Source of the DNA: an uncultured Planctomycetaceae bacterium
GTDB taxonomy: Bacteria > Planctomycetota > Planctomycetia > Isosphaerales > Isosphaeraceae
DNA length: 64,000 nucleotides
Assembly (NCBI GenBank): GCA_963833985.1
Contig: CAWIAD010000002.1
Coordinates: 2,656,001-2,720,000, forward strand
Direction: 5' to 3'
The notes under the pieces are model-generated. The model was not told the origin of the DNA. It was given only the letters and a program-made list of their open reading frames with translations, and made no database searches. A program made the position numbers and the translations under genes. Every line of letters starts with the position of its first letter. The first letter of the stretch is position 1. Of this stretch, positions 1 through 64,000 are shown in pieces.

Positions 1-1
1 T

Positions 2-364
2 GAAACCGAGTCCTCTCAAACCCTCGAGAGCACTGGTGATCTCGGCGTTCGTGCAGTTCTGTGCCATGGCCCAGGAGGACATGGTCTTGAGCAAATAGAC
101 ATTGCCATTCTGGTCGAGGAAACGCCGTTTCTCGGTACTCACGCGGACGGGCCAGGCAAAGGTTGAAGTGGTTCCCGGGGACCCCTGTGCGGACGAACGA
201 CCCGGGTCGGCGCCAACATTTCCCGAGTTTGCGCTTCCGTGCCAGGTTCTGTTCCCGGGCGCTGAGCTCAGCGTGCCAGTTGAAGCGAGGGACAGAAGCA
301 GAGCCGACCCGAGAATCATCTCAGCCCGGAACGCGTAGCGACGACGCAGAGATCGAGTATTCAT
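2..364 (-). CDS. Secreted DUF4038 (apiosidase-like) glycoside hydrolase, 5' part only; runs off the window start
   Basis: Not in the ORF track. Hand translation from ATG 364 (AGGAGG upstream) gives MNTRSLRRRYAFRAEMILGSALLLSLAST...FAWPVRVSTEKRRFLDQNGNVYLLKTMSSWAMAQ...LRGLGF: a signal peptide followed by a DUF4038-like N-terminus. Confidence 0.6.
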   Translation of the reverse strand, partial: MNTRSLRRRYAFRAEMILGSALLLSLASTGTLSSAPGNRTWHGSANSGNVGADPGRSSAQGSPGTTSTFAWPVRVSTEKRRFLDQNGNVYLLKTMSSWAMAQNCTNAEITSALEGLRGLGF

Positions 365-804
365 GCAGCCCTCCTGCCGAGAGAGGAGGAGTCGTTGATT
401 CGAAATCGTACATGGCGAATGCGCGATTCTCGATCATCGGTCGTCGCAAGGGAAGAGACTGGAGCCCATGGGGATGGATGCCTTCGTCCTCACCGGCCGC
501 CGGCAAGGCAGGGGAAGCATCATCATGCCGTGCTCGGCCGGAGGAAGGCCTCGGGCGGCAGGCCCTGTGGAGGTGCCAGGGTTTCGGAATGTCAACACCA
601 CGCGGCCCCGGGTCGAGCGATCGAGTTTGATCGCGCAGTAGACTTGATTTGCCCGGATCATGCACGCAGCCTGGACATGGCGCCGGCGACCGAGGATGGA
701 GAATCTCATTTTTTGTCCTTTCAAATCGCACTTTGGCGCTCATACTGTTGCTAGCACCGTCAGTACGCTGATCGTTTCGGCGAACCGCACCTGGAGATGG
801 CACC

Positions 805-2058
805 ATGCCCCGCCGACCTCGTCGAACGCTTCGCGCTGGTTGCGAGCCGCTGGAGGATCGAAGCCTGCTGTCGATGCTGACTCCGGCGCAGGTGCGGGAG
901 GCGTACGGGATGAACTCCGTGGCCTTCAATATCAACGGGCAGTCGCACGCGGGTACCGGCCAGGGGCAGACCATCGCCATCATCGGCGCGTACCATAACC
1001 CGAACGTCACGGCCGAATTGCGGGCGTTCGACGCAACCTACGGGCTGTTCAACCCTCCGGTCTTGCAGCTTGACCTGGCCGGGTCGACGACGAACCTCGG
1101 CTGGGCCCAGGAAGAAGCCCTGGACGTGGAATGGAGCCACGTGATGGCCCCCGGTGCGTCGATCATCGTGGTCGAGGCCGCATCGGATAGCACCGCCGAC
1201 CTGATGACCGCGGTCAATTTCGCGCGCACGCTGCCAGGCGTTTCGGTGGTCTCGATGAGCTGGGGCGGGGGGGAGTTCCGCGGTCAGGCCGCTTACGACC
1301 CGATCTTCACGACGCCGGCCGGGCACAACGGCGTGACTTTCGTGACGGCCAGCGGTGACAACGGTGCTGCCGGAGGGGCAGGCTGGCCCGCATCCTCGCC
1401 CAACGTCGTGGGCGTCGGCGGCACCTCGCTGTGGGTTGACGCCGCGGGGAACATGCTGCTGGAAACGGCCTGGTCCGGCAGCGGAGGGGGTTACAGCGTG
1501 CTCGAGTCGGAACCAAGCTATCAGCGGGCCGTCCAGCGCAGCGCGCGGCGCTCCACTCCCGACGTCGCGATGCTGGCCGACCCCGGTACCGGCGTTCCGG
1601 TCCTGCTGGTCGACCCCAACTCGTCCCAGGCGTCATGGTCGGTCTACGGCGGTACCAGTCTTTCCGCCCAGCTCTTCGCCGGCATCGTCGCCGTGGCCGA
1701 CCAGGGGCGGACGCTCGAGGGGGTAGCGACCCTGGACGGTCCCTCGCAGACCTTACCGCTGCTCTACTCGGTCTCCGCGGCGGACTTTCACGACGTGACC
1801 GCCGGCTCCAGCGGCCACCGGGCCACCGCGGGCTACGACCAGGCGACCGGGCTGGGCTCGCCCCGCGCCGCGAGCCTGATCAGCGACCTGAGCAACCCGA
1901 ACATCCGCATCACCATTCAGGCTCCGGTTTCGCGGGCCCGGTCGCGGGTCATCCGGTCGCGGGTCATCCGGCCGCGGATCGAGGCGCCGGCCTTGCTTTC
2001 GCTGAGCAGGGCGTCGCAGATGATCAGCCGGCGGCACGCTCCGTCGCAACGAGCTTGA
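805..2058 (+). CDS. S53 (sedolisin/kumamolisin) family serine peptidase with planctomycete LEPRxLL-type leader
   Basis: EEALDVEW (catalytic Glu/Asp), SMSWG, ASGD oxyanion Asp, GGTSLS catalytic Ser, GYDQATGLGSP Ca-binding end; N-terminal CEPLEDRSLLS. Confidence 0.9.
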   Translation: MPRRPRRTLRAGCEPLEDRSLLSMLTPAQVREAYGMNSVAFNINGQSHAGTGQGQTIAIIGAYHNPNVTAELRAFDATYGLFNPPVLQLDLAGSTTNLGWAQEEALDVEWSHVMAPGASIIVVEAASDSTADLMTAVNFARTLPGVSVVSMSWGGGEFRGQAAYDPIFTTPAGHNGVTFVTASGDNGAAGGAGWPASSPNVVGVGGTSLWVDAAGNMLLETAWSGSGGGYSVLESEPSYQRAVQRSARRSTPDVAMLADPGTGVPVLLVDPNSSQASWSVYGGTSLSAQLFAGIVAVADQGRTLEGVATLDGPSQTLPLLYSVSAADFHDVTAGSSGHRATAGYDQATGLGSPRAASLISDLSNPNIRITIQAPVSRARSRVIRSRVIRPRIEAPALLSLSRASQMISRRHAPSQRA

Positions 2059-2108
2059 GGATGGGTCGAGCGAACTGCTTCGGTCGATCGGTGCTGTGCC
2101 GGCTCAGC

Positions 2109-2711
2109 TCAGTCGGCCTCGTCGAGCGGCACGTTCCAGTAAGCGTCGGAGAGGAACCGGGACCACGAGGCGATGCGCACCGACGAAGCGTCGTAGAGCG
2201 GCTTCCAGGCGGGCCGGATGGGAGACTTGCGCAGTTTCATGCTGGCCTGGTCGGGAGTGCGGTTCGCCTTGCGGGCATTGCAGGCGACACAGGCCAGTGC
2301 GCAGTTCTCCCAGGTGGTCTGCCCTCCCTGCGAGCGCGGAATCACGTGGTCGATGGTCAGCTCCGACGTGCCGGGTCGGCCTCCGCAGTACTGGCACGTG
2401 GAATGGTCTCGCTTGAAGAGATTGCGCCGGCTGAAGGTCACGGCGTTGTACCGCGGACGATCGTGATGTGTCAGCGTGAGGACTTCGGGGACGCGCAGCC
2501 GGAACCGCACGGTGCGGATGAAGAGCTCGCCGTCCTGCGGGGTTAGCTTCGCCCAGTCCGCCCACGAATAGAGCTGGAAGTTGTCCGGATCCACGACATG
2601 AGCGGCGTGGTTCCAGAGCAGGACGAGCGACCGCGCCACGGTGGCCACATGAACTGGCTGCCAGTGGCGGTTCAGCACCAGTGTCGGTCGTTGCAGAACG
2701 CTCACAGCCAT
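2109..2711 (-). CDS. HNH endonuclease (McrA-like)
   Basis: TLVLNRHWQP N-terminus; RD..CQYCG...TIDHVIPRSQGG...WEN...ACVACNARK; start at ATG 2711 inside the longer track ORF. Confidence 0.92.
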   Translation of the reverse strand: MAVSVLQRPTLVLNRHWQPVHVATVARSLVLLWNHAAHVVDPDNFQLYSWADWAKLTPQDGELFIRTVRFRLRVPEVLTLTHHDRPRYNAVTFSRRNLFKRDHSTCQYCGGRPGTSELTIDHVIPRSQGGQTTWENCALACVACNARKANRTPDQASMKLRKSPIRPAWKPLYDASSVRIASWSRFLSDAYWNVPLDEAD

Positions 2712-2928
2712 GATGTACGAACTCCCCGCCCCATCCGCTGTCTCCCTGGCTCGAGATCTCGGCTGGACAATCGGCAAAGACTCCGCTTGAGTCATCATAA
2801 CCAGGAGACACGGCACACCTGCAACCGGGTTCTCGGAAAAGCGGCAGGAACCGGCGGAACCTGGTAGACTGGGCGCACGCCCGGATGGCGCCCGGAGATG
2901 CTCTGCCCACAGGCAGGAACTCACGTTC

Positions 2929-4199
2929 ATGAGAGCCGAAATCATCGCCATCGGCAGCGAGCTGCTGAGCGGCCAGGGGCTGGATACCAATAGCCAGTGG
3001 CTGAGCCGGGAACTGGCGGCCCTGGGCATTCCGGTGGGGTTCCACACGACGATCGGCGACCAGCTCGGCGACCATCTCGCGGCGTTTCGGATCGCCGCGG
3101 GCCGGGCCGCCCTGGTGATCGTCACAGGCGGACTCGGTCCGACGCAGGACGACCTGACGCGTGAGGCGCTAGCCGTGACGGCCGGTGTGGCCCTGCGCGA
3201 GGACCCCGCGTCGCTGGAGGCAATCCGCGCCATGTTCGCCCGCCGCAACCGGCCAATGGCCGAGCGGAACAAGGTCCAGGCGCTCGTTCCCGAAGGCGCG
3301 GGCCCATTGCCAAACCGCGTCGGCACCGCACCGGGAATCTGGATGGGGCTGGGCACGGCCACGTTCGCCTGCCTGCCCGGCGTCCCTTCCGAGATGCGCA
3401 TCATGTTCCACGAGCAGGTCCTGCCCAGGCTCCGGCAGCTCGGCTGGGGCGGCCGGGTGATCCTCGAGCGCAAGATCAACCTCTTCGGGCGGGGCGAGTC
3501 CGACATCGAGGCCAGCGCCCTTGACCTGACGGCCCGCGGCCGTGTGCCCGAGGTGGGAATCACCGCGCACGACGCCACCATCAGCCTGCGGATCCGCGGC
3601 GAGGGTGCCACCCCGGACGAGGCGCTCCAGCAGACCGAGGCCACCGCCGCGATGATTCATGAGCGGTTCGGCGACCTGGTCCTGGGCGAGGGCACCACGG
3701 ACGTCTCCGACGCCGTCGTCCTGGACTTATTGCGCACCGGAGCGACCCTGGCCACGGCCGAATCGTGCACCGGCGGGCTGGTCGCCCAGCTCATCACGGC
3801 CATCGCCGGGGTGAGCCCGTTCTTCCTGGGTGGCGTGGTTAGCTACTCGAACGCGGCGAAGACCGCGCTGCTGGGCGTGCCGGCCGGGCTGATCCAGGCC
3901 CACGGCGCGGTCAGCCCCGAGGTCGCCGCGGCCATGGCGCGGGCGCCCGCGACCGCCTGGGCGCCGACCTCGCCATCAGCACCACCGGCGTGGCGGGGCC
4001 CACCGGCGGCACGGCCGAGAAGCCTGTGGGATTGGTTTACCTTGGCCTGGCCACGCCGTCCGGCGTTGAGACCCGGCGGTTGGACATTGGCCCGGAACAG
4101 CCCCGTGATATCATCCAGCGGCGCTCCGCCAAGCTCGCGCTGAACTGGGTGCGGCTCACGCTCCGCGGATGGCCGGACCGCCAACCCGCCACCCCCTGA
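2929..4199 (+). CDS. cinA: CinA family competence/damage-inducible protein (MoCF + PncC NMN deamidase domains); frameshift near 3945
   Basis: [39 protein letters not shown]; the C-terminus ([15 protein letters not shown]) continues in ORF 3990-4199. Confidence 0.9.
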
Positions 4200-4299
4200 T
4201 CGAAGGCGTGCCGAGCCCGCCACGCAAAAAAGCGGGAACAAAGCTCCGGGTTGCCCGCAGTATCATGGCAGGAACACACTGTCACCAGGGAGCCCAGCA

Positions 4300-7200
4300 A
4301 TGCCGGTCGAGCCAGTGGTCCTGTTTCGTTCCATCGACCAGCTACTGCATCAAGGGACCGTCGCGGGTCTGGATGAGCGCGCACTGCTGGAGCGGTTCGC
4401 CACTCATCGTGACGGCCGTGCACTCGGCGCGCTGATCGCCGCGCACGGGCCGATGGTGCTGGGCGTGTGCCAGCGCGTCCTGCGCGAACCGCAAGATGTC
4501 GAGGATGCCTTCCAGACCACGTTTCTGGTCCTGGTTCGCAGAGCCGGCTCCATCCGCGACCCCGGCCGGCTGGGTGCCTGGCTCTACGGAGTGGCCCGCC
4601 GCACGGCCTTGCGGCTGCGGAGACGCCTGCAAACGCGCGGAGCCCGGGCCCTGGACCGGAGCGCTCTGCTCGCCGACCCCGCACCCGGACCCTCGCAGCG
4701 CGCCGAGGACGCCGAGATCGTGGGCCTGATCGACGGCGAGCTGGCCCGGCTGCCCAGGCGCTACAGGGACGTCCTGATCCTCTGTGACCTGGAAGGCCGG
4801 ACCTACACCGAAGCCGCGAAGCAACTGCGCTGCCCGCTGGGCACGGTGCAGAGCCGCCTGGCGCGGGGCCGAGCGCAACTCCGCGGGCGGCTGGAACGCA
4901 GGCGGCTCGATCCGGTGGCGTCGGCCTTCCCTTTAGCGCAGGTGCTGCCCGTGAGTCTGCCTCGATCGCTGGCCGACGCAACGCTCCGCGCCTGCGAGGC
5001 AGCGTGGCCGTCTGGCCCTGCCATGGGACCGGGCGCTGGACTGGTGGAATGGTCCGTGGGACTGGGCCAATCGACACTCCGCGGGATCGCGGCCCTGTCG
5101 CTCATCACCGTACTTGTGGCGACCTCGTTCGCCGCCTTTGGCTTCGCTCACCGCCGGAACCAGGCTGCCCGGCCGGATCCAGCCGCACCACCCCTCGCCC
5201 AGGAACGCGTGGCGGACCAGAAGCCCGAACACGAACGCAAACTTCAGCTCGAGGTCCGCTCGGCCGCCGAGAACCGCCCGTTACCCGGCGCATCGGTCTG
5301 GGTCCAGGTGCGGGGTGGCAAGTCATCGGTTCCCATCATCGCCCGGACAGACGAGGCAGGGCGGTACTCGATCGAGCTGGCGGGCGAGAACATCGCGGCC
5401 GTCGACGTCGTGGCCGCGGCGGAGGGCCATGTACCCAGGTTCATCCGCTGGCAAGGTGCAAGCCTTCCGGAAGACCCGGTGATCGGGCTGGAACGCGGCC
5501 TGCACATGGGTGGCAAGGTCGTCGACGAGCAAGGCCGGCCGATCGCCGGGGCGCGAGTCCTTCACTGGTCGGTCGTCGCGGAGGGCGAGGAGGTTGCCGG
5601 TGCGCTCACCGACGCACAGGGGCGCTGGCGGTCCGAGTCGTTGCCGTCCACGGCGGTCCGCAATGGAAAAGACAGCGCGATGGGCCTTCGCGTCAGCCAT
5701 ACCGATCATGTGACGGCGATGGCGGAGGTGAGTGTCGCCGCGGCGCGAGCGGGGACCTGCGTCGTCACGCTGAAACAGGGCGGACAGGTTGGGGGCCGCG
5801 TTGTCGGACCCGACGGCGGAGCGGTCGCGGGGGCCCTGGTCGTGCTCGACCAGACCGTGGGCACGCGCTGTTTCAACCGGACCACGACCGATGCCGCCGG
5901 GCGGTTCCAGTTCGGCCACTGGGCCGCGCCCGAGAGCCGCTCGGTAAGCATCAGCGTGCAGGCGCCCGGCCTGGCCGCGGCCGTCAAGTCGTTGCTTGTC
6001 ACGCCGTCCATCCCCCCGCAAACCATCCAGCTCACGAGGTTGAGCCCGCTCGCAGGCCGGGTGCTCGATTCTCAGGGCAGGCCGGTGGCCGGGGCATGGG
6101 TGGGAGCGTCGGAGATCCTTCCGGCTGGCTGGCTGGACTGGAATGCCGTCACCGATACCGAAGGCCGGTTCGAGTGGCCCCAGGCGCCCACGTCCGACGA
6201 GATCGCGCTCGACCTCCGCAAGCCGGGCTTCGAGGAAGCGATCGGCCGCCGTCTCGAGGCCGGCAGCCGGAAGATCACCATCACCATGCATCGTCCTTTG
6301 CACCTGCACGGCAGGGTGACCGACGCGGAGACCGGTCAGCCGATCGATCGCTTCACGCTCATTCGCGGCTGGGGCCCGCACCGGCCGGGAGCCGGCGTGG
6401 AATGGCTGCGCCAGGGGAGCAACCTCCCGAACATGGCGGGCGGCCGGTTCGATCTTCAGGGCGGCCTGTTCCCGGACCAGGGCCAGCCGCGCTCGATTCG
6501 CATCGAGGCCGAAGGTTACTTGCCCGCCGAGCTGATCGGCTTTCGCGACGATGCCGAGGACATTGCCCACGACTTCAAGCTGCGCAAGGCAACGCCGATC
6601 ACGGGGGTCGTGCGCGGACCCGATGGCCGGCCCGTGGCGGGCGCCGAGGTTTCCCTGAGCAACTCCGACAACCATGTGCGGCTCGAGAATGGCCGGCTGG
6701 TCACGAACCTCACCGTCGGCACGGCCACCCACACACGAACAGGCGCGGATGGCCGCTTCACGTTCCGGCCCCAGGAAGGTCCGGCTGCGGTCGTCGCGGT
6801 GCACGACCAGGGCTTTGGCGTCCTGAAATCGGCACGCCACGGCGGTTCTGCCGACGTGGAGCTGAAGCCGTGGGGACGGATCGAGGGGGTACTGAGGATC
6901 GGTAAGAACCCGGCGGCGCGGCGGAAGGTGAGTGCCTGGCTGAACAACTCACCGTTCTACGGCCGGGACGACTACGAGACCCAGACGGACGCTCAGGGCC
7001 GCTTCGTGCTCGAGCGCGTGACGCCCGGCGCGCTCACTGTTTATCGCTACGTTGATACCCCGGACCACCGCGGCTGGGTTCCCTCGAACCCGGAGTTCGT
7101 GGAAGTGAAGCCGGGCCAGACCGTCGCCATCGAGGTCGGTGGTCGCGGCCGACCCGTGATCGGCCGGATCCAGGCCCCCGCGGGCTTCGCGCTGGCGAAC

Positions 7201-8013
7201 CTGGTCCCGGGCTTCGCCGAGCTCAGCGCCATCCATCCCGAGCCGCGTCAACCCGACGATTTCCCCGGGTTCAACCGGGATCAGCGGAACGCCTGGTACG
7301 AAAGCTACTACAAAACCGCCGAGGGCCGCAACGCTTACCAGCAGGACCGCAAGTACGCCGTCGAGCTCGACGAGGCCGGCGCCTTCCACATCGACGACGT
7401 CCCCGCCGGGCAATACGCCTTGAGGCTCCCTTTCCGCGCGCGCACCGGCAACGACGCGTTCGAGCTGCGGGCACTCGCCTGGCGCGCGCTCACGGTACCC
7501 TCCATGCCGGGCGGCCGCAGCGACGAACCGCTCGACCTGGGCACGATCCGGCTCGACGTGTACCGGCTGAACCAGCTCAAGACCGGCGACCTCGTGCCCG
7601 CCTCCTCCCGCAACGCCGCGGACGGACGGCCCTTCGATCTGGCTTCCTACCGCGGCAGGTTTGTGCTGCTGCATTTCTGGGCGACGTACCGTGAGGAGTC
7701 GATCGCCGATCTTGCCTTCCTGGAAGAGGTGGATAGGGACTTCGGCTCCGATCCGCGTTTCGCCATGGTCAGCCTGAGCATGGACCTCCAGCCGGACGCA
7801 CCACGGCGCTATGCGGCCCATCGCGGCCTGCGCTGGGAGCAGCGGTTCCTGGGGATCAAGGGCGAGATCTGCGATCCGATCGCCGCGTCGCTGGGGGTCG
7901 AGTTCCCACCCCAGATGGTGCTCATCGGGCCCGATGGCCGGCTCATCGCCACGGACCTGAAAGGCCCGGAGACTCACCAGGCCGTCGCCCGCGCGCTGCG
8001 AGCCAGACCCTGA
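4300..8013 (+). CDS. ECF sigma-70 factor with long C-terminal extension (TM helix, carboxypeptidase-regulatory-like beta repeats, TlpA/redoxin-like domain)
   Basis: Region 2 DVEDAFQTTFLVLVRR..LGAWLYGVARR; region 4 LPRRYR...GTVQSRLARGR; hydrophobic helix; repeated GRVxDxxGxPxAGA / TDAxGRF units; terminal VLLHFWAT...LIGPDGRLI. Confidence 0.88.
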   Translation: MPVEPVVLFRSIDQLLHQGTVAGLDERALLERFATHRDGRALGALIAAHGPMVLGVCQRVLREPQDVEDAFQTTFLVLVRRAGSIRDPGRLGAWLYGVARRTALRLRRRLQTRGARALDRSALLADPAPGPSQRAEDAEIVGLIDGELARLPRRYRDVLILCDLEGRTYTEAAKQLRCPLGTVQSRLARGRAQLRGRLERRRLDPVASAFPLAQVLPVSLPRSLADATLRACEAAWPSGPAMGPGAGLVEWSVGLGQSTLRGIAALSLITVLVATSFAAFGFAHRRNQAARPDPAAPPLAQERVADQKPEHERKLQLEVRSAAENRPLPGASVWVQVRGGKSSVPIIARTDEAGRYSIELAGENIAAVDVVAAAEGHVPRFIRWQGASLPEDPVIGLERGLHMGGKVVDEQGRPIAGARVLHWSVVAEGEEVAGALTDAQGRWRSESLPSTAVRNGKDSAMGLRVSHTDHVTAMAEVSVAAARAGTCVVTLKQGGQVGGRVVGPDGGAVAGALVVLDQTVGTRCFNRTTTDAAGRFQFGHWAAPESRSVSISVQAPGLAAAVKSLLVTPSIPPQTIQLTRLSPLAGRVLDSQGRPVAGAWVGASEILPAGWLDWNAVTDTEGRFEWPQAPTSDEIALDLRKPGFEEAIGRRLEAGSRKITITMHRPLHLHGRVTDAETGQPIDRFTLIRGWGPHRPGAGVEWLRQGSNLPNMAGGRFDLQGGLFPDQGQPRSIRIEAEGYLPAELIGFRDDAEDIAHDFKLRKATPITGVVRGPDGRPVAGAEVSLSNSDNHVRLENGRLVTNLTVGTATHTRTGADGRFTFRPQEGPAAVVAVHDQGFGVLKSARHGGSADVELKPWGRIEGVLRIGKNPAARRKVSAWLNNSPFYGRDDYETQTDAQGRFVLERVTPGALTVYRYVDTPDHRGWVPSNPEFVEVKPGQTVAIEVGGRGRPVIGRIQAPAGFALANLVPGFAELSAIHPEPRQPDDFPGFNRDQRNAWYESYYKTAEGRNAYQQDRKYAVELDEAGAFHIDDVPAGQYALRLPFRARTGNDAFELRALAWRALTVPSMPGGRSDEPLDLGTIRLDVYRLNQLKTGDLVPASSRNAADGRPFDLASYRGRFVLLHFWATYREESIADLAFLEEVDRDFGSDPRFAMVSLSMDLQPDAPRRYAAHRGLRWEQRFLGIKGEICDPIAASLGVEFPPQMVLIGPDGRLIATDLKGPETHQAVARALRARP

Positions 8014-8029
8014 GCGCTGACGCGCTCTC

Positions 8030-8836
8030 TCACGGCGCGGCCGCTGGCGTGATGGAATTGCCTTGCACCGTCCAGCCCTGCCAGATGCGGGCGGTCTCCT
8101 GGTGATGCTCGCGGTTCCAGAGCGTGGCGCGGTCAAGGAGTGCAATGCGGTGCGGCTCGTCGCACTGGACGGCCTCCAGCAAGAGCGCGGCAAGCTCGTG
8201 TTCCGGGGCACTGGAGACGGCCGCCTGCTGGATCTCGACGCTCGTCTGGGGGTCCGGCCGGGTCTGCACGGCCAGCGCGTAGAGTGCCCAGAGGCGGAGG
8301 ATCGGGTCGCGCAGCCGGCAGATCTCGCCCAGCCGCTCGCGGGAGATGGCGTGTCCATGGGTCGCGGCGTAGGCCAGAGGCCGCACGAGCGCCAGCCGCA
8401 GCCAGCCGGGCCAGTCCGGGCTGCGGGCCAGGGCGGTCACGTAGCCCTGCGGATCCTCGGCCACGAACCCGACACCGATGCCCTCGGCCGTGACCGCACG
8501 GGCCATGTCGGGAATCTGCCGGCTCAGGCTCAGGTCCCACAACTGGCGCTGCTCGACGCGCGGATCGCGGCTCAGCGCGTAAGCGGCCTGCACCCGGCGG
8601 ACCTCGGGCTGGCGCGCGTCGTTCAGCACGTAGATGCGTGCCCACACGTCGCGCAGCGTCCAGGCACGATAGCCGAACCAGCTGACCAACGCGATCACGA
8701 TGACCAGACCCAGGATGCCGAGATAAAAGAGCGATCCGTATTTCTCGCTCTGGCTCCGGGCGGGGACCTGCGGATTGTTCAGGATGGGCAAGGAGGGAAG
8801 CTGAGATCGTTGCGGTTCGCTGGAATTCATCATCAT
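8030..8836 (-). CDS. Hypothetical single-pass membrane protein with helical-repeat-like body
   Basis: 268-aa ORF with TM segment LFYLGILGLVIVIALVSWFGY; fits between the flanking genes. Confidence 0.65.
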   Translation of the reverse strand: MMMNSSEPQRSQLPSLPILNNPQVPARSQSEKYGSLFYLGILGLVIVIALVSWFGYRAWTLRDVWARIYVLNDARQPEVRRVQAAYALSRDPRVEQRQLWDLSLSRQIPDMARAVTAEGIGVGFVAEDPQGYVTALARSPDWPGWLRLALVRPLAYAATHGHAISRERLGEICRLRDPILRLWALYALAVQTRPDPQTSVEIQQAAVSSAPEHELAALLLEAVQCDEPHRIALLDRATLWNREHHQETARIWQGWTVQGNSITPAAAP

Positions 8837-9054
8837 TCCGGGACTTTTTCAGACGGAAGCCGCGCCGGCCATGCGGGGAAGGTGGGACTGAGGGTATTCG
8901 AGTCAGCGCTTTTGACCGGGCGAAGGAGGGAGCCTAGGCTTCTTCAAGAAGTCCCAACCCGCCGTGGCCAGGTGATTCGAGTTCAGGTCCATTGGAATCC
9001 CGCGGGCGCGACCACGACAAGACACGATCCCGGATTTTCTCTGAGGGTATTGCG

Positions 9055-9237
9055 ATGTTCAGGCCGTTATTGCAATTCTACCGGGATGACCAGGCGGCCA
9101 CTGCGGTGGAATACGCGGTGCTCCTGGCCCTCATCCTCGTGGCCGTGATGACCGCGATCAACGCAGTGGGTGATAGCACGCACGGCATCTGGGCCAACGA
9201 CGCCAGCACGATCGAGACGGCGACCGGAGGCTCCTGA
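9055..9237 (+). CDS. Flp family type IVb pilin
   Basis: MFRPLLQFYRDDQAATAVEYAVLLALILVAV: Flp motif with E+5/Y+6 and a hydrophobic helix, 60 aa. Confidence 0.88.
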   Translation: MFRPLLQFYRDDQAATAVEYAVLLALILVAVMTAINAVGDSTHGIWANDASTIETATGGS

Positions 9238-9435
9238 TTCCTGGCCGGCCGCTCCGCATCCAGCCGCTTGCGAGCACGATTCCGGATTTCCGCCGGCGGC
9301 GTGCGGCTGTTAGGATGGTACAGGCGTCCGGCCTGGATCGTATCGGCGGCACGGCCCGCGCGGGTCGCGCACCGCGGCACCCGAGCGCCGTCCGTCCGCC
9401 AAGCTGCCAGGCCGCCAGGCCCGCCCGTGTCGTCC

Positions 9436-10610
9436 ATGAAGCTCAAGTGCACCCCCGATGATTTCCAGGTCGAGGAGTTGACGTCGCTGGAGCCGGCGCC
9501 ACGGGGCGGCACGTCCTGTATCGCCTCAGCAAGCGTGGGCTGGGCACCATCGAGGCGGTCGAGGCGGTCTGCCGGCGCTGGAACCTGGCGAGCCAGCGCA
9601 TCAGCTATGGCGGGCTGAAGGACAGGCACGCCGCGACGGTTCAGTATCTCACCATCCGCGACGGGCCGGACCGGGCGCTCCACCAGACGAGCTTCGAGCT
9701 CCAGCCCATCGGCCGGCTGAATCATCCTTACGGCCCCCAGCACTTCCACGGCAACCGGTTTCGCCTGGTCGTGCGCGACCTCAGCCGCGCCGAGACCGAG
9801 CGCGCGCTGGAACGGCTGCAATCGGTCACCGCCGACGGCCTGCCGAATTACTTCGACGACCAGCGGTTCGGCTCGCTGGGCCGCTCCGGCGAGTTCATCG
9901 GCCAAGCCTGGCTGCGCGGCGATCACGAGCGAGCGCTCTGGCTGGCCCTGGCCGAGCCCTTGCCGTTTGACCGCTCGGCGGACAAGGCGCAGAAGGCGAT
10001 CCTGCGCGAGTGCTGGGGCCGCTGGGCCGAGGCCAAGGCCCGCCTCGACCGGTCGTCCGCCCGGAGCATCGTGACCTACCTGGTCGATCATCCGGCCGAC
10101 TGTCGCGGCGCGTTCGCCCGGCTCAACCGGCAGCTTCGTTCGCTCTATTTCTCGGCGTTCCAGAGCCATCTCTGGAACCTGTTGCTGTCGCGCTGGGTCG
10201 AGCACAGACCCGGCCCGAACAGCGCGCGGTGGTGGACATGAAGGCTGCCCTGCTGACATTCCCGCGGCGCTGGAGCCCGAGCAGCGCCAGAAGCTCGAGG
10301 CGGCGCCGCTGCCGCTTCCATCCGCCCGGACGCCCTTGCCGGGCGAGCCGCACGGACCGATCATCGCCGAGGTCCTGGAGCCGTTCGGCCTCTCCTGGAA
10401 CGACCTGCGCGTGCGGCACCTGAAGGACGTCTTCCTCTCCAAGGGAGTGCGGCAGCCCCTCTTCGTCCCGGGAACCTCCAGGCCGCGGGGTCCGACGACG
10501 AGCTCCACGCAGGCCGCCACGCCGTGACCATGAGTTTCGAGCTGGGCAAGGGCTCGTACGCGACCATCCTGGTGAAACGGGTCTTCGAGGTGGCCGAGGA
10601 ACAGGCTTGA
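9436..10610 (+). CDS. truD: tRNA pseudouridine(13) synthase TruD; several frameshifts (about 9500, 10205-10270, 10485)
   Basis: MKLKCTPDDFQVEE, GGLKDRHA (catalytic Asp), PNYFDDQRFG, SAFQSHLWN and FELGKGSYAT recovered across frames. Confidence 0.85.
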
Positions 10611-10626
10611 CCACGGCGGGCGGCGG

Positions 10627-11310
10627 ATGACCATCGACATCCTCTACGAGGACAATCACTGCCTGGCGGTGAACAAGCCCGCGGGGCTGCTCTCGCAAGG
10701 CGATGCGAGCGGCGACCCGTGCCTCGTCTCGTGGGCGCGAGACTACCTGAAAACGCACTACGGAAAGCCGGGGAACGTCTATGTCGGCCTGGTCCATCGG
10801 CTTGACCGTCCCACCTCGGGGGTGGTGCTGCTGGCCCGCACCAGCAAGGCGGCAGGTCGGCTCTCCGCGCAGTTCCGCTCGGGCCAGGTCGCCAAGATTT
10901 ACTGGGCCATCGTCGAGGGCCGGCCGCCCGCGGCCGAGGGCGAGTGGGTGGACTTCCTGGAGAAGGACCGCCGCCTCAATCGCGTTCACCGGATCGATGA
11001 TCCCGGCGGAGACGAGCAGGTGGCCCGGGTGAGTTACCGGGTCCTGGGTCCTGTCGGCAAGCTCTGCAAGCTGGAACTGCGTCCCGCCACGGGTCGAAGC
11101 CACCAGCTCCGGGTTCAGCTCGCCGGCCGCGGTTTGCCGATCATGGGCGATCTCAAGTATGGGTCCGTGACACGACTGGATGCCAAGGATGGGAAGCCGC
11201 GGATCGCGCTGCATGCGCGGCAGGTCAGCTTCACGCATCCAACGCGCGGGGAAGTGCTCTCGATCGTCGCGCCGGTGCCGGCAGACTGGCCAGAGTCCGG
11301 GTCAGGATGA
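10627..11310 (+). CDS. RluA family pseudouridine synthase
   Basis: VNKPAGL, VHRLDRPTSG, TGRSHQLRVQLA, PIMGDLKYG, LHARQ. Confidence 0.93.
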   Translation: MTIDILYEDNHCLAVNKPAGLLSQGDASGDPCLVSWARDYLKTHYGKPGNVYVGLVHRLDRPTSGVVLLARTSKAAGRLSAQFRSGQVAKIYWAIVEGRPPAAEGEWVDFLEKDRRLNRVHRIDDPGGDEQVARVSYRVLGPVGKLCKLELRPATGRSHQLRVQLAGRGLPIMGDLKYGSVTRLDAKDGKPRIALHARQVSFTHPTRGEVLSIVAPVPADWPESGSG

Positions 11311-12952
11311 CGGGAACCGCGGAGCGGCCCCAGAGGGCCAGGGGAAGACCGACGCCCGTTGCCAGGATGGCGGCGTACGGTTGCCAGCCGGTGCTCTGGA
11401 CGGGTGCGGGATAGGAAGGGGTTGGCAAGTGAGAAGACAGCAGCGATCGGGAGGCCGAGGCTGAGAGCGGCGGAACCAGCGCGGCGTGCGACGGTCGGGT
11501 CTGCTCGTTCGAGGCCGCGCGATCGGGGCTGGCGGTTGCGGATGGCGGAGGGGCCGGATCGGTCGACGTGGTGCTTTCTCGCCGTGCCTGGGTGCGTTCC
11601 TGCTCGAGGTGTTCAAGGTATTGCCGCGCGGCGGTCCAGTACTCCTCGTTCTTCAGTCCCAGTGACTCGGCCTCGCGGCGCGCGATCTCGTTGCTGACCC
11701 GGTCCACGGCGATCCGCCGGATGTACCAGAGAGCGCCTGCGCGGGTGCCGTCGGAGTCGAAGAAGTAGAGCGGGCGGGCCTCGCCCATGGCGACCTCCAG
11801 GTCGAAGCGTGCCACGTGCGCGCGGTCGAGCGTCGTCCGATCCACGGGCAGGGCGACGTAACGCAAGCCGCGGCGTGCGGTCTCGGCGATGAACGCCAGA
11901 TCGGTCTCGGACGACGGCCGCAGGTCGACAAGGGTCTTGTAGCCCTTCTCGGAGAGCCAGTCGAGCCCGGCAGGTGTCGGTGCGGAGCCGGCCGCCAGCT
12001 TCAGATCGACGGCGACGAACCGGCGGATGCCGGGCGCCCCGCTCGTGGATCGTGAGACCTCGGCGCCCGGCAGGCCCGCCTCGGTCACCGCCGGGTCGGG
12101 CTCGCTCTCGGGACGTCCGCTGGCGGCATGATTCTCCGGGCTGGAGGCAGCCGAGGGCGCCGGCGCCGGCGGTGGCGCCGTCGGCCGCGCTGCCGCCGGC
12201 GTGGCGGCCGGTCTCGTGGGTGGCAGGGTGCGTGGCGCCGCGGGGGCCGGCGGTGGCGTGACCGTCCTCTCGGTCACGTCGCCGGGCAGGTCCAGTGGCG
12301 GCAGGTGGTCAAGCATGCTCGAGGCGGATCCGGTCACCTCGGCGGCCTCGGCTGGCAGCTCGTCGCGCGACGAGGAGGCCAGCCGCTGGGCAGACTCCTG
12401 CGCCGACCGGGTGGCCGGCACAGGTGTCGAGGTCAAGCTGCGAGCCACGGAACTGCCGGTGTAACCGTAGATTCGCGGATCGCCCCTCTGGGTTTCATAG
12501 CTCGAGGTCTTGCCCTTGGTGCTGGTGCTCCCGGTGTTGGACGGGTACGACCGCACCGGCGAAGAGCCGGGGCTGGCCTGGGGCACGGCCTCGAGATTGG
12601 TCGGGGAGTCCTGCACGTTGGACGGCGTGGTCCCGCCTGGAATGACAGTTCCGCCCGGCACGACGACCGGAGCGGCGCCCACTCCGACGGGCACTCCGCT
12701 GGGGAAGCATCCTCCGTCAGCCACGACCTCGGAGCCGCAGCTACTGCAACCGTGGCGGAACGGTCGCGTCAGGAAGCTGGTGGTGCGGCCCACGAAGCCG
12801 CAGGGACTGAACGGGCCCGACTGGCAGCCGGTCTGAAGCAGACATCCAGCCAGCAGGAGCCCGAGCGCCATGAGCCTTCGGCCATGCCCGCCGGGCAGGC
12901 CTGGCTTCCCGCGGTTGATCCCGCGGGCACGAAACCATCGCAAGCGGAACAT
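11231..12952 (-). CDS. Putative lipoprotein: Pro/Ser-rich linker, DUF442/tyrosine-phosphatase-like domain, C-terminal TM helix
   Basis: LALGLLLAGC lipobox-like segment; GYKTLVDLRP...GLRYVALPV...PLYFFDSDGTRAG; terminal hydrophobic helix; start position uncertain. Confidence 0.7.
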   Translation of the reverse strand: MFRLRWFRARGINRGKPGLPGGHGRRLMALGLLLAGCLLQTGCQSGPFSPCGFVGRTTSFLTRPFRHGCSSCGSEVVADGGCFPSGVPVGVGAAPVVVPGGTVIPGGTTPSNVQDSPTNLEAVPQASPGSSPVRSYPSNTGSTSTKGKTSSYETQRGDPRIYGYTGSSVARSLTSTPVPATRSAQESAQRLASSSRDELPAEAAEVTGSASSMLDHLPPLDLPGDVTERTVTPPPAPAAPRTLPPTRPAATPAAARPTAPPPAPAPSAASSPENHAASGRPESEPDPAVTEAGLPGAEVSRSTSGAPGIRRFVAVDLKLAAGSAPTPAGLDWLSEKGYKTLVDLRPSSETDLAFIAETARRGLRYVALPVDRTTLDRAHVARFDLEVAMGEARPLYFFDSDGTRAGALWYIRRIAVDRVSNEIARREAESLGLKNEEYWTAARQYLEHLEQERTQARRESTTSTDPAPPPSATASPDRAASNEQTRPSHAALVPPLSASASRSLLSSHLPTPSYPAPVQSTGWQPYAAILATGVGLPLALWGRSAVPVILTRTLASLPAPARRSRALPRALDA

Positions 12953-13504
12953 CTCAGTTTTCTCCCGTTTTCCGGCATCCTCCCGCGAATCGAACCGGCC
13001 ACGGCTGCACGAGGCAGGCTCCGGCCCGGTGGGCGACGGCACGACACACGGTCGCGCCCCGGCCTTGATCCGGACCAGCCATCGAGACGGCGACATGCCG
13101 GCAGCCTTTCTGGCCGGCCGGGGAACCCGGCGCGAGGCGAAGCACTGCCAGTGGTCAAAAGCGAAGACGCGCATCGGGATGCTCGGGGTGCTGCTCAAAG
13201 GGGATCGTTGACGGTTCCCGGACGCGACGAGAGGGTTCCTGGCCCGCAGACGCCAGGATGTCCAGATCGGAATCGGCCGGAAGCCGATCCCGCGGCTGGC
13301 AAACCTGGCCCGCACAGTCCGCCCTATCGGCGCCAAAGGGTGTGCAACCGTGGCCGACAACCCAGGTCAATCTGGGCAGTCGCTGAAACTTAGCCGACAA
13401 TCGGATGGTTGCCAAAGATTCAAGTGGGTTTCTAGAATCAGGTCTAAAGTTCATCTCGTGCAGTCGTTAAACTTTCCCAGGCTTCACCCCGAGACCCAGC
13501 CAAG

Positions 13505-14864
13505 ATGCCGACATCACAGGCTTTGCAATCGGCGAAAACGCATGGCAGCGCACGATCGCCGGCCGCCCTCTTCTGGCTCATCGGCCTGGTCGCGGCTGCC
13601 TGTTTCAGCCTGGGCCTGCGCAATGCGCCGTTCGTGGACGAATATGCTTACATCACCCAGTCGTACCAGCCCGATCTCGTCTTTGCCGGCAAGCTCAATG
13701 ACATCTCCTGGCTTGATACTCCGGGCTACGACCTGGTTCCCCTGCCAAAGTACTGGATCAACCTGGCGTTTCGCGCCGCCGCGATCGCGCGCCGCGCCCC
13801 GCAATGCCCTGAAATGGTATGACGATACCTCGTACCGCTGGGGCACCTCGTTCGACCTGCTGATCGCCCGGCTGCCCTCGGTCCTCCTGGGGGCGATCGG
13901 CTGCGCGGCGGTCTTTGCTCTGGGCACCATGATCCGGGATCAGTGCACCGGCGCCATTGCGGCACTGCTGCTGGCCATCAACCCGCTCTACGCCCTGCAC
14001 GCCCACCGCGCCATGTCCGAGCCTTCCTGCGAGGCGTTCTTGCTGCTGGCCCTGGTTCTGGGATTGAAAGGCTGCAAGCGGGTGGTGAGTAGGGACGGTG
14101 CCGCGGCGGGCGTGCGCTGGCTGATCGCGGCCGGAGGCGTTGCGGGCCTGGCGATCCTCTCGAAGTTCAGCGGCGTGCTCGCCTTGCTGGTGCTGGTGAG
14201 CTGGGCCGGTCTTGCCTCGGCCCTGCCGTTCGTGACACGGTCCGCGCACCTTCGCCTCGGTGCCGGCGCGGGGGGAGCCGTCGTGGCGGCCTGGGCCGTC
14301 TTCATCGCGCTGAACCCGTTCATGACGGCCCAGCCCGGCGGCGCCCTGCCGCCCCAGATCCAGACCGTCGCCGCGCTCTCACGCTGGCAGCGGCTTGGTT
14401 TCCTGGTGAAGCACCGTGCCCGGGTCTCCGCCGACCAGCAGGTCATGTTCCCGCACAATGCGCTGCACGGCCTGGGTGGGAGGGCCGCCGTGGTTCTCGT
14501 GCAGGGCTTCGGACGTTTCGGGCCGCTCGGCCCGCGCCAGTCGGATTCAACCCGCCGTTACGACCGAGCCCAGGACGCCGGAGTGCTCCTCTGGCTGCCC
14601 TGGGTGATCAGCGGCGCCCTCGCCGCCATCCGGCTGGGCAAGCAGCAAGCGGCCCTGGGGCAGGTGCCCGCCGCCTGGGCCCTGGTGGTCTGGGAAGCGC
14701 TCGCGGTGGCCGTGGTCACAGCGTACCTGCCCATGGCATGGGACCGCTATCTGCTGCCCATCCAGGCGCCGGCGGCCCTGCTGGCGGCCCTGCCGATGAG
14801 CATCGCCGCCGAGGCACTGCTGCTGCGGCTGCGCCGGCCGCGCTCTTTCCCGAGGCCCGGATGA
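13505..14864 (+). CDS. GT-C (GT39/ArnT/PMT-like) integral membrane glycosyltransferase; frameshift near 13790
   Basis: FVDE motif after TM1, ARLPSVLLG, AMSE, LAILSKFSG, WDRYLLP; many TM helices. Confidence 0.78.
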
Positions 14865-16393
14865 CACTCCCCCGGGTCCGCGTGCACTGGCTGGTCTTTC
14901 TGCTGCTGCTCTCCAGCTATGCCTTCTTCCGGCATTCGCGTGACTGGAACACCGCCAGCCGGCTCATCCTCACCTACGCCCTGGCCGACCGGGGAACCGT
15001 TTGCCTGGACGGCCTTGACGGGCACACGCGTGACATCGCCCATTTTCAGGGCCACTACTACTGCGACAAGCTCCCCGGCTTCTCGCTGGTGGCCACCATT
15101 CCTTACGGCCTGGCGAGGCTGGCTCTCGGGCTCCCCGCGCACCCGCTGCATTCCTCGGCCGAGGACCAGAAGTACTGGCCGGCCGACTACTGGATCACGC
15201 TGGGCACGTCGGGGTTCTTCACGGCATGCACGGCCGTCTTGCTGATGAGCCTGGCTTGCGAGCTGGGATGCTCACCGCGCCGGGCCGCGCTCGTGGGACT
15301 GGCTTACGGCCTGGCCACGCCGGCCTACGTGTACGCGACTCTGGCCTACGGCCACCAGCTCAGCGCCCTGGCCTTGCTGGGCTCATTCGTCTTGATTGCC
15401 CGACCGGGAAACCGCCGGGACGCCCTGCGCACGGGAATCGCCGGCTTCCTGGCGGCGTACGCGCCGGCCACCGAGCTCCAGGTGGCCCCGGCCTCGGCGA
15501 TACTTGGTCTTTACCTGCTCTTCCAGTGTCTCAGGGGCCAGCGCAGGCCCGACGCCCTGGCATACTTCGGCCTTGGCGCGGCCGCGCCCGTTCTGCTCGT
15601 GCTGGGCTACAACCTGTTCACCTTCGGCTCGCCCTGGGACATGGGCTATTTCCACGAAGCCACGCCCCAGTTCGCCAGGGTCCACAACCGGCAAAACCCG
15701 CTGGGCCTGCGCATGCCCGACGGCCGATTGATCACCCGGCTGCTCTGGGGCGAGTATCGCGGGCTCTTCTTTTACGCGCCCATCCTGCTGCTGGCACTGC
15801 CCGGATGGCCCGTGCTAGCCTTGAACAGGCGCTGCCGCCGGCCGGGCCTGGCCCTGGTTTCGTTGTCCATCGCCACGGCACTTTTCGGGGTGAACCTGAG
15901 CTATCCCGAGTGGACCGGCGGCTGGTCGACCGGTCCCCGCCTGCTGCTGCCGTTGATCCCGTTCGCCATGATCGCCGTGGCCGCCAGCCTGGCGGGCGAA
16001 GGGCGCTGGACCGGGATTGCGACCGCACTTGCCGTGCTGCTCTCGCTCGCCGGCGGTGCGCTCATGCTGCTCTTCCAGGGCGCGGGGGGACGCGTTCCGC
16101 AGTACGTCGAGGCGCCGCTGAGAGAGTTTGTCTGGCCACTCTGGACGGCCCGCATGGCCATGCATTACCTGCCGCTCGTGGCCATGCAACTCGCCAGCAT
16201 GGCGCTCATCTTCGGGACCGCGCGGCCGCGCCCGCGCACGGTCCACGAAGCTGTATCCGGAGCCCAGTCCCGTCCGCGGTCCGCGATGTCACACCTGGGT
16301 ATTGATCAGCAGCAGCAGGGCCGTCGTGCCGATGAGGATGCCCAGGATCCAGAGCGACAGCCGGGCGGCGTGGATCCAGATCCTCGGCCATGA
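14861..16393 (+). CDS. Multi-pass membrane protein, probable GT-C-fold glycosyltransferase; 3' end uncertain
   Basis: ATGA overlap with the upstream gene; YYCDKLPGFS, GLFFYAPILL, WTGGWSTGPRLLLP; the 3' end overlaps the convergent small ORF. Confidence 0.7.
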   Translation: MTLPRVRVHWLVFLLLLSSYAFFRHSRDWNTASRLILTYALADRGTVCLDGLDGHTRDIAHFQGHYYCDKLPGFSLVATIPYGLARLALGLPAHPLHSSAEDQKYWPADYWITLGTSGFFTACTAVLLMSLACELGCSPRRAALVGLAYGLATPAYVYATLAYGHQLSALALLGSFVLIARPGNRRDALRTGIAGFLAAYAPATELQVAPASAILGLYLLFQCLRGQRRPDALAYFGLGAAAPVLLVLGYNLFTFGSPWDMGYFHEATPQFARVHNRQNPLGLRMPDGRLITRLLWGEYRGLFFYAPILLLALPGWPVLALNRRCRRPGLALVSLSIATALFGVNLSYPEWTGGWSTGPRLLLPLIPFAMIAVAASLAGEGRWTGIATALAVLLSLAGGALMLLFQGAGGRVPQYVEAPLREFVWPLWTARMAMHYLPLVAMQLASMALIFGTARPRPRTVHEAVSGAQSRPRSAMSHLGIDQQQQGRRADEDAQDPERQPGGVDPDPRP

Positions 16394-16480
16394 TTCGTGC
16401 CGCGAGGCGGAGTAGACCAGGCTGATCACCATGACCAGGGGCAGCACCAGCCAGTAGACGTTCGCGGGTGCCATGATCAT
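16289..16480 (-). CDS. Small two-helix membrane protein
   Basis: 63 aa with LVMVISLVYSASRHE; ATGA-coupled to the upstream gene. Confidence 0.65.
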   Translation of the reverse strand: MIMAPANVYWLVLPLVMVISLVYSASRHESWPRIWIHAARLSLWILGILIGTTALLLLINTQV

Positions 16481-17040
16481 GCGGCACCTCCGGCCTTGAC
16501 CGGCTCGCCGGTGACGAGGGTACCGGCGGCGACGGCGCTCGTGCCGGCGTCGGCGGGCTCCTCCGCTTCGATGTACGCCGGGCCTTCAAAAGCGTCGTAG
16601 ATCGCGAGCACGTTCAGCAGCCCGGCGACCGTCGTGTAGATGGTGCCAATCTCCACCAGCTTGCTGAGCCGGGGTTGCAGGCCGTTGAGCACGTTCTGGG
16701 AAGGCTCGGCCATGAATCCCCAGAGCAGCTGGCCCGTGTCGGGCCAGAGCGTGTGGATGGTGCCCTGAATCAAGGCGGGCAAGGCCGCCAGTCCGACCCA
16801 GAACTGCCCCAGGTAGTAGAGGCAGAACTTCTCGGGGTTGTTGAGCGGGTTGATCCAGCGCCAGTAGACGATCTTGCCCTCGCCCAGAAAGAAGCCCGCG
16901 AAGTAGAGCCCGAGAATGCAGATCGCGTACAGCCAGCCCTTTGCGGTACGCCCCTGGTAGAAGTGGCCAAGCCCGGGAACCAGCCAGGCGAGCAGTGCGG
17001 CTTGGTAGGGCTCTTTCAGAGGGACCGTCGGTTGGCTCAT
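16477..17040 (-). CDS. DUF6677-like membrane protein
   Basis: AALLAWLVPGLGHFYQGR...IGTIYTTVAGLLNVLAIYDA. Confidence 0.75.
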   Translation of the reverse strand: MSQPTVPLKEPYQAALLAWLVPGLGHFYQGRTAKGWLYAICILGLYFAGFFLGEGKIVYWRWINPLNNPEKFCLYYLGQFWVGLAALPALIQGTIHTLWPDTGQLLWGFMAEPSQNVLNGLQPRLSKLVEIGTIYTTVAGLLNVLAIYDAFEGPAYIEAEEPADAGTSAVAAGTLVTGEPVKAGGAA

Positions 17041-17400
17041 GAGCAGAAGCTTGATCCGGGACCAGGAAAAGGAGGAGGTAACTCTCAGATGCTATCACGA
17101 GGCGGCACCGGGAATCTACCCGCGTTTGAGGCGCCGCCAGGTATGGCTCGATCTGGGCCGGCGCAGCCTGCGCGGGGGCGCACCGAGGCCGCCTGCTTCA
17201 GGGCCCGCTCGCTGCCGATGTCGGTGTCGATGACGCGGGGTTCCTCCTCCGGCGTCCCTGCCGTTCCATTCCCTCGGGTCTTATGTTAGGAGAGAAAGCG
17301 AGCTTTTCCCATGAACGTGCAGTCTGTCTGCGTCTGAGCGTGCACGGGATGGCCGTCCGAACGGCGAAATTCATGAGCCGATGAGGAAATCGAGCCGTTC

Positions 17401-19152
17401 ATGCTGACGAGAATCCAGATCAGGAACTTCAAGAGGTTTCACGACGTCGTCGTCGAACTGGGTAGCCCGGTGGTTCTCATAGGACCGAATGACTCGGGGA
17501 AAACCACGGCATTGCAAGCGATTGCCCTGTGGGACATCGGTCTGCGGCGCTGGATCGAAAAGCGCGAGGGAAGAACAGCGCCGGACAGGAGACCAGGCGT
17601 CACCATCAACCGCCGCGACCTGATCGCCGTACCGGTGCCCGATGCCGGATTGCTGTGGCGCAATTTGCACGTTCGCGCTGGTCAGAAGGCCAACGGCGTG
17701 CAGGAGACGAAGAACATCCGGGTCGAGATCATTGTGGACGGAGCAACCGCGAACCAGACCTGGTCATGCGGCCTTGAGTTCGACTACGCGAACGACGAGT
17801 CCCTCTATTGTCGGCCCTTGCGCCTCGCCGAGGGGAAAAACCCTCAACGGATGAAGGTGCCTGACCCGGCGAAGGTCGTTCGAGTGGCGTTTCTGCCGCC
17901 GATGTCCGGGCTGCTCGCCAACGAGACGAGGCTCGATCAAGGCGCCATCAATGTCCGCCTGGGCGAGGGCAGGACCGCCGAGGTCCTGCGCAACCTGTGC
18001 TACCAGATCTCCTCGACCGACGATGAATCGCAGCGATGGGATGGGCTCGTTGCCCGGATGCTCCGCCTCTTCGGAGTGACTCTCGAGCGGCCCAGTTATC
18101 TGGCGGAGCGCGGGGAGCTCACCATGAGCTACAGGGACCAGAAAGGATACCGGCTGGACCTGTCGGCCTCGGGACGAGGGATGCAGCAGACGCTTCTTCT
18201 GCTCGCGCACATCGAGGCGAACCCTCGCACCGTGCTGCTGCTGGACGAGCCTGACGCACATCTCGAGATCCTGCGCCAGAGACAGATCTACGAGATTCTC
18301 TGCACCGCGGCGCGCGAGCGAGCCTGCCAGGTCGTCATCGCCAGCCATTCCGAGGTCGTGCTCAACGAGGCCGCCGACAGGGACGTGGTCGTGGCGTTTG
18401 TCGGCAAGCCGCATCGCATCGATGATCGCGGCAAGGAGGTTTTGAAGTCCCTCAAGGACATCGGATTCGACCAGTTCTACCAGGCCGAGCTCACGGGCTT
18501 CGTGCTCTACCTGGAGGGCCCGACGGACCTGAACATCCTTCAGGCATTCGCAGGGGTTCTGGATCATCCCGCGATCGACGTTCTGGAGCGGCCGTTCGTC
18601 CACTACGTTCAAAACCAGCCTCAGAAGGCGAGGCGGCACTTCTACGGACTGCGGGAAGCGAAGCCTGACCTCGTCGGCTTCACGCTCTGTGATCGGCTTG
18701 ATAAGGTACTGGAACCCACGCCGGAGTTGCAGGAGTATGCCTGGCCGCGGCGCGAGATCGAGAACTACCTGTGCCAGCCGGAGACCCTGCTGGCCTTCGC
18801 CAGGGCGCAGGAAGAACTGGGGGCTCCAGGGCCCTTGTTCTCGCGTCAAGAGTCAGCGGCACGCGAGCAGGCCATGCGAGAGGCAATCACCGACAACATG
18901 CCGCCCGCCGCCCTGCGCGATCCGGGCCATCCCTGGTGGGTCAACGTGAAGGCAAGCGACGAATTCCTGGATCCCGCTTTTCGATCATTCCTGGCGAGGC
19001 TGGCCTTGCCTCCAGATCTCATGAAGAAGACCGATTACCACAGGCTGGCGCGCTTTGTACCCAGGCCCCTGGTCGCATCCGAGGTCGTCGTCGTTCTCGA
19101 CGCGATCGTGCAACAGAGCCGGCGGGCCGTTCCCGCGGCTCCGGAGACCTGA
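17401..19152 (+). CDS. ABC-type (AAA_15/AAA_21) ATPase fused to a TOPRIM-like domain; OLD-family-like nuclease
   Basis: IRNFKRF, Walker A GPNDSGKT, signature SASGRG, Walker B LLLDEPDAHL, H-loop SHS; C-terminal YLEGPTD, CDRLD, REIENYL. Confidence 0.82.
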   Translation: MLTRIQIRNFKRFHDVVVELGSPVVLIGPNDSGKTTALQAIALWDIGLRRWIEKREGRTAPDRRPGVTINRRDLIAVPVPDAGLLWRNLHVRAGQKANGVQETKNIRVEIIVDGATANQTWSCGLEFDYANDESLYCRPLRLAEGKNPQRMKVPDPAKVVRVAFLPPMSGLLANETRLDQGAINVRLGEGRTAEVLRNLCYQISSTDDESQRWDGLVARMLRLFGVTLERPSYLAERGELTMSYRDQKGYRLDLSASGRGMQQTLLLLAHIEANPRTVLLLDEPDAHLEILRQRQIYEILCTAARERACQVVIASHSEVVLNEAADRDVVVAFVGKPHRIDDRGKEVLKSLKDIGFDQFYQAELTGFVLYLEGPTDLNILQAFAGVLDHPAIDVLERPFVHYVQNQPQKARRHFYGLREAKPDLVGFTLCDRLDKVLEPTPELQEYAWPRREIENYLCQPETLLAFARAQEELGAPGPLFSRQESAAREQAMREAITDNMPPAALRDPGHPWWVNVKASDEFLDPAFRSFLARLALPPDLMKKTDYHRLARFVPRPLVASEVVVVLDAIVQQSRRAVPAAPET

Positions 19153-19197
19153 GGCAGAGCGGCACATGGTAGTCTTGATCGCCACTCATGGCCCGGT

Positions 19198-20007
19198 TCA
19201 TGGGACTTGCAGGCATTCCTCGGGCAGATGGCACTGGCCCACAATGTTCTCGACCACGCCCGAGGCGATGGCCTCGAGCTTGCGGTCGGCGGCCGCCATG
19301 AGGCAGAGCGCTGCCAGACCGTCAAGTCTCGCGGGGTTGCCGCGGCTATGCAGGTGCAGGCGGGTCGCGGCGCGCTGGCCGAACACCTGCTCGCGGTTTC
19401 CGGCCGCGGCGAGCTTGGCCGAGAGATAGGTTTCGACCTCGGAACAGGAGAGCGGCTTCAGGCCAATCGCCAGAGTCCAGGGGTTCACGAGCCCCGACGG
19501 CTCGAGACCCTCGTCGCTCAGGACCAGCACAACGGTGACGCGTCCCGCCGACCTGCCGGCAAGGTGACGGAGGTGCAATAGGTCCATGGCGCCGCCGCCT
19601 GCAACCAGCGGCCAGCCCTCGTCCACCGCGAGCACGACCTGAAAGCCCTGCGCCACCCAGGCCCGCACCGCTTGCTCCAGTGCCTGCCAGGCCTGGATCC
19701 GGCCAGAGCCGTCCGGGCAGAACGTCCCCAGCGCCCCGGCCAGCTTCTGGAAGAGCTGTCCGCCGTCCAGCGGGTTGAGCACCCGGGCGAATCGGCGGCG
19801 CGGATGGCGCGCCTCGGCCAGCGCCCGGCTCAGCACCAGGCTCTTACCCATTCCGGTCGACGCACGGAGCACGGCCAGTGCATGTCCGGCATCGACGGCA
19901 TGGAGCAGCCGCGCGACCGCCTCCTCGTGCCCGGCAAGCGGAACATAGATGCCCCCCCGCTCGCCGAACGGGTCCCGTTTCAGTCCCCAGTGCTCGAGCC
20001 AGCTCAC
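19198..20007 (-). CDS. ExeA/GspA-like AAA ATPase
   Basis: WLEHWGLKRDPF, ASTGMGKS, LAVDE, LHLHSRGNPARL; GTG start with a GGAGAG RBS. Confidence 0.78.
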   Translation of the reverse strand: MSWLEHWGLKRDPFGERGGIYVPLAGHEEAVARLLHAVDAGHALAVLRASTGMGKSLVLSRALAEARHPRRRFARVLNPLDGGQLFQKLAGALGTFCPDGSGRIQAWQALEQAVRAWVAQGFQVVLAVDEGWPLVAGGGAMDLLHLRHLAGRSAGRVTVVLVLSDEGLEPSGLVNPWTLAIGLKPLSCSEVETYLSAKLAAAGNREQVFGQRAATRLHLHSRGNPARLDGLAALCLMAAADRKLEAIASGVVENIVGQCHLPEECLQVP

Positions 20008-20155
20008 TCCACGGCTCTCCTCTCCCCAGTCGTCGCCGATACGATGCGCTGCGTGCTTTTGGCCCCAGCCGCGATTCCAGAGGCCGCCGCATCCCACCCT
20101 GTCCCTACAATCGGATAGGATGCGGGAGGGACTTTGGCCCGAATCGGAGCCGAGC

Positions 20156-20911
20156 GTGTCGCGACGTTTTTATTGCCCCGAACCACCCCGGAGCGGCCGC
20201 TTCAGTCTTCAGGCCGAGGAATCGCGTCATCTCCTGCGGGTCTGCCGCCACGTGCCGGGGGACGTCGTGGAAATCTTCGACGGCCGGGGGTTTGCGACGG
20301 CCGCGCGGATCGTTGAATCCGGTCAGGACGCCGCCGTCCTGGTCGCCGAAGGTCCGCCCATCCCGGACACGCCCGCACCCTGCATCTTGACCCTGGCCAC
20401 CGCGATTCCCAAGGGCGACCGGTTCGACTGGCTCGTCGAGAAGGCCACCGAGCTGGGGGTGGCGCGGCTGATTCCCCTGCGCTGCGAGCATTCGGTGGTG
20501 GATCCGCGCGGTTCGAAGCTGGACCGCCTGCGGCGCACGATTGTCGAGGCATGCAAGCAAGCGGGACGGAACTCGCTGATGGTCCTGGATACCCCGAGCC
20601 GCTGGACCGACCTGGTGGCCTCCTCGGCGCAACCATTTCGTTTCCTCGGGCATCCCGCCGGCCTGCCGCCCTCGCGCTGGCCGCGGCTCACCGGACCGTG
20701 CGAGGTCGTCCTGGCGATCGGTCCGGAAGGGGGGCTCAGCCCAGCCGAGCACGACCTGGCGCTGGCCGCTGGCTGGCTGCCCATTCGCCTGGCGCCGCAC
20801 GTCTTGCGCGTGGAGACCGCCGGGCTGGCGGGCGCCGCGGCGCTGCTGTCCAGGTGCGAGCCCACAGACCACGGCGCCGGCCCGTCCTCTGGTTTTCAGC
20901 CGGTCCACTGA
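20156..20911 (+). CDS. rsmE: 16S rRNA m3U1498 methyltransferase
   Basis: HLLRVCR, KGDRFDWLVEKATELGV, EACKQAGR, IGPEGG, VLRVETA. Confidence 0.93.
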   Translation: MSRRFYCPEPPRSGRFSLQAEESRHLLRVCRHVPGDVVEIFDGRGFATAARIVESGQDAAVLVAEGPPIPDTPAPCILTLATAIPKGDRFDWLVEKATELGVARLIPLRCEHSVVDPRGSKLDRLRRTIVEACKQAGRNSLMVLDTPSRWTDLVASSAQPFRFLGHPAGLPPSRWPRLTGPCEVVLAIGPEGGLSPAEHDLALAAGWLPIRLAPHVLRVETAGLAGAAALLSRCEPTDHGAGPSSGFQPVH

Positions 20912-21309
20912 CCGCCCGACTTGTCCTGGTAAACCGACCAGACGAAGCCGTCGGGATCTCGCAGGGCGAACTCGCGCCAGCCCCATGCCTGGTCGGCCGG
21001 CTCGCCAGAGACGCTGAGGATCGCCCCCTGGTCCAGGCAATGCGTGTAAAAGGCGTCAACGTCGTCCACCTGGAGCTGAAGGTGGATGCCGACGCCCAGG
21101 CGGGTGTCGGTGAACTCGTCGGCATGCGCTTCCTGAGGGTGGATCATCAGGGTGAAGTCCTCGATCCGCAGAATTGCCAGGCTGAACGGGGCACCCTCGT
21201 GCTCGGCATGGACCTGGAGGATCTCCGCGCCCACCACCTCGTTATAGAACTCGAGCGAGCGGCGAACGTCCTTGACGTACAGGAAGACGCTCGTGACCCT
21301 GGTCGCCAT
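20896..21309 (-). CDS. VOC/glyoxalase family protein
   Basis: LYVKDVRRSLEFY, VDDVDAFY, WGWREFALRDPDG. Confidence 0.9.
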   Translation of the reverse strand: MATRVTSVFLYVKDVRRSLEFYNEVVGAEILQVHAEHEGAPFSLAILRIEDFTLMIHPQEAHADEFTDTRLGVGIHLQLQVDDVDAFYTHCLDQGAILSVSGEPADQAWGWREFALRDPDGFVWSVYQDKSGGQWTG

Positions 21310-21719
21310 TCGCTCCCCCCTCTTTCACCTCGATGGCATGGTTCCGGCTCGAAGTTTTCGGCAGGATACTCCTAACCCCGGATCATGACAACGTTAACCG
21401 CTCCAGCAAGCAGGCTCGGCGGCTACGCCCGCAGGCACCACGTGCTTGCCGGGTGGTCATCGGCCCCGAACTGCTGCGCGTGCCGGCCCCCGATGACGTC
21501 CGGGCAAGTTCCTGGCACGCCTGGCCGCCCGCGCTGACTCCGGAGCCTATCGCGTCTTCGATCCGACTGTTTTCAGATCCGTCCCTGGTCTCGCCACGGT
21601 CCTGGCCTTGCCGGAATTCCTCTCCGGATACACGAACTCTCCGGTCGGCTATGCTGGTATCAGCCGGACGGTCTGCACTTCGATCGGGAAATCTGCCGCC
21701 GGCGCGGAGTCTTACCCGC

Positions 21720-22745
21720 ATGCGCATTGACAATGAGCCCAAGCTTGACTTTGACGATGTCCTGATTCGCCCCAAGCGGTCCGAGGCGCCCACCCGGGCG
21801 AGCGTGGTCCTGGAGCGCGAGTACCGCTTCCTGAACAGCAAGGGAAGCTGGAAAGGCATCCCCATCGTGGCCTCGAACATGGACACCATCGGCACCATGG
21901 CGATGGCCCGGGCGATCAGCCCCGCCATGATGACTTCCCTGCACAAGCATTACCCGGAGGACCGGCTCATCGAATTCTTCCGGGAGCCCGCGCACCAGAC
22001 CAGCGTCTTTTACACGCTGGGAATCAAGGACGAGGAGTTCAACAAGTTCAGAGCCGTGAAGGCCCGGATGGACCTGCGCCTTGTCTGCGTGGATGCGGCC
22101 AACGGCTATACCAAGTACTTCGTCGAACGGGTCAAGCGGATCCGCGAAACCTTCCCGCAGATGACCATCATGGCGGGCAACGTCGCCACGCCCGACATGG
22201 TGCAGGAGCTGCTCATCTCCGGCGCAGCGGATATTGTGAAAATCGGCATCGGCCCGGGCAGCGTGTGCACAACCCGGATCATGACCGGGGTGGGGTATCC
22301 CCAGCTCTCGGCCATCATCGAGTGCGCCGATGCGGCGCACGGGCTGCGGGGGCACGTCTGCGCCGACGGCGGCTGCCGCTCGCCGGGCGACGTCGTCAAG
22401 GCGTTCGCCGCAGGCGCGGACTTCGTCATGCTCGGCGGCCTGCTCGCCGGCGTCGACGAGTGCGAGGGCGAATGGATCGTCAAGGACGGAGAGCGCGCGG
22501 CCCTGTCGTTCTACGGCATGTCCAGCCGCAAGGCACTCGACCGGTACTCCGGCGGCCGGAGAGATTACCGGGCGTGCGAGGGGAGAGAGGTCGAGATTGC
22601 CGCCAAGGGGCCGGTCAAGGAAACCCTCCAGGAGATCACCGGCGGTATCCGCAGCGCCTGTGCGTATGTCGGAGCCACACGCCTCAAGGACCTCTCCAAA
22701 TGCACGACATTCGTCCTCCGGGCCCGTCCGCTGGGCCGGGAATGA
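21720..22745 (+). CDS. guaC: GMP reductase
   Basis: MRIDNEPKLDFDDVLIRPKRS, NMDTIGT, DAANGY, KIGIGPGSVCTTR, FYGMSS; no CBS domains. Confidence 0.95.
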   Translation: MRIDNEPKLDFDDVLIRPKRSEAPTRASVVLEREYRFLNSKGSWKGIPIVASNMDTIGTMAMARAISPAMMTSLHKHYPEDRLIEFFREPAHQTSVFYTLGIKDEEFNKFRAVKARMDLRLVCVDAANGYTKYFVERVKRIRETFPQMTIMAGNVATPDMVQELLISGAADIVKIGIGPGSVCTTRIMTGVGYPQLSAIIECADAAHGLRGHVCADGGCRSPGDVVKAFAAGADFVMLGGLLAGVDECEGEWIVKDGERAALSFYGMSSRKALDRYSGGRRDYRACEGREVEIAAKGPVKETLQEITGGIRSACAYVGATRLKDLSKCTTFVLRARPLGRE

Positions 22746-22776
22746 GGCCGGCGCCAGGCTGTTCCGGCATTCGGTC

Positions 22777-23639
22777 TCAGGCGTGATGCTTGGGCGGCAC
22801 GACTTGGAGGCCGAAGACGCGGCTGGCATGGCCGACATGCCCCACTTCATCGACCGCACGGACCGCCAGGTGATACTTGCCGACAGCCAGCGGTGTGGTG
22901 ATGTGCAGCGCGTACTGGCCGTTCTGAGACACGATGGACGTGCCGATCACCTGTCCCGTGGTCACGTTCACCATCTGGATGGTCGTACCGCTCTCGTAGC
23001 TGCCCACATAGGTCGGCGCGGGCAGCGGCGTGACCGCGACCCGCGGGTTCACCTGGTGGCCCGTGCCCTTGGTGATCGTCGGCGCCCGGGCGCGGGCATC
23101 TGCTGGCCGATCACGAGGGCCAGTTGAAGGATGTACGCATTGTCATTCGTTGCCAGGAACGTGGGGTTGATGCTCGCCGTGTCCACCTGGCTCACGAGCT
23201 GATTGACGGACGTCACAATGTTGGTGAGGCCCGGGTTGGGGGTGTTGGCCGAGATGAGCACCGAGCTGAACAGGTGGTTGAGCCGCTGGGCGTTGGCGGA
23301 GCTGAGCGACGAGGCGAAGACGATGTTCCGCAGGGCCATGTTGTAATCGGTCAGTCCCTGTGGGGGCGGCGGGGTGATCTGCGACATGATCTCGTTCAGG
23401 CCGAGCTGAATCTGGTTGATGGTGATCGGCGGCAGGATCCGGTTCGGCCCCAGCGCGCGCAGATTGATGGGCATCTTCTGGATGCGCAGCTCTTTTTGCT
23501 GGAAGGTGATCGGTAAAGGCTGCGTGGTCGTGGTGTTGCCCAGGAAGTTGAAGCCGCTCCCCGTGGTGGCAAGGAGCATGCGGCCTTCCAGGCCCTCGCT
23601 CGAGGGAAGGAAGCGACGGCGGTGGCGGAGGCGGTCCAT
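22777..23639 (-). CDS. Secreted protein with LEPRxLL-type leader and C-terminal bacterial Ig-like domain; frameshift near 23085
   Basis: SEGLEGRMLLA; C-terminal PTYVG..ESGTTIQ...GQYAL...LAVGKYHLAVRAVDEVG. Confidence 0.65.
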
Positions 23640-23870
23640 CGCGCGGATCTCCAGCGGAGAGAGCGATCTGTTCGCCGGCACAGCGACGCCGGGACAAACC
23701 GGCGATTCCATCATTCCGAGACGCACCAACAATCCCGCGAAATGCAAAGCGGGGATTGGCGTTGCTCGCCAGAAACGACATGCCTGTACAGTCCCCTGCA
23801 TGAGGACCGGCGATGTCATACCACAAGGCCCGTGGCGTGCCTAGAGCGGCTTTGGGCCGGCGGCGAAACG

Positions 23871-25610
23871 GGGTGTAAGACGCGGTTCGCGCCGCCCGAG
23901 GCCGGTGGTAGCATGTCAAGTCAAGTTTCCCAAATTGTCCGTCACCGGAAGTCCAAGGAGGGACCTGCTATGCCTTTCCGTAAGTCACCATCGATGGATC
24001 GCACCGGGGTCGAGCAGATGGCCAAAGGGTGGGGGAAAACTGTGGCGCGACGGGTCCACGAAGAAGTTGGGCCTGACCTGGACCTCGATGCCGACGACAT
24101 GGAACAAATGGCCATGACCGCGGCCTGTGCCGTGGCCAAGGGAACCATCGAGGAACTCCTGAAGCAGAAAGCCTCCCTCTTGGGGGCCGAGCAGCCTTGT
24201 CCCAACTGCAAGCGGCTCTGTCCGGTGCAACGCAACGATCGAACCATTGAATTCTGGGGAGGCAAGGTCACCTACGCCGAACCGAAGTGCCACTGCCCGG
24301 CATGTCGCCGGGATTTTTTTCCCTCAGCGTCCGGCCTTGCGCCTCACGCCACATGACTACAGCCCTTCGGTGCTGCGCAAGATCGTCCGTTGCGGTGCCC
24401 GGGAGCCCTCCTTCCGGGAGGCGGCCGAGGCGATGGCGGAATTGGCCGAGGTGACCATCGGCAGTCGGCAGATCGGCCGCATCGCCCAGGAGGTCGGCCA
24501 ACAATTGCAGGCCGAGAGAGATCAGCATGTGAGCGAACTTCAAGCCCATAAGCTCGAGCCGCGAGTCGAGACACGGCCGGCTCTGGCAGTGGTCGAGGTT
24601 GACGGCGGCCGGCTGCAGATTCGCGGCCAGGGGGAAGGGCCCGGTGCCCATGATGCGTCCTGGCGTGAGGACAAGATCGCGATTCTGGCCACCATGGCCA
24701 ATGTCGTCTCGGACTGCGACCCGGAGCCGGAGTTGCCCGCCTGCTACCGCGACCGGGGATACGTCGAGAAGCTTGTCGGCGGGATCAGCGGGTCGAGCTC
24801 GATGGGCCTACAGGAGGCCCCGGCGGAGAACATCGACGAAGCATCTCTGCCGTCCCCCGGGGATCGGTCCGAGCCGAGGGAAAGGCCCGAACTGGTGGTG
24901 CGGACTTACGTGGCGAGCACCTGCTCCAGCGAGCAATTCGGGCCGATGGTGGCCGCGGAGGCGTGGCGACGCAATCTCATGAAAGCGGCTCATCGGGCGT
25001 TCCTGGGGGACGGCTCGGCCTGGATCTGGAAATTGCAGCAACGGCATTTTCCGACCTTTCTGGCCATCGTTGATTTTCTCCACGCCCTGGGTCACCTGTT
25101 CGCGGCCGCCAAGGCTGCGGCGATCGAGACCGAAGGCCGCTGGGAGTTGTTCCAGGCATGGGCGGAGGCCTGCTGGAAGGGACGCGTGGGCCAGGTGATT
25201 GAGGAACTCCGTACCCTGCGAGATGCCCAGGCGTCCTTATCCGGAGACGAGCTCGAACGGCTGGCCGACGATGACCCGCGCAAGATCATCGCCCAAGAAC
25301 TCGGCTACCTGGAGCATAATCGAGAGCGGATGGACTACCCTGCTTATCGACGCGGGGGATTGCCGTGGACGAGCAGTCACGTGGAGTCGACCGTGAAGAT
25401 CTTCAACCGGCGGGTCAAGGGGTCGGAGAAATTCTGGAGCGACGCCGGTGCCGAGACGATGCTTCAGCTTCGAGCGTCGTTCCTCTCGGAGGACGGACGC
25501 CTGGATCGGTACCTCAAAGAGAGGCCCAGCAGCCCCTTCCGCAACTATAAAGCCAGGGAAACTGGGAAAGCGGCGTAGGACCTCAGAAAAACGAACCGTG
25601 TCTTACACCC
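23871..25610 (+). mobile_element. Complete ISKra4-family insertion sequence, 1740 bp
   Basis: TIRs GGGTGTAAGACGCGGTTCG (23871) and CGAACCGTGTCTTACACCC (ending 25610), 18/19 match; 9-bp TSD GGCGAAACG at 23862-23870 and 25611-25619. Confidence 0.93.
23970..25578 (+). CDS. ISKra4-family DDE transposase in two frames joined at T7-CCC (24314-24323)
   Basis: CPNC...CPACRRDFFP; VEVDGG, LGDGSAWIW, DFLHALGHL, RMDY, SSHVES. Confidence 0.88.
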
Positions 25611-25952
25611 GGCGAAACGGGAAACCGGGCAAAATGAGAGCCAGAGTGGTCCGATCGCGGGGTTTTGTCGCTCAATCCTTGCATTGCCGCTGGCTGCTCC
25701 ACTCTGGCCATGGCGCGTCTCGCGGCATCCCGACTTCCTGGGCACCGGCCATTCGGTGCCGGTCGGCCGCAGCACCAGGATCGGTGACTGGCCCTGTTTC
25801 CCCAACGCCCTGATGCTTCCTGGAGATCGTCCCTGTATCATGGCCCTGGCGACCTGACCTTGCGGCTCTCCTCTCCCGTCCCCGCACTCCACCCCGCCGA
25901 CGCTTCGACCGGTGAAGCCCGGCTCGGCACACCACTTCGGAGACCTGCATTC

Positions 25953-27837
25953 ATGATTGCTGTCGTCAAGAGAAGACTTCTGTTGCTGACCATCTCCACG
26001 TCATTGCTGCCGCTGGCCCTGCGCGCCCAGGAACCGCCGCCGGCCAGGCCCGCCAGTCCTGAAGCCGCCAGGCCGGCCGCGACCGCCGCGGAACCGAAGG
26101 CGGCGACCGACCCGATCGAACGCATCAAGGACCAGGGGCTACATCATTCCCAGGTCATGGCGACACTGTCGTACCTCACCGACGTGATCGGCCCGCGGCT
26201 CACCGGGTCGCCCAACCTGAAGCGGGCCAATGAATGGACCTGCCAGACCTTGACGAAATGGGGGCTTGCCAATGCCCACCTCGAGGCCTGGGGACCCTTC
26301 GGCAAGGGCTGGACGCTGAAGCGCTTCTCCGCCCAGATCATCGAGCCGCAGTGCATTCCGCTGATCGCGTTTCCCAAGGCCTGGTCGCCGTCCACCGAGG
26401 GGCCGTTGGCCGGGCAAGTCGTCTACTTCGACGCCAGGACCGAGGCCGATTTCGCGAAGTTCAAGGGCAAGCTGAAAGGGGCCATCGTGCTGACTGGCCC
26501 GCCGCATGCCGTGTCGCCCGGCTTCGAGCCGATCGCCACGCGCCGGACCGATACCCAGTTGCTCGAGATGGCCGACGCCGACATGCCCGGGGCCGCGCGC
26601 TCTGGCATGGGCGGGCCGCCCGCCAGTCGCAATGCCGGCCAGAACCCGAGCCCGGGCCAGAACGCATCGCCGAATCGCGCCGCCGGAACAGGCCCGCAGG
26701 CGAGCGCCTCGGCGCCCGGCAGGCGCCCCGCCGAGCGCGCGGCGGAACCGCTTCAGTCCCGAGATGCGTGCCCAGCGGGAACTGGCCAGCAAGAAGGCCA
26801 AGTTCCTGGCCGACGAGGGCGCTGCCCTGCTGGTCGATTGCAGCAACCAGGGCGACGGCGGCACGCTTTTCGTTGCCCAGGCCAGCGTGCCCGGCGTCGC
26901 GGCGTTCCCGGTCCCCGGCCAGGCGCAGCAGGCCCGGCGGGTCTCGGCCTGGGACAAGGACGCGCCCAGGATCCCGCCCCAGATCGTGGTGGCCAAGGAA
27001 CACTACAACCGGATGGTGCGGATGATCGAGCAGGGCGAGACTCTGAAGATCGTCGTCGACATCGCGGCCCAGTTCCACGACGACGACCTCATGGCGTATA
27101 ACACCATCGCCGAGATTCCCGGGTCGGATCTCAAGGATGAGGTCGTCATGCTGGGCGGCCACCTCGACTCCTGGCATAGCGGCACCGGCGCCACGGATAA
27201 CGGGGCCGGCTGCGCCGTGACGATGGAGGCCGTGCGGATCCTCAAGACGCTGGACCTGAAGCCCCGGCGGACCATCCGCATCGGTCTTTGGTCGGGCGAG
27301 GAGCAGGGCATCTACGGCTCACGCGCCTACGTGGCCCAGCATTTCGGCAAATCGTCGGATCCCATGGCGGCAATGATGGGCGCGCCCGAGAGTTCCGCGG
27401 CGCGCACTGAAGGCGAGAACGGCAAGGCCGCGCCGGAGCCCAAGCCCGAGTTCACCAGGTTCTCCGGCTACTTCAACCTGGATAATGGCACCGGCAAGAT
27501 CCGCGGCGTCTACATGCAGGGGAACGAGGGCGTCCGGCCGATCTTCCGCAAGTGGCTCCAGCCGTTCCGCGAGATGGGTGCCGCCACCCTGACCCTGAAC
27601 AACACCGGCGGCACCGACCACCTGTCGTTCGACGGCATCGGCCTGCCCGGCTTCCAGTTCATCCAGGACGAGATCCACTACAGTACCAGGACCCACCACT
27701 CCAACCAGGACGTCTACGACCAGATCCAGGCCGACGACCTGAAACAGGCCTCGGTGATCATGGCGGCGTTTGTCTACAACACAGCCATGCTGGACGCGAA
27801 GCTGCCGCGCAAGCCGCAAGCACGCGCGGCCCGCTGA
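25953..27837 (+). CDS. Secreted M28 family (carboxypeptidase Q-like) metallopeptidase; frameshift near 26735
   Basis: [51 protein letters not shown]. Confidence 0.9.
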
Positions 27838-27938
27838 GCGAGTGACCCGCTGAGCGAGTGAGCAGGCGTACGAGCCGGGAGGGGCCGTCGCGAACCTGGA
27901 TGGGGTCGCGACGGCCTTTTCACTGGCGTCGGTCGTCT

Positions 27939-28241
27939 TCAGGCGGCCGAGGGATAGCGCCGCTCCAGGTCGTCAAGGAACCGCTTGATCTGGCGCGTGC
28001 CCGAACGGTGCATGCCCGGAAACTGTTTCTGGAACCAGATCTCGGCCCTGGAAAAGAGACGCGGCCAGAGCGTGACCGCTCCGAGCAGGAGGAACGGACT
28101 GCCCACCGGGCCGGGTAGGAGAATGCCGCCCACGCCGGCGACCAGCAGCAGCACGCCCACTTCTCTGGGCAACTGGCCAATTCGCTCCGGGGGATCATTG
28201 GTCCATGAGGATTCCGGAATACGCGAGCTCCTGGACGCCAT
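27939..28241 (-). CDS. Small membrane hypothetical protein
   Basis: EVGVLLLVAGVGGILLPGPVGSPFLLLG...FLDDLERRYP. Confidence 0.6.
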   Translation of the reverse strand: MASRSSRIPESSWTNDPPERIGQLPREVGVLLLVAGVGGILLPGPVGSPFLLLGAVTLWPRLFSRAEIWFQKQFPGMHRSGTRQIKRFLDDLERRYPSAA

Positions 28242-28292
28242 GATCAGTGCCCCCGGGTCTGGTTTTGCGAGACGGCCCCCCGTCCGCACTTT

Positions 28293-29129
28293 TCAAGATT
28301 CCCTGCGAAACCTGGGCCAGACGCGGTGGCCGCCCGCGGCGACCGGCTCTCGCGCGGTGTCACGGAACGATGCCGCGGCGTGATGCAGCCCACCTTTTCC
28401 CTGGGCAGGGCGTTCTGATTCGCTGGACGAATCCTCGGCGTGGGCGCCGTGCGCGCCGGGCCACCACCACCGGGTGGTCAGGCAGATCGCGAGAATGCCG
28501 ATGCGCAGGGTCCACGCTGCCCAGTGCGGGAAGGCCAGTTCCACCCCCTGGGCCATCCGGGTGCGGTAGAAGACCTCGCAGTCCTGGAGCATCAGGTCGG
28601 CCGCGGTGAGTGCGAGCACGGCAGTACCCACGTAGGCAATCCAGCGATAGCGGCTCATGATCTCCACGATCACAGCGCTCAGGAGCAGCAGCATGGAGAT
28701 AGACAGAAAGAGGCCAAGGATGATGCGGATCGGGTCGGACTGGCTGGCACCGGCGATCGCCACCACGTTGTCCAGGCTCATGATAAAATCGGCCATCGCA
28801 ATGCGCGTGATGGCCTTCATGAGTGAGCCCGGCGGCGGTTTGGTCTCGTCGCCGGCATCGTCGTGCTCGAGGATCAAGCGGCAGGCGATCCAGACCAGCA
28901 TCAGTGCCCCGGCGAACCGCAAACCGGGAAACAGCAAGAGCTGAGCCACGAGCAGCGTGAGGATCACGCGCATCACGATCGCCATGCCGCAGCCCCAGAG
29001 CATGGCCTGACGGCGCTGGGGCGGGGGCAAGAGGTGAGCCGCGAGCCCGATGACGACGGCATTGTCGCCCGAGAGGACAAGGTCGAAGAGAATAATCTTG
29101 AAGATTGAGCCCAGGTAATCCAGCGTCAT
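28293..29129 (-). CDS. TerC family (YjbE-like) membrane protein
   Basis: DLVLSGDNAVVI and ADFIMSLDNVVAIAG motifs. Confidence 0.92.
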   Translation of the reverse strand: MTLDYLGSIFKIILFDLVLSGDNAVVIGLAAHLLPPPQRRQAMLWGCGMAIVMRVILTLLVAQLLLFPGLRFAGALMLVWIACRLILEHDDAGDETKPPPGSLMKAITRIAMADFIMSLDNVVAIAGASQSDPIRIILGLFLSISMLLLLSAVIVEIMSRYRWIAYVGTAVLALTAADLMLQDCEVFYRTRMAQGVELAFPHWAAWTLRIGILAICLTTRWWWPGAHGAHAEDSSSESERPAQGKGGLHHAAASFRDTAREPVAAGGHRVWPRFRRES

Positions 29130-29575
29130 GGGCAAGACCTGCGTTCCAGCAAGGGGCGGTCGGTCATGGGTCCACCTCGACCCGGACGAGCGATCGCCGA
29201 GCCGCCTCGTCCTCTTCGGCTGCTGCTGGCTTCATCGGGTCATGGAAGCGGATGGCTCGTGAACAACGGGCACTTATGCCTGCCGGCATGCACCAAGCCA
29301 GGGCAACCGCCCCTGCCGGCACCTTTTCAGGCCGGCTTTGCCTGGTCGAGTCACGGCAGCCCGTTGCAGCAGCCTCCGCTTTCATTGTGGCGGTGCAGGA
29401 AACACGGATGCAACTGGCGAGTCCATTGCCCGGAGCTTGATCTCGTGCGTGAGGCCCTCAGTCTACAGAATGGAAACCCGAATTCAAACCGCAAGTTGGC
29501 CGCTTGCAACATTCGTGGATTTTGAGGATGTGGCGGGGCCGTCTACCGCCGGGAACCGTCCGTGTGCCGCCAGTC

Positions 29576-30919
29576 TCATTCACTTGCGGATTCCGGATCG
29601 CCGGCCGGGACCCTGTCGACCTGGCTGCGGAAACCACGCGTTTTCCAGGCTCCGTAGGCCAGGCCGGCGGCCAGCCAGGCCAGCCCCGCCCCCTTGGCCA
29701 CGGGCTGGAGGCTCCACCAGAGGTACAGGCAGACGACAAAGCCTGCCAGCGGCGCTGCCAGGTTCACGGTCTTCCTGCGCTCGGCGCGCACGTAGTACCG
29801 CACCAGGGCCGCGAGGTTCACTCCCATGAAGCCGATGAAGGCCCCGAAGTTGAGCAGCTCCGCGCCGAGCTGGTAGCTCAGCGTGAGTGCGCCGAGGAGT
29901 GCAAGCGCCCCCACCAGCAAGATGTTGTTGCGCGGGACGCGGGTGTGCGGATCGACGGCACCGAAGAAGCGGGCGGGGATGGCGTGGTCCCGGCCCATGC
30001 CGTAGAGCAGCCGGCCCGCGGCCAGGTGCGATCCCGCGCCGGAGCCGATGGTGGCCAGCAGCAGGGCCAGGTTCACCGTGAGGAAGAGCGCAGGCCCTCC
30101 CGCCTGGCCGGCGATGAACACGAACGCGGTGTCCACGTCCGGGAAGCCCTCATGCCGCGGCCAGATGAGCTGCGCGGCGTAGACCTGGGACGCGGCCAGG
30201 ACACCGGTCACCAGGCATACCAGCACGGTCGCCAGCAGGATATTCCGCCTCGGGTCGTGAGCCTCTTCCGAAAGCGTCGAGATACCGTCAAAGCCAATGT
30301 AGGTGAGCATCGCGATCGAGGTCCCCGTGGAGATGGCTTTCCACGAGAAGGTCGACGGGTCGTAGAACGGCCGCAGGAAGTAAGCCGCGTCGTGATCGGG
30401 CATTCTCAGGACGAACCGCGCCGCGGCTGCGAAGAACAGGACGATGACCACGCCCAGGCCGGCCGTGATCACCTCGTTGGTGCGCGCACTGGCCTCGATG
30501 CCGCGCAGGTTCAGCAGCGTGAACAGTCCGGAGAAGCCCACTGCCCAGAGGACGAACGGCACCTCGGGCGCCAGGTTCAGCGCCGCCTTGCTGCACCAGA
30601 TCACGCAGATGATCGGGTTCAAAACATAATCAAAAATCATCGACCAGCCGGTGAGGTAGCCCAGCGCCGGGTGCAGCTCGCGGCCGACGTATGTATAGGC
30701 CGAGCCCGCGCTGGGGTAGGCGCGGGCCATGCGCCCGTAACTGATCGCCGTCAGCAGCATGGCCACCATGCCGATGAGGATGGTGGTCACGACATGCCCT
30801 CGGGCCTCCTGGCAGACCACTCCGTAGAGCGGCATGGGGGCCGTCGGCTGGATGAGGACGATCCCGTAGATCACCAGTTGCCTGAGGCCGAGTGCGCGTT
30901 TCAACCCGGCTTCTGGCAC
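29576..30919 (-). CDS. APC family permease (PuuP/YeeF-like)
   Basis: YGRMARAYPSAGSAYTY, YIGFDGISTLSEE, RLLYGMGRD; many TM helices. Confidence 0.92.
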   Translation of the reverse strand: MPEAGLKRALGLRQLVIYGIVLIQPTAPMPLYGVVCQEARGHVVTTILIGMVAMLLTAISYGRMARAYPSAGSAYTYVGRELHPALGYLTGWSMIFDYVLNPIICVIWCSKAALNLAPEVPFVLWAVGFSGLFTLLNLRGIEASARTNEVITAGLGVVIVLFFAAAARFVLRMPDHDAAYFLRPFYDPSTFSWKAISTGTSIAMLTYIGFDGISTLSEEAHDPRRNILLATVLVCLVTGVLAASQVYAAQLIWPRHEGFPDVDTAFVFIAGQAGGPALFLTVNLALLLATIGSGAGSHLAAGRLLYGMGRDHAIPARFFGAVDPHTRVPRNNILLVGALALLGALTLSYQLGAELLNFGAFIGFMGVNLAALVRYYVRAERRKTVNLAAPLAGFVVCLYLWWSLQPVAKGAGLAWLAAGLAYGAWKTRGFRSQVDRVPAGDPESASE

Positions 30920-30974
30920 GCTCGCGTCTCCCTGATGAACACCGAATGCCGGCTCACACCGCCGCGCCGTGCGG

Positions 30975-33313
30975 TCACCGCACCTCGAACCGGTCGGTCA
31001 CCCGGATGTCCTGGGACGATGAGCCCACCAGCACCCGGAACTCGCCCGGCTCGACCACGCGTTTCAGGTTCCTGTCGTACAGTGCCAGATCGTCGGGCGT
31101 CAACCGTAGGGTACAGCGCCTGGACTGTCCCGGATCCAGGAACACGCGCGTAAAGCCGCGCAGTTGCTGCACTGGCGTGGCCACGCTGCCCAGGACGTCC
31201 TCAACGTAAAGCTGCACGGTCTCCGTGCCCGGGTGCCTGCCGGTGTTCGACACCTCGACCTGAAGTTCAATCCCCTCGGACGGCGTGATCGAGTGCGCGC
31301 TGAGGTGCAGCCCGCGATACGCGAACGAGGTGTAGCTGAGGCCGTGGCCGAAGGGGTACAGGGGCGACGGTTCCAGGTCGACATAGGCATGCCCCCAGCC
31401 TCTTTCCACCCACATCCGCTTCGATTTCTTGAAGTTGTAATACACCGGCAACTGGCCCGCATGGCGCGGAACCGTCACGGGGAGCCTGCCGCTGGGATTC
31501 ACCGCGCCGAAGAGGACCTCGGCCACGGCCCGGCCCCCCTGCTCGCCCGGGAGCCAGGCCTCGACCAGGGCGGGCACGTGCTCCGCGATCCAGCGCACGG
31601 CCAGGGCACGGCCGTTGACCAGCACCACGACCGTCGGCTTGCCCGTGGACTGGACGGCCTCGACCAGTTCTTCCTGCCTGCCCGTCAATTCCAGCGTGGC
31701 GGCGTCGTGGCCCTCACCATCGGTGGGCCCGCTCCCCTGGGAATCGTGCTGGTTCTCGCCAACCACGACGATGGCCACATCCGCTCCGGCCGCCGCTTCC
31801 CGGGCCCTGGCAATCTCATCAACGCCGCGTCCCGTCACGTCGCATCCCCGCACGTAGGTCACCTTCGTGCCCGGCGAAACCATCTCCTTGATGCCCTCGA
31901 GGACCGTGACCACGTGCTGCGGGATGACCGTCGGCGCGTAATCGCCCAGCAGGTTCCGCGCGTCATCCGCGTTCGGGCCGATCACGGCGATGGAACCGAG
32001 CGACCTGCTCAGGGGGAGCCGCTGGTTCTCGTTCTTGAGCAAGACGATCCCCTGCCGTGCCGCTTGCAGCGCCAGGCTTTGATGGGCCGGCTGATGCACG
32101 ATCCGCGCGGCACGTTCAGGATCGACCAGCGGGTTCTCGAAGAGGCCCAATCGCAGCTTTTGCTTGAGGATGCGCCGAACGCTGCGGTCGACAAGGCGCT
32201 CGGACACCTTCCCGGCGCGCACGCTGTCGATCAGGTCCCGCATATATCCCGATTCGAACGAGATCCCCACGTCGACACCCGCGGCCAGCGCCATGGCGCC
32301 GGCATCCTTTTGCGTGGCTGCCAGACCCTCGTACACGAGTGTGCCGATTCCCCCGCCTTCGGAGAGTACCAGGCCGTCGAAGCCCATCTCGTCATGCAGG
32401 ATGCGCGTCAGGAGCCAGTCCGAGGCGTGGGTCGGCACGCCATCGACGGCCGGATACGTGGCCATGACGCCGAGTGCTCCGCCGCGCTGGATTCCCGCCT
32501 GCCAGGGAGGGAGGAAGGTTTCGCGCAGGACCCGCTCCGAGACCTCCATGGCTCCGCGCTCCAGGCCGCTCACTGGCTGGCTCTGTCCGGGATAATGGCA
32601 AAGCCCCGAGACGACCTTGTCGGCAGCGGCAAGGTTGTCGCCTTGCACCGAGCGGGCGATGGTCTCGGCGATCCGGCGCACAGAAACGGGTCCTCGCTGA
32701 ACGCTTCCTGATTGCGTCCCAGGCGAGGATCGCGGATCGGCTCGACGACCAGGGTAAAGATCTGGTGCACGCCAATTGCTCGAGCCTCGAGCGCGGCGGA
32801 GGCATAAACCTGGCTGAGCAGATCCATGTCCCAGGTACTTCCCAGTGCTGGGCCCTCCGGGAAGATCGTGGCGCCCGCGCACATCAGGCCGTGCGTTCCT
32901 TCTTCCGTCTCCAGCAGGGGAATGCCCAGGCGCGTTTGCTGCCGCGCCAGCTTCTGGAGCCGGTTCAGGAACTCAGCCTGCTGCCGGGGACCCTGGTGCA
33001 GGATCGTGTTCGGCAGCGTGAAGAAACCGCCGCCCGGTCCGAAGCTTGGCACCAGGGTACCCGCCGCGAACTTCTGCACGGCCTCGGTCTTCGCGGCGAT
33101 GTCCTTGCCCAGCCCGGCCTCGTAGACGCAGGGCATGTTCATCTGTCCGACTTTTTCCTCGAGCGTCATGCGGCCGAGCAGATCGTCGATGCGCCGCTGG
33201 ACCGGCTGGCTGGGGTCGCTGGAGAAGGCTGTTCTGGGTTCCTGCCCGAGAGCCAGGCCGCCGGCCAGAACCGGGGTCAGGAGCAGGGTGATGGTGTGGC
33301 GAAGCCGTGTCAT
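30975..33313 (-). CDS. GH3 beta-glucosidase/xylosidase; frameshift near 32675
   Basis: MTLEEKVGQ, RLGIP, EEGTHG, RDPRLGR, IVLLKN, PSGRLPVT, PLYPFGHGLSYT, Fn3-like end. Confidence 0.92.
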
Positions 33314-33545
33314 GGGCTTTTCTCCTTGGCCCTGGCACACGCTGCGCTCGGTGCGTTCCAGGGCTTCCCGGCACCGTAACAGCTGGTCTGACGGCGTTCA
33401 ATGACCCCGTGCACTGGGGCGTGACTTGTTCGGAGCCGGGCTCTTGAATGTTGGGATGCTCCTGATGCTTGCGCCGGGGCGGATTATAGTGAGGCTGTCC
33501 GTTTCGTTCTTCCCGGTCCCTCCCTGCCGGACGGGAGTCCAGGCT

Positions 33546-36500
33546 ATGGCTCGCAACTCGCGATCAAACACTGGTTTACATGGTATCGCACGGGTACTGC
33601 TGATGGCCTGGATCGCCGCCTGGCCGTCACTCGCGGCTCCCGGGAGCGACCGTCCGCCGCCCATGGATATCGCCCCCTTCGCGCTGCCGAACTGTGCGCC
33701 CGGCGAGATCCGCTTTGAAGAAACGCGCGATATCGTGGCCGTCGATGTGACCCTGGACGGAACGGTTCCGCAGGCAATCGGCCTGTCCTACCTTCAGCAG
33801 CACTGGCCCGGGACCAGGCTCGAGTTCGCCAGCGACCGATCGCAAGCCTGCCAGTTCGGCTGGACCAAGGTCGACGACTGGTTCAACGGGAAGTGGAGGA
33901 GGGCGGCGACCCGGCTGATCGCTGGCCCACCGGGGCATGCGCGCATCGAGTTCGAGCCGCTCACACGCGAGTTTCCGGAGCACCGCGATTACGACGTTCG
34001 TTTCCGGCGGACGCTGGGACTGCGCATCGAGGGCCCAAAGCCTGAGGCGATCCGCCAGGTCCGGGTCTTTACCCGATCGGAACCTGCGCGGACGGTCCTC
34101 CGGGTGACTCTGAACGCGGCTGCACGAACGCCCGGCAAGCTGCTTCGGTTCGAGGGCTACAACGCACGCGTGGAGGCCATTTCTGCTCTGAGCCACTGCC
34201 GGGTGGACGGAGCCGCTCTGGCCTGGGATGGGGCTGGACAGACCGAGTTCCAGATCCGGGTGGCCCATCTGGCTCCCGCCTTTCGCTACAGTGGAGACGA
34301 TGGGCTCGTCGAATTTCACCTGGACGGTGACGCCTTCACGATCTCGCTGCCGGTCCTCAAGGCGCAGGGGCCGATCTGGTTCGCCGAGCAAGGCGTGTTC
34401 ATCGCCGACGCAGCAGACACGACCACCGCAGAGCAGTACATCGCCCGCTCGGCTGGAAAGAAGACGATCGCCCAGCGGGTCCGGGAAATGCCCGAGCAGA
34501 GCTATGCGGGCACCTTCCTGGGCCAGCCGCGGCCGCACAGCGTGGCCTGGAGCCTTGGCTTCAAGAACTGCCGGCAGCGGTTCTGGCAGGATCCCAACGG
34601 AGACATCACCCTCGAGAGCACGACCGTCCGCCAGCTCCCGGCCGCCGATACGGCGCGCTATGCCAATGGCGACCGCGAAGGAGGCGGGCACGGCCGCTTC
34701 TTCTTCGGGCTGGAAGACTGGATCATGCAAGGACGCGGCACAGATCCCGCCCCGGCGCTGGTGTCGCGGCTCCGGGCCCGCAACGACGATATCGAGATCG
34801 AACAGACCAGCCTGGCCGGACCCCTGGATGGCCAGGTGGAATCAAAAGTCATCGCCGGGGACAGGACGCTGGTCTGCCTGGTTCATTTCCGACTCAGCAA
34901 CGCCGGTGCGGAAGTGCGCAGGGCCGCTCTGCACGTGGAGTACTCGTCGCGGAGCGGGCGCTCGCCGGGCTTCCACGCCGCAAATCGGCGAGACGGCTCG
35001 CTGAACGACTGGCTCGTGCCCGACTCCCCACGCGAGCCGCTGGCGTACGACGGGGCGTTGCTGCACGGCACCTGGAACGGGCGGCGGGTCTTGCGGGCAC
35101 GCGTGCAGACGGCCATGACCGCCGGCCAGGAAGGGTCGGGCGTCACCTTCTGGCGCGTGCTGGCCCCCGGAGCGAGCGCCGAGCTGGTGCTCAAGATCCC
35201 GTTTGTCGCCCTCGATGAGGCAGCCGAATCCGGCCAGCTCAAGGCGCTCGACTTCGATGCGATGAGAAGCCGGCTCGCGGCCTTCTGGAGGGGTGAAGAG
35301 GCACGCGGCGCACGCGTCTCCACGCCGGTCCCCCAGCTCGATGCCTTGCACCGGGCGCACCTCACTTACGTTCAGATCAGCGATCCCGCCATGCCGGGGG
35401 CGCCGGAGCTTGTGAACACCTCGGTCGGCACCTCGACGTACAGCAATTGCGGCAACGAATCGTGCATGATCAACCAGGAGCTGGACCAGCGGGGCCTCGC
35501 CGACGCGGCGCGCCGCCGGCTGGAAGTCTGGGTGCGATACCAGGGGAGCGAGCCGCTTCTGGGGCGGTTCACGGATCAGCGCGGCGTGCTCCATGGTGCG
35601 GGCGGGTTCTCGTTCTCGGCGTCGTACAATCAGAATCACGGCTGGATCCTCTGGAGGCTGGCCGAGCACGCGCTGTACACGCGGGACCGCGCCTGGTTCA
35701 ACCACGTCAGCCCCACCCTGGTTGAGGCCTGCGACTGGGTCTTCCGCCAGCGCAGGCAGACGATGCAGCCTCTGCCCCATTCGCGTGGCTGGGAGCACGG
35801 CTTTCTGCCGGCCGGTGCGCTGGAGGACGTCGAGGAATACCGCTACTGGCTGACGACGAACACGATGATCTGGCGTGGAGTGGACGCCGCCGCCGGTGCG
35901 CTGGAGGTCTTTGGCCACCCCGAGTCGAAACGCATCCGCCGGGAAGCGCAGCAGTACCGCGCCGACCTGAGGCGCGGCTTCGAGACCATGCGCCGGCACA
36001 CGCCACTGGTGCGCCTCAGGAACGGCCGCTGGGTCCCTGACTATCCGGGGCAGCTCTATCGCCGCGGCCGCGACATCGGCTGGATCCGCGAGACGCTGGA
36101 GGGCTCCGTCTACCTGCTGTTGAGCGGCCTGTACGACCCGCGCGGCCGCGAGGCGCAGTGGATCCTCGACGACTACCAGGACAACCGCTACATGTCGCCC
36201 CCCTACGGCTACGCGATGGTGGATGAAGAAAGCGACTGGTTCAGCCGCGGAGGAATCTCGATCCAGCCCAACCTGCTCGCCGGACTGATGCCGTATCTCG
36301 ATCGAGATGAGCCCGAGGTCTATCTCTGGATGTTCTTCAACGCCTGGTTGGCCTGCTACCGCGAGGAGGTCAACGCCATGGTGGAGCATCCTTATCCCGA
36401 GCTCGGCTATTCGAACACGGCCCATCCCAAGACCAGCGACGAGGCCAACGCCGTCATGTGGCTGCGCTACTTATTTGTTTATGGCAATCGGGATGGCCTG

Positions 36501-36815
36501 TTCCTCGGCCGCGCCATCCCCCGCGCCTGGCTGGGACAGGATCGGCCCATCGGCCTGAGGCGCGTACATACGCCCTGGGGGGAGGCCAGCGTGACGTACT
36601 TCCCGAGCCGCTCGACCGAGATCATCCGGGCCCGGGTCGAGCTGAAGCTCTCGAGCCGTCCGCCCCGGGTCCTGATCCGCTTTCGCCATCCCCGGAACAA
36701 GCCGATCACCGGGGTGACCGTCAACGGCCGCCCGCACGCCGGGTTCGACGCAGTGAGCCAGGACGTGGATCTCTCCGGCCTGGATGGGCCGCTGGAGCTC
36801 CAGGTTCGGTTTTGA
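33546..36815 (+). CDS. Large secreted protein, probable (alpha/alpha)6 glycoside hydrolase/phosphorylase-like
   Basis: Signal peptide; GWILWRLAEH..YTRD.AW, LVEACDW, GFLPAG, LFLGRAIPRAWL, TPWG pattern of six-hairpin glycosidases. Confidence 0.7.
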   Translation: MARNSRSNTGLHGIARVLLMAWIAAWPSLAAPGSDRPPPMDIAPFALPNCAPGEIRFEETRDIVAVDVTLDGTVPQAIGLSYLQQHWPGTRLEFASDRSQACQFGWTKVDDWFNGKWRRAATRLIAGPPGHARIEFEPLTREFPEHRDYDVRFRRTLGLRIEGPKPEAIRQVRVFTRSEPARTVLRVTLNAAARTPGKLLRFEGYNARVEAISALSHCRVDGAALAWDGAGQTEFQIRVAHLAPAFRYSGDDGLVEFHLDGDAFTISLPVLKAQGPIWFAEQGVFIADAADTTTAEQYIARSAGKKTIAQRVREMPEQSYAGTFLGQPRPHSVAWSLGFKNCRQRFWQDPNGDITLESTTVRQLPAADTARYANGDREGGGHGRFFFGLEDWIMQGRGTDPAPALVSRLRARNDDIEIEQTSLAGPLDGQVESKVIAGDRTLVCLVHFRLSNAGAEVRRAALHVEYSSRSGRSPGFHAANRRDGSLNDWLVPDSPREPLAYDGALLHGTWNGRRVLRARVQTAMTAGQEGSGVTFWRVLAPGASAELVLKIPFVALDEAAESGQLKALDFDAMRSRLAAFWRGEEARGARVSTPVPQLDALHRAHLTYVQISDPAMPGAPELVNTSVGTSTYSNCGNESCMINQELDQRGLADAARRRLEVWVRYQGSEPLLGRFTDQRGVLHGAGGFSFSASYNQNHGWILWRLAEHALYTRDRAWFNHVSPTLVEACDWVFRQRRQTMQPLPHSRGWEHGFLPAGALEDVEEYRYWLTTNTMIWRGVDAAAGALEVFGHPESKRIRREAQQYRADLRRGFETMRRHTPLVRLRNGRWVPDYPGQLYRRGRDIGWIRETLEGSVYLLLSGLYDPRGREAQWILDDYQDNRYMSPPYGYAMVDEESDWFSRGGISIQPNLLAGLMPYLDRDEPEVYLWMFFNAWLACYREEVNAMVEHPYPELGYSNTAHPKTSDEANAVMWLRYLFVYGNRDGLFLGRAIPRAWLGQDRPIGLRRVHTPWGEASVTYFPSRSTEIIRARVELKLSSRPPRVLIRFRHPRNKPITGVTVNGRPHAGFDAVSQDVDLSGLDGPLELQVRF

Positions 36816-36956
36816 GGTTTCCCGGGCAAATGGCGGAGCGGCCGACTTACTCGGGGCGCCGGCGCGGTTATGATGGCGGCAGACTGCGCCGGGATGGGCC
36901 GGCTCCGTCCGAGCCAGGTCCAGGGCTCTTTCCTTCTGTCCTTGAGGGCTCTTCTG

Positions 36957-38168
36957 ATGCGACAGCCAGAGACAAGCCGCCGCCGGTTTCTCGAGACGGC
37001 CGGAGCGGCGATCGCCTTTCCTTACGTCATCACGTCCTCCGCGCTGGGGGCGGGTGCCAGGCCGGCCGCGAGCGAGCGCATCGTCATGGCCACCATCGGC
37101 TGCGGCGGGCAGGGCACCGGCGACATGCAGGGGTTCCTGGGATTTCCCCAGGTGCAGATGGTCGCCGTCTGCGACGTGGTGGCCAGCCATCGCGAAAACG
37201 CCAAACGCATTGTCAACGACCATTACCACAACCAGGACTGCAAGGACTATAACGACTTTCGCGAGGTCCTGGCGCGGCCCGAGATCGACGCGGTGCTCAT
37301 CGGCACTCCCGACCACTGGCACGCCCTGATCACGATCGAGGCCTGTAAGCACGGCAAGGACGTCTACTGCGAGAAGCCGGAGTGCCTGACCATCAAGGAA
37401 GGCCGGGCCATGGTCCAGGCAGTCCAGCGCTACGGGCGCGTCTTCTCCGGAGGCAGCCAGCGCGTGCTGGGCGATTACGGCGACTGGCCGCGCATGGTGC
37501 GCGGCGGTGCGCTCGGTGAAATCAAGGAAATCTTCGTGGATTGCTGGGGACCCTCGGGAGACTGCTACCTCGAGCCGCAGTCCATTCCGCCGGGCGTCGA
37601 CTGGGAGATGTGGCTTGGCCCCGCGCCTGCGCGGCCGTTCCACGACAGCCTGATCAACGGCGGCTTCCGTCCGTTCCGCGATTATTCGGGCGGCGGCATG
37701 ACCGACTGGGGCGCCCACCGCTTCGGCGCGGCGATGTTCGCCGCCGGGCTGCACAAGACGGGCCCCGTCGAGATCATTCCGCCCGACGGCAAGGACCACA
37801 AGCTGCTGACTTACGTCTTCGCCAGCGGCACGCGGATGTACCACGGCGGCACGTCCGACATCACCTACAAGGGCACCGAGGGCGAGCTGCCCGGCAAGCA
37901 CCGCACCACCACCGCGCGGGTGGACATGGAAGGCTACAGGGGCGAAGGCGGCATCTTCGGCGATTTCTTGCACTGCGTGAAGACCCGCGAGCTGCCGTTC
38001 CGCAACATCGAGGTCGCCCATCGCGCCACGACGGTCTGCCACCTGGGCAACATCGCCTACTGGCTGAAGCGGCCGCTCAGGTGGGACCCGGCCGCCGAGC
38101 AGATCATCGGTGATCCCGAGGCCAATCGCTGGCTCGACCGTCCCAAGCGCGAACCCTGGACCCTCTGA
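36957..38168 (+). CDS. Gfo/Idh/MocA family oxidoreductase with Tat signal
   Basis: SRRRFL; IGCGGQG; TPDHWH; KDVYCEKP; DWGAH. Confidence 0.93.
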   Translation: MRQPETSRRRFLETAGAAIAFPYVITSSALGAGARPAASERIVMATIGCGGQGTGDMQGFLGFPQVQMVAVCDVVASHRENAKRIVNDHYHNQDCKDYNDFREVLARPEIDAVLIGTPDHWHALITIEACKHGKDVYCEKPECLTIKEGRAMVQAVQRYGRVFSGGSQRVLGDYGDWPRMVRGGALGEIKEIFVDCWGPSGDCYLEPQSIPPGVDWEMWLGPAPARPFHDSLINGGFRPFRDYSGGGMTDWGAHRFGAAMFAAGLHKTGPVEIIPPDGKDHKLLTYVFASGTRMYHGGTSDITYKGTEGELPGKHRTTTARVDMEGYRGEGGIFGDFLHCVKTRELPFRNIEVAHRATTVCHLGNIAYWLKRPLRWDPAAEQIIGDPEANRWLDRPKREPWTL

Positions 38169-38197
38169 TCCGAGGCGACACAAGGAGCACATGCAAG

Positions 38198-40248
38198 ATG
38201 AACATCCGACGATGGACAATGATCGCGGCTGCGTGCCTCTTCAGCCTGGCGGCGGCACGAGCCGACGATGCCGATCTGAAGCAGACCTTCGCAAAGCTTC
38301 TGCCGTCGATGGACCAGGAAGCGGCGCAGCAGCAGTGGCAAGACATCTGCTGGAACGCCGGCGCACCCGGCCACGAGGCCAGGCGGAGCGAGGCGTGCAA
38401 GCTGATGGCCGACAAGCTCGGCCCGGGCACGCCGGTCGCCGCGCGCGTCTGGCTGCTCAAGCAGCTCGAGCGCATCGGCAGGGGCGAGTGCGTCGCTGAG
38501 GTGGCCGCGATCGTGAACGACGGCGAAAAGCTGGTGCGCGATGCCGCCATCCGGGCGCTCGCCAATAACCCGGACCCGGCCGCCGGAGACCGGCTGGCGC
38601 GGCCTTCAAGGACTCGGCCGATCCCATGCAGCGGGTTGCGCTGGCCAACGCGCTGGGCTTCCGCGCCGAGCCATCGAGCGTGGACGTCCTGGTGCACTCC
38701 GGACTGGAACGCGGCCACGATGCGACAGTCCTGGTGGCGTCGGCCCGTGCGCTCGGCAAGATCGCCACACCCGAGGCCATCGCCGGGCTACAGCAGGCAC
38801 TGGAACGCACGCATGGCCCGGTACGGCTTCAGGTGGGCGACGCCCTGGCGAAGTGCTGCCTGAAACTGTGTGCCGAGGGCAAGACGGCCGAGGCCAGGGA
38901 AATTGCGCTCCGGCTCTACCATCTTGACCAGCCGACCAAGCTCGCCGGGCTGGAGGGATTGCTCCACAGCCGAGGCGAGGACGTGGCCATGACGATTCTC
39001 CGTGCCCTGGCGAACAATGATGCCCTGGAGAGGAGCGCGGCGGTGGGCTTTGTTGGCCAGGTCGGCAGCGACGCGGTGAAGCAGCTGGCCGCGGGACTCA
39101 CCGAATTGCCGGCGGCCGGCAAGATTGCCCTGCTGCAAGCCCTGGGCGCGCGCCGCGATCGTGCGGCCTTGCCCGCCGTGGCCGCGGCCGCGGCCAGCGA
39201 CGACCCCGCGGTGAAGGCTGCCGCGCTCGCGGCCCTGGGCGGCCTCGGCGACCGCTCGACGGTGCCCCTGCTCGTACAGGCCATCGAAAAAGGCGGCGAT
39301 GCGGCGAACTCCGCCCGGCACAGCCTGGAGACCATCTTCGCCGACGGCGTCGACCAGGCGCTCGTCGAGACAATGAAGCAAACCGGCGACCGCGGCCGCA
39401 GGGCGCTCTTCATCGAGATTCTCGACCAGCGCCGGGCCGTCGCGGCCGTGCCCGCATTTCTCGAGGAGCTGGCCAGCGACGACGGCAACGTCCGCCGCAA
39501 GGCCATCTCGGCGCTCGGCAATGTGGCGGGGCCCGAAGACGCGGCAAGCCTGATCCGCGCACTGCTGAAGATCCGCGATGCCGGCGAGCGCGACGAGGCG
39601 GGACGCGCCGTCGCCGCTGTCTGCGGCCGCATGGTCGACGACAGCCAGCAAGCCGACCCGGTCCTGACGGCGTACGGCAACGTGTCCGGCGAGGACCAGC
39701 TTTTGCTCTTGCCGGTGCTGGGCCGGATCGGCGGCAAGAAGGTCCTGGCGGTCGTCCGCGAGGCCGTGGCCAGCAGTGATCCGAAGCGCCGGGAGAGCGG
39801 CCAGCAGGCCCTCTTCCACTGGCCCGACTCCACCGTGGCTGACGACCTGGCGAACCTGGCCGAACAGGCTCGGGACGACGCGCTGAAGGTCCGGGCCATC
39901 CACGAGCTGGCGCGCGTCGTCATCCTGCCGGGCGACCGCAGTGACGACGCCCGGCTGGCCTTCCTGGCCAGGGCCATGAAGCAGGCCACTCGCAATGAGG
40001 ACCGGCGAATGATCCTGGACAAGGTGCGCGAGATTCACACGCTGCCGGCCGTCCGCTTCGCTGCCGGGTTCCTCGACCAGCCCCGGCTTGCCAGCCAGGC
40101 CTGCGCCACGGTTGCGGACCTGCTGCATCACGACGAGGTCCGCAACGCAAACCGGGCAGAGGTGAACAAGATCATCGACCAGGTGGTCGCGGCCAGCAAG
40201 GACAAGAGCCTCGTGGAGCGAGTGAAGAGCTTCAAGGCCGCTCAGTAA
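38198..40248 (+). CDS. Secreted HEAT-repeat protein; frameshift near 38600
   Basis: Signal peptide; repeated VRxAAxxALG helices in ORFs 38198-38863 and 38626-40248. Confidence 0.82.
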
Positions 40249-40294
40249 CCGCAGCGACGCGTGGCGAGTGGACCGCTTAGCTCGGCGCTGCGGT

Positions 40295-40334
40295 CCGCTT
40301 CGCTCCGCTCCACTCGACTCGACTCCACTCCACT
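40295..40334. repeat. Degenerate pentamer microsatellite (8 units) within a hairpin-rich spacer between convergent genes
   Basis: CCGCT TCGCT CCGCT CCACT CGACT CGACT CCACT CCACT; overlapping GGACCGC...GCGGTCC stem. Confidence 0.7.
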
Positions 40335-40349
40335 CATTCGCCAGACGCT

Positions 40350-41450
40350 TCACGAACGTCCGGGCCGGACCAGACCGGCCGTGACATCCATATCAAGAGC
40401 CCCGACCTGGCCCGCGCCCAGCTTGGCCAGGGCGATGCCGGCCATGGCGGCGTTGTCCGTGCACAGTGCCAGCGGCGGGATGAACAGCTCCACTCCTTGC
40501 TGGCGCGCCAGCTCCGAGATGCGCTCGCGGAACCGCGCGTTCGCGGCCACGCCGCCCCCGACGCCCAGCCGGCTCGCGCCCGTCTTCACGAGTGCCTGTC
40601 GGGTCTTGGCCACGAGCACGTCGACCACGGCTTCCTGGAAGCTCGCCGCGAGGTCGGCCACCTGCGTGGGCGTGGGCCGCACCGCCCCGCGCTCCTCGTT
40701 CGGTCCGCGCAGGGCGTAGAGCACGGCGGTCTTCAAGCCCGAGAAGCTGAAGGCCAGGCGCTCGTCGTGCAGGAACGATCGGGGGAAGGCAAAAGCCCGC
40801 GGATTGCCGGACCGCGCAGCGCGTTCGATCTCGGGCCCGCCGGGGTATCCCAGCTCCAGCAGGCTGGCCACCTTGTCGAACGCCTCGCCGGCCGCGTCGT
40901 CGAGCGTTCCGCCCAGGAGCTCGCAGTCCAGGGGGCCGCGGCAAAGGAACAGGCTGGTGTGTCCGCCGGAGACCACCAGGCCGACGCAGGGGTAGACGTC
41001 ACGATCGGGGCTGGCAAGCTGGCAGGCGTAGAGATGGGCTTCCAGGTGATCGATGGCCACCAGCGGCACGCCCAGCACGAGCGCCAGGGTCTTCGCCGCG
41101 GTGAGTCCCACCACCAGGGCACCGACCAGGCCGGGCCGAGTCGCGACGGCAATCATCTCCAGGTCGTCGAGCAGGACGCCGGCCTGCCGGAGGGCCTCAT
41201 CGATGATCGGCAAGACCTGCCGCACGTGGGCCCGCGAGGCGATCTCCGGTACCACGCCGCCGAACCGCTGGTGCAGGCTGACCTGCGAGGCGACCACGCT
41301 GGAAAGGATGCGGGGCACGCCCGAGGCCGGCGGCCGAGGCCCTTCCAGCACCGCCGCACCGGTCTCATCGCAGGTCGTCTCGATGGCCAGGAAGATCAGT
41401 CGCGAGGGATCTTTTCGGGATCCAGCCTGCGGCTGCGGGTCCCGGTTCAC
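40350..41450 (-). CDS. tsaD: tRNA N6-threonylcarbamoyltransferase TsaD
   Basis: AIETTCDET, GGVVPEIASRAH, HLEAH, VSGGHT, DDAAGEAFDK, FSFSGLKT, CTDNAAM. Confidence 0.96.
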   Translation of the reverse strand: MNRDPQPQAGSRKDPSRLIFLAIETTCDETGAAVLEGPRPPASGVPRILSSVVASQVSLHQRFGGVVPEIASRAHVRQVLPIIDEALRQAGVLLDDLEMIAVATRPGLVGALVVGLTAAKTLALVLGVPLVAIDHLEAHLYACQLASPDRDVYPCVGLVVSGGHTSLFLCRGPLDCELLGGTLDDAAGEAFDKVASLLELGYPGGPEIERAARSGNPRAFAFPRSFLHDERLAFSFSGLKTAVLYALRGPNEERGAVRPTPTQVADLAASFQEAVVDVLVAKTRQALVKTGASRLGVGGGVAANARFRERISELARQQGVELFIPPLALCTDNAAMAGIALAKLGAGQVGALDMDVTAGLVRPGRS

Positions 41451-42976
41451 GCCGCCTTGGCTTTCTGCCCCTCGGCGATCTTCGCCTTGATCACCTCGAG
41501 GGCCTTGTCCAGCACCTTGTCCACGAACGGCCCGGATACGCCCCGCAGCGAGCGGAGCCGGGACCGCGAGGTCCCCTTCTCGGGCTCCTTATCCTTATCC
41601 TTGCTCTGGTCCTTCTCGTGGTCGTCTGGCCGGGCCTTCTCCGTATCCTTGGGCTTCTCGTTGTTCTTGGCCTTGTCCTTGTCCTGGTCCTGGTCCTTGC
41701 CGTCGCCGGGGGCCTTGTCGGCTTCGGCTCTGGTCGCGGGGGCGTGGGGATGGCCCTTGGCGGCGGACTGCAAATCGCGACCGCGGCGACCCGCGAACCA
41801 GCGGACATACTCACTGGGGTTCAGCTTCACCTCCATGCCCGGGTTGGGAGAGACGCCCCACTTGTCGGTGGTCTTGGAGTCGCGGAAGCGGTGAATGTTG
41901 TCGCCGTTGGGCCGGTGATAGCTGGCCACCGTCAGCTTCAGCACGCTGCTGCCGTCTTCCAGTTCCAGGATGTTCTGCACCGAGCCCTTGCCGTAGGAGC
42001 GCTGGCCAATGATCGTGGCCCGCTTGTTGTCTTGCAGGGCGGCCGAGACGATCTCCGAGGCCGAGGCCGAGTTCTGGTTGATGAGTACGACCATGGGCAG
42101 CTCCTCGTAAGGGCTGTCCTTCTGGGCAAGGTACGACTTGGGAATGGTGTTCCGCCCCTCGGTGCTGACGACCTTGCCGCGCTCCAGGAACATGTCCGAA
42201 ACCTCGACCGCGGCGCTCAAGAGGCCGCCGGGGTTGTCGCGGAGGTCGAGGATCAGGCCCTTGACGTCCTCTCCCTTGAGCTGTTCCAGGGCCTTGCGCA
42301 GCTCGTCGGCCGTGTTCTGGAGGAAGCTGGAGATGCGCACGTAGCCGATCTTCTTGTCCTTGTCGATCAGGAACTCCCACTCGTCGTTGGGGCCGCGGTG
42401 GTCGCCCAGCACGCTGGGGACCTCGATGATGGCCCGGCGGATGGTCACCGTCTCGGGCTGCTCGGTCCCTTCGTGAAGCACGTTCAGCTTGACGTCGGTA
42501 CCGGGCCGTCCGGTGAGCACGTCGACGGCCTTGTCCGGCCCCATCCCCTCGGTCGAGGTGCCGTCGATGTCCATGATCTGGTCGCCGGCGAGCACTCCGG
42601 CCTCGTAGGCGGGCGTCCCCACCATCGGGGCGATCACCCGCAGGCGATTGGTCTCCGGATCGACGCCCACCTGGATGCCGATACCGCCGAACTTGCCCTC
42701 GATCTGCTTGCGGAACTGCTTCCATTCGCTGGTATTGATGAAAGAGGAGTGCTGGTCCAGGCTCTGGAGCATTCCCTCCAGTGCGCTCTCCAGCAGCTCG
42801 CGGCGTGACACGGGACGGACATAATTGGCCTCGACCTTCTCGACGGCGTCCACGAAGAGGCCGTAGAGCTCAAGCATCTCGTCCTTCGGCTTGGCTCCCT
42901 GCGTCGCCTGCCAGCAGCACAGGCATAGCGCCACGATCATGGATACGGCGAGAACGTTCCGTCTTGGCATCGACAC
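41447..42976 (-). CDS. S41A carboxyl-terminal processing protease (CtpA/Prc-like)
   Basis: FGGIGI PDZ, DLRDNPGG, SASASEIV, SYGKGSVQ. Confidence 0.93.
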   Translation of the reverse strand: MSMPRRNVLAVSMIVALCLCCWQATQGAKPKDEMLELYGLFVDAVEKVEANYVRPVSRRELLESALEGMLQSLDQHSSFINTSEWKQFRKQIEGKFGGIGIQVGVDPETNRLRVIAPMVGTPAYEAGVLAGDQIMDIDGTSTEGMGPDKAVDVLTGRPGTDVKLNVLHEGTEQPETVTIRRAIIEVPSVLGDHRGPNDEWEFLIDKDKKIGYVRISSFLQNTADELRKALEQLKGEDVKGLILDLRDNPGGLLSAAVEVSDMFLERGKVVSTEGRNTIPKSYLAQKDSPYEELPMVVLINQNSASASEIVSAALQDNKRATIIGQRSYGKGSVQNILELEDGSSVLKLTVASYHRPNGDNIHRFRDSKTTDKWGVSPNPGMEVKLNPSEYVRWFAGRRGRDLQSAAKGHPHAPATRAEADKAPGDGKDQDQDKDKAKNNEKPKDTEKARPDDHEKDQSKDKDKEPEKGTSRSRLRSLRGVSGPFVDKVLDKALEVIKAKIAEGQKAKAA

Positions 42977-43196
42977 GTCCCTTTCCTCTGTTTCCCGGAG
43001 TCACCGCGGAGACCGGTCTTGCCCGCAGCGGAGTTATGCCCGGCTGTTCAGCTTGCGGGAACCAGCGAATCTTGCTAACTGGAAGTCTAGTCGAAACCCC
43101 GCGGCAGTGGCAAGCGCCCTGCTGGCGGTCCATCCCCTGACGCTCAGGTAACGGCCGGTCGACCCGACGAACCCGGGTCCGCGATAAGATCCTCTC

Positions 43197-43787
43197 ATGC
43201 GCATCATCGCCGGGGAATACGGTGGCCGGAAGATCCTCGCTCCGCTCTCGGAGACCACTCGGCCAATCACCGACCGGGCCAAGCAATCGCTGTTCGACAC
43301 GCTCGGCGAGCGAGTCGACGGGGCCGTCGTCCTGGACGCGTTCGCGGGCACCGGCTCGATGGGGCTGGAGTGCCTGTCTCGAGGCGCGCGCCGGGTGGTC
43401 TTCATCGAGCGCGACCGCAGCGCCGTGGCGCTGCTGCGCAAGAACATCGCCGCGCTGGACGTCGCAGCGCGCAGCCTGGTGCTGCCCGTTGACGCGTACC
43501 GGGCCCTCCGCCAGGCCGTGCAGGTGCGCGAGGACTTCGAACCGTTCGGGCTTGCCTTCGTGGACCCTCCCTACGCCCACACCGAACCCGGCCCCGACCT
43601 GGCGCGGCTGACACGTTTGCTCGCGGAGCTGGCCGCATCCGCCCTTGCCCCCGACGGCCTGATCAGCCTGCGGCATCCCACCGCGGTCTCGGTCCAGGCG
43701 ATCGTCCCCGGCGAACTCCAGATCATCCGCGAGCTGACCTACGGCTCGATGCGTGTGAGCTGGCTGGCGCGGGATGCCGAGGATTGA
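43197..43787 (+). CDS. rsmD: 16S rRNA m2G966 methyltransferase
   Basis: MRIIAGEYGGR, TRPITDRAK, LDAFAGTGSMGLECLSRGA, VDPPY. Confidence 0.93.
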   Translation: MRIIAGEYGGRKILAPLSETTRPITDRAKQSLFDTLGERVDGAVVLDAFAGTGSMGLECLSRGARRVVFIERDRSAVALLRKNIAALDVAARSLVLPVDAYRALRQAVQVREDFEPFGLAFVDPPYAHTEPGPDLARLTRLLAELAASALAPDGLISLRHPTAVSVQAIVPGELQIIRELTYGSMRVSWLARDAED

Positions 43788-43949
43788 GCCAGGGTCGCAG
43801 CGGGTACGCGGCGATTCGATCCAGAGCGCACGCGTGCCGGCCGCGAGTGCGGAAGCCTCGCGTGCTCCGGATCGCCACCAGGCTCCTCGGCACCGCGCCC
43901 CACGCACGCTCATTGGCCCGACCGTGAAGGCTCAGGTCAAGCCGTGGCG

Positions 43950-46056
43950 TCACGTCTTGCTTGAACCCAGTGCGGAGGCCACCGCTTCCACGCCCACAAC
44001 CGGGTCCAGGCAGGTCGAATTCTCGCAGATGTAGGTTGTGGTCCGGCTCTCACGGCTGGGCCGGTCGGCCAGCAGCGGGATCCGCTCGAGCAGGGTCCCG
44101 TCCTGGCCCGCGGCTGCGGGTGCGACCACTGCGCCTGGCTGGAAGCGGGCATGGACTGTCTCCAGGACCTTGCGGAACTCGTCCGGGTCCACACCGGCAA
44201 TGACGGCGATCTCGCGCCGGGGTGACAGCTCGAAATCCAGGGCGATCAGGCTCTGGCCGGCGGCCGCCGGAGCGTTCTTGATCACAGCCTTGACGGCTTC
44301 GAGCGCGGCCAGGCCGGAACCCCGCAGGTCCTCGCGGCCGGTCAGGGCGCCAAGCCGCAGCAGGGCCGTCGCGGCCATGGCATTGCCCGAGGGCGTCGCG
44401 TTGTCGAACAGGTCCTTCGTCCGCGCGATCAAGGCCTCATGGCTCTTCCCGGTGTAGAAGAAGCCACCGCGCTCGGCGTCGGCGAACTCGTCCATCATGA
44501 CCCCTGCCAGGTCGATGGCGGCCTCGATCCAGCGCGGCTCTCCCGAGGCCTCGTATAGCCGGGTCAGACCGTCAATGAAGTTCGCATAGTCGTCCAGGTA
44601 AGCGTTCAGCCGGGCCTGGCCATCCTTGAAGGTGTGCAGTAAACGGCCGTCCGGGGCGCGCAGCCGGTCGAGGATGAAGCCCGCGGCGCGCGCGGCCGCA
44701 TCGAGATAGCGTGGGGCCGCCAGCGCACGGCCCGCGACGGCCAGGGCCGCGATCGCCAGGCCGTTCCACGAGACCAGCACCTTCGTGTCCTTGTGGGGAG
44801 GAATGCGCTGGTCGCGCACGGCCAATAGCTGCGCGCGGCTGTCGGCCAGCTCAGCCGCCAGGTCGTCCTCGGTGCGCGACAGGAGCTTGGCCGCCTGGTC
44901 GATGGGCCGGGGCAGGTTGAGGATGTTCTGGCCCTCCCAGTTACCCGCCTCGGTCACGTCGTAAACGTAGCAGAAGGTCTTGCCGCGATCCGCACCCAGG
45001 ACGTCCCGGATCTGGCTTTGCGACCAGACGTAGTACTTCCCTTCCACGCCCTCGCTGTCGGCGTCCTCGGTGGCGTAGAAGCCGCCTTCGGGCGCGGTCA
45101 TCCGTTCCAGCAAGTAATCGAGTGTTTCCCGCGCCACCTGGTCCCAGCGCCAGGCCGGTGTGCTGGAAGGCCTCGACGTAGGCGGACGCAAGCAGCGCAT
45201 TGTCGTAGAGCATCTTCTCGAAATGAGGCACGAGCCAGCGTTCGTCGGTGGAGTAGCGCGCGAAGCCGCCGCCCAGGTGGTCGTAGATGCCTCCGCGGGC
45301 CATCTTGTCGAGCGTGAGCGTGACCGCGTGCAGCGCCTGGTCGTCTCCTTTGCGGGCGGCCTGGCGCAAGAGCACCTTCAGGTCCATGGGATGCGGGAAC
45401 TTGGGTGCCGAGCCGAACCCGCCGTGAAGCGCGTCGAAATTCTTGACCAGCGACCGGGCCGCCTGGTCGAGCTGGCCGGCGTGAAGCGGCTGCTCGCTCC
45501 CGGCCGCCAGCTCGCCCATGGTCCGCAGCCGCCCGGTCATGTCCGCGGCCGCGTCCAGGATCTCGTCCCGGCGCTCGTCCCAGGCCTTGTGCACGCTCAG
45601 GAGCACGCGTGGAAAGCCCGGCATGCCGCGGGCATCCGACGGCGGAAAATAGGTGCCTCCGTAGAACGGCTCGAGTCCGGGCGTGAGGAACACGGACATC
45701 GGCCAGCCGCCGTGCCCGGTCATCGCCTGCACCGCGTTCATGTAAATCTGGTCCAGGTCGGGCCGCTCCTCGCGATCCACCTTGATATTCACGAAGTGCG
45801 CGTTCATGATTGCCGCGATGTCCGCATTCTCGAAGCTTTCCCGCTCCATGACATGGCACCAGTGGCACGCCGAGTAGCCGATGGACAGGAAGATCGGCTT
45901 GTTCTCGCTCCGGGCGCGCTCGATCGCCTCCGGGCCCCAGGGATGCCAGTCCACCGGGTTGTGTGCGTGTTGCAGCAGGTACGGGCTCGTCTCGCCGGCG
46001 AGCCGGTTGGCCGGCCGGTCAGCCGGATGCAAGGCGTTCGTGTGCGTCGTTGCCAT
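43950..46056 (-). CDS. Thioredoxin-domain protein YyaL/DUF255 (SPATA20-like); frameshift near 45150
   Basis: [58 protein letters not shown]. Confidence 0.93.
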
Positions 46057-46383
46057 GGCAATCGTTCTCCTCGCGAGCGGGTGTGGCATGATCGGGAGCC
46101 GGCAGTGCATTGTAGAAAGGTTGGCCCGTGCGTCCATGAGCTGTCTGCCGGCGCCGCGGTCCACCGAGCACTACGCGACGGCAGCCGCTCCGCACGCACA
46201 CCGCGGCCCGCTCCGCGGTGCTGGCCAGAGAATCCTTCTCCTCCACCCGCCTGTGGATTGGCGACTGATTTCGGATCGCCAAGAACGGTGGCACTACCTG
46301 ACGAACGAATTGCTCCAGCAACTCGATCGTGGGCGGACCGTCGAGAACTGCTTGTCGTACCAGAACGTCGGTCTATGCGGGGG

Positions 46384-46778
46384 CTCCTCAAATGAGACGT
46401 CTCGCTTCACGCTGAGCCTATGGGAAGAACAGATTCGCGAAGGATCACCTGTTTTAGCGGTAGGGTGTGTCGAGCGCAGCGACGACGCACCGGTGTGGAA
46501 TCCGGAGCGGTGAACCGGTGCGTCGTCGCTGCGCTGGGTGCACCATACAGTCGGGCACATCTGGCTCCATCCGACTCGGTTCATGAGCGCCAGCGTGCAG
46601 CGTAACCGGCCCTTCGGCGGTGAGGACTGGGTCCACCAGACCAAAGTCGCGCCGGGACTGGTCTCCTCGCTCACCCTTCACGGCAATCCAGTCCGAAGGC
46701 CGTCCCGAAGGAGCTGGTTGACCACGCGTCACTTCCCCTGTCATCCAACCAGCCGGCGTGCCTCGAGAGGTCCCCCCC
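46384..46778 (+). repeat. Copy 1 of ~390-bp unit (76-nt leader + REP doublet 46460-46548 + Y1-transposase-like tail + GTCCCC end)
   Basis: Colinear with 48897-49290; GTAG at 46460; ends AGGTCCCCCCC. Confidence 0.88.
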
Positions 46779-46843
46779 TCGGCTCCGTGCGTTGTCTTAT
46801 TCTCCGTTGCTATCGGAACCCGGCTGTGACCAATGCGAACGGT

Positions 46844-48550
46844 CTACACCGCACGGAAACGAGCGCTCTGTTCGCTAAGGCGAGCGGCAGGTCTTAGTTT
46901 CCCTGCTGCTCGGTGATTCTCGGTTTGATAGTGATGTCATACTTCGGCAGGGTCGCCGATCTTTCCAATCGAGCTTCGTACTGCTTCATCTCCTTGGCGG
47001 CGACTCGAACGCCATCGGGATACTCGCCGTGGAGGCGTTTCACGATCGGGTGCCGGCGCTTCCAGGTCATTCGTAGGGCGCATTGCAGGACCACCTTCAG
47101 GCAGTTCAGTAACACGCCGTTCCATTTCTTCTCCAGGGCCGACCAGCAGCGTTCAATCGGGTTGTATTTGCTGTGGTAGGGGGGATAGTACACCAACCGA
47201 ATCTCCAACCCCGACCAGTCGGCAAACTGGACCATCCGTTTCAGGAACTGGGTCCGCCGACCGGAGTTCTTGGGGCCGTTGTCCAGATAGATCACCAGGC
47301 GCTTGACATGCCCGAAGCCTGACCGGACCTGCAGCCACCACATGCGGAGCGCATCGGCCCAAGCGTCGCTGGTCTCGCGCGATCCGAACAGGAGCATCAA
47401 TACCCCGGTCACCCGCATCACGATGCCGAAAGGGACCAGCTTCTCCTTGGCTGGCGGATCGTGATCCCATCCCTTGGCCACTTGACCGTCGGCGGCGGTC
47501 CTGGTTTTTCCCCCCACGAGCGTAATCGCCCAATCCCACCTTCGCCTTGGTGTCCATGGAGATCTCCAGCGCCTCAGGATCGTCCCGAGCCTGTTGCTGC
47601 ACCTCCTTCACGTTGGCGAAGATCGCGTCGGTCTCCTTGGTCTTCTTCAGCGGCCTGCCCTTCTGAATCCGCTTGAGGCGGAAGTTCATGCGGTTGAGGA
47701 TGTCCCGCATGGTGCGCTCGCTGGGCAACGCGTCTCGGGGATAGCCCTTGTCAATCAAGGCTCCTCGCACCTCCGCCGCCGACAGGTTCATGTACCGTCG
47801 CGACGACTTCAGTTCCGGATCGGCGTAGGTATGGGGCTCGACGATCGCACGGATGTCCGCAGCCAGTTGCGGGTCCTTCTCTTCGCTGCGCAGCCGACCT
47901 CTCGCGACGAAATTCTCGAGACAGCGTATCCCTTGACGGGCCTCGTGCAGTCCTTTCAGGACCGTTTCTCGTCCCCAGCCGAAGCGTCGTTCAGCTTGGC
48001 GGGCGCTGCCTTCACAGAGTTCCGTGGCCACCTCGGCCATGAACAATCGGCGCTGGTATCCGGTCAGCCGTCTGGCTCCCGAACAGATCAAGGCGTCGAG
48101 GCACTCAGTGGATCCTTCCATGACGGTTCCCCTCCCTGGTGTACAGACGGCAACAGGCCAGGCTCTAGCCTTGCATCATCTCACAGAACGGGGAAGCTCA
48201 ATTCCGGGTAGATCTCGACGTGCCGGTCGCCTAAGGACGACAAATGAGCCAGGCAGGCGGTCCTCATGATGCCGCAGCAAGTGACGAACTCGCGCCAGCT
48301 TGGAGTGGCTGTCCGCGGGGTTCATGAGGAGCAGGACGATCCCATAGGCAGGGTGTTTCAGACGCACGACCAGTTCGCCGAAGTCTTTGTCTTCGGTCAG
48401 GAGTACCCGCTCTTGGTCGGCCGCCAGCTTCAACACCGTCTCGTCAGCCGCACCCGGAGCAATCTCCTTGACGTACAGAACGTCCACGCCGCTGTGACGC
48501 AGGCCATCCACCAGCAGAGCATCACAACATTCATCCGCGACGAACTTCAC
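46844..48550 (-). CDS. DUF5615 PIN-like toxin, interrupted near its 3' end by the ISAzo13-family element
   Basis: MKFVADE, DETVL..A..ERVLLTEDKDFGEL; GTGA overlap with the antitoxin; removing the IS restores FVVLSEQSARFRAV* with stop at 46844-46846; as assembled it reads into the IS to 48176. Confidence 0.85.
46879..48231 (-). mobile_element. Complete ISAzo13-family insertion sequence, 1353 bp
   Basis: TIRs GGCGAGCGGCAGGTC (46879) and GACGTGCCGGTCGCC (ending 48231), 13/15 match; TAA TSD at 46876-46878 and 48232-48234. Confidence 0.88.
46894..48121 (-). CDS. ISAzo13-family DDE transposase in two frames joined at G6A5 (47505-47515)
   Basis: RRLFMAEV, FGWGRETV, ISMDTKAKV, IYLDNGPKNSGRRTQF, YYPPYHSKYNPIERCW. 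Confidence 0.9.
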
Positions 48551-48783
48551 AGAGCCTCACCCGATGCGACCACAATGTCTTCATTCGCCAGGTGATCCGC
48601 GGCGAAGGCTGCCGCCGCCCGTATGTCTTCCTCTCTCAGGTGAGGATGGTGGACGAGGATTTGTTCGTCCGTCATCCCCTCGGCCAGTTTACGCAGGATC
48701 AGTTCCACCGTGATGCGCGTTCCCTTGATCACGGGTTTGCCGAACATGACCTTGGGGTCCACGCTGATGCGCTCATGAATCAT
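48547..48783 (-). CDS. DUF433 antitoxin
   Basis: RISVDPKVMFGKPVIKGTRITVELIL...HPHLREEDIRAA. Confidence 0.93.
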   Translation of the reverse strand: MIHERISVDPKVMFGKPVIKGTRITVELILRKLAEGMTDEQILVHHPHLREEDIRAAAAFAADHLANEDIVVASGEAL

Positions 48784-48896
48784 GGGGCCGTTCTCCCGCC
48801 TGGAGGAAACACCATCTGGCAGTTCTCTATACATTGTACCGCGGGGGCCGAAAGCCGGTAGCGTCCCGCGCGATAAGGGCGAAAAGTAAGGTAGGG

Positions 48897-49290
48897 CCCC
48901 GCAAAGGGCACGTTGCTCTTCATACTGAGCCTCTGGGAATAACATATTAACAACGCATCTTATTTATTGATGGTAGGGTGTGTCAAGCGCAGCGACGACG
49001 CACCGTTGGTGAATCCTGTGCCGTGAATCGGTGCGTCGTCGCTGCGCTTGACACACCCTACGCTCGGGCACTTCTGGCTCCATCCGACTCGGTTCATGAG
49101 CGCGAGCGTGCAGCGTAACAGGCCCTTCGGCGGTGAGGACTGGGTCCACCAGACGGCAGTCGCGCCGGGACTGGTCTCCTCGCTCACCAGCCCGGGGAAT
49201 CCGGTCCAGGACGCCTCTCCGAAGGATCTGGTTGATCACGGGTCGCTTCCCATGCTATCCAACATGCCGGCACGACTCACGATGTCCCCC
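48897..49290 (+). repeat. Copy 2 of ~390-bp unit; contains a perfect 33-bp inverted REP pair (48973-49005 / 49029-49061)
   Basis: GTAGGGTGTGTCAAGCGCAGCGACGACGCACCG and its exact reverse complement, 23-nt spacer; ends GATGTCCCCC. Confidence 0.92.
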
Positions 49291-49383
49291 TGGAATCCCT
49301 CGTCCCCCCTGGAATCCCTCGCAGTGAAGCATATCGCTCCCTGCTCCGGTTTGTCTTGCGCCCGAAACTTGCTATAGGAAGTC

Positions 49384-50527
49384 ATGGCGAAAAAACGTAC
49401 AGCCACTGGCCCGGCCCCCGTCCGGAGCGACAGCAGCACCTATGATGCCGTCCTGGCCAGCGTCACCGCGCTGCTGGAAGCCGCCCGCCATGCCGCGGCC
49501 CGCAGCGTCAACTCCGTCATCACGACCACGTACTGGGAGATCGGCAGGCGCATCGTCGAGGAGGAGCAACGCGGGCACGAGCGCGCCGCGTACGGCGCGC
49601 GGCTCATCGACCGCTTGTCCGATGACCTCATCCAGCGCTTCGGCCGCGGCTTCAGCAGGGTCAACCTCAAACAGATGCGAAGATTCTACCTGGAATGGAG
49701 CGCCCCCAAGATTGGTCAGACAGCGTCTGCCGAATTCGCAGGGGTCGTGCCCTTGCCGTCAGCGTCAGTCCACCCGCTGTTTTCCGCTCTCCTGGTCCCA
49801 CTATGTCAGGTTGCTCTCGGTGGAGAAGCACCCGGCCCGCCTCTTCTACGAGGCCGAAGCCTTGCGCGGCGGATGGACCGTCCGCCAGCTTGACCGCTAG
49901 ATTGGCACCCAGTTCTACGAGCGCACCCTGCTCTCCCGCGACAAGGCTGCCGTGCTCACGAAGGGGCAGAGGCCCAAGCCCGAAGATGCCTTGACCCCCG
50001 AGGAAGAAATCAAGGATCCCTTCCTGCTCGAATTCCTCGATCTGAAAGACGAATATTCCGAGAGCGATCTTGAAGACGCCCTGATCCGCCACCTGGAATC
50101 CTTCCTGCTGGAATTGGGCGATGATTTCGCCTTCGTCGGACGTCAGCGCCGCCTACGCATTGACGACGAGTGGTATCGCGTCGATCTTGTATTCTTCCAT
50201 CGCCGCCTGCGCTGCCTCGTTCTCATCGACTTGAAACTCGGTAAGCTCACGCCAGGCGACGCCGGCCAAATGCACCTCTACTTATCCTACGCCCGCGAGC
50301 ACTGGACCCGCCCCGACGAGAGTCCCCCGGTCGGATTGATTCTTTGTGCCGAGCACCACGCAGGGGTGGCCAGATATGCCCTCGAAGGGTTGCCCAACAA
50401 GGTGCTGGCGGCGCGGTACCGTACTGCCCTGCCGAGCGAGGAAACGCTGGCCGCAGAGGTCGAACGCACGCGCAAGATGCTGGAGGCACGCCCCAAACGC
50501 GCCTCCAAAAAACCAAGGGAGCGCTGA
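49384..50527 (+). pseudogene. YhcG/DUF1016 PD-(D/E)XK nuclease family gene with a frameshift (~49770) and an in-frame TAG (49898-49900)
   Basis: YWEIGRRIVE, GRGFS..NL..MRRFY, LSWSHY, RQLDR*IGTQFYER, IKDPFLLEFL, DLVFFHRRLRCLVLIDLK, GQMHLY. Confidence 0.85.
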
Positions 50528-50626
50528 TCGTCCCCACGTGGTTGACCGGGTCGCAGACGATCTATGTGTTCGCCGCCGTGCCCGAGCCGCCGATCGTCCG
50601 CGAGATCGACGTGTCGCGGTTACCCA

Positions 50627-50879
50627 GTCCCCGCAAAGAACTCGTTGCGCTTCATGCTGAGCCAATGGGAATAACTGGTTAACGAAGCATCACCTGTATT
50701 GTTGGTAGGCTGTGCCCAGCGCAGCGACGTCGCACCGGTGGGGAAACCAGGGCCGTGAATCGGTGTGTCGTCGCTGCGCTCGACACACCCTACGAGCCAG
50801 CATCGGTGCCTCGTCGCTGCGCTCGACACGACCTGCGAGCCAGAATCGGTGCGTCGTCGCTGCGCTCGACGCGCCCTAC
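50627..50879 (+). repeat. Copy 3 (truncated): 76-nt leader + one forward REP and three tandem reverse REPs at 43-bp period
   Basis: GTCCCCGCAAAG start; GTAG at 50705; reverse arms at 50761-50793, 50804-50836 and 50847-50879 separated by GAGCCAG(C/A)AT. Confidence 0.9.
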
Positions 50880-51055
50880 GGGCTGACAGGATGGCTGCCG
50901 TGGGTGAGCCACACGTCAAGCAGGGCCAGATCGTTTTTTCTGCGTTGAGGGATGAACAGTAGGATTCGCGCCCGGGCGCTGCCATCATGAGAAGAATTCG
51001 CCACGCCCCACCGCGAGCCCGCTTATCAAACCGGCTCGCGCGATGGAGACCCGCC

Positions 51056-53518
51056 ATGATCCGCGCAAAGAGATTCCCAGCCGCTCTTCCCGTCGCCCTG
51101 ATGATCGCCTGCTCGTCGCACGCGGCAGAGGAGGGCGGCCCTGGCCCAGGCCCGCCAGCGCCTGGCCGGGTTGGAGCGGCCTGCAAGCTTGTGGTGCACG
51201 CCACGGAAGCGGCCGGGAACCTCCTCAAGGACAGTGCCTGGAAGCCGCTGGAGCAGGGCTACGAGCGGCGGGGAAACGAGTTCGTCTGCGCCAGTGGCAA
51301 GGCGGAGCGGTCGCGCCGCGGGGCGATCCAGCGCGTGGTGCTGAACCAGAGAACTCCCCAGCCAATCGTCGCCAGTGCCTGGAGCCAGGCGGAGGGAGTG
51401 AGCGGCACGATGGACCCGGGGTACGCAATCTACCTCGACCTCGTATTTGACGACGGCAGCGAGCTATGGGGCCAGCTCGCCGGGTTTCGTACCGGCACGC
51501 ACGACTGGCAACGTGAGGAAGTGGTCGTGTTCCCGGAGAAGCCGATCCGGTCCGTCGACGTCAACCTACTGTTCCGCGAGCACGCGGGAACGGCGTCGTT
51601 CCGCGACCCCGCGCTCCGACCGCTCGACGCCCAGGGCCAGTCCATCCTCTTTGACGGCGTGCCGGTGGTTCCCCAGGGTCCGGCGGTGGAAGGGTTCCAG
51701 GTGCGCGACGTGGCGGCAAACGGCGATTTCGTCCGCATCGCGAATGAGGCGCTGGGGCTGCGGCTGGAGGTCCGCTCCACCGGCCAGGAGCAGGCCACCG
51801 TATTCGACGTCACGGTGCGTGAGACGACAGGCAAGGACCGGGCCGTGACGCTGCTGTATGCGATTCCCGTCCCGCCGCAGGGCCTGAGCTGGCTGGACGA
51901 CCCGCGACGATCGACCACCGTCGCGCCGAAGCGGGAGTACGCGCACACCGTGCCCTTTCGCGCGGGTGCCGGCGGGCGGATGTCGAGCTATCCGCTGGGC
52001 GCCGTGGCATGCCCGGGGGGCCAGGGTGGGGAGGGCCTGAGTTTGGGCCTGGGCCTGGGCATCGACATGGCCCATCCGGCGTTCTACCGGGTGGGCTACA
52101 ACGCGGGAACCGGTGAGCTCTGGATCGCCTACGACCTGGGCCTGGCCCCCGAGAAGCCCGAGGCGCACCTACGTTTCTGCCGGTTTTCGTTCGCGCCGGA
52201 GTGGGGCTTCCGTGCGGCGCTCGAAGCCTATTACCACCTTTTCCCCGACGCCTTCCGCAGGCGGATCGACGGGCAGGGGCTGTGGATGCCCTTCGCCAGG
52301 ATCAGCCAGGTGAAGGGCTGGGAGGATTTCGGGTTCCGCTTCAAGGAGGGCGATGGCGAGACCGCCTGGGACGACGAGCACGGCATCCTCACGTTCCATT
52401 ACACCGAGCCACTGACCTGGTGGATGCCCATGCCCTCCGCGATGCCCCGCACAATCGAGGCCGCCCTGAGCGAGGCCCGCCGCCTGGCCGGCCTGGGAAA
52501 TCGCGAGGCCAGGGCCCTGCTCAGCAGCGGATACCACAACGCCGACGGTGCGCCTGTGGCCCTGTTTCGTGACGAGCCCTGGAACCACGGAGCGGTCTGG
52601 AGCATGAATTCGAGCCCGGGCATCTCCGGCCCGGTCAACGACTTTCAGGTGAAGTGGAGCCCGGCTATCCGCGACCGGCTCTACGGGCCGGGCCACAAGG
52701 GAGTGCTCGACGGCGAATACATCGATTCGAGCGAGGGCTACGTGACCGACGAGCTGGACTTCCGCCGCGAACACTTCGCTGCGGCCGGGACCCCGCTGGT
52801 CTTCAGCCTGGGCACGCACCGGCCGGCGGTCTTCCGCGGCCTGATCGCTTTCGGGTACATCCGGGCCATCGCGGACGACAGGCACGCCGCCGGCAAGCTG
52901 ATGATGGCCAACGCCACGCCCGACCGCCTCTGCTGGCTGGCGCCTCTGGTGGACGTGCTGGGCACCGAGATCGACTGGAACCCCCGGGGCAAGTGGCGGC
53001 CCATGGATGACGCCCAGTTGCTCTACCGCCGCGCTCTCTGCCGCACGAAGCCTTATTGTTTTCTCATGAACACCAATTTCAGCAAGCTGCCGCACGATCT
53101 GGTGGAACGCTACATGAAGCGTGCGCTGGCTTACGGTTTCTTCCCGGGCTTCTTCAGCGAGAACGCGTCGGAGGGCCACTACTTCAGTCAGCCCGTGCTC
53201 TACGACCGCGACCGGCCGCTCTTCCGCAAGTACGTGCCGCTCTGCAAGCTCGTTGCCGAGGCCGGCTGGGAGCCGGTGACCGGCGCGCGCTCGAGCGACG
53301 AGCACGTTCACCTGGAACGCTTCGGCACCACCGGAACCCGCTACCTGACGGTCTTCAATGACAGCCGCCAGCCGCGCACCGCAACGCTCACCCTGGAGCT
53401 GAAGGCGGCGGAGAGCGGCCGCGAGCTGGTGCGCGGAAACGCGGTCTCCTGGTCCGGCGGCAAGACCCGGATCACGCTCGACGGCGAGGACGTGGCCGTG
53501 CTCGAGCTGCGGCCCTGA
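51056..53518 (+). CDS. Secreted hypothetical protein; carbohydrate-binding-like N-terminal domain plus probable glycoside-hydrolase-like catalytic domain
   Basis: Signal peptide; GNLL..., GTHDWQREE jelly-roll motif; DGEYIDSSEG, LMMAN, DVLGTE barrel-like motifs. Confidence 0.65.
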   Translation: MIRAKRFPAALPVALMIACSSHAAEEGGPGPGPPAPGRVGAACKLVVHATEAAGNLLKDSAWKPLEQGYERRGNEFVCASGKAERSRRGAIQRVVLNQRTPQPIVASAWSQAEGVSGTMDPGYAIYLDLVFDDGSELWGQLAGFRTGTHDWQREEVVVFPEKPIRSVDVNLLFREHAGTASFRDPALRPLDAQGQSILFDGVPVVPQGPAVEGFQVRDVAANGDFVRIANEALGLRLEVRSTGQEQATVFDVTVRETTGKDRAVTLLYAIPVPPQGLSWLDDPRRSTTVAPKREYAHTVPFRAGAGGRMSSYPLGAVACPGGQGGEGLSLGLGLGIDMAHPAFYRVGYNAGTGELWIAYDLGLAPEKPEAHLRFCRFSFAPEWGFRAALEAYYHLFPDAFRRRIDGQGLWMPFARISQVKGWEDFGFRFKEGDGETAWDDEHGILTFHYTEPLTWWMPMPSAMPRTIEAALSEARRLAGLGNREARALLSSGYHNADGAPVALFRDEPWNHGAVWSMNSSPGISGPVNDFQVKWSPAIRDRLYGPGHKGVLDGEYIDSSEGYVTDELDFRREHFAAAGTPLVFSLGTHRPAVFRGLIAFGYIRAIADDRHAAGKLMMANATPDRLCWLAPLVDVLGTEIDWNPRGKWRPMDDAQLLYRRALCRTKPYCFLMNTNFSKLPHDLVERYMKRALAYGFFPGFFSENASEGHYFSQPVLYDRDRPLFRKYVPLCKLVAEAGWEPVTGARSSDEHVHLERFGTTGTRYLTVFNDSRQPRTATLTLELKAAESGRELVRGNAVSWSGGKTRITLDGEDVAVLELRP

Positions 53519-53682
53519 TACGATCGCGGGCGGCTGGCTCGTGCCCACCTTGGCGGAGCTGGGCTCGTCCCATTGGTGCGCGATCGTTCTGCGTCGGATG
53601 GCAAGACCTCTCTTCTGGCCCATGGTTTGCATGTCCTGGAGGAAGCCGAAGCAGGGGGGGCCGACGGGCCAGGAGTTACTTG

Positions 53683-54605
53683 ATGGCGATGACATCGGAC
53701 GTCGGGACAGGGCGGGTCTTCGTGATCGTGAACGCAAAATCCGGCAATTCCGCGCCCGATGAGGTGCGTGAAAGGCTGGCGTCGTGCGGCGCAAGGTGAA
53801 GGGGCGTGCCAGATCCACGAGCCCGCCGAGGGTGAGGATATCCTGACGATCGTACGCGAAGCCGTGGCGCAGGGGTTCGATACGGTCGCGGCGGCCGGTG
53901 GCGACGGGACGGTCTCGGCGGTGGCCAACGGGCTCATCGGCAGCCGGGCGCGGCTGGGAATCATCCCGCTCGGGACCGCGAACGTGCTGGCGCGAGCTGG
54001 GGATTCCGCTCGCACTGCAAGACGCCTGTGCGCTACTGAATGGACCGCATCGGATCGTACGCATCGACGCCATGAAAGTGAAGGAGAGTCACTACTTCAC
54101 GCAGATTGGCATCGGTGTGGATGCGGTCATGATCCGGGATACCAAGGTGGAGCACAAGCGCCTTTTGGGTAACATGGCCTACGTCTGGACGGCGGCGACG
54201 AGGTTCGTCGGCTTTCAGCCGCACCGGTTCTCGATTGCGTCGGACGAGGAGCGCACGCGGCCGAGGGCCGTGCAGGTGATCCTCGCCAACAGCGGCAGCC
54301 TGGGCACTTCCGGGCTGCGGTGGGGGCCGGACGTCCGGATTGATGACGGTGAGATCGATGTGTGCATCCTGCGCGCGCAAACCATGCTGGATTTCCTCAG
54401 CGCCGGCTGGAGCGTGATCCGCAGCCGGCACCATGAAGACCGCAACATCCAGATCTTGAAGGCCAGGCGCGCGGTGGCCATCCACGCCGACCGGCCTCTG
54501 GCGGTGCAGGGCGATGGCGAGGTCATCGGCGAGACGCCCCTGGAGGTCCAGGTGGTGCCGGAGGCACTCAGCGTCATCGTTCCCGCAGAGCAGCCGGCCG
54601 CCTGA
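53683..54605 (+). CDS. Diacylglycerol kinase family lipid kinase (YegS/BmrU-like); frameshifts near 53785 and 53995
   Basis: VIVNAKSG, AAGGDGTV, IIPLGTANVLAR, GIGVDA, DDGEIDV, QGDGE. Confidence 0.88.
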
Positions 54606-54685
54606 GGGCCGAATCAACGCCGGGCGCAAGGTCCCTGCCTCGCGCCTGCATCAGGATGATAAAGACCTTTTGCGGAACCCGCTTC

Positions 54686-55600
54686 ATGAAGATCGTGCAT
54701 CTTTCGGATGTTCACGTCTGGCGTTACACGCTGGACCCGCGGCAGCTCTTCGGCAGGCGGGCGCTGGGGATGATGGAATTGCTCATGGGCCGCGCCCGGC
54801 GGTTCCAGCTCGATCGCCTGGCGGCCGTGGTCGATCGGGTGGCGGGGCTGGCGCCCGACCATCTTCTGATCACCGGGGACCTGACGACCACGGCCTTGCC
54901 CGCCGAGTTCCGCGACGCGGCGCGGCTTCTGGGACCGCTGCTGACGGACCCGGCCAGGGTGACCGTGGTGCCTGGCAATCATGATCGGGCGACGGGCCGC
55001 TCGTTCCGCACCAGGCGGTTCGAGGGGAGCTTCGGCGCATTCATGCCGGCACCGGAGTTCCCCTGGCTGCGCCGGCTGGATGGAGACATCGGCATCATCG
55101 GGCTGGATCCCGCGCGCACCCGGTTCTCGCCGCGGGGCCGGCTGCCGGCGGATCAGCTCGCGGCCGCTCAGGCACTGACGGCGCACCCGGACCAGCGGCC
55201 CAGGGTGCTGATCATAGCCTGCCATTACCCTGTGACGGCGCCTGTGCGGTACCAGCGTGAGCTCCATCACAAGCGGATCGACAACGACCGGGCCATCATC
55301 GCCTGGCTGGCCGGCATCGGCCCGCACATCTACTGCTGCGGCCACGTGCACGCGGCCTGGGCCTTTCAGCCCCCTTCCTTGCCGAACCAGGTCTGCCTGT
55401 GCGCGGGAGCCCCCCTGATGCGCGACCCGACCGGTCTGCGGCTTCCCGGGTTCCTGGAGCTGGAGCTCGACGGCGAACGGCTCTCGGTGGTCCATCACGC
55501 CTGGGCAGGCACCGAGTGGACCACCGTGCCGATGCTCCAGGATCTGAACCTCGGCGCGCTCGATGAGACCCCGATCGCGGAGGAAGCCAGAACGCATTGA
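54686..55600 (+). CDS. Calcineurin-like metallophosphoesterase
   Basis: HLSDVH, ITGDLT, VPGNHD, CHYP, CGHVH. Confidence 0.92.
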   Translation: MKIVHLSDVHVWRYTLDPRQLFGRRALGMMELLMGRARRFQLDRLAAVVDRVAGLAPDHLLITGDLTTTALPAEFRDAARLLGPLLTDPARVTVVPGNHDRATGRSFRTRRFEGSFGAFMPAPEFPWLRRLDGDIGIIGLDPARTRFSPRGRLPADQLAAAQALTAHPDQRPRVLIIACHYPVTAPVRYQRELHHKRIDNDRAIIAWLAGIGPHIYCCGHVHAAWAFQPPSLPNQVCLCAGAPLMRDPTGLRLPGFLELELDGERLSVVHHAWAGTEWTTVPMLQDLNLGALDETPIAEEARTH

Positions 55601-55621
55601 AGCCGGCCGTTCGAGCAGCCT

Positions 55622-56500
55622 TCATCGACGCTTCCCGCTCCGCCGCCCGCCCGGCTTGACAGCCACGACCACATGGTTCATGCAGGTGATCGTCAGGTCC
55701 GGAGCAGACAGCAGGAACATCCGTGAGCGGGGGCTGGCCAGGCGGCGGAAGAGGGTGCGCAGGCTGGGCTCCAGGTGAGGTCGTGTCCGGCGCTCGAGGT
55801 CTTTCAGGTAGGCAGTGAAGAAGGCACGCGCCGGGCGGTCAAGGGGTGCTTGCCGGGTGAAGACCACCCCGCGCGCCTGGCACCGCCGCAGCCCGGCGGC
55901 GCGGAAGAGCCGGCAGAGGTCGCGGCCGACGTAGTATTTTCGAGGCCGCTCGGAACTTTCCACGAACGAGGCCAGCTCGGCTTGCCGCAGCGCGAGCTCG
56001 ATCTCGACCGGCCAGGGGAAGACCACATGGTGCAGCTCATCGTTCTCAAGCACGGCCACGTGGCCGCCCGGCCGCACTGTCCGGGCCATTTGCCGCAGGG
56101 CTTGCACCGGGTCGGGCAGGCTGTACAGGCTTTGCGCGCACCAGGCCAGGTCGACGCCGCCGTCCGCCAGCGGCAGGTTCCGGATGTCGGCCTGCACAAA
56201 TCGGACCGCAGCCGCGGACCTGGCACGACGCAGTCCCTGCCGCGCGTGTGCGAGGAACGCCGGCGAGATGTCCAGGGCCACGACTTCACCCTCCGCACCC
56301 ACGCGGTCCGCCAGCCACCCAGAATAGGAACCGTCGCCGCAGGCGAAGTCGAGCACGCGCCGGGCGCGATCCAGCGGCAGCTCGTCGATGATGGCCTTCA
56401 GCTCCGGCGCGAATGCCTGATGGTAGGCGGCCATCATGCCCGCATAGGCAGGTAGTCTGGGCTGCGCCGGTTGCTTCTGCGCCGTGGCCAAGGTCCGCAT
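55622..56500 (-). CDS. Class I SAM-dependent methyltransferase
   Basis: VLDFACGDG, ALDIS, ADIRNLP, RTVRPGG; start position approximate. Confidence 0.85.
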   Translation of the reverse strand: MRTLATAQKQPAQPRLPAYAGMMAAYHQAFAPELKAIIDELPLDRARRVLDFACGDGSYSGWLADRVGAEGEVVALDISPAFLAHARQGLRRARSAAAVRFVQADIRNLPLADGGVDLAWCAQSLYSLPDPVQALRQMARTVRPGGHVAVLENDELHHVVFPWPVEIELALRQAELASFVESSERPRKYYVGRDLCRLFRAAGLRRCQARGVVFTRQAPLDRPARAFFTAYLKDLERRTRPHLEPSLRTLFRRLASPRSRMFLLSAPDLTITCMNHVVVAVKPGGRRSGKRR

Positions 56501-56753
56501 CTCCGACGGTTCGGTCTGCCGCCGTACCGGGCGGGCTCGTATCACGTGGAGGACGCGGCAGGCCGCGCGTGAGACTTCAGCAAGCGGCGTGCCAGGCCCT
56601 TGCGGCGCGCGGCGATGGCGCGGCGTGGTGGAACCGCCCGCAAGGCGCCGCAGCGCGGAGAATCCCGAACGGCGTGCCGACGCGGAACGCGGAACCGAAC
56701 TCTCTGCCCTGGCCGCTGCCGGCTCGCCGGAGCCGCCGTGGCGTGGCTCCCGC

Positions 56754-57296
56754 TCAGGTGCGCTGCTCCTGGGTCCGGACCAGCCTCTGGTACTCCTTCT
56801 CGGTGATGATGTCGCGGGTGCTCTCCAGACGGTCGAAAAAGACGATGCCCTGGAGGTGGTCCTGTTCGTGCTGGAAGATGCGGGCCACGAAATCGTCGAG
56901 CTCGCGGTCGATCGCCGGGCCGTCAGGCGTGTGGTAACGCACGCGGATGTGGCGATGGCGCGGGACATCGCCGCGCATTCCGGGGATGCTCAGGCAGCCT
57001 TCCCAGCCCCTGACCATCTCGGTCGAGGACTCGAGGATCTCGGGGTTGATCATGACCTGCGGCGCCATCTCAGGCGCGTCGGGGTAACGGGCGCTGGGAC
57101 GCGAGGCGACGATGAAGATCGCGTGCGAGGCGTGAACCTGCGGCGCGGCGATGCCCACGCCCTCGGCCTCGCGGAGCGTCACGAGCATGTCATCGATCAG
57201 CGTCCTCAGCTCGGCGGTCAAGGGCAGCCGCACCGGGGCAGCCACAAGGCGCAGGACGGGATGCCCAAGCTGAGCAATCTGGCGGAGAATCGGCAT
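56754..57296 (-). CDS. def: Peptide deformylase
   Basis: GVGIAAPQV, EGCLS, QHEQDHLQG. Confidence 0.96.
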   Translation of the reverse strand: MPILRQIAQLGHPVLRLVAAPVRLPLTAELRTLIDDMLVTLREAEGVGIAAPQVHASHAIFIVASRPSARYPDAPEMAPQVMINPEILESSTEMVRGWEGCLSIPGMRGDVPRHRHIRVRYHTPDGPAIDRELDDFVARIFQHEQDHLQGIVFFDRLESTRDIITEKEYQRLVRTQEQRT

Positions 57297-57538
57297 GGGG
57301 ACGCCCCGGAAACAAAGGGATCGCGATCGTGTAACGGTCGATCGCCGCAGGGGACGGTTCAATGGCGAAGGACCCGATCGTTGCACATCCTCGCGTGCTC
57401 GCCAAGCTCTCCTCTTCCATCCATCCGGGATGGCACGCCGCAGAGGTAGGCAGACGGCCGCCATGGGAGTTATCATCACGGATCGGCATTTGCCCAGGCC
57501 CGGTGCCATCGCACCAGCGTACGAGGAGAGCAGCAACG

Positions 57539-58933
57539 ATGTTGAAGAGACGATCGATCCGCCGGTCCCTGGTTTCAAATCGTCGCCGCACCACCCGCCC
57601 CCTCATGCCGGAGCCATTGCCTCTGGAAGCGCGGCTGGTCCTGTCCACGACCCCGGAGGTCACCCTGCTCTCGGCGACCACGCACGACGCGCAGAGCCTG
57701 TCCATCACCTACCAGGTGCAGGGCACAGCACCGTTCGAGATCACGGCGTTCCGGTCGCCGAACGCAAGTTACGACGGCTTGACGGATCCGAAAGATGTGA
57801 TCATCGATACCGCGACGGTTGATCCCGGTGCCAACCCCAGCTCGGACACCCTTGGCCTGGGCACGCCGCTGGCCATCGATCCTTCGCGGCCCTACGTCTG
57901 GGTCGTGGCCTCTCCCACGGGTCCCGGAGGCACAAGCAGTCCGTACAGCGAAACGGAATTCCACATCTTCACGATGGGAGTGGTGACGCATGGCTTCGAG
58001 TACACCGCCGCCGATGCGAACTGGGTGGACACGATGGCCCAGTCGCTCAAGAGCGACGGCTACAACGCGGTGATCCCGTTCAAGTGGACCGCCTTCAGCA
58101 GCTTGCCCATCAAGGGTATGACGGTGCTTGCCGGCGAGCTGATGGCCCATGACATCCTGGTCACCGCGGCGCAGCAGCTTGCCCCGCAGATGACGCCCAA
58201 CGACGTGGTCGCACTGCACATGATCGGCCACAGCCGCGGGTCCGCCGTGATCAGCCAGGCGAGCCTCGATCTGCAAAACTTCGTGGGCACGCATCCCGCC
58301 TGGAGCCCGCTCCTGGCCGGACCCTGGAAGATGACCTTCCTCGACCCACATCCGGCGCACAACATCCCCGGCAAGACCTTCTACGACGCGGCGCCGACGC
58401 CGCTGGGCAAGCTGGCGACGGGAATCTACACGGCCTTTCAGGCCCTGGCACAGGACCCGTCGGTCGTGGTCCCCAGCGGCGTGGACTGGGCCGAGGTCTA
58501 CTACCAGCACACACCCGTCTCCCAGGCCGCGGACGCCACTGAGCAGACCTTCATCTCCTGGGGAGAAATCCCCGTCTATCCCCAGAGTACGTCCACCACC
58601 GTCGAGTACGCCGACCTCACGGGCACCGTCTTCGGCCACTACGCGGTGCACGACTGGTACCAGCAGAACGTCGTGCCGTTGCTCTCCGGCAACCCGGGGT
58701 TCGTGACGCCGCCGGGAACAGGCCCGCAGACGATCGCATCCCCGGGCGCCTCATCCGCCGTGGCGAGGGGCGACTCCTCGGCATTGCTTGCCGGCGCCGC
58801 AGGCCAGCCCGCACGCGTGAAGCTCGGCGTCAGGGCCCTGGGAATCGAGTTGCGGCTGACAGCCCTGTTCAAGAGGCTCGGAACGATGAAGACCCCCCGG
58901 GCCCCAGCGCTGGGCGGGAGTCATCGTTCTTGA
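57539..58933 (+). CDS. Secreted alpha/beta-hydrolase-fold protein with LEPRxLL-type leader
   Basis: PLPLEARLVLS; VVTHGF, IGHSRG nucleophile elbow, TFLDPH, late His (GHYAVHDWY). Confidence 0.75.
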   Translation: MLKRRSIRRSLVSNRRRTTRPLMPEPLPLEARLVLSTTPEVTLLSATTHDAQSLSITYQVQGTAPFEITAFRSPNASYDGLTDPKDVIIDTATVDPGANPSSDTLGLGTPLAIDPSRPYVWVVASPTGPGGTSSPYSETEFHIFTMGVVTHGFEYTAADANWVDTMAQSLKSDGYNAVIPFKWTAFSSLPIKGMTVLAGELMAHDILVTAAQQLAPQMTPNDVVALHMIGHSRGSAVISQASLDLQNFVGTHPAWSPLLAGPWKMTFLDPHPAHNIPGKTFYDAAPTPLGKLATGIYTAFQALAQDPSVVVPSGVDWAEVYYQHTPVSQAADATEQTFISWGEIPVYPQSTSTTVEYADLTGTVFGHYAVHDWYQQNVVPLLSGNPGFVTPPGTGPQTIASPGASSAVARGDSSALLAGAAGQPARVKLGVRALGIELRLTALFKRLGTMKTPRAPALGGSHRS

Positions 58934-59011
58934 GCTGAACTGAGCGGGGAGCCGCCACGGCTGTAGGTGAAGCATCAGCCAGCTCCGGGGCAGGAAGGGC
59001 TGCGGCCTGGC

Positions 59012-59680
59012 TCACGGTACGCCCATGAAGAAAAGCACGACCGCGACGACCGCTCCGGCGACCGCCACGGCCAGGCCAGGCGTCCGGCGCAGCTTGAGGT
59101 AGAACAGGAGGATGAGTCCCGAGAGTGAGATAAGCGTGAGCACGATGGCCGAGGCATCGACGAGGATGGACCAGACCGGTCCCGTGTCGCGGCCCTTGTG
59201 CAGGTCGTTGAGTACCGCGATGACGCCGTGGAACGTTTGCGACAGGGTGTAATGCCCGGAGTCGCGGTCAATGAAGGCGTCGGCAGCGTACCCCGGGCCT
59301 TTGAAGGCAACCACGCACTCGGCCTCGTCCACCCGGAAATCGGCCAGGGCGCCCCGGATGCCGTGCGTTCTCCTCAGGAACTCGACGACCTCCAGCTTGT
59401 TCACCTGGGACGAGGCCTCGGCGGCGGACTCGGAGTTCGCTTCCGCGGCCGGCGGCTCTCCGCGCAGCCAGCGCGCATTGACGCTCCCCTCGGACTGCGT
59501 GGTCCGCTCGGCCTCGCCGAAGAACCAGTCCGGGTGGTTGAGCGTGATGCCGGTGGCGCTGAAGAAGAGCACCACGGCCAGACCGAACATCGACACGTAA
59601 ATATGAAGCCAGCGGGCCAGCTTGGCGAAGCGGATGGCCAGCCTGCGGCTCAGGGGTCGGCGAGTCACCGGGAACACCTC
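59012..59680 (-). CDS. PepSY-associated TM helix protein (in frame with the upstream ApbE-DUF2271 as assembled)
   Basis: RWLHIYVS, FFSATGITLNHPDW, LNDLHKGRDTG. Confidence 0.88.
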   Translation of the reverse strand, partial: EVFPVTRRPLSRRLAIRFAKLARWLHIYVSMFGLAVVLFFSATGITLNHPDWFFGEAERTTQSEGSVNARWLRGEPPAAEANSESAAEASSQVNKLEVVEFLRRTHGIRGALADFRVDEAECVVAFKGPGYAADAFIDRDSGHYTLSQTFHGVIAVLNDLHKGRDTGPVWSILVDASAIVLTLISLSGLILLFYLKLRRTPGLAVAVAGAVVAVVLFFMGVP

Positions 59681-61295
59681 GTGCGTTGTACTTCGTTTCA
59701 GGTCACCTGGAGGCCTGGGGGGAGCTGCCGCCTTGCGGCGATAGGAGAGCGTGGCGGACTTGATCTCAAGATTGCCCGGGAGCGGCTCGTCGAATGGCTG
59801 GGCGCCGAGAGTCACTGTCTTGCGGATGTTCTGGTAGGTCCCGTGCTCGCGCGCCGCGTCGATGAGGATGGTGTACTCGCCTTGCGGGAGCAGCTTGCCA
59901 TGGTCGTCCTTGCCGTCCCAGACCACCTTGTACTTGCCCGGCGGGCGAGTGGGTCGGGCCGTGGAGAAGATGAGGTCCTTCTTCTCGACGTGCTTGCGCT
60001 CCTGGTCGGCGCGATACCAGCGCTTCAGGTCGGGGAGCCACTGGAAGGGGCCCGCCCCGCCCTGCGACACCCAGAGCGTGAGGTTGCGCACAGGGTAGCC
60101 GTCCTTGTTCTCCACCCAGATGGCGACGTAGGGCCGGCGGTAGCGGCGTCCCTGGCCGTCGGGCTGGTTGATCTCGAAATCGACCTGGAGCTCGAAGTCC
60201 CGGCCCCACAGGGCGGCATTGCCCGGTGCCGCCGGTGCGGGGCTGGAAGATGGCGGCTGTCCGGCGCTGGCCGGCATGCCCGGCGGCGGCGCGGACGCCA
60301 GCTCGTACCGGCTCCAGCCCGCGCTGCGGAGGACCCGCCGCCCGGCCGTGATGATCAGACATTCCACTCCGCGGAGGGAGCGGACCAGCCGCAGGCTCTC
60401 CTCCGGATCGAGCACGTTGCAGATGGTGGCCAGGGCATCGGCGTCGATCGACCGGGGCGCGACCACCGTGGCACTCGAGACGGCAGCAACGGGCATGCCG
60501 GAGCGTGGGTCAATGATGTGAGAATACCACTCAGAACCAATGCGAAAGCCGCGCTGGGAGCTGCCGCTGGTGGAGACGGCGCGGTCCTTGACTTGCAGAA
60601 TCGCCAGCGGCTCGGCCGATTCGGAGTCGGCCCAGGGAGCGGCGATGCCGAGGCTGCGCGGGGCGTCGCCGCGAACGCAGAGATCGCCGCCCACGTTCAG
60701 GAGCAGCCCGTGCACGTCCTGGCCGGCGGCCATGCCGGCGTTCGCGGCCCGATCGACGATGTAGCCCTTGGCAATGGCATTCAGGCTGAGCGGGCAGTCC
60801 GAGAGTCGCAGGACGGCATGTTCTCCGGCGATCCTCCATGCCGGCTGCGCCAGCAGGCTGCGCCGCGGCCAGTTCCGGGTCCGCCGGCAGCCGCCCGGCG
60901 CGTTCGGCCCGGGCCCAGAGGTGGGACAGCAGCTCGACCCGCGGATCGAACGCCCCGGCGCTGCGCTGCCGCCACGATTCGGCGGCGGAGAGGACCTCGA
61001 AAAGCTCCGCGGAGACCGCCGCCGTCTTCCTGGGCGCCGCCTGCCAGCGGCGGAATTCGCTCACGTCATCGTAACCGCTGAAGACAAGCGAGAGCCGGTC
61101 GATCTCAGCGAGAACACGTTCCTCGGCACGCCGCGCCGCGGGTTCATCGTCCGCGAGCACGCGCAGCTCCAGCGCGGTGCCCAGCACGTTCTCGTGGTAG
61201 AACGCAAAGTCGCGAACGTCACGGGCAAGACCGAGGCTCGAGCTGCAATTCCAGGCACACAGTCCCACGAGGATCACCCGTCCGATCCGGTGCAT
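59681..61295 (-). CDS. ApbE FAD:protein FMN transferase fused to DUF2271; frameshifts at about 60820-60865
   Basis: ENVLGT, GAFDP, LNAIAKGYIVD (third frame), NVGGD, STSG, SHIIDPRSG, ADALAT; then YRRPYVAIWVE, WLPDLKRW, WDGKDD, AAREHG. Confidence 0.85.
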
Positions 61296-61546
61296 GATGT
61301 CATTCCCGTTCCAGATGATTTCCGCATTCGCAGCCCCGCAGGCTTCCGGCGGTGCGGTTTCCGGGGCACCCGATCATGTTATCAAAGCACCCATTCCGCC
61401 GCGAAGAGAAGGACTCTCGGCGCACCGAGACATCCGTGGCAGGCGCGGCGAATGCACGCTGGACCGTGCGTCAAAGCGGAGACGAAGAGGGTGGAGCGGC
61501 AGAGCAGGGCAGAGCAATGCCGCCCCGGGATGCACTGACCGGGCGA

Positions 61547-61885
61547 TCAGAACAGCTTCCCGCCGAGGTGCACGAACTCGATGGCCAGGTACGAGATGAC
61601 CGCGGCCAGGAACAGGACCGCCATCGCACCGCAGTAGATCGCGACCGCGGCGATCCTGCCCAGCCGCTGCTCGAGCCGGCTCGCGGCATGCCAGCCGAGC
61701 CAGCAGACCAACCCGTACGTCGCGTACCCGCCCGAGGCGATCGAGATCAGCCAGGGATCATGCCGGCACCAGCTCTGCACGTCCACGATCGCGACCGCCA
61801 CAAAGGCCACCAGGATGGCCATCTGCCAGCACCGGAACTGGACCAGTGACGATGGCCCACGCTCGGGAAATGCATGCGTCGGCAT
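61547..61885 (-). CDS. Small three-helix membrane protein
   Basis: QFRCWQMAILVAFVAVAIV followed by two more hydrophobic segments; 3' part of track ORF 61547-63976. Confidence 0.6.
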   Translation of the reverse strand: MPTHAFPERGPSSLVQFRCWQMAILVAFVAVAIVDVQSWCRHDPWLISIASGGYATYGLVCWLGWHAASRLEQRLGRIAAVAIYCGAMAVLFLAAVISYLAIEFVHLGGKLF

Positions 61886-62206
61886 GGCTCGCCCCCCTGA
61901 GATCGCGAACGAGGCACTGATACTGTTACAATTGTCGGACGCAAGGGCTCTCGTTGCAAGGGCTGGTTCCCGGAGTGTGATGGCAGCCGTGCCGGAATTC
62001 CTGCCGGATGGTGGCGAGGGGTTGGTCAGCAAGTTAGCATGAGGCCAGTGGTTCGCCGGCCCTGTCGCTGCGTCCGGGCGCGGATCGTTCCCCACCGCAC
62101 GGGGTCCTCTCGATGGGCGAGAGGTTTTATCCATGGACCGAGCAGGCGCGCGCGCCGCTTCGTGGTCTCGGCCGTCACTCCGTTCTTTTGTGGAAGGGGC
62201 CTCCCC

Positions 62207-64000
62207 ATGGTGCGCCTTTGTCTGGTTTCTCTGGTCATTCTCGTGATTGGCTCGGTAAGCCGGAATTCCTGTGCCAGCGGGTCGAAAGCGAAGCTTGTTC
62301 CCGCGGCGATCGTCGCGGCACATGACGCCACGTTCACCGAGCGGCTCGCGGCCCGGGAAATCCGCCGTTACGTGTATCTTCGGTCCGGGCGCTTGTTGCC
62401 CCTCCTCGAACAGCCGGAAGCGGGCAAGAGCGGCCTGGTCGTCGTCGGCAGCAAGCAGAATGCCCTGGTTCGAGCATTGCTCGAACAGCGGATCCCGCGG
62501 GATGCCGCACTGGGCCTCGCCAGTACGCAGGATCTGGGACCGGAGCAATATGTGTTGACATATGCGTCCTGGAACGGGCGGCAGGTCTTGCTGGTTGCCG
62601 GCGGCGACCCCGTGGGCACACTCTACGGGGCCTATCGTCTGGCCGAACGTCTGGGTGTGCGATTCTCTCTGCACGGCGATGTCGTCCCCGATCGCCGCAT
62701 CGGTCCTGAGTTGCCTGCACTGTGCGAGCGGGGCAAGCCGCTCTTCGCGGTCCGGGGCATCCAGCCCTTCCATGATTTCCCCGAAGGACCGGACTGGTGG
62801 AACCTCGACGCCTACAAGGCTTACATCGGCCAGCTTCCCAAGCTGGGCATGAACTTCCTCGGCCTGCACACCTATCCCGAGGGAGGCGTGGGGCCGGAGC
62901 CGCTGACCTGGATTGGCACACCCGGCGAGATCGCTCAGGGCGGGCGCGTGCGGGCCAGCTACCCGGCCCGGCACTTCACCACCCTGAGCGGGACCTGGGG
63001 CTACGCGCCCATGAAGACCGGCGATTACCTGTTCGGCGCGGCGGAGCTGTTCGATCGCGACGACTTCGGTGCTGACTACATGAAGGGGATGACGCCCTGG
63101 CCGCACTCGCCTGACGCCGAGAACGAGCTCTTCGACCGCATGGGCCGCCTGCTCGACGCAGCGTTCGGCGAGGCGCGCGCGCTGGGCGTGAAGACGTGCC
63201 TGGGCACCGAGACACCGCTTGTCATCCCCGCGCGAGTGCAGGCCCGGTTGAAGCAGGCGGGGAAGAACCCCGCGGCCCCGGCTGTTGTTCAGGAGCTGTA
63301 CGAGGGGATATTCCGGCGCATCGGGCAGACGCACCCGCTGGACTATTACTGGCTCTGGACGCCCGAATCCTGGACCTGGAGCGCGGTCAGCCAGTCCCAG
63401 ATCGACGCCACGCTCGCCGACCTCCGCGCGGCGGTCGCCGCCCACGGCAAGGTCCGTCCCCGGTTCACGCTGGCCACCTGCGGCTGGGTGCTCGGACCGC
63501 CCCAGCAACCGGCCCTGTTCGACCACTTCCTGCCGCCGGAGATGCCCATGAGCTGCATCAACCGCCAGGTGGGGAACACGCCGGTCGAGCCGGGATTCGC
63601 GCAGGTCAGCGGCCGACCGAAGTGGGCGATTCCCTGGCTCGAAGACGACCCCGGTTTGACCTCGATCCAGCTCTGGGCAGGGCGAATGCGGAAGGACGCG
63701 GCCAATGCGCTGGAGTACGGCTGCACGGGCCTGGTGGGCATTCACTGGCGGACCCGAGTGCTGGGCCCCACCGTGGCCGCCCTCGCCGCGGCCGCCTGGG
63801 AGGCACCGCGCGTGGCGAAGAGCACTGGCACTGCGGCCCCAGGTTCCCGTAACGCGGGCCAGGCCACACCCCGCTACCTTCCGGCTGACGACCTGTTCAC
63901 CGACTGGGCCGAGATCCAGTTTGGCGCCGAGGTGGGCCGCCCGGCGGCGGCGCTCTTCAGCCGGCTCGATTGCCACATGACCAGGCCGATCGACTGGACG
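62207..64000 (+). CDS. Secreted glycoside-hydrolase-like protein (GH20/GH67-type N-domain + barrel), 3'-truncated by the window
   Basis: Not in the ORF track. Hand translation gives MVRLCLVSLVILVIG..., LAAREIRRY, GGDPVGTLYGAYRLAE, RGIQPFHDFPEGPDWW, and the same frame is still open near the window end. Confidence 0.75.
   Translation, partial: MVRLCLVSLVILVIGSVSRNSCASGSKAKLVPAAIVAAHDATFTERLAAREIRRYVYLRSGRLLPLLEQPEAGKSGLVVVGSKQNALVRALLEQRIPRDAALGLASTQDLGPEQYVLTYASWNGRQVLLVAGGDPVGTLYGAYRLAERLGVRFSLHGDVVPDRRIGPELPALCERGKPLFAVRGIQPFHDFPEGPDWWNLDAYKAYIGQLPKLGMNFLGLHTYPEGGVGPEPLTWIGTPGEIAQGGRVRASYPARHFTTLSGTWGYAPMKTGDYLFGAAELFDRDDFGADYMKGMTPWPHSPDAENELFDRMGRLLDAAFGEARALGVKTCLGTETPLVIPARVQARLKQAGKNPAAPAVVQELYEGIFRRIGQTHPLDYYWLWTPESWTWSAVSQSQIDATLADLRAAVAAHGKVRPRFTLATCGWVLGPPQQPALFDHFLPPEMPMSCINRQVGNTPVEPGFAQVSGRPKWAIPWLEDDPGLTSIQLWAGRMRKDAANALEYGCTGLVGIHWRTRVLGPTVAALAAAAWEAPRVAKSTGTAAPGSRNAGQATPRYLPADDLFTDWAEIQFGAEVGRPAAALFSRLDCHMTRPIDWT

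Follow-up and report, generated by a model that had tools for sequence, protein, structure and literature searches.

A mini-TIRtron array with toxin-antitoxin and yhcG cargo at a variable host site of an Isosphaeraceae bacterium

The insert and its genes

The window, a 64,000-nt stretch from an uncultured Planctomycetaceae bacterium of the family Isosphaeraceae, holds a 4.8-kb insert beside a yyaL-type gene that has orthologues in 13/13 same-genus genomes. Comparison with relatives' empty sites places the insert at ~46145-50960, which is larger than the earlier note had stated. The same note had proposed comparing the yyaL-to-51056 interval across strains; in relatives, the site is either empty or holds unrelated genes, and it is variable across the genus. 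Four public sequencing runs, of which small shares were mapped, mainly cover the IS and yyaL, with no piece reaching across the array. The features are listed below, where TIR denotes a terminal inverted repeat.

44941..46058, - strand: yyaL-type host gene (DUF255/thioredoxin), 5′ part; left flank of the insert; Pfam PF03190
46145..46382, no strand: inserted DNA preceding copy 1, missing from relatives' empty sites
46383..46459, + strand: copy 1 leader, aligned in register with copy 2 and made up of a TIRtron's degenerate left TIR and inner flank
46460..46548, no strand: copy 1 GTAG REP doublet (units 46460-46492 and 46516-46548)
46549..46790, + strand: copy 1 Y1 subclass 2.1 3′ gene remnant, 3′ flank and right TIR, from profile matches
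46879..48231, - strand: ISAZ013-family IS, a late insertion close to the DUF5615 end; Pfam PF07592
48235..48550, - strand: DUF5615 (PIN-like) toxin gene, interrupted by the IS; Pfam PF18480
48547..48780, - strand: DUF433 antitoxin-type gene; Pfam PF04255
48896..48972, + strand: copy 2 leader, of which 48896-48921 is the left TIR in TIRtron left-end orientation
48973..49061, no strand: copy 2 REP doublet with perfect 33-nt arms
49062..49321, + strand: copy 2 Y1 3′ remnant, right TIR (~49274-49302) and its tandem double (to 49321)
49384..50527, + strand: yhcG (DUF1016) nuclease gene, broken; Pfam PF17761 and PF06250, ORF map
50525..50625, - strand: Rhs/YD-repeat gene fragment of 101 bp, whose cut edge lies one base from copy 3
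50628..50793, + strand: copy 3, a leader (degenerate left TIR) and REP doublet without Y1 remnant or right TIR
50802..50879, - strand: two more REP units, a 43-nt tandem
51056..53518, + strand: right-flank host gene, near yyaL in relatives

The DNA preceding copy 1 has no second copy in the genome, and the three open frames tried there gave no above-cut-off family match. Pfam agrees with the earlier naming of the cargo as a DUF433-DUF5615 pair and a yhcG/DUF1016 gene (DUF1016_N/YhcG_C). The short fragment described beside yhcG is also present, but it is now recognized as 101 bp of a host Rhs/YD gene, with up to 85% identity to 8 genomic matches and an Rhs gene as its donor. Cargo orientation is mixed, with the toxin-antitoxin (TA) pair on the minus strand, yhcG on the plus strand and the Rhs piece on the minus strand. 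The IS is 99.9-100% identical to 9 other genomic copies and has a TAA duplication, while a frame change and, at 49898-49900, an in-frame stop disrupt yhcG; with that gene broken and an IS in the toxin gene, the array is old and decaying. Upstream of yhcG lies a promoter-like stretch that is similar by eye across several homologues. A circularly permuted target was considered for the second cargo and rejected, as the continuation of the Rhs donor is absent from that cargo's left end.

Anatomy of the repeated unit

Three direct copies begin at 46384, 48897 and 50629, as first reported, and align gap-free over 166 nt at 76-83% identity. Leader identities are 59/76 for copies 2 and 3, the figure previously counted by hand, 50/76 for copies 1 and 2, and 56/76 for copies 1 and 3. 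The left starts are abrupt, with ungapped identity dropping to chance within the ~10 nt upstream of the copies. Copies 1 and 2 align across ~395 nt at 81%, close to the ~390 bp described earlier, but their conserved right end extends ~10 nt beyond the GTCCCC at which it was said to stop and is tandemly doubled in copy 2. Within this alignment, 119/127 positions match in the centre (94%), compared to 51/77, 62/87 and 21/33 in the flanks (64-71%); the best 120-nt window has 114 matches, which was equalled in 0/5000 shuffles. A 94% core amid such flanks is a mark of recombination, and from this patchy identity we infer later recombination between the copies. Moreover, as their ends are only 64-71% alike, little closer than unrelated family members, the copies are not a clean recent duplication.

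Judged from its sequence, the repeated unit is an internally deleted, gene-less derivative of a TIRtron (a Y1 subclass 2.1/TIRYT element). It opens with a left TIR, followed by a GTAG REP doublet whose family counts 114 copies genome-wide, grouped into 64 clusters; after this come the final ~40 codons of a Y1 gene, and a right TIR closes the unit. The Y1 3′ remnant and the TIRs bear out the earlier derivation from a Y1 HUH element. In particular, the copy 1 remnant matches a profile of intact relatives (E 7e-7) and its right end matches the end-family profile, while the copy 2 remnant matches the genome's intact Y1 gene C2:6400696 (tblastn E 1e-6) and stands at 48-55% to intact relatives. An IS110 non-coding end and a group II intron were set aside as candidates, since the tail is Y1 coding sequence. 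The HUH motif and catalytic tyrosine are absent from the units, where six-frame profile matches cover only model positions 169-225 of 228.

The 76-nt leader has the left TIR at its start. The left TIR of copy 2 scores 11.7 bits (p~1e-4) on a matrix of 35 TIRs from relatives' intact genes, a test devised once the likeness had been spotted by eye, and 51 positions on both strands of the 10.16-Mb genome score at least as high. It matches the L093 left TIR at 20/24 positions and is the top match in the window for the left-end profile (E 0.33). The left TIRs of copies 1 and 3 are degenerate, and the copy 1 leader has a weak matrix score (p~0.08). The leader resembles the TIRs of related families, not the right end of its own; the possibility that it is an inverted copy of that right end was rejected after non-significant pairwise tests (best p~0.05 of 36). 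It was also rejected as coding sequence, its variable sites being spread evenly by codon position (10/11/10) and the Y1 profile having no match there. A scan of the leaders for inward promoters found none, and Rfam returned only miRNA-hairpin matches, all below the gathering score.

The left C-run is not a same-orientation version of the right-hand GTCCCC but the outer flank of the inverted TIR, whose core lies ~10 nt further in, and the yhcG-Rhs join has no C-run. Because the left and right ends are inverted TIRs, they do not form a single directly oriented GTCCCC site, though breakpoints are fixed at the element's ends, as had been proposed.

TIRtrons and their TIRYT enzymes (Di Nocera et al. 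2013, PMC3733652) have been equated with TnpA-Y1 subclass 2.1 (Quentin et al. 2018, PMC6006769). As in the main-text parts of these papers, the elements here have inverted ends with a GGGGAC-type core (GGGGWSAS-like, found in copy 2 and the right-end family), a Y1 subclass 2.1 C-terminal remnant, and TIR copies that are both dispersed and clustered. In contrast, they lack the HUH motif and catalytic Tyr, most of the gene has given way to a REP doublet, and direct arrays with cargo are not described in those parts of either paper; with only the last ~40 Y1 residues between its TIRs, the unit is a derivative and not an intact member. The GTAG REP doublet and the proposed Y1 tie to variable cargo further recall REPIN/REP families with RAYT, including the TnpA-REP located beside lanthipeptide genes in part of a preprint (bioRxiv 10.1101/2020.03.09.984088).

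Distribution of units and long direct repeats

The leader-REP-tail composite and its spacer occur in this insert only, unlike a MITE or REPIN scattered singly, while the REP and the right end are dispersed elsewhere, the right-end copies being scattered with ragged 5′ limits. The search of the genome and relatives proposed earlier shows that the composite is private: a whole-unit search of 30 relatives matched the REP part only, and the leader is confined to this locus besides one weak match in its own genome. Two short, chance-like leader matches were found in 400 other genomes of the class; metagenome scans yielded 0 for the leader and 0 for the end motifs, and a genome-collection scan yielded 3 matches, without Y1 or longer homology, that were taken as chance. 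A tail search of 120 genomes of the order gave 2 matches, an intact Y1 and a short end whose neighbouring gene resembles PIN on visual inspection. The earlier note had asked for an intact Y1 transposase; the window's units have none, and elsewhere the genome has intact Y1 genes (7 Pfam matches). The likely parent subgroup has no member in this genome at E<=1e-60. The relatives' empty sites hold no single unit copy and predate the unit.

The layout recurs in this genome, beyond chance expectation, in four further arrays of alternating mini-TIRtrons and toxin-antitoxin cargo (five total, three end families), and no cargo is common to different arrays. In three of four families, neighbouring copies within 6 kb share an orientation (same/opposite: 8/0, 5/0 and 2/0; families C and E overlap and the sum takes E's count only), whereas family D has 7 same and 6 opposite. 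Copies in array B show no greater similarity to one another than to far-off copies. In 6/11 cases, a TA/yhcG/Uma2 gene is found no more than 700 bp from an end-family copy, versus a 2.1% background; from 15 profile matches, this count leaves out both copies of the window, one member of a close pair and the weakest match. The corresponding figures are 4/58 for REP clusters and 0/9 for ISAZ013. Near TA genes there is no enrichment of GTCCCC and similar short motifs (24/60 versus 272/600). For these counts, the TA families were in part picked after their neighbours had been seen, and the gene caller missed atypical genes.

Across the genome, 26/57 TA loci lie between long direct repeats, compared to 3/57 between inverted repeats and 7/150 random sites; similarly, direct-repeat brackets surround 29/60 TA/yhcG matches versus 5/120 control genes. 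At this locus, a 396-bp repeat encloses 2.1 kb and a 166-bp repeat encloses 1.6 kb. Many bracketing repeats elsewhere consist of unique host DNA whose junctions lack a TIR core, and the three-copy array at C1:2696317 is made of a host gene end without a Y1 part. Two further loci have a second host copy that begins ~11 nt past a TIR core of this unit's family, which ties TIR ends to repeat junctions. However, a TIR-like core is near the junction in only 5/131 two-copy local repeats, and a role of Y1 is therefore not the general rule. Three relatives show weak bracketing (5/31 PIN genes versus 4/54 control stretches).

Origin of the array

Insertion with long target duplication was reportedly described by Nobusato et al. 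in 2000, as cited by Furuta et al. 2010. In the part of Furuta et al. 2010 (PMC2853133) that bears on it, accessory genes lie inside direct repeats of tens to hundreds of bases without a cis recombinase, and amplification via the repeats is possible; this locus likewise has direct repeats >30 bp and an insert <20 kb. It differs in that the cargo is TA/yhcG instead of restriction-modification, the repeat is a mobile remnant, the array is nested with three copies, and no single-copy empty allele is seen in relatives. A TIRtron-remnant repeat with such cargo thus resembles a long-target-duplication insertion without being a strict member, and since no relative carries a single unit at an empty site, we infer the target duplication rather than see it. 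Overall, we consider it reasonably likely that the array arose by successive accessory-gene insertions with duplication of a long landing site, followed by homologous recombination between copies. A Y1 enzyme probably set the breakpoints: a TIRYT encoded elsewhere would nick single-stranded DNA at the TIRs, fixing breakpoints at the element's two ends, where repair or recombination would join foreign DNA and recopy the element. Direct copies would then let alleles with different cargo stack or be lost.

A different reading borrows from IS26 translocatable-unit arrays, in which unique segments are flanked and separated by directly oriented elements (Harmer et al. 2014, PMC4196232, in part). Here, a circle of mini-TIRtron and cargo would be excised and conservatively integrated at a resident mini-TIRtron by a trans TIRYT, so that polarised arrays gain and lose cargo. 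In its favour, the architecture agrees with that model, every copy is direct, one element separates modules, junctions are at element ends, five such arrays exist across three end families, end-family copies gather near TA/yhcG/Uma2 genes, and the near-identical central tract of copies 1 and 2 fits a crossover. We nonetheless regard it as unlikely. IS26 is an intact DDE element whose high frequency requires an intact transposase in both copies, according to the same part of PMC4196232, whereas the units, compared by sequence, are gene-less HUH remnants 64-94% alike; moreover, arrays have no common cargo, 0/20 relatives' cargo-homologue loci have this unit's end family, host-DNA repeats produce the same layout without any element, and copy 3 lacks a right end. 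It is somewhat less likely still that mini-TIRtrons are the landing pads of an integrase-free cassette system, with a trans TIRYT HUH enzyme moving one-element-plus-cargo units to build all five arrays.

Slightly more doubtful again is a history in which the mini-element made independent local hops into a permissive accessory region, deletions alongside it cut its neighbours back to the element ends, and cargo came separately. The variable host site, the Rhs piece cut one base from a TIR edge and the ragged, scattered right ends elsewhere would fit, but independent hops predict mixed orientation, against 15 same and 0 opposite in three families, and inverted TA-locus brackets are rare and the composite is present nowhere else. 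Integrons have a linked IntI integrase, attC sites (RYYYAAC...GTTRRRY) after each cassette and co-oriented cassettes. The earlier proposal of an integron-like locus, in which strand transfer of gene cassettes takes place at directly repeated GTCCCC, shares with integrons the alternation of repeat and cargo and the toxin-antitoxin cargo. It has in its favour copy starts fixed within 0-10 nt, leader starts that weakly resemble the right-end motif in direct reading (p~0.02-0.15), and tandem TIR runs by intact genes in which 11/31 cores break at the core's 5′ side. We now find it very improbable: the inverted left TIR accounts far better for the leader start, cargo runs both ways, yhcG has its own promoter-like stretch, relatives' cargo homologues lack the unit, and many loci have the repeat-cargo-repeat scar with a plain host-DNA repeat. 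Further, TIGR02249 has no above-cut-off match in the genome, none of 13 PF00589 tyrosine-recombinase matches is in the window, in agreement with the earlier report of no integrase there, and no attC-type core pair 25-130 nt apart occurs on either strand of 46100-51000.

The unit's anatomy, its inverted ends, the private composite, the variable host site and the bracketing of about half of TA loci are demonstrated. A literature search, with most subscription journals outside it, found no published report of mini-TIRtron/toxin-antitoxin arrays. To our knowledge, Y1 subclass 2.1 (TIRYT) genes are common but have no known role, and the arrival of chromosomal toxin-antitoxin modules without a carrier is poorly explained. 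This genome joins both questions, as about half of its TA loci have long-duplication scars and TIRtron ends lie beside cargo, sometimes exactly at the junction. The two TIRs are candidate substrates for cleavage and integration, with a predicted break ~10 nt outside each core. If Y1 has no part, the locus would be an ordinary decayed scar; if the landing-pad reading is true, it would give IS26 translocatable units an HUH counterpart and Y1 subclass 2.1 a function.

The repeated unit and its two ends

The three direct copies of the unit, which start at 46384, 48897 and 50629, share a gap-free 166-nt alignment with 76–83% identity and leader identities of 50/76, 56/76 and 59/76. Upstream of the leaders, identity falls to the chance level within about 10 nt, confirming the abrupt left start described in an earlier note, and copies 1 and 2 extend for about 395 nt at 81%. 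The GTCCCC motif that the note placed at the right boundary is present, but the conserved stretch runs about 10 nt past it. The cargo is a DUF433-DUF5615 pair, ISAZ013 and a broken yhcG; the short fragment (50525-50625) also exists and comes from a host Rhs/YD gene. ISAZ013 is a late arrival, because it is 99.9–100% identical to nine other genomic copies and has duplicated TAA.

The Y1 tail, the right end and the left TIR identify the unit as a TIRtron with an internal deletion, TIRtrons being Y1 transposons with terminal inverted repeats (TIRs) and an enzyme called TIRYT; the two inverted ends of one element make up the fixed start and end of the unit. Its REP doublet belongs to a family with 114 copies in 64 clusters. 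Downstream of the doublet, the sequence codes for the final ~40 residues of a Y1 transposase whose type carries an RGRP motif at the C-terminus, and it matches an intact genomic gene at C2:6400696 (tblastn E 1e-6), a Y1 profile (E 1e-7 and 7e-7) and relatives' intact genes (48–55%). The right end (~85 nt) has 15 genomic matches at E≤0.1, 12 of them at E<1e-6, whose 5′ limits are ragged; it agrees with the GGGGWSAS terminal repeats reported for TIRtrons (PMC3733652), which have been equated with Y1 subclass 2.1 (PMC6006769).

The leader is the matching left end. On a matrix built from 35 TIRs beside intact genes in relatives, copy 2 (48896-48921) scores 11.7 bits, which only 51 genome positions on both strands reach (best of 24 positions, p~1e-4). 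Taken singly, copies 1 and 3 give weak scores (p 0.08 and 0.06), yet they are in register. The copy 2 left TIR is identical at 20/24 positions to that of another locus (L093), its leader also aligns with other TIR families in the genome, and it is the top window match of a left-end profile, at an E of only 0.33. The likely parent Y1 subgroup occurs in 65/120 relatives at E≤1e-60 and was not found in this genome at that threshold. The note's remark that no intact Y1 gene is present holds for the window; other intact Y1 genes lie in the genome at large (seven Pfam matches).

Host site and history of the array

The window is part of contig C2 of a 10.16 Mb genome in two contigs, and the insert spans ~46145-50960. 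The flanking genes are ~240 bp apart in two relatives (G002 and G010), a third (G011) has the same empty spacer, and three others carry unrelated inserts of ~1.9 kb (G004), ~3.1 kb (G007) and ~6.5 kb (G013). The yyaL site of G006 (G006:C1332:1-1370, L025) holds two genes resembling, by eye, a nuclease and a DNA methyltransferase. The window's yyaL-type gene (43950-46164) is split over two frames near 45100-45200, by assembly error or true frameshift.

None of 12 stretches retrieved from relatives at the host site contains a unit-like sequence, and the composite unit was not found elsewhere; among 30 relatives, the REP part alone matches. The leader gave two short, chance-like matches in 400 class genomes and none in metagenomes. 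The unit's end family occurs at 0/20 cargo-homologue loci of relatives; by eye, 3/20 have TIR-like motifs or a Y1 gene belonging to other families close by. The genome also holds a fourth, weak leader-like sequence (C2:6101081-6101136, L042; E 4e-5), which lies immediately upstream of an ECF sigma gene and on the strand opposite to it.

Copies 1 and 2 are 94% identical over the central 127 nt and 64–71% identical in the leader, distal tail and right TIR; their best identity window was reached by 0/5000 shuffles. Outside family members are ~79–87% alike over part of the central stretch, which is therefore conserved in general, yet the pair still exceeds that level. Such a pattern would be expected if old copies had undergone a crossover or exchanged a gene-conversion tract. 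Further, the three leaders diverge star-like, indicating that the array is old.

Other arrays and TIR ends beside cargo

Four more arrays in the genome alternate TIR-bounded mini-elements with toxin-antitoxin (TA)-type cargo.

Further arrays of mini-elements
C2:489300-509100 (locus L182 covers it to 507000): nine pieces of a TIR-bounded mini-element (~190 bp), all in one orientation and spread over 20 kb
C1:1970043-1972437: three-copy direct array
C1:458556-461409: three-copy direct array
C2:5692251-5696324: three-copy direct array

TacA, PemK, PIN or ParE genes lie between the copies of the three-copy arrays. The nine-piece array, larger than the one in the window but of its kind, has MazE/PemK, Phd/PIN, Uma2, LRR, ankyrin and IS cargo between its pieces. 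The mini-element ends of these four arrays are similar to the ends of intact Y1 genes at C2:551949 and to those of a multi-copy Y1 that bears the subclass 2.3 motif YxDLNP (PMC6006769, Table 1). The unit at C2:5692251-5696324 is a left TIR fused to a multi-copy Y1's 3′ end. Neighbouring copies within 6 kb have the same or opposite orientation in 8/0, 5/0 and 2/0 cases in three families, and 7/6 in a fourth.

A multi-copy Y1 of ~350 aa has 14 near-full matches (e.g. C2:6223754-6222675), with at least 11 copies at 87–100%; a TIR lies on its 5′ side, clusters of REP-like hairpins lie on its 3′ side, and it behaves like an active IS. Intact TIRYT genes at C2:2426979-2428406 and C2:3099669-3100062 have long tandem runs of their own TIR alongside. 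Genome-wide, the break falls exactly on the 5′ side of the core in 11/31 tandem TIR cores, which may be the signature of a cut site.

TIR ends are over-represented beside TA, yhcG and Uma2 cargo. Outside the window, 6/11 right-end copies lie within 700 bp of such a gene against a 2.1% background, a count for which the cargo families were partly chosen after looking; without Uma2 it is 4/11 against 1.5%. The corresponding counts were 4/58 for REP clusters and 0/9 for ISAZ013. Locus L034 (C2:6398100-6403400), a second small unit-yhcG-unit layout, holds a Y1 tail, a truncated yhcG and a short right end, followed by genes for TauE and ABM, one intact TIRYT gene and a Phd-PIN pair. TIRtron ends also head Rhs fragments (C2:4675470, 5615950, 5612949, 5610293, 5714840 and 678444), both inside the Rhs arrays and, at two sites, beyond them, which suggests a role for TIR ends in the formation of orphan Rhs modules. 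At C2:3194531 and after C2:551949, TIR ends are followed by another IS-like gene, and the ends of a 1.5-kb DDE-transposase element abut TIR cores, as if it targeted TIRtron ends.

Copies of the 1.5-kb DDE-transposase element
C2:1901058-1902581
C2:3541175-3542697
C1:292129-293652
C2:4140155-4141646

Direct-repeat brackets and the assembly of arrays

Long direct repeats (40–689 bp, 73–99% identity) bracket 29/60 TA/yhcG matches in this genome and 5/120 control genes. Collapsed to TA loci, the counts are 26/57 direct and 3/57 inverted, compared to 7/150 and 1/150 at random sites; Uma2 genes are bracketed too (18/61). Many of the bracketing repeats consist of host DNA that is unique, frequently the end of a gene, and a three-copy array with a ParE gene at C1:2696317 is made of a host gene end. 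Such brackets are the scar reported for restriction-modification genes, namely insertion with long target duplication (PMC2853133), and where PMC2654758 cites that work it does so solely for restriction-modification. Three relatives show a weak effect (5/31 PIN genes against 4/54 control stretches); in one G120 case a TIR-like palindrome pair flanks a PIN gene. Overall, the genome has 131 two-copy local direct repeats of 50–1200 bp around 0.25–10 kb inserts. Many are paralogous genes; some are 95–100% identical, so the repeat-forming process looks ongoing.

The most likely reading, which we favor with some reserve, joins three steps. Cargo would be inserted with a long target duplication, and the target so duplicated would be the resident mini-TIRtron (a gene-less derivative); TIRYT acting in trans would probably fix the breakpoints at TIR edges; and homologous recombination between copies would come later. 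The data show the anatomy of the unit and the scars across the genome directly, and from these the duplication events and the part played by Y1 are inferred. A TIR core lies near the junction in 5/131 two-copy repeats and most junctions are without one; at two loci, C2:2738853 and C2:6399040, the second copy of the host DNA starts ~11 nt after the TIR core.

Translocatable units driven by TIRYT, as in the IS26 model (PMC4196232), are an unlikely alternative, and independent local hops of the elements are somewhat less probable still. The direct use of GTCCCC as a cassette site, the earlier note's model, is very improbable: the window has no integrase and the genome none above cut-off, no attC-type core pair was detected at 46100-51000, and cargo orientation is mixed.

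The array is a real feature of known parts, whose combination and genome-wide frequency we did not find described. The literature search returned no paper on mini-TIRtron/TA arrays, though gene-less TIR elements may appear in the supplements of PMC3733652 and PMC6006769; related work includes PMC5581495 and bioRxiv 10.1101/2020.03.09.984088. It is a rather remote prospect that these arrays form an integrase-free cassette system driven by TIRYT, in which mini-TIRtrons would serve as landing pads.
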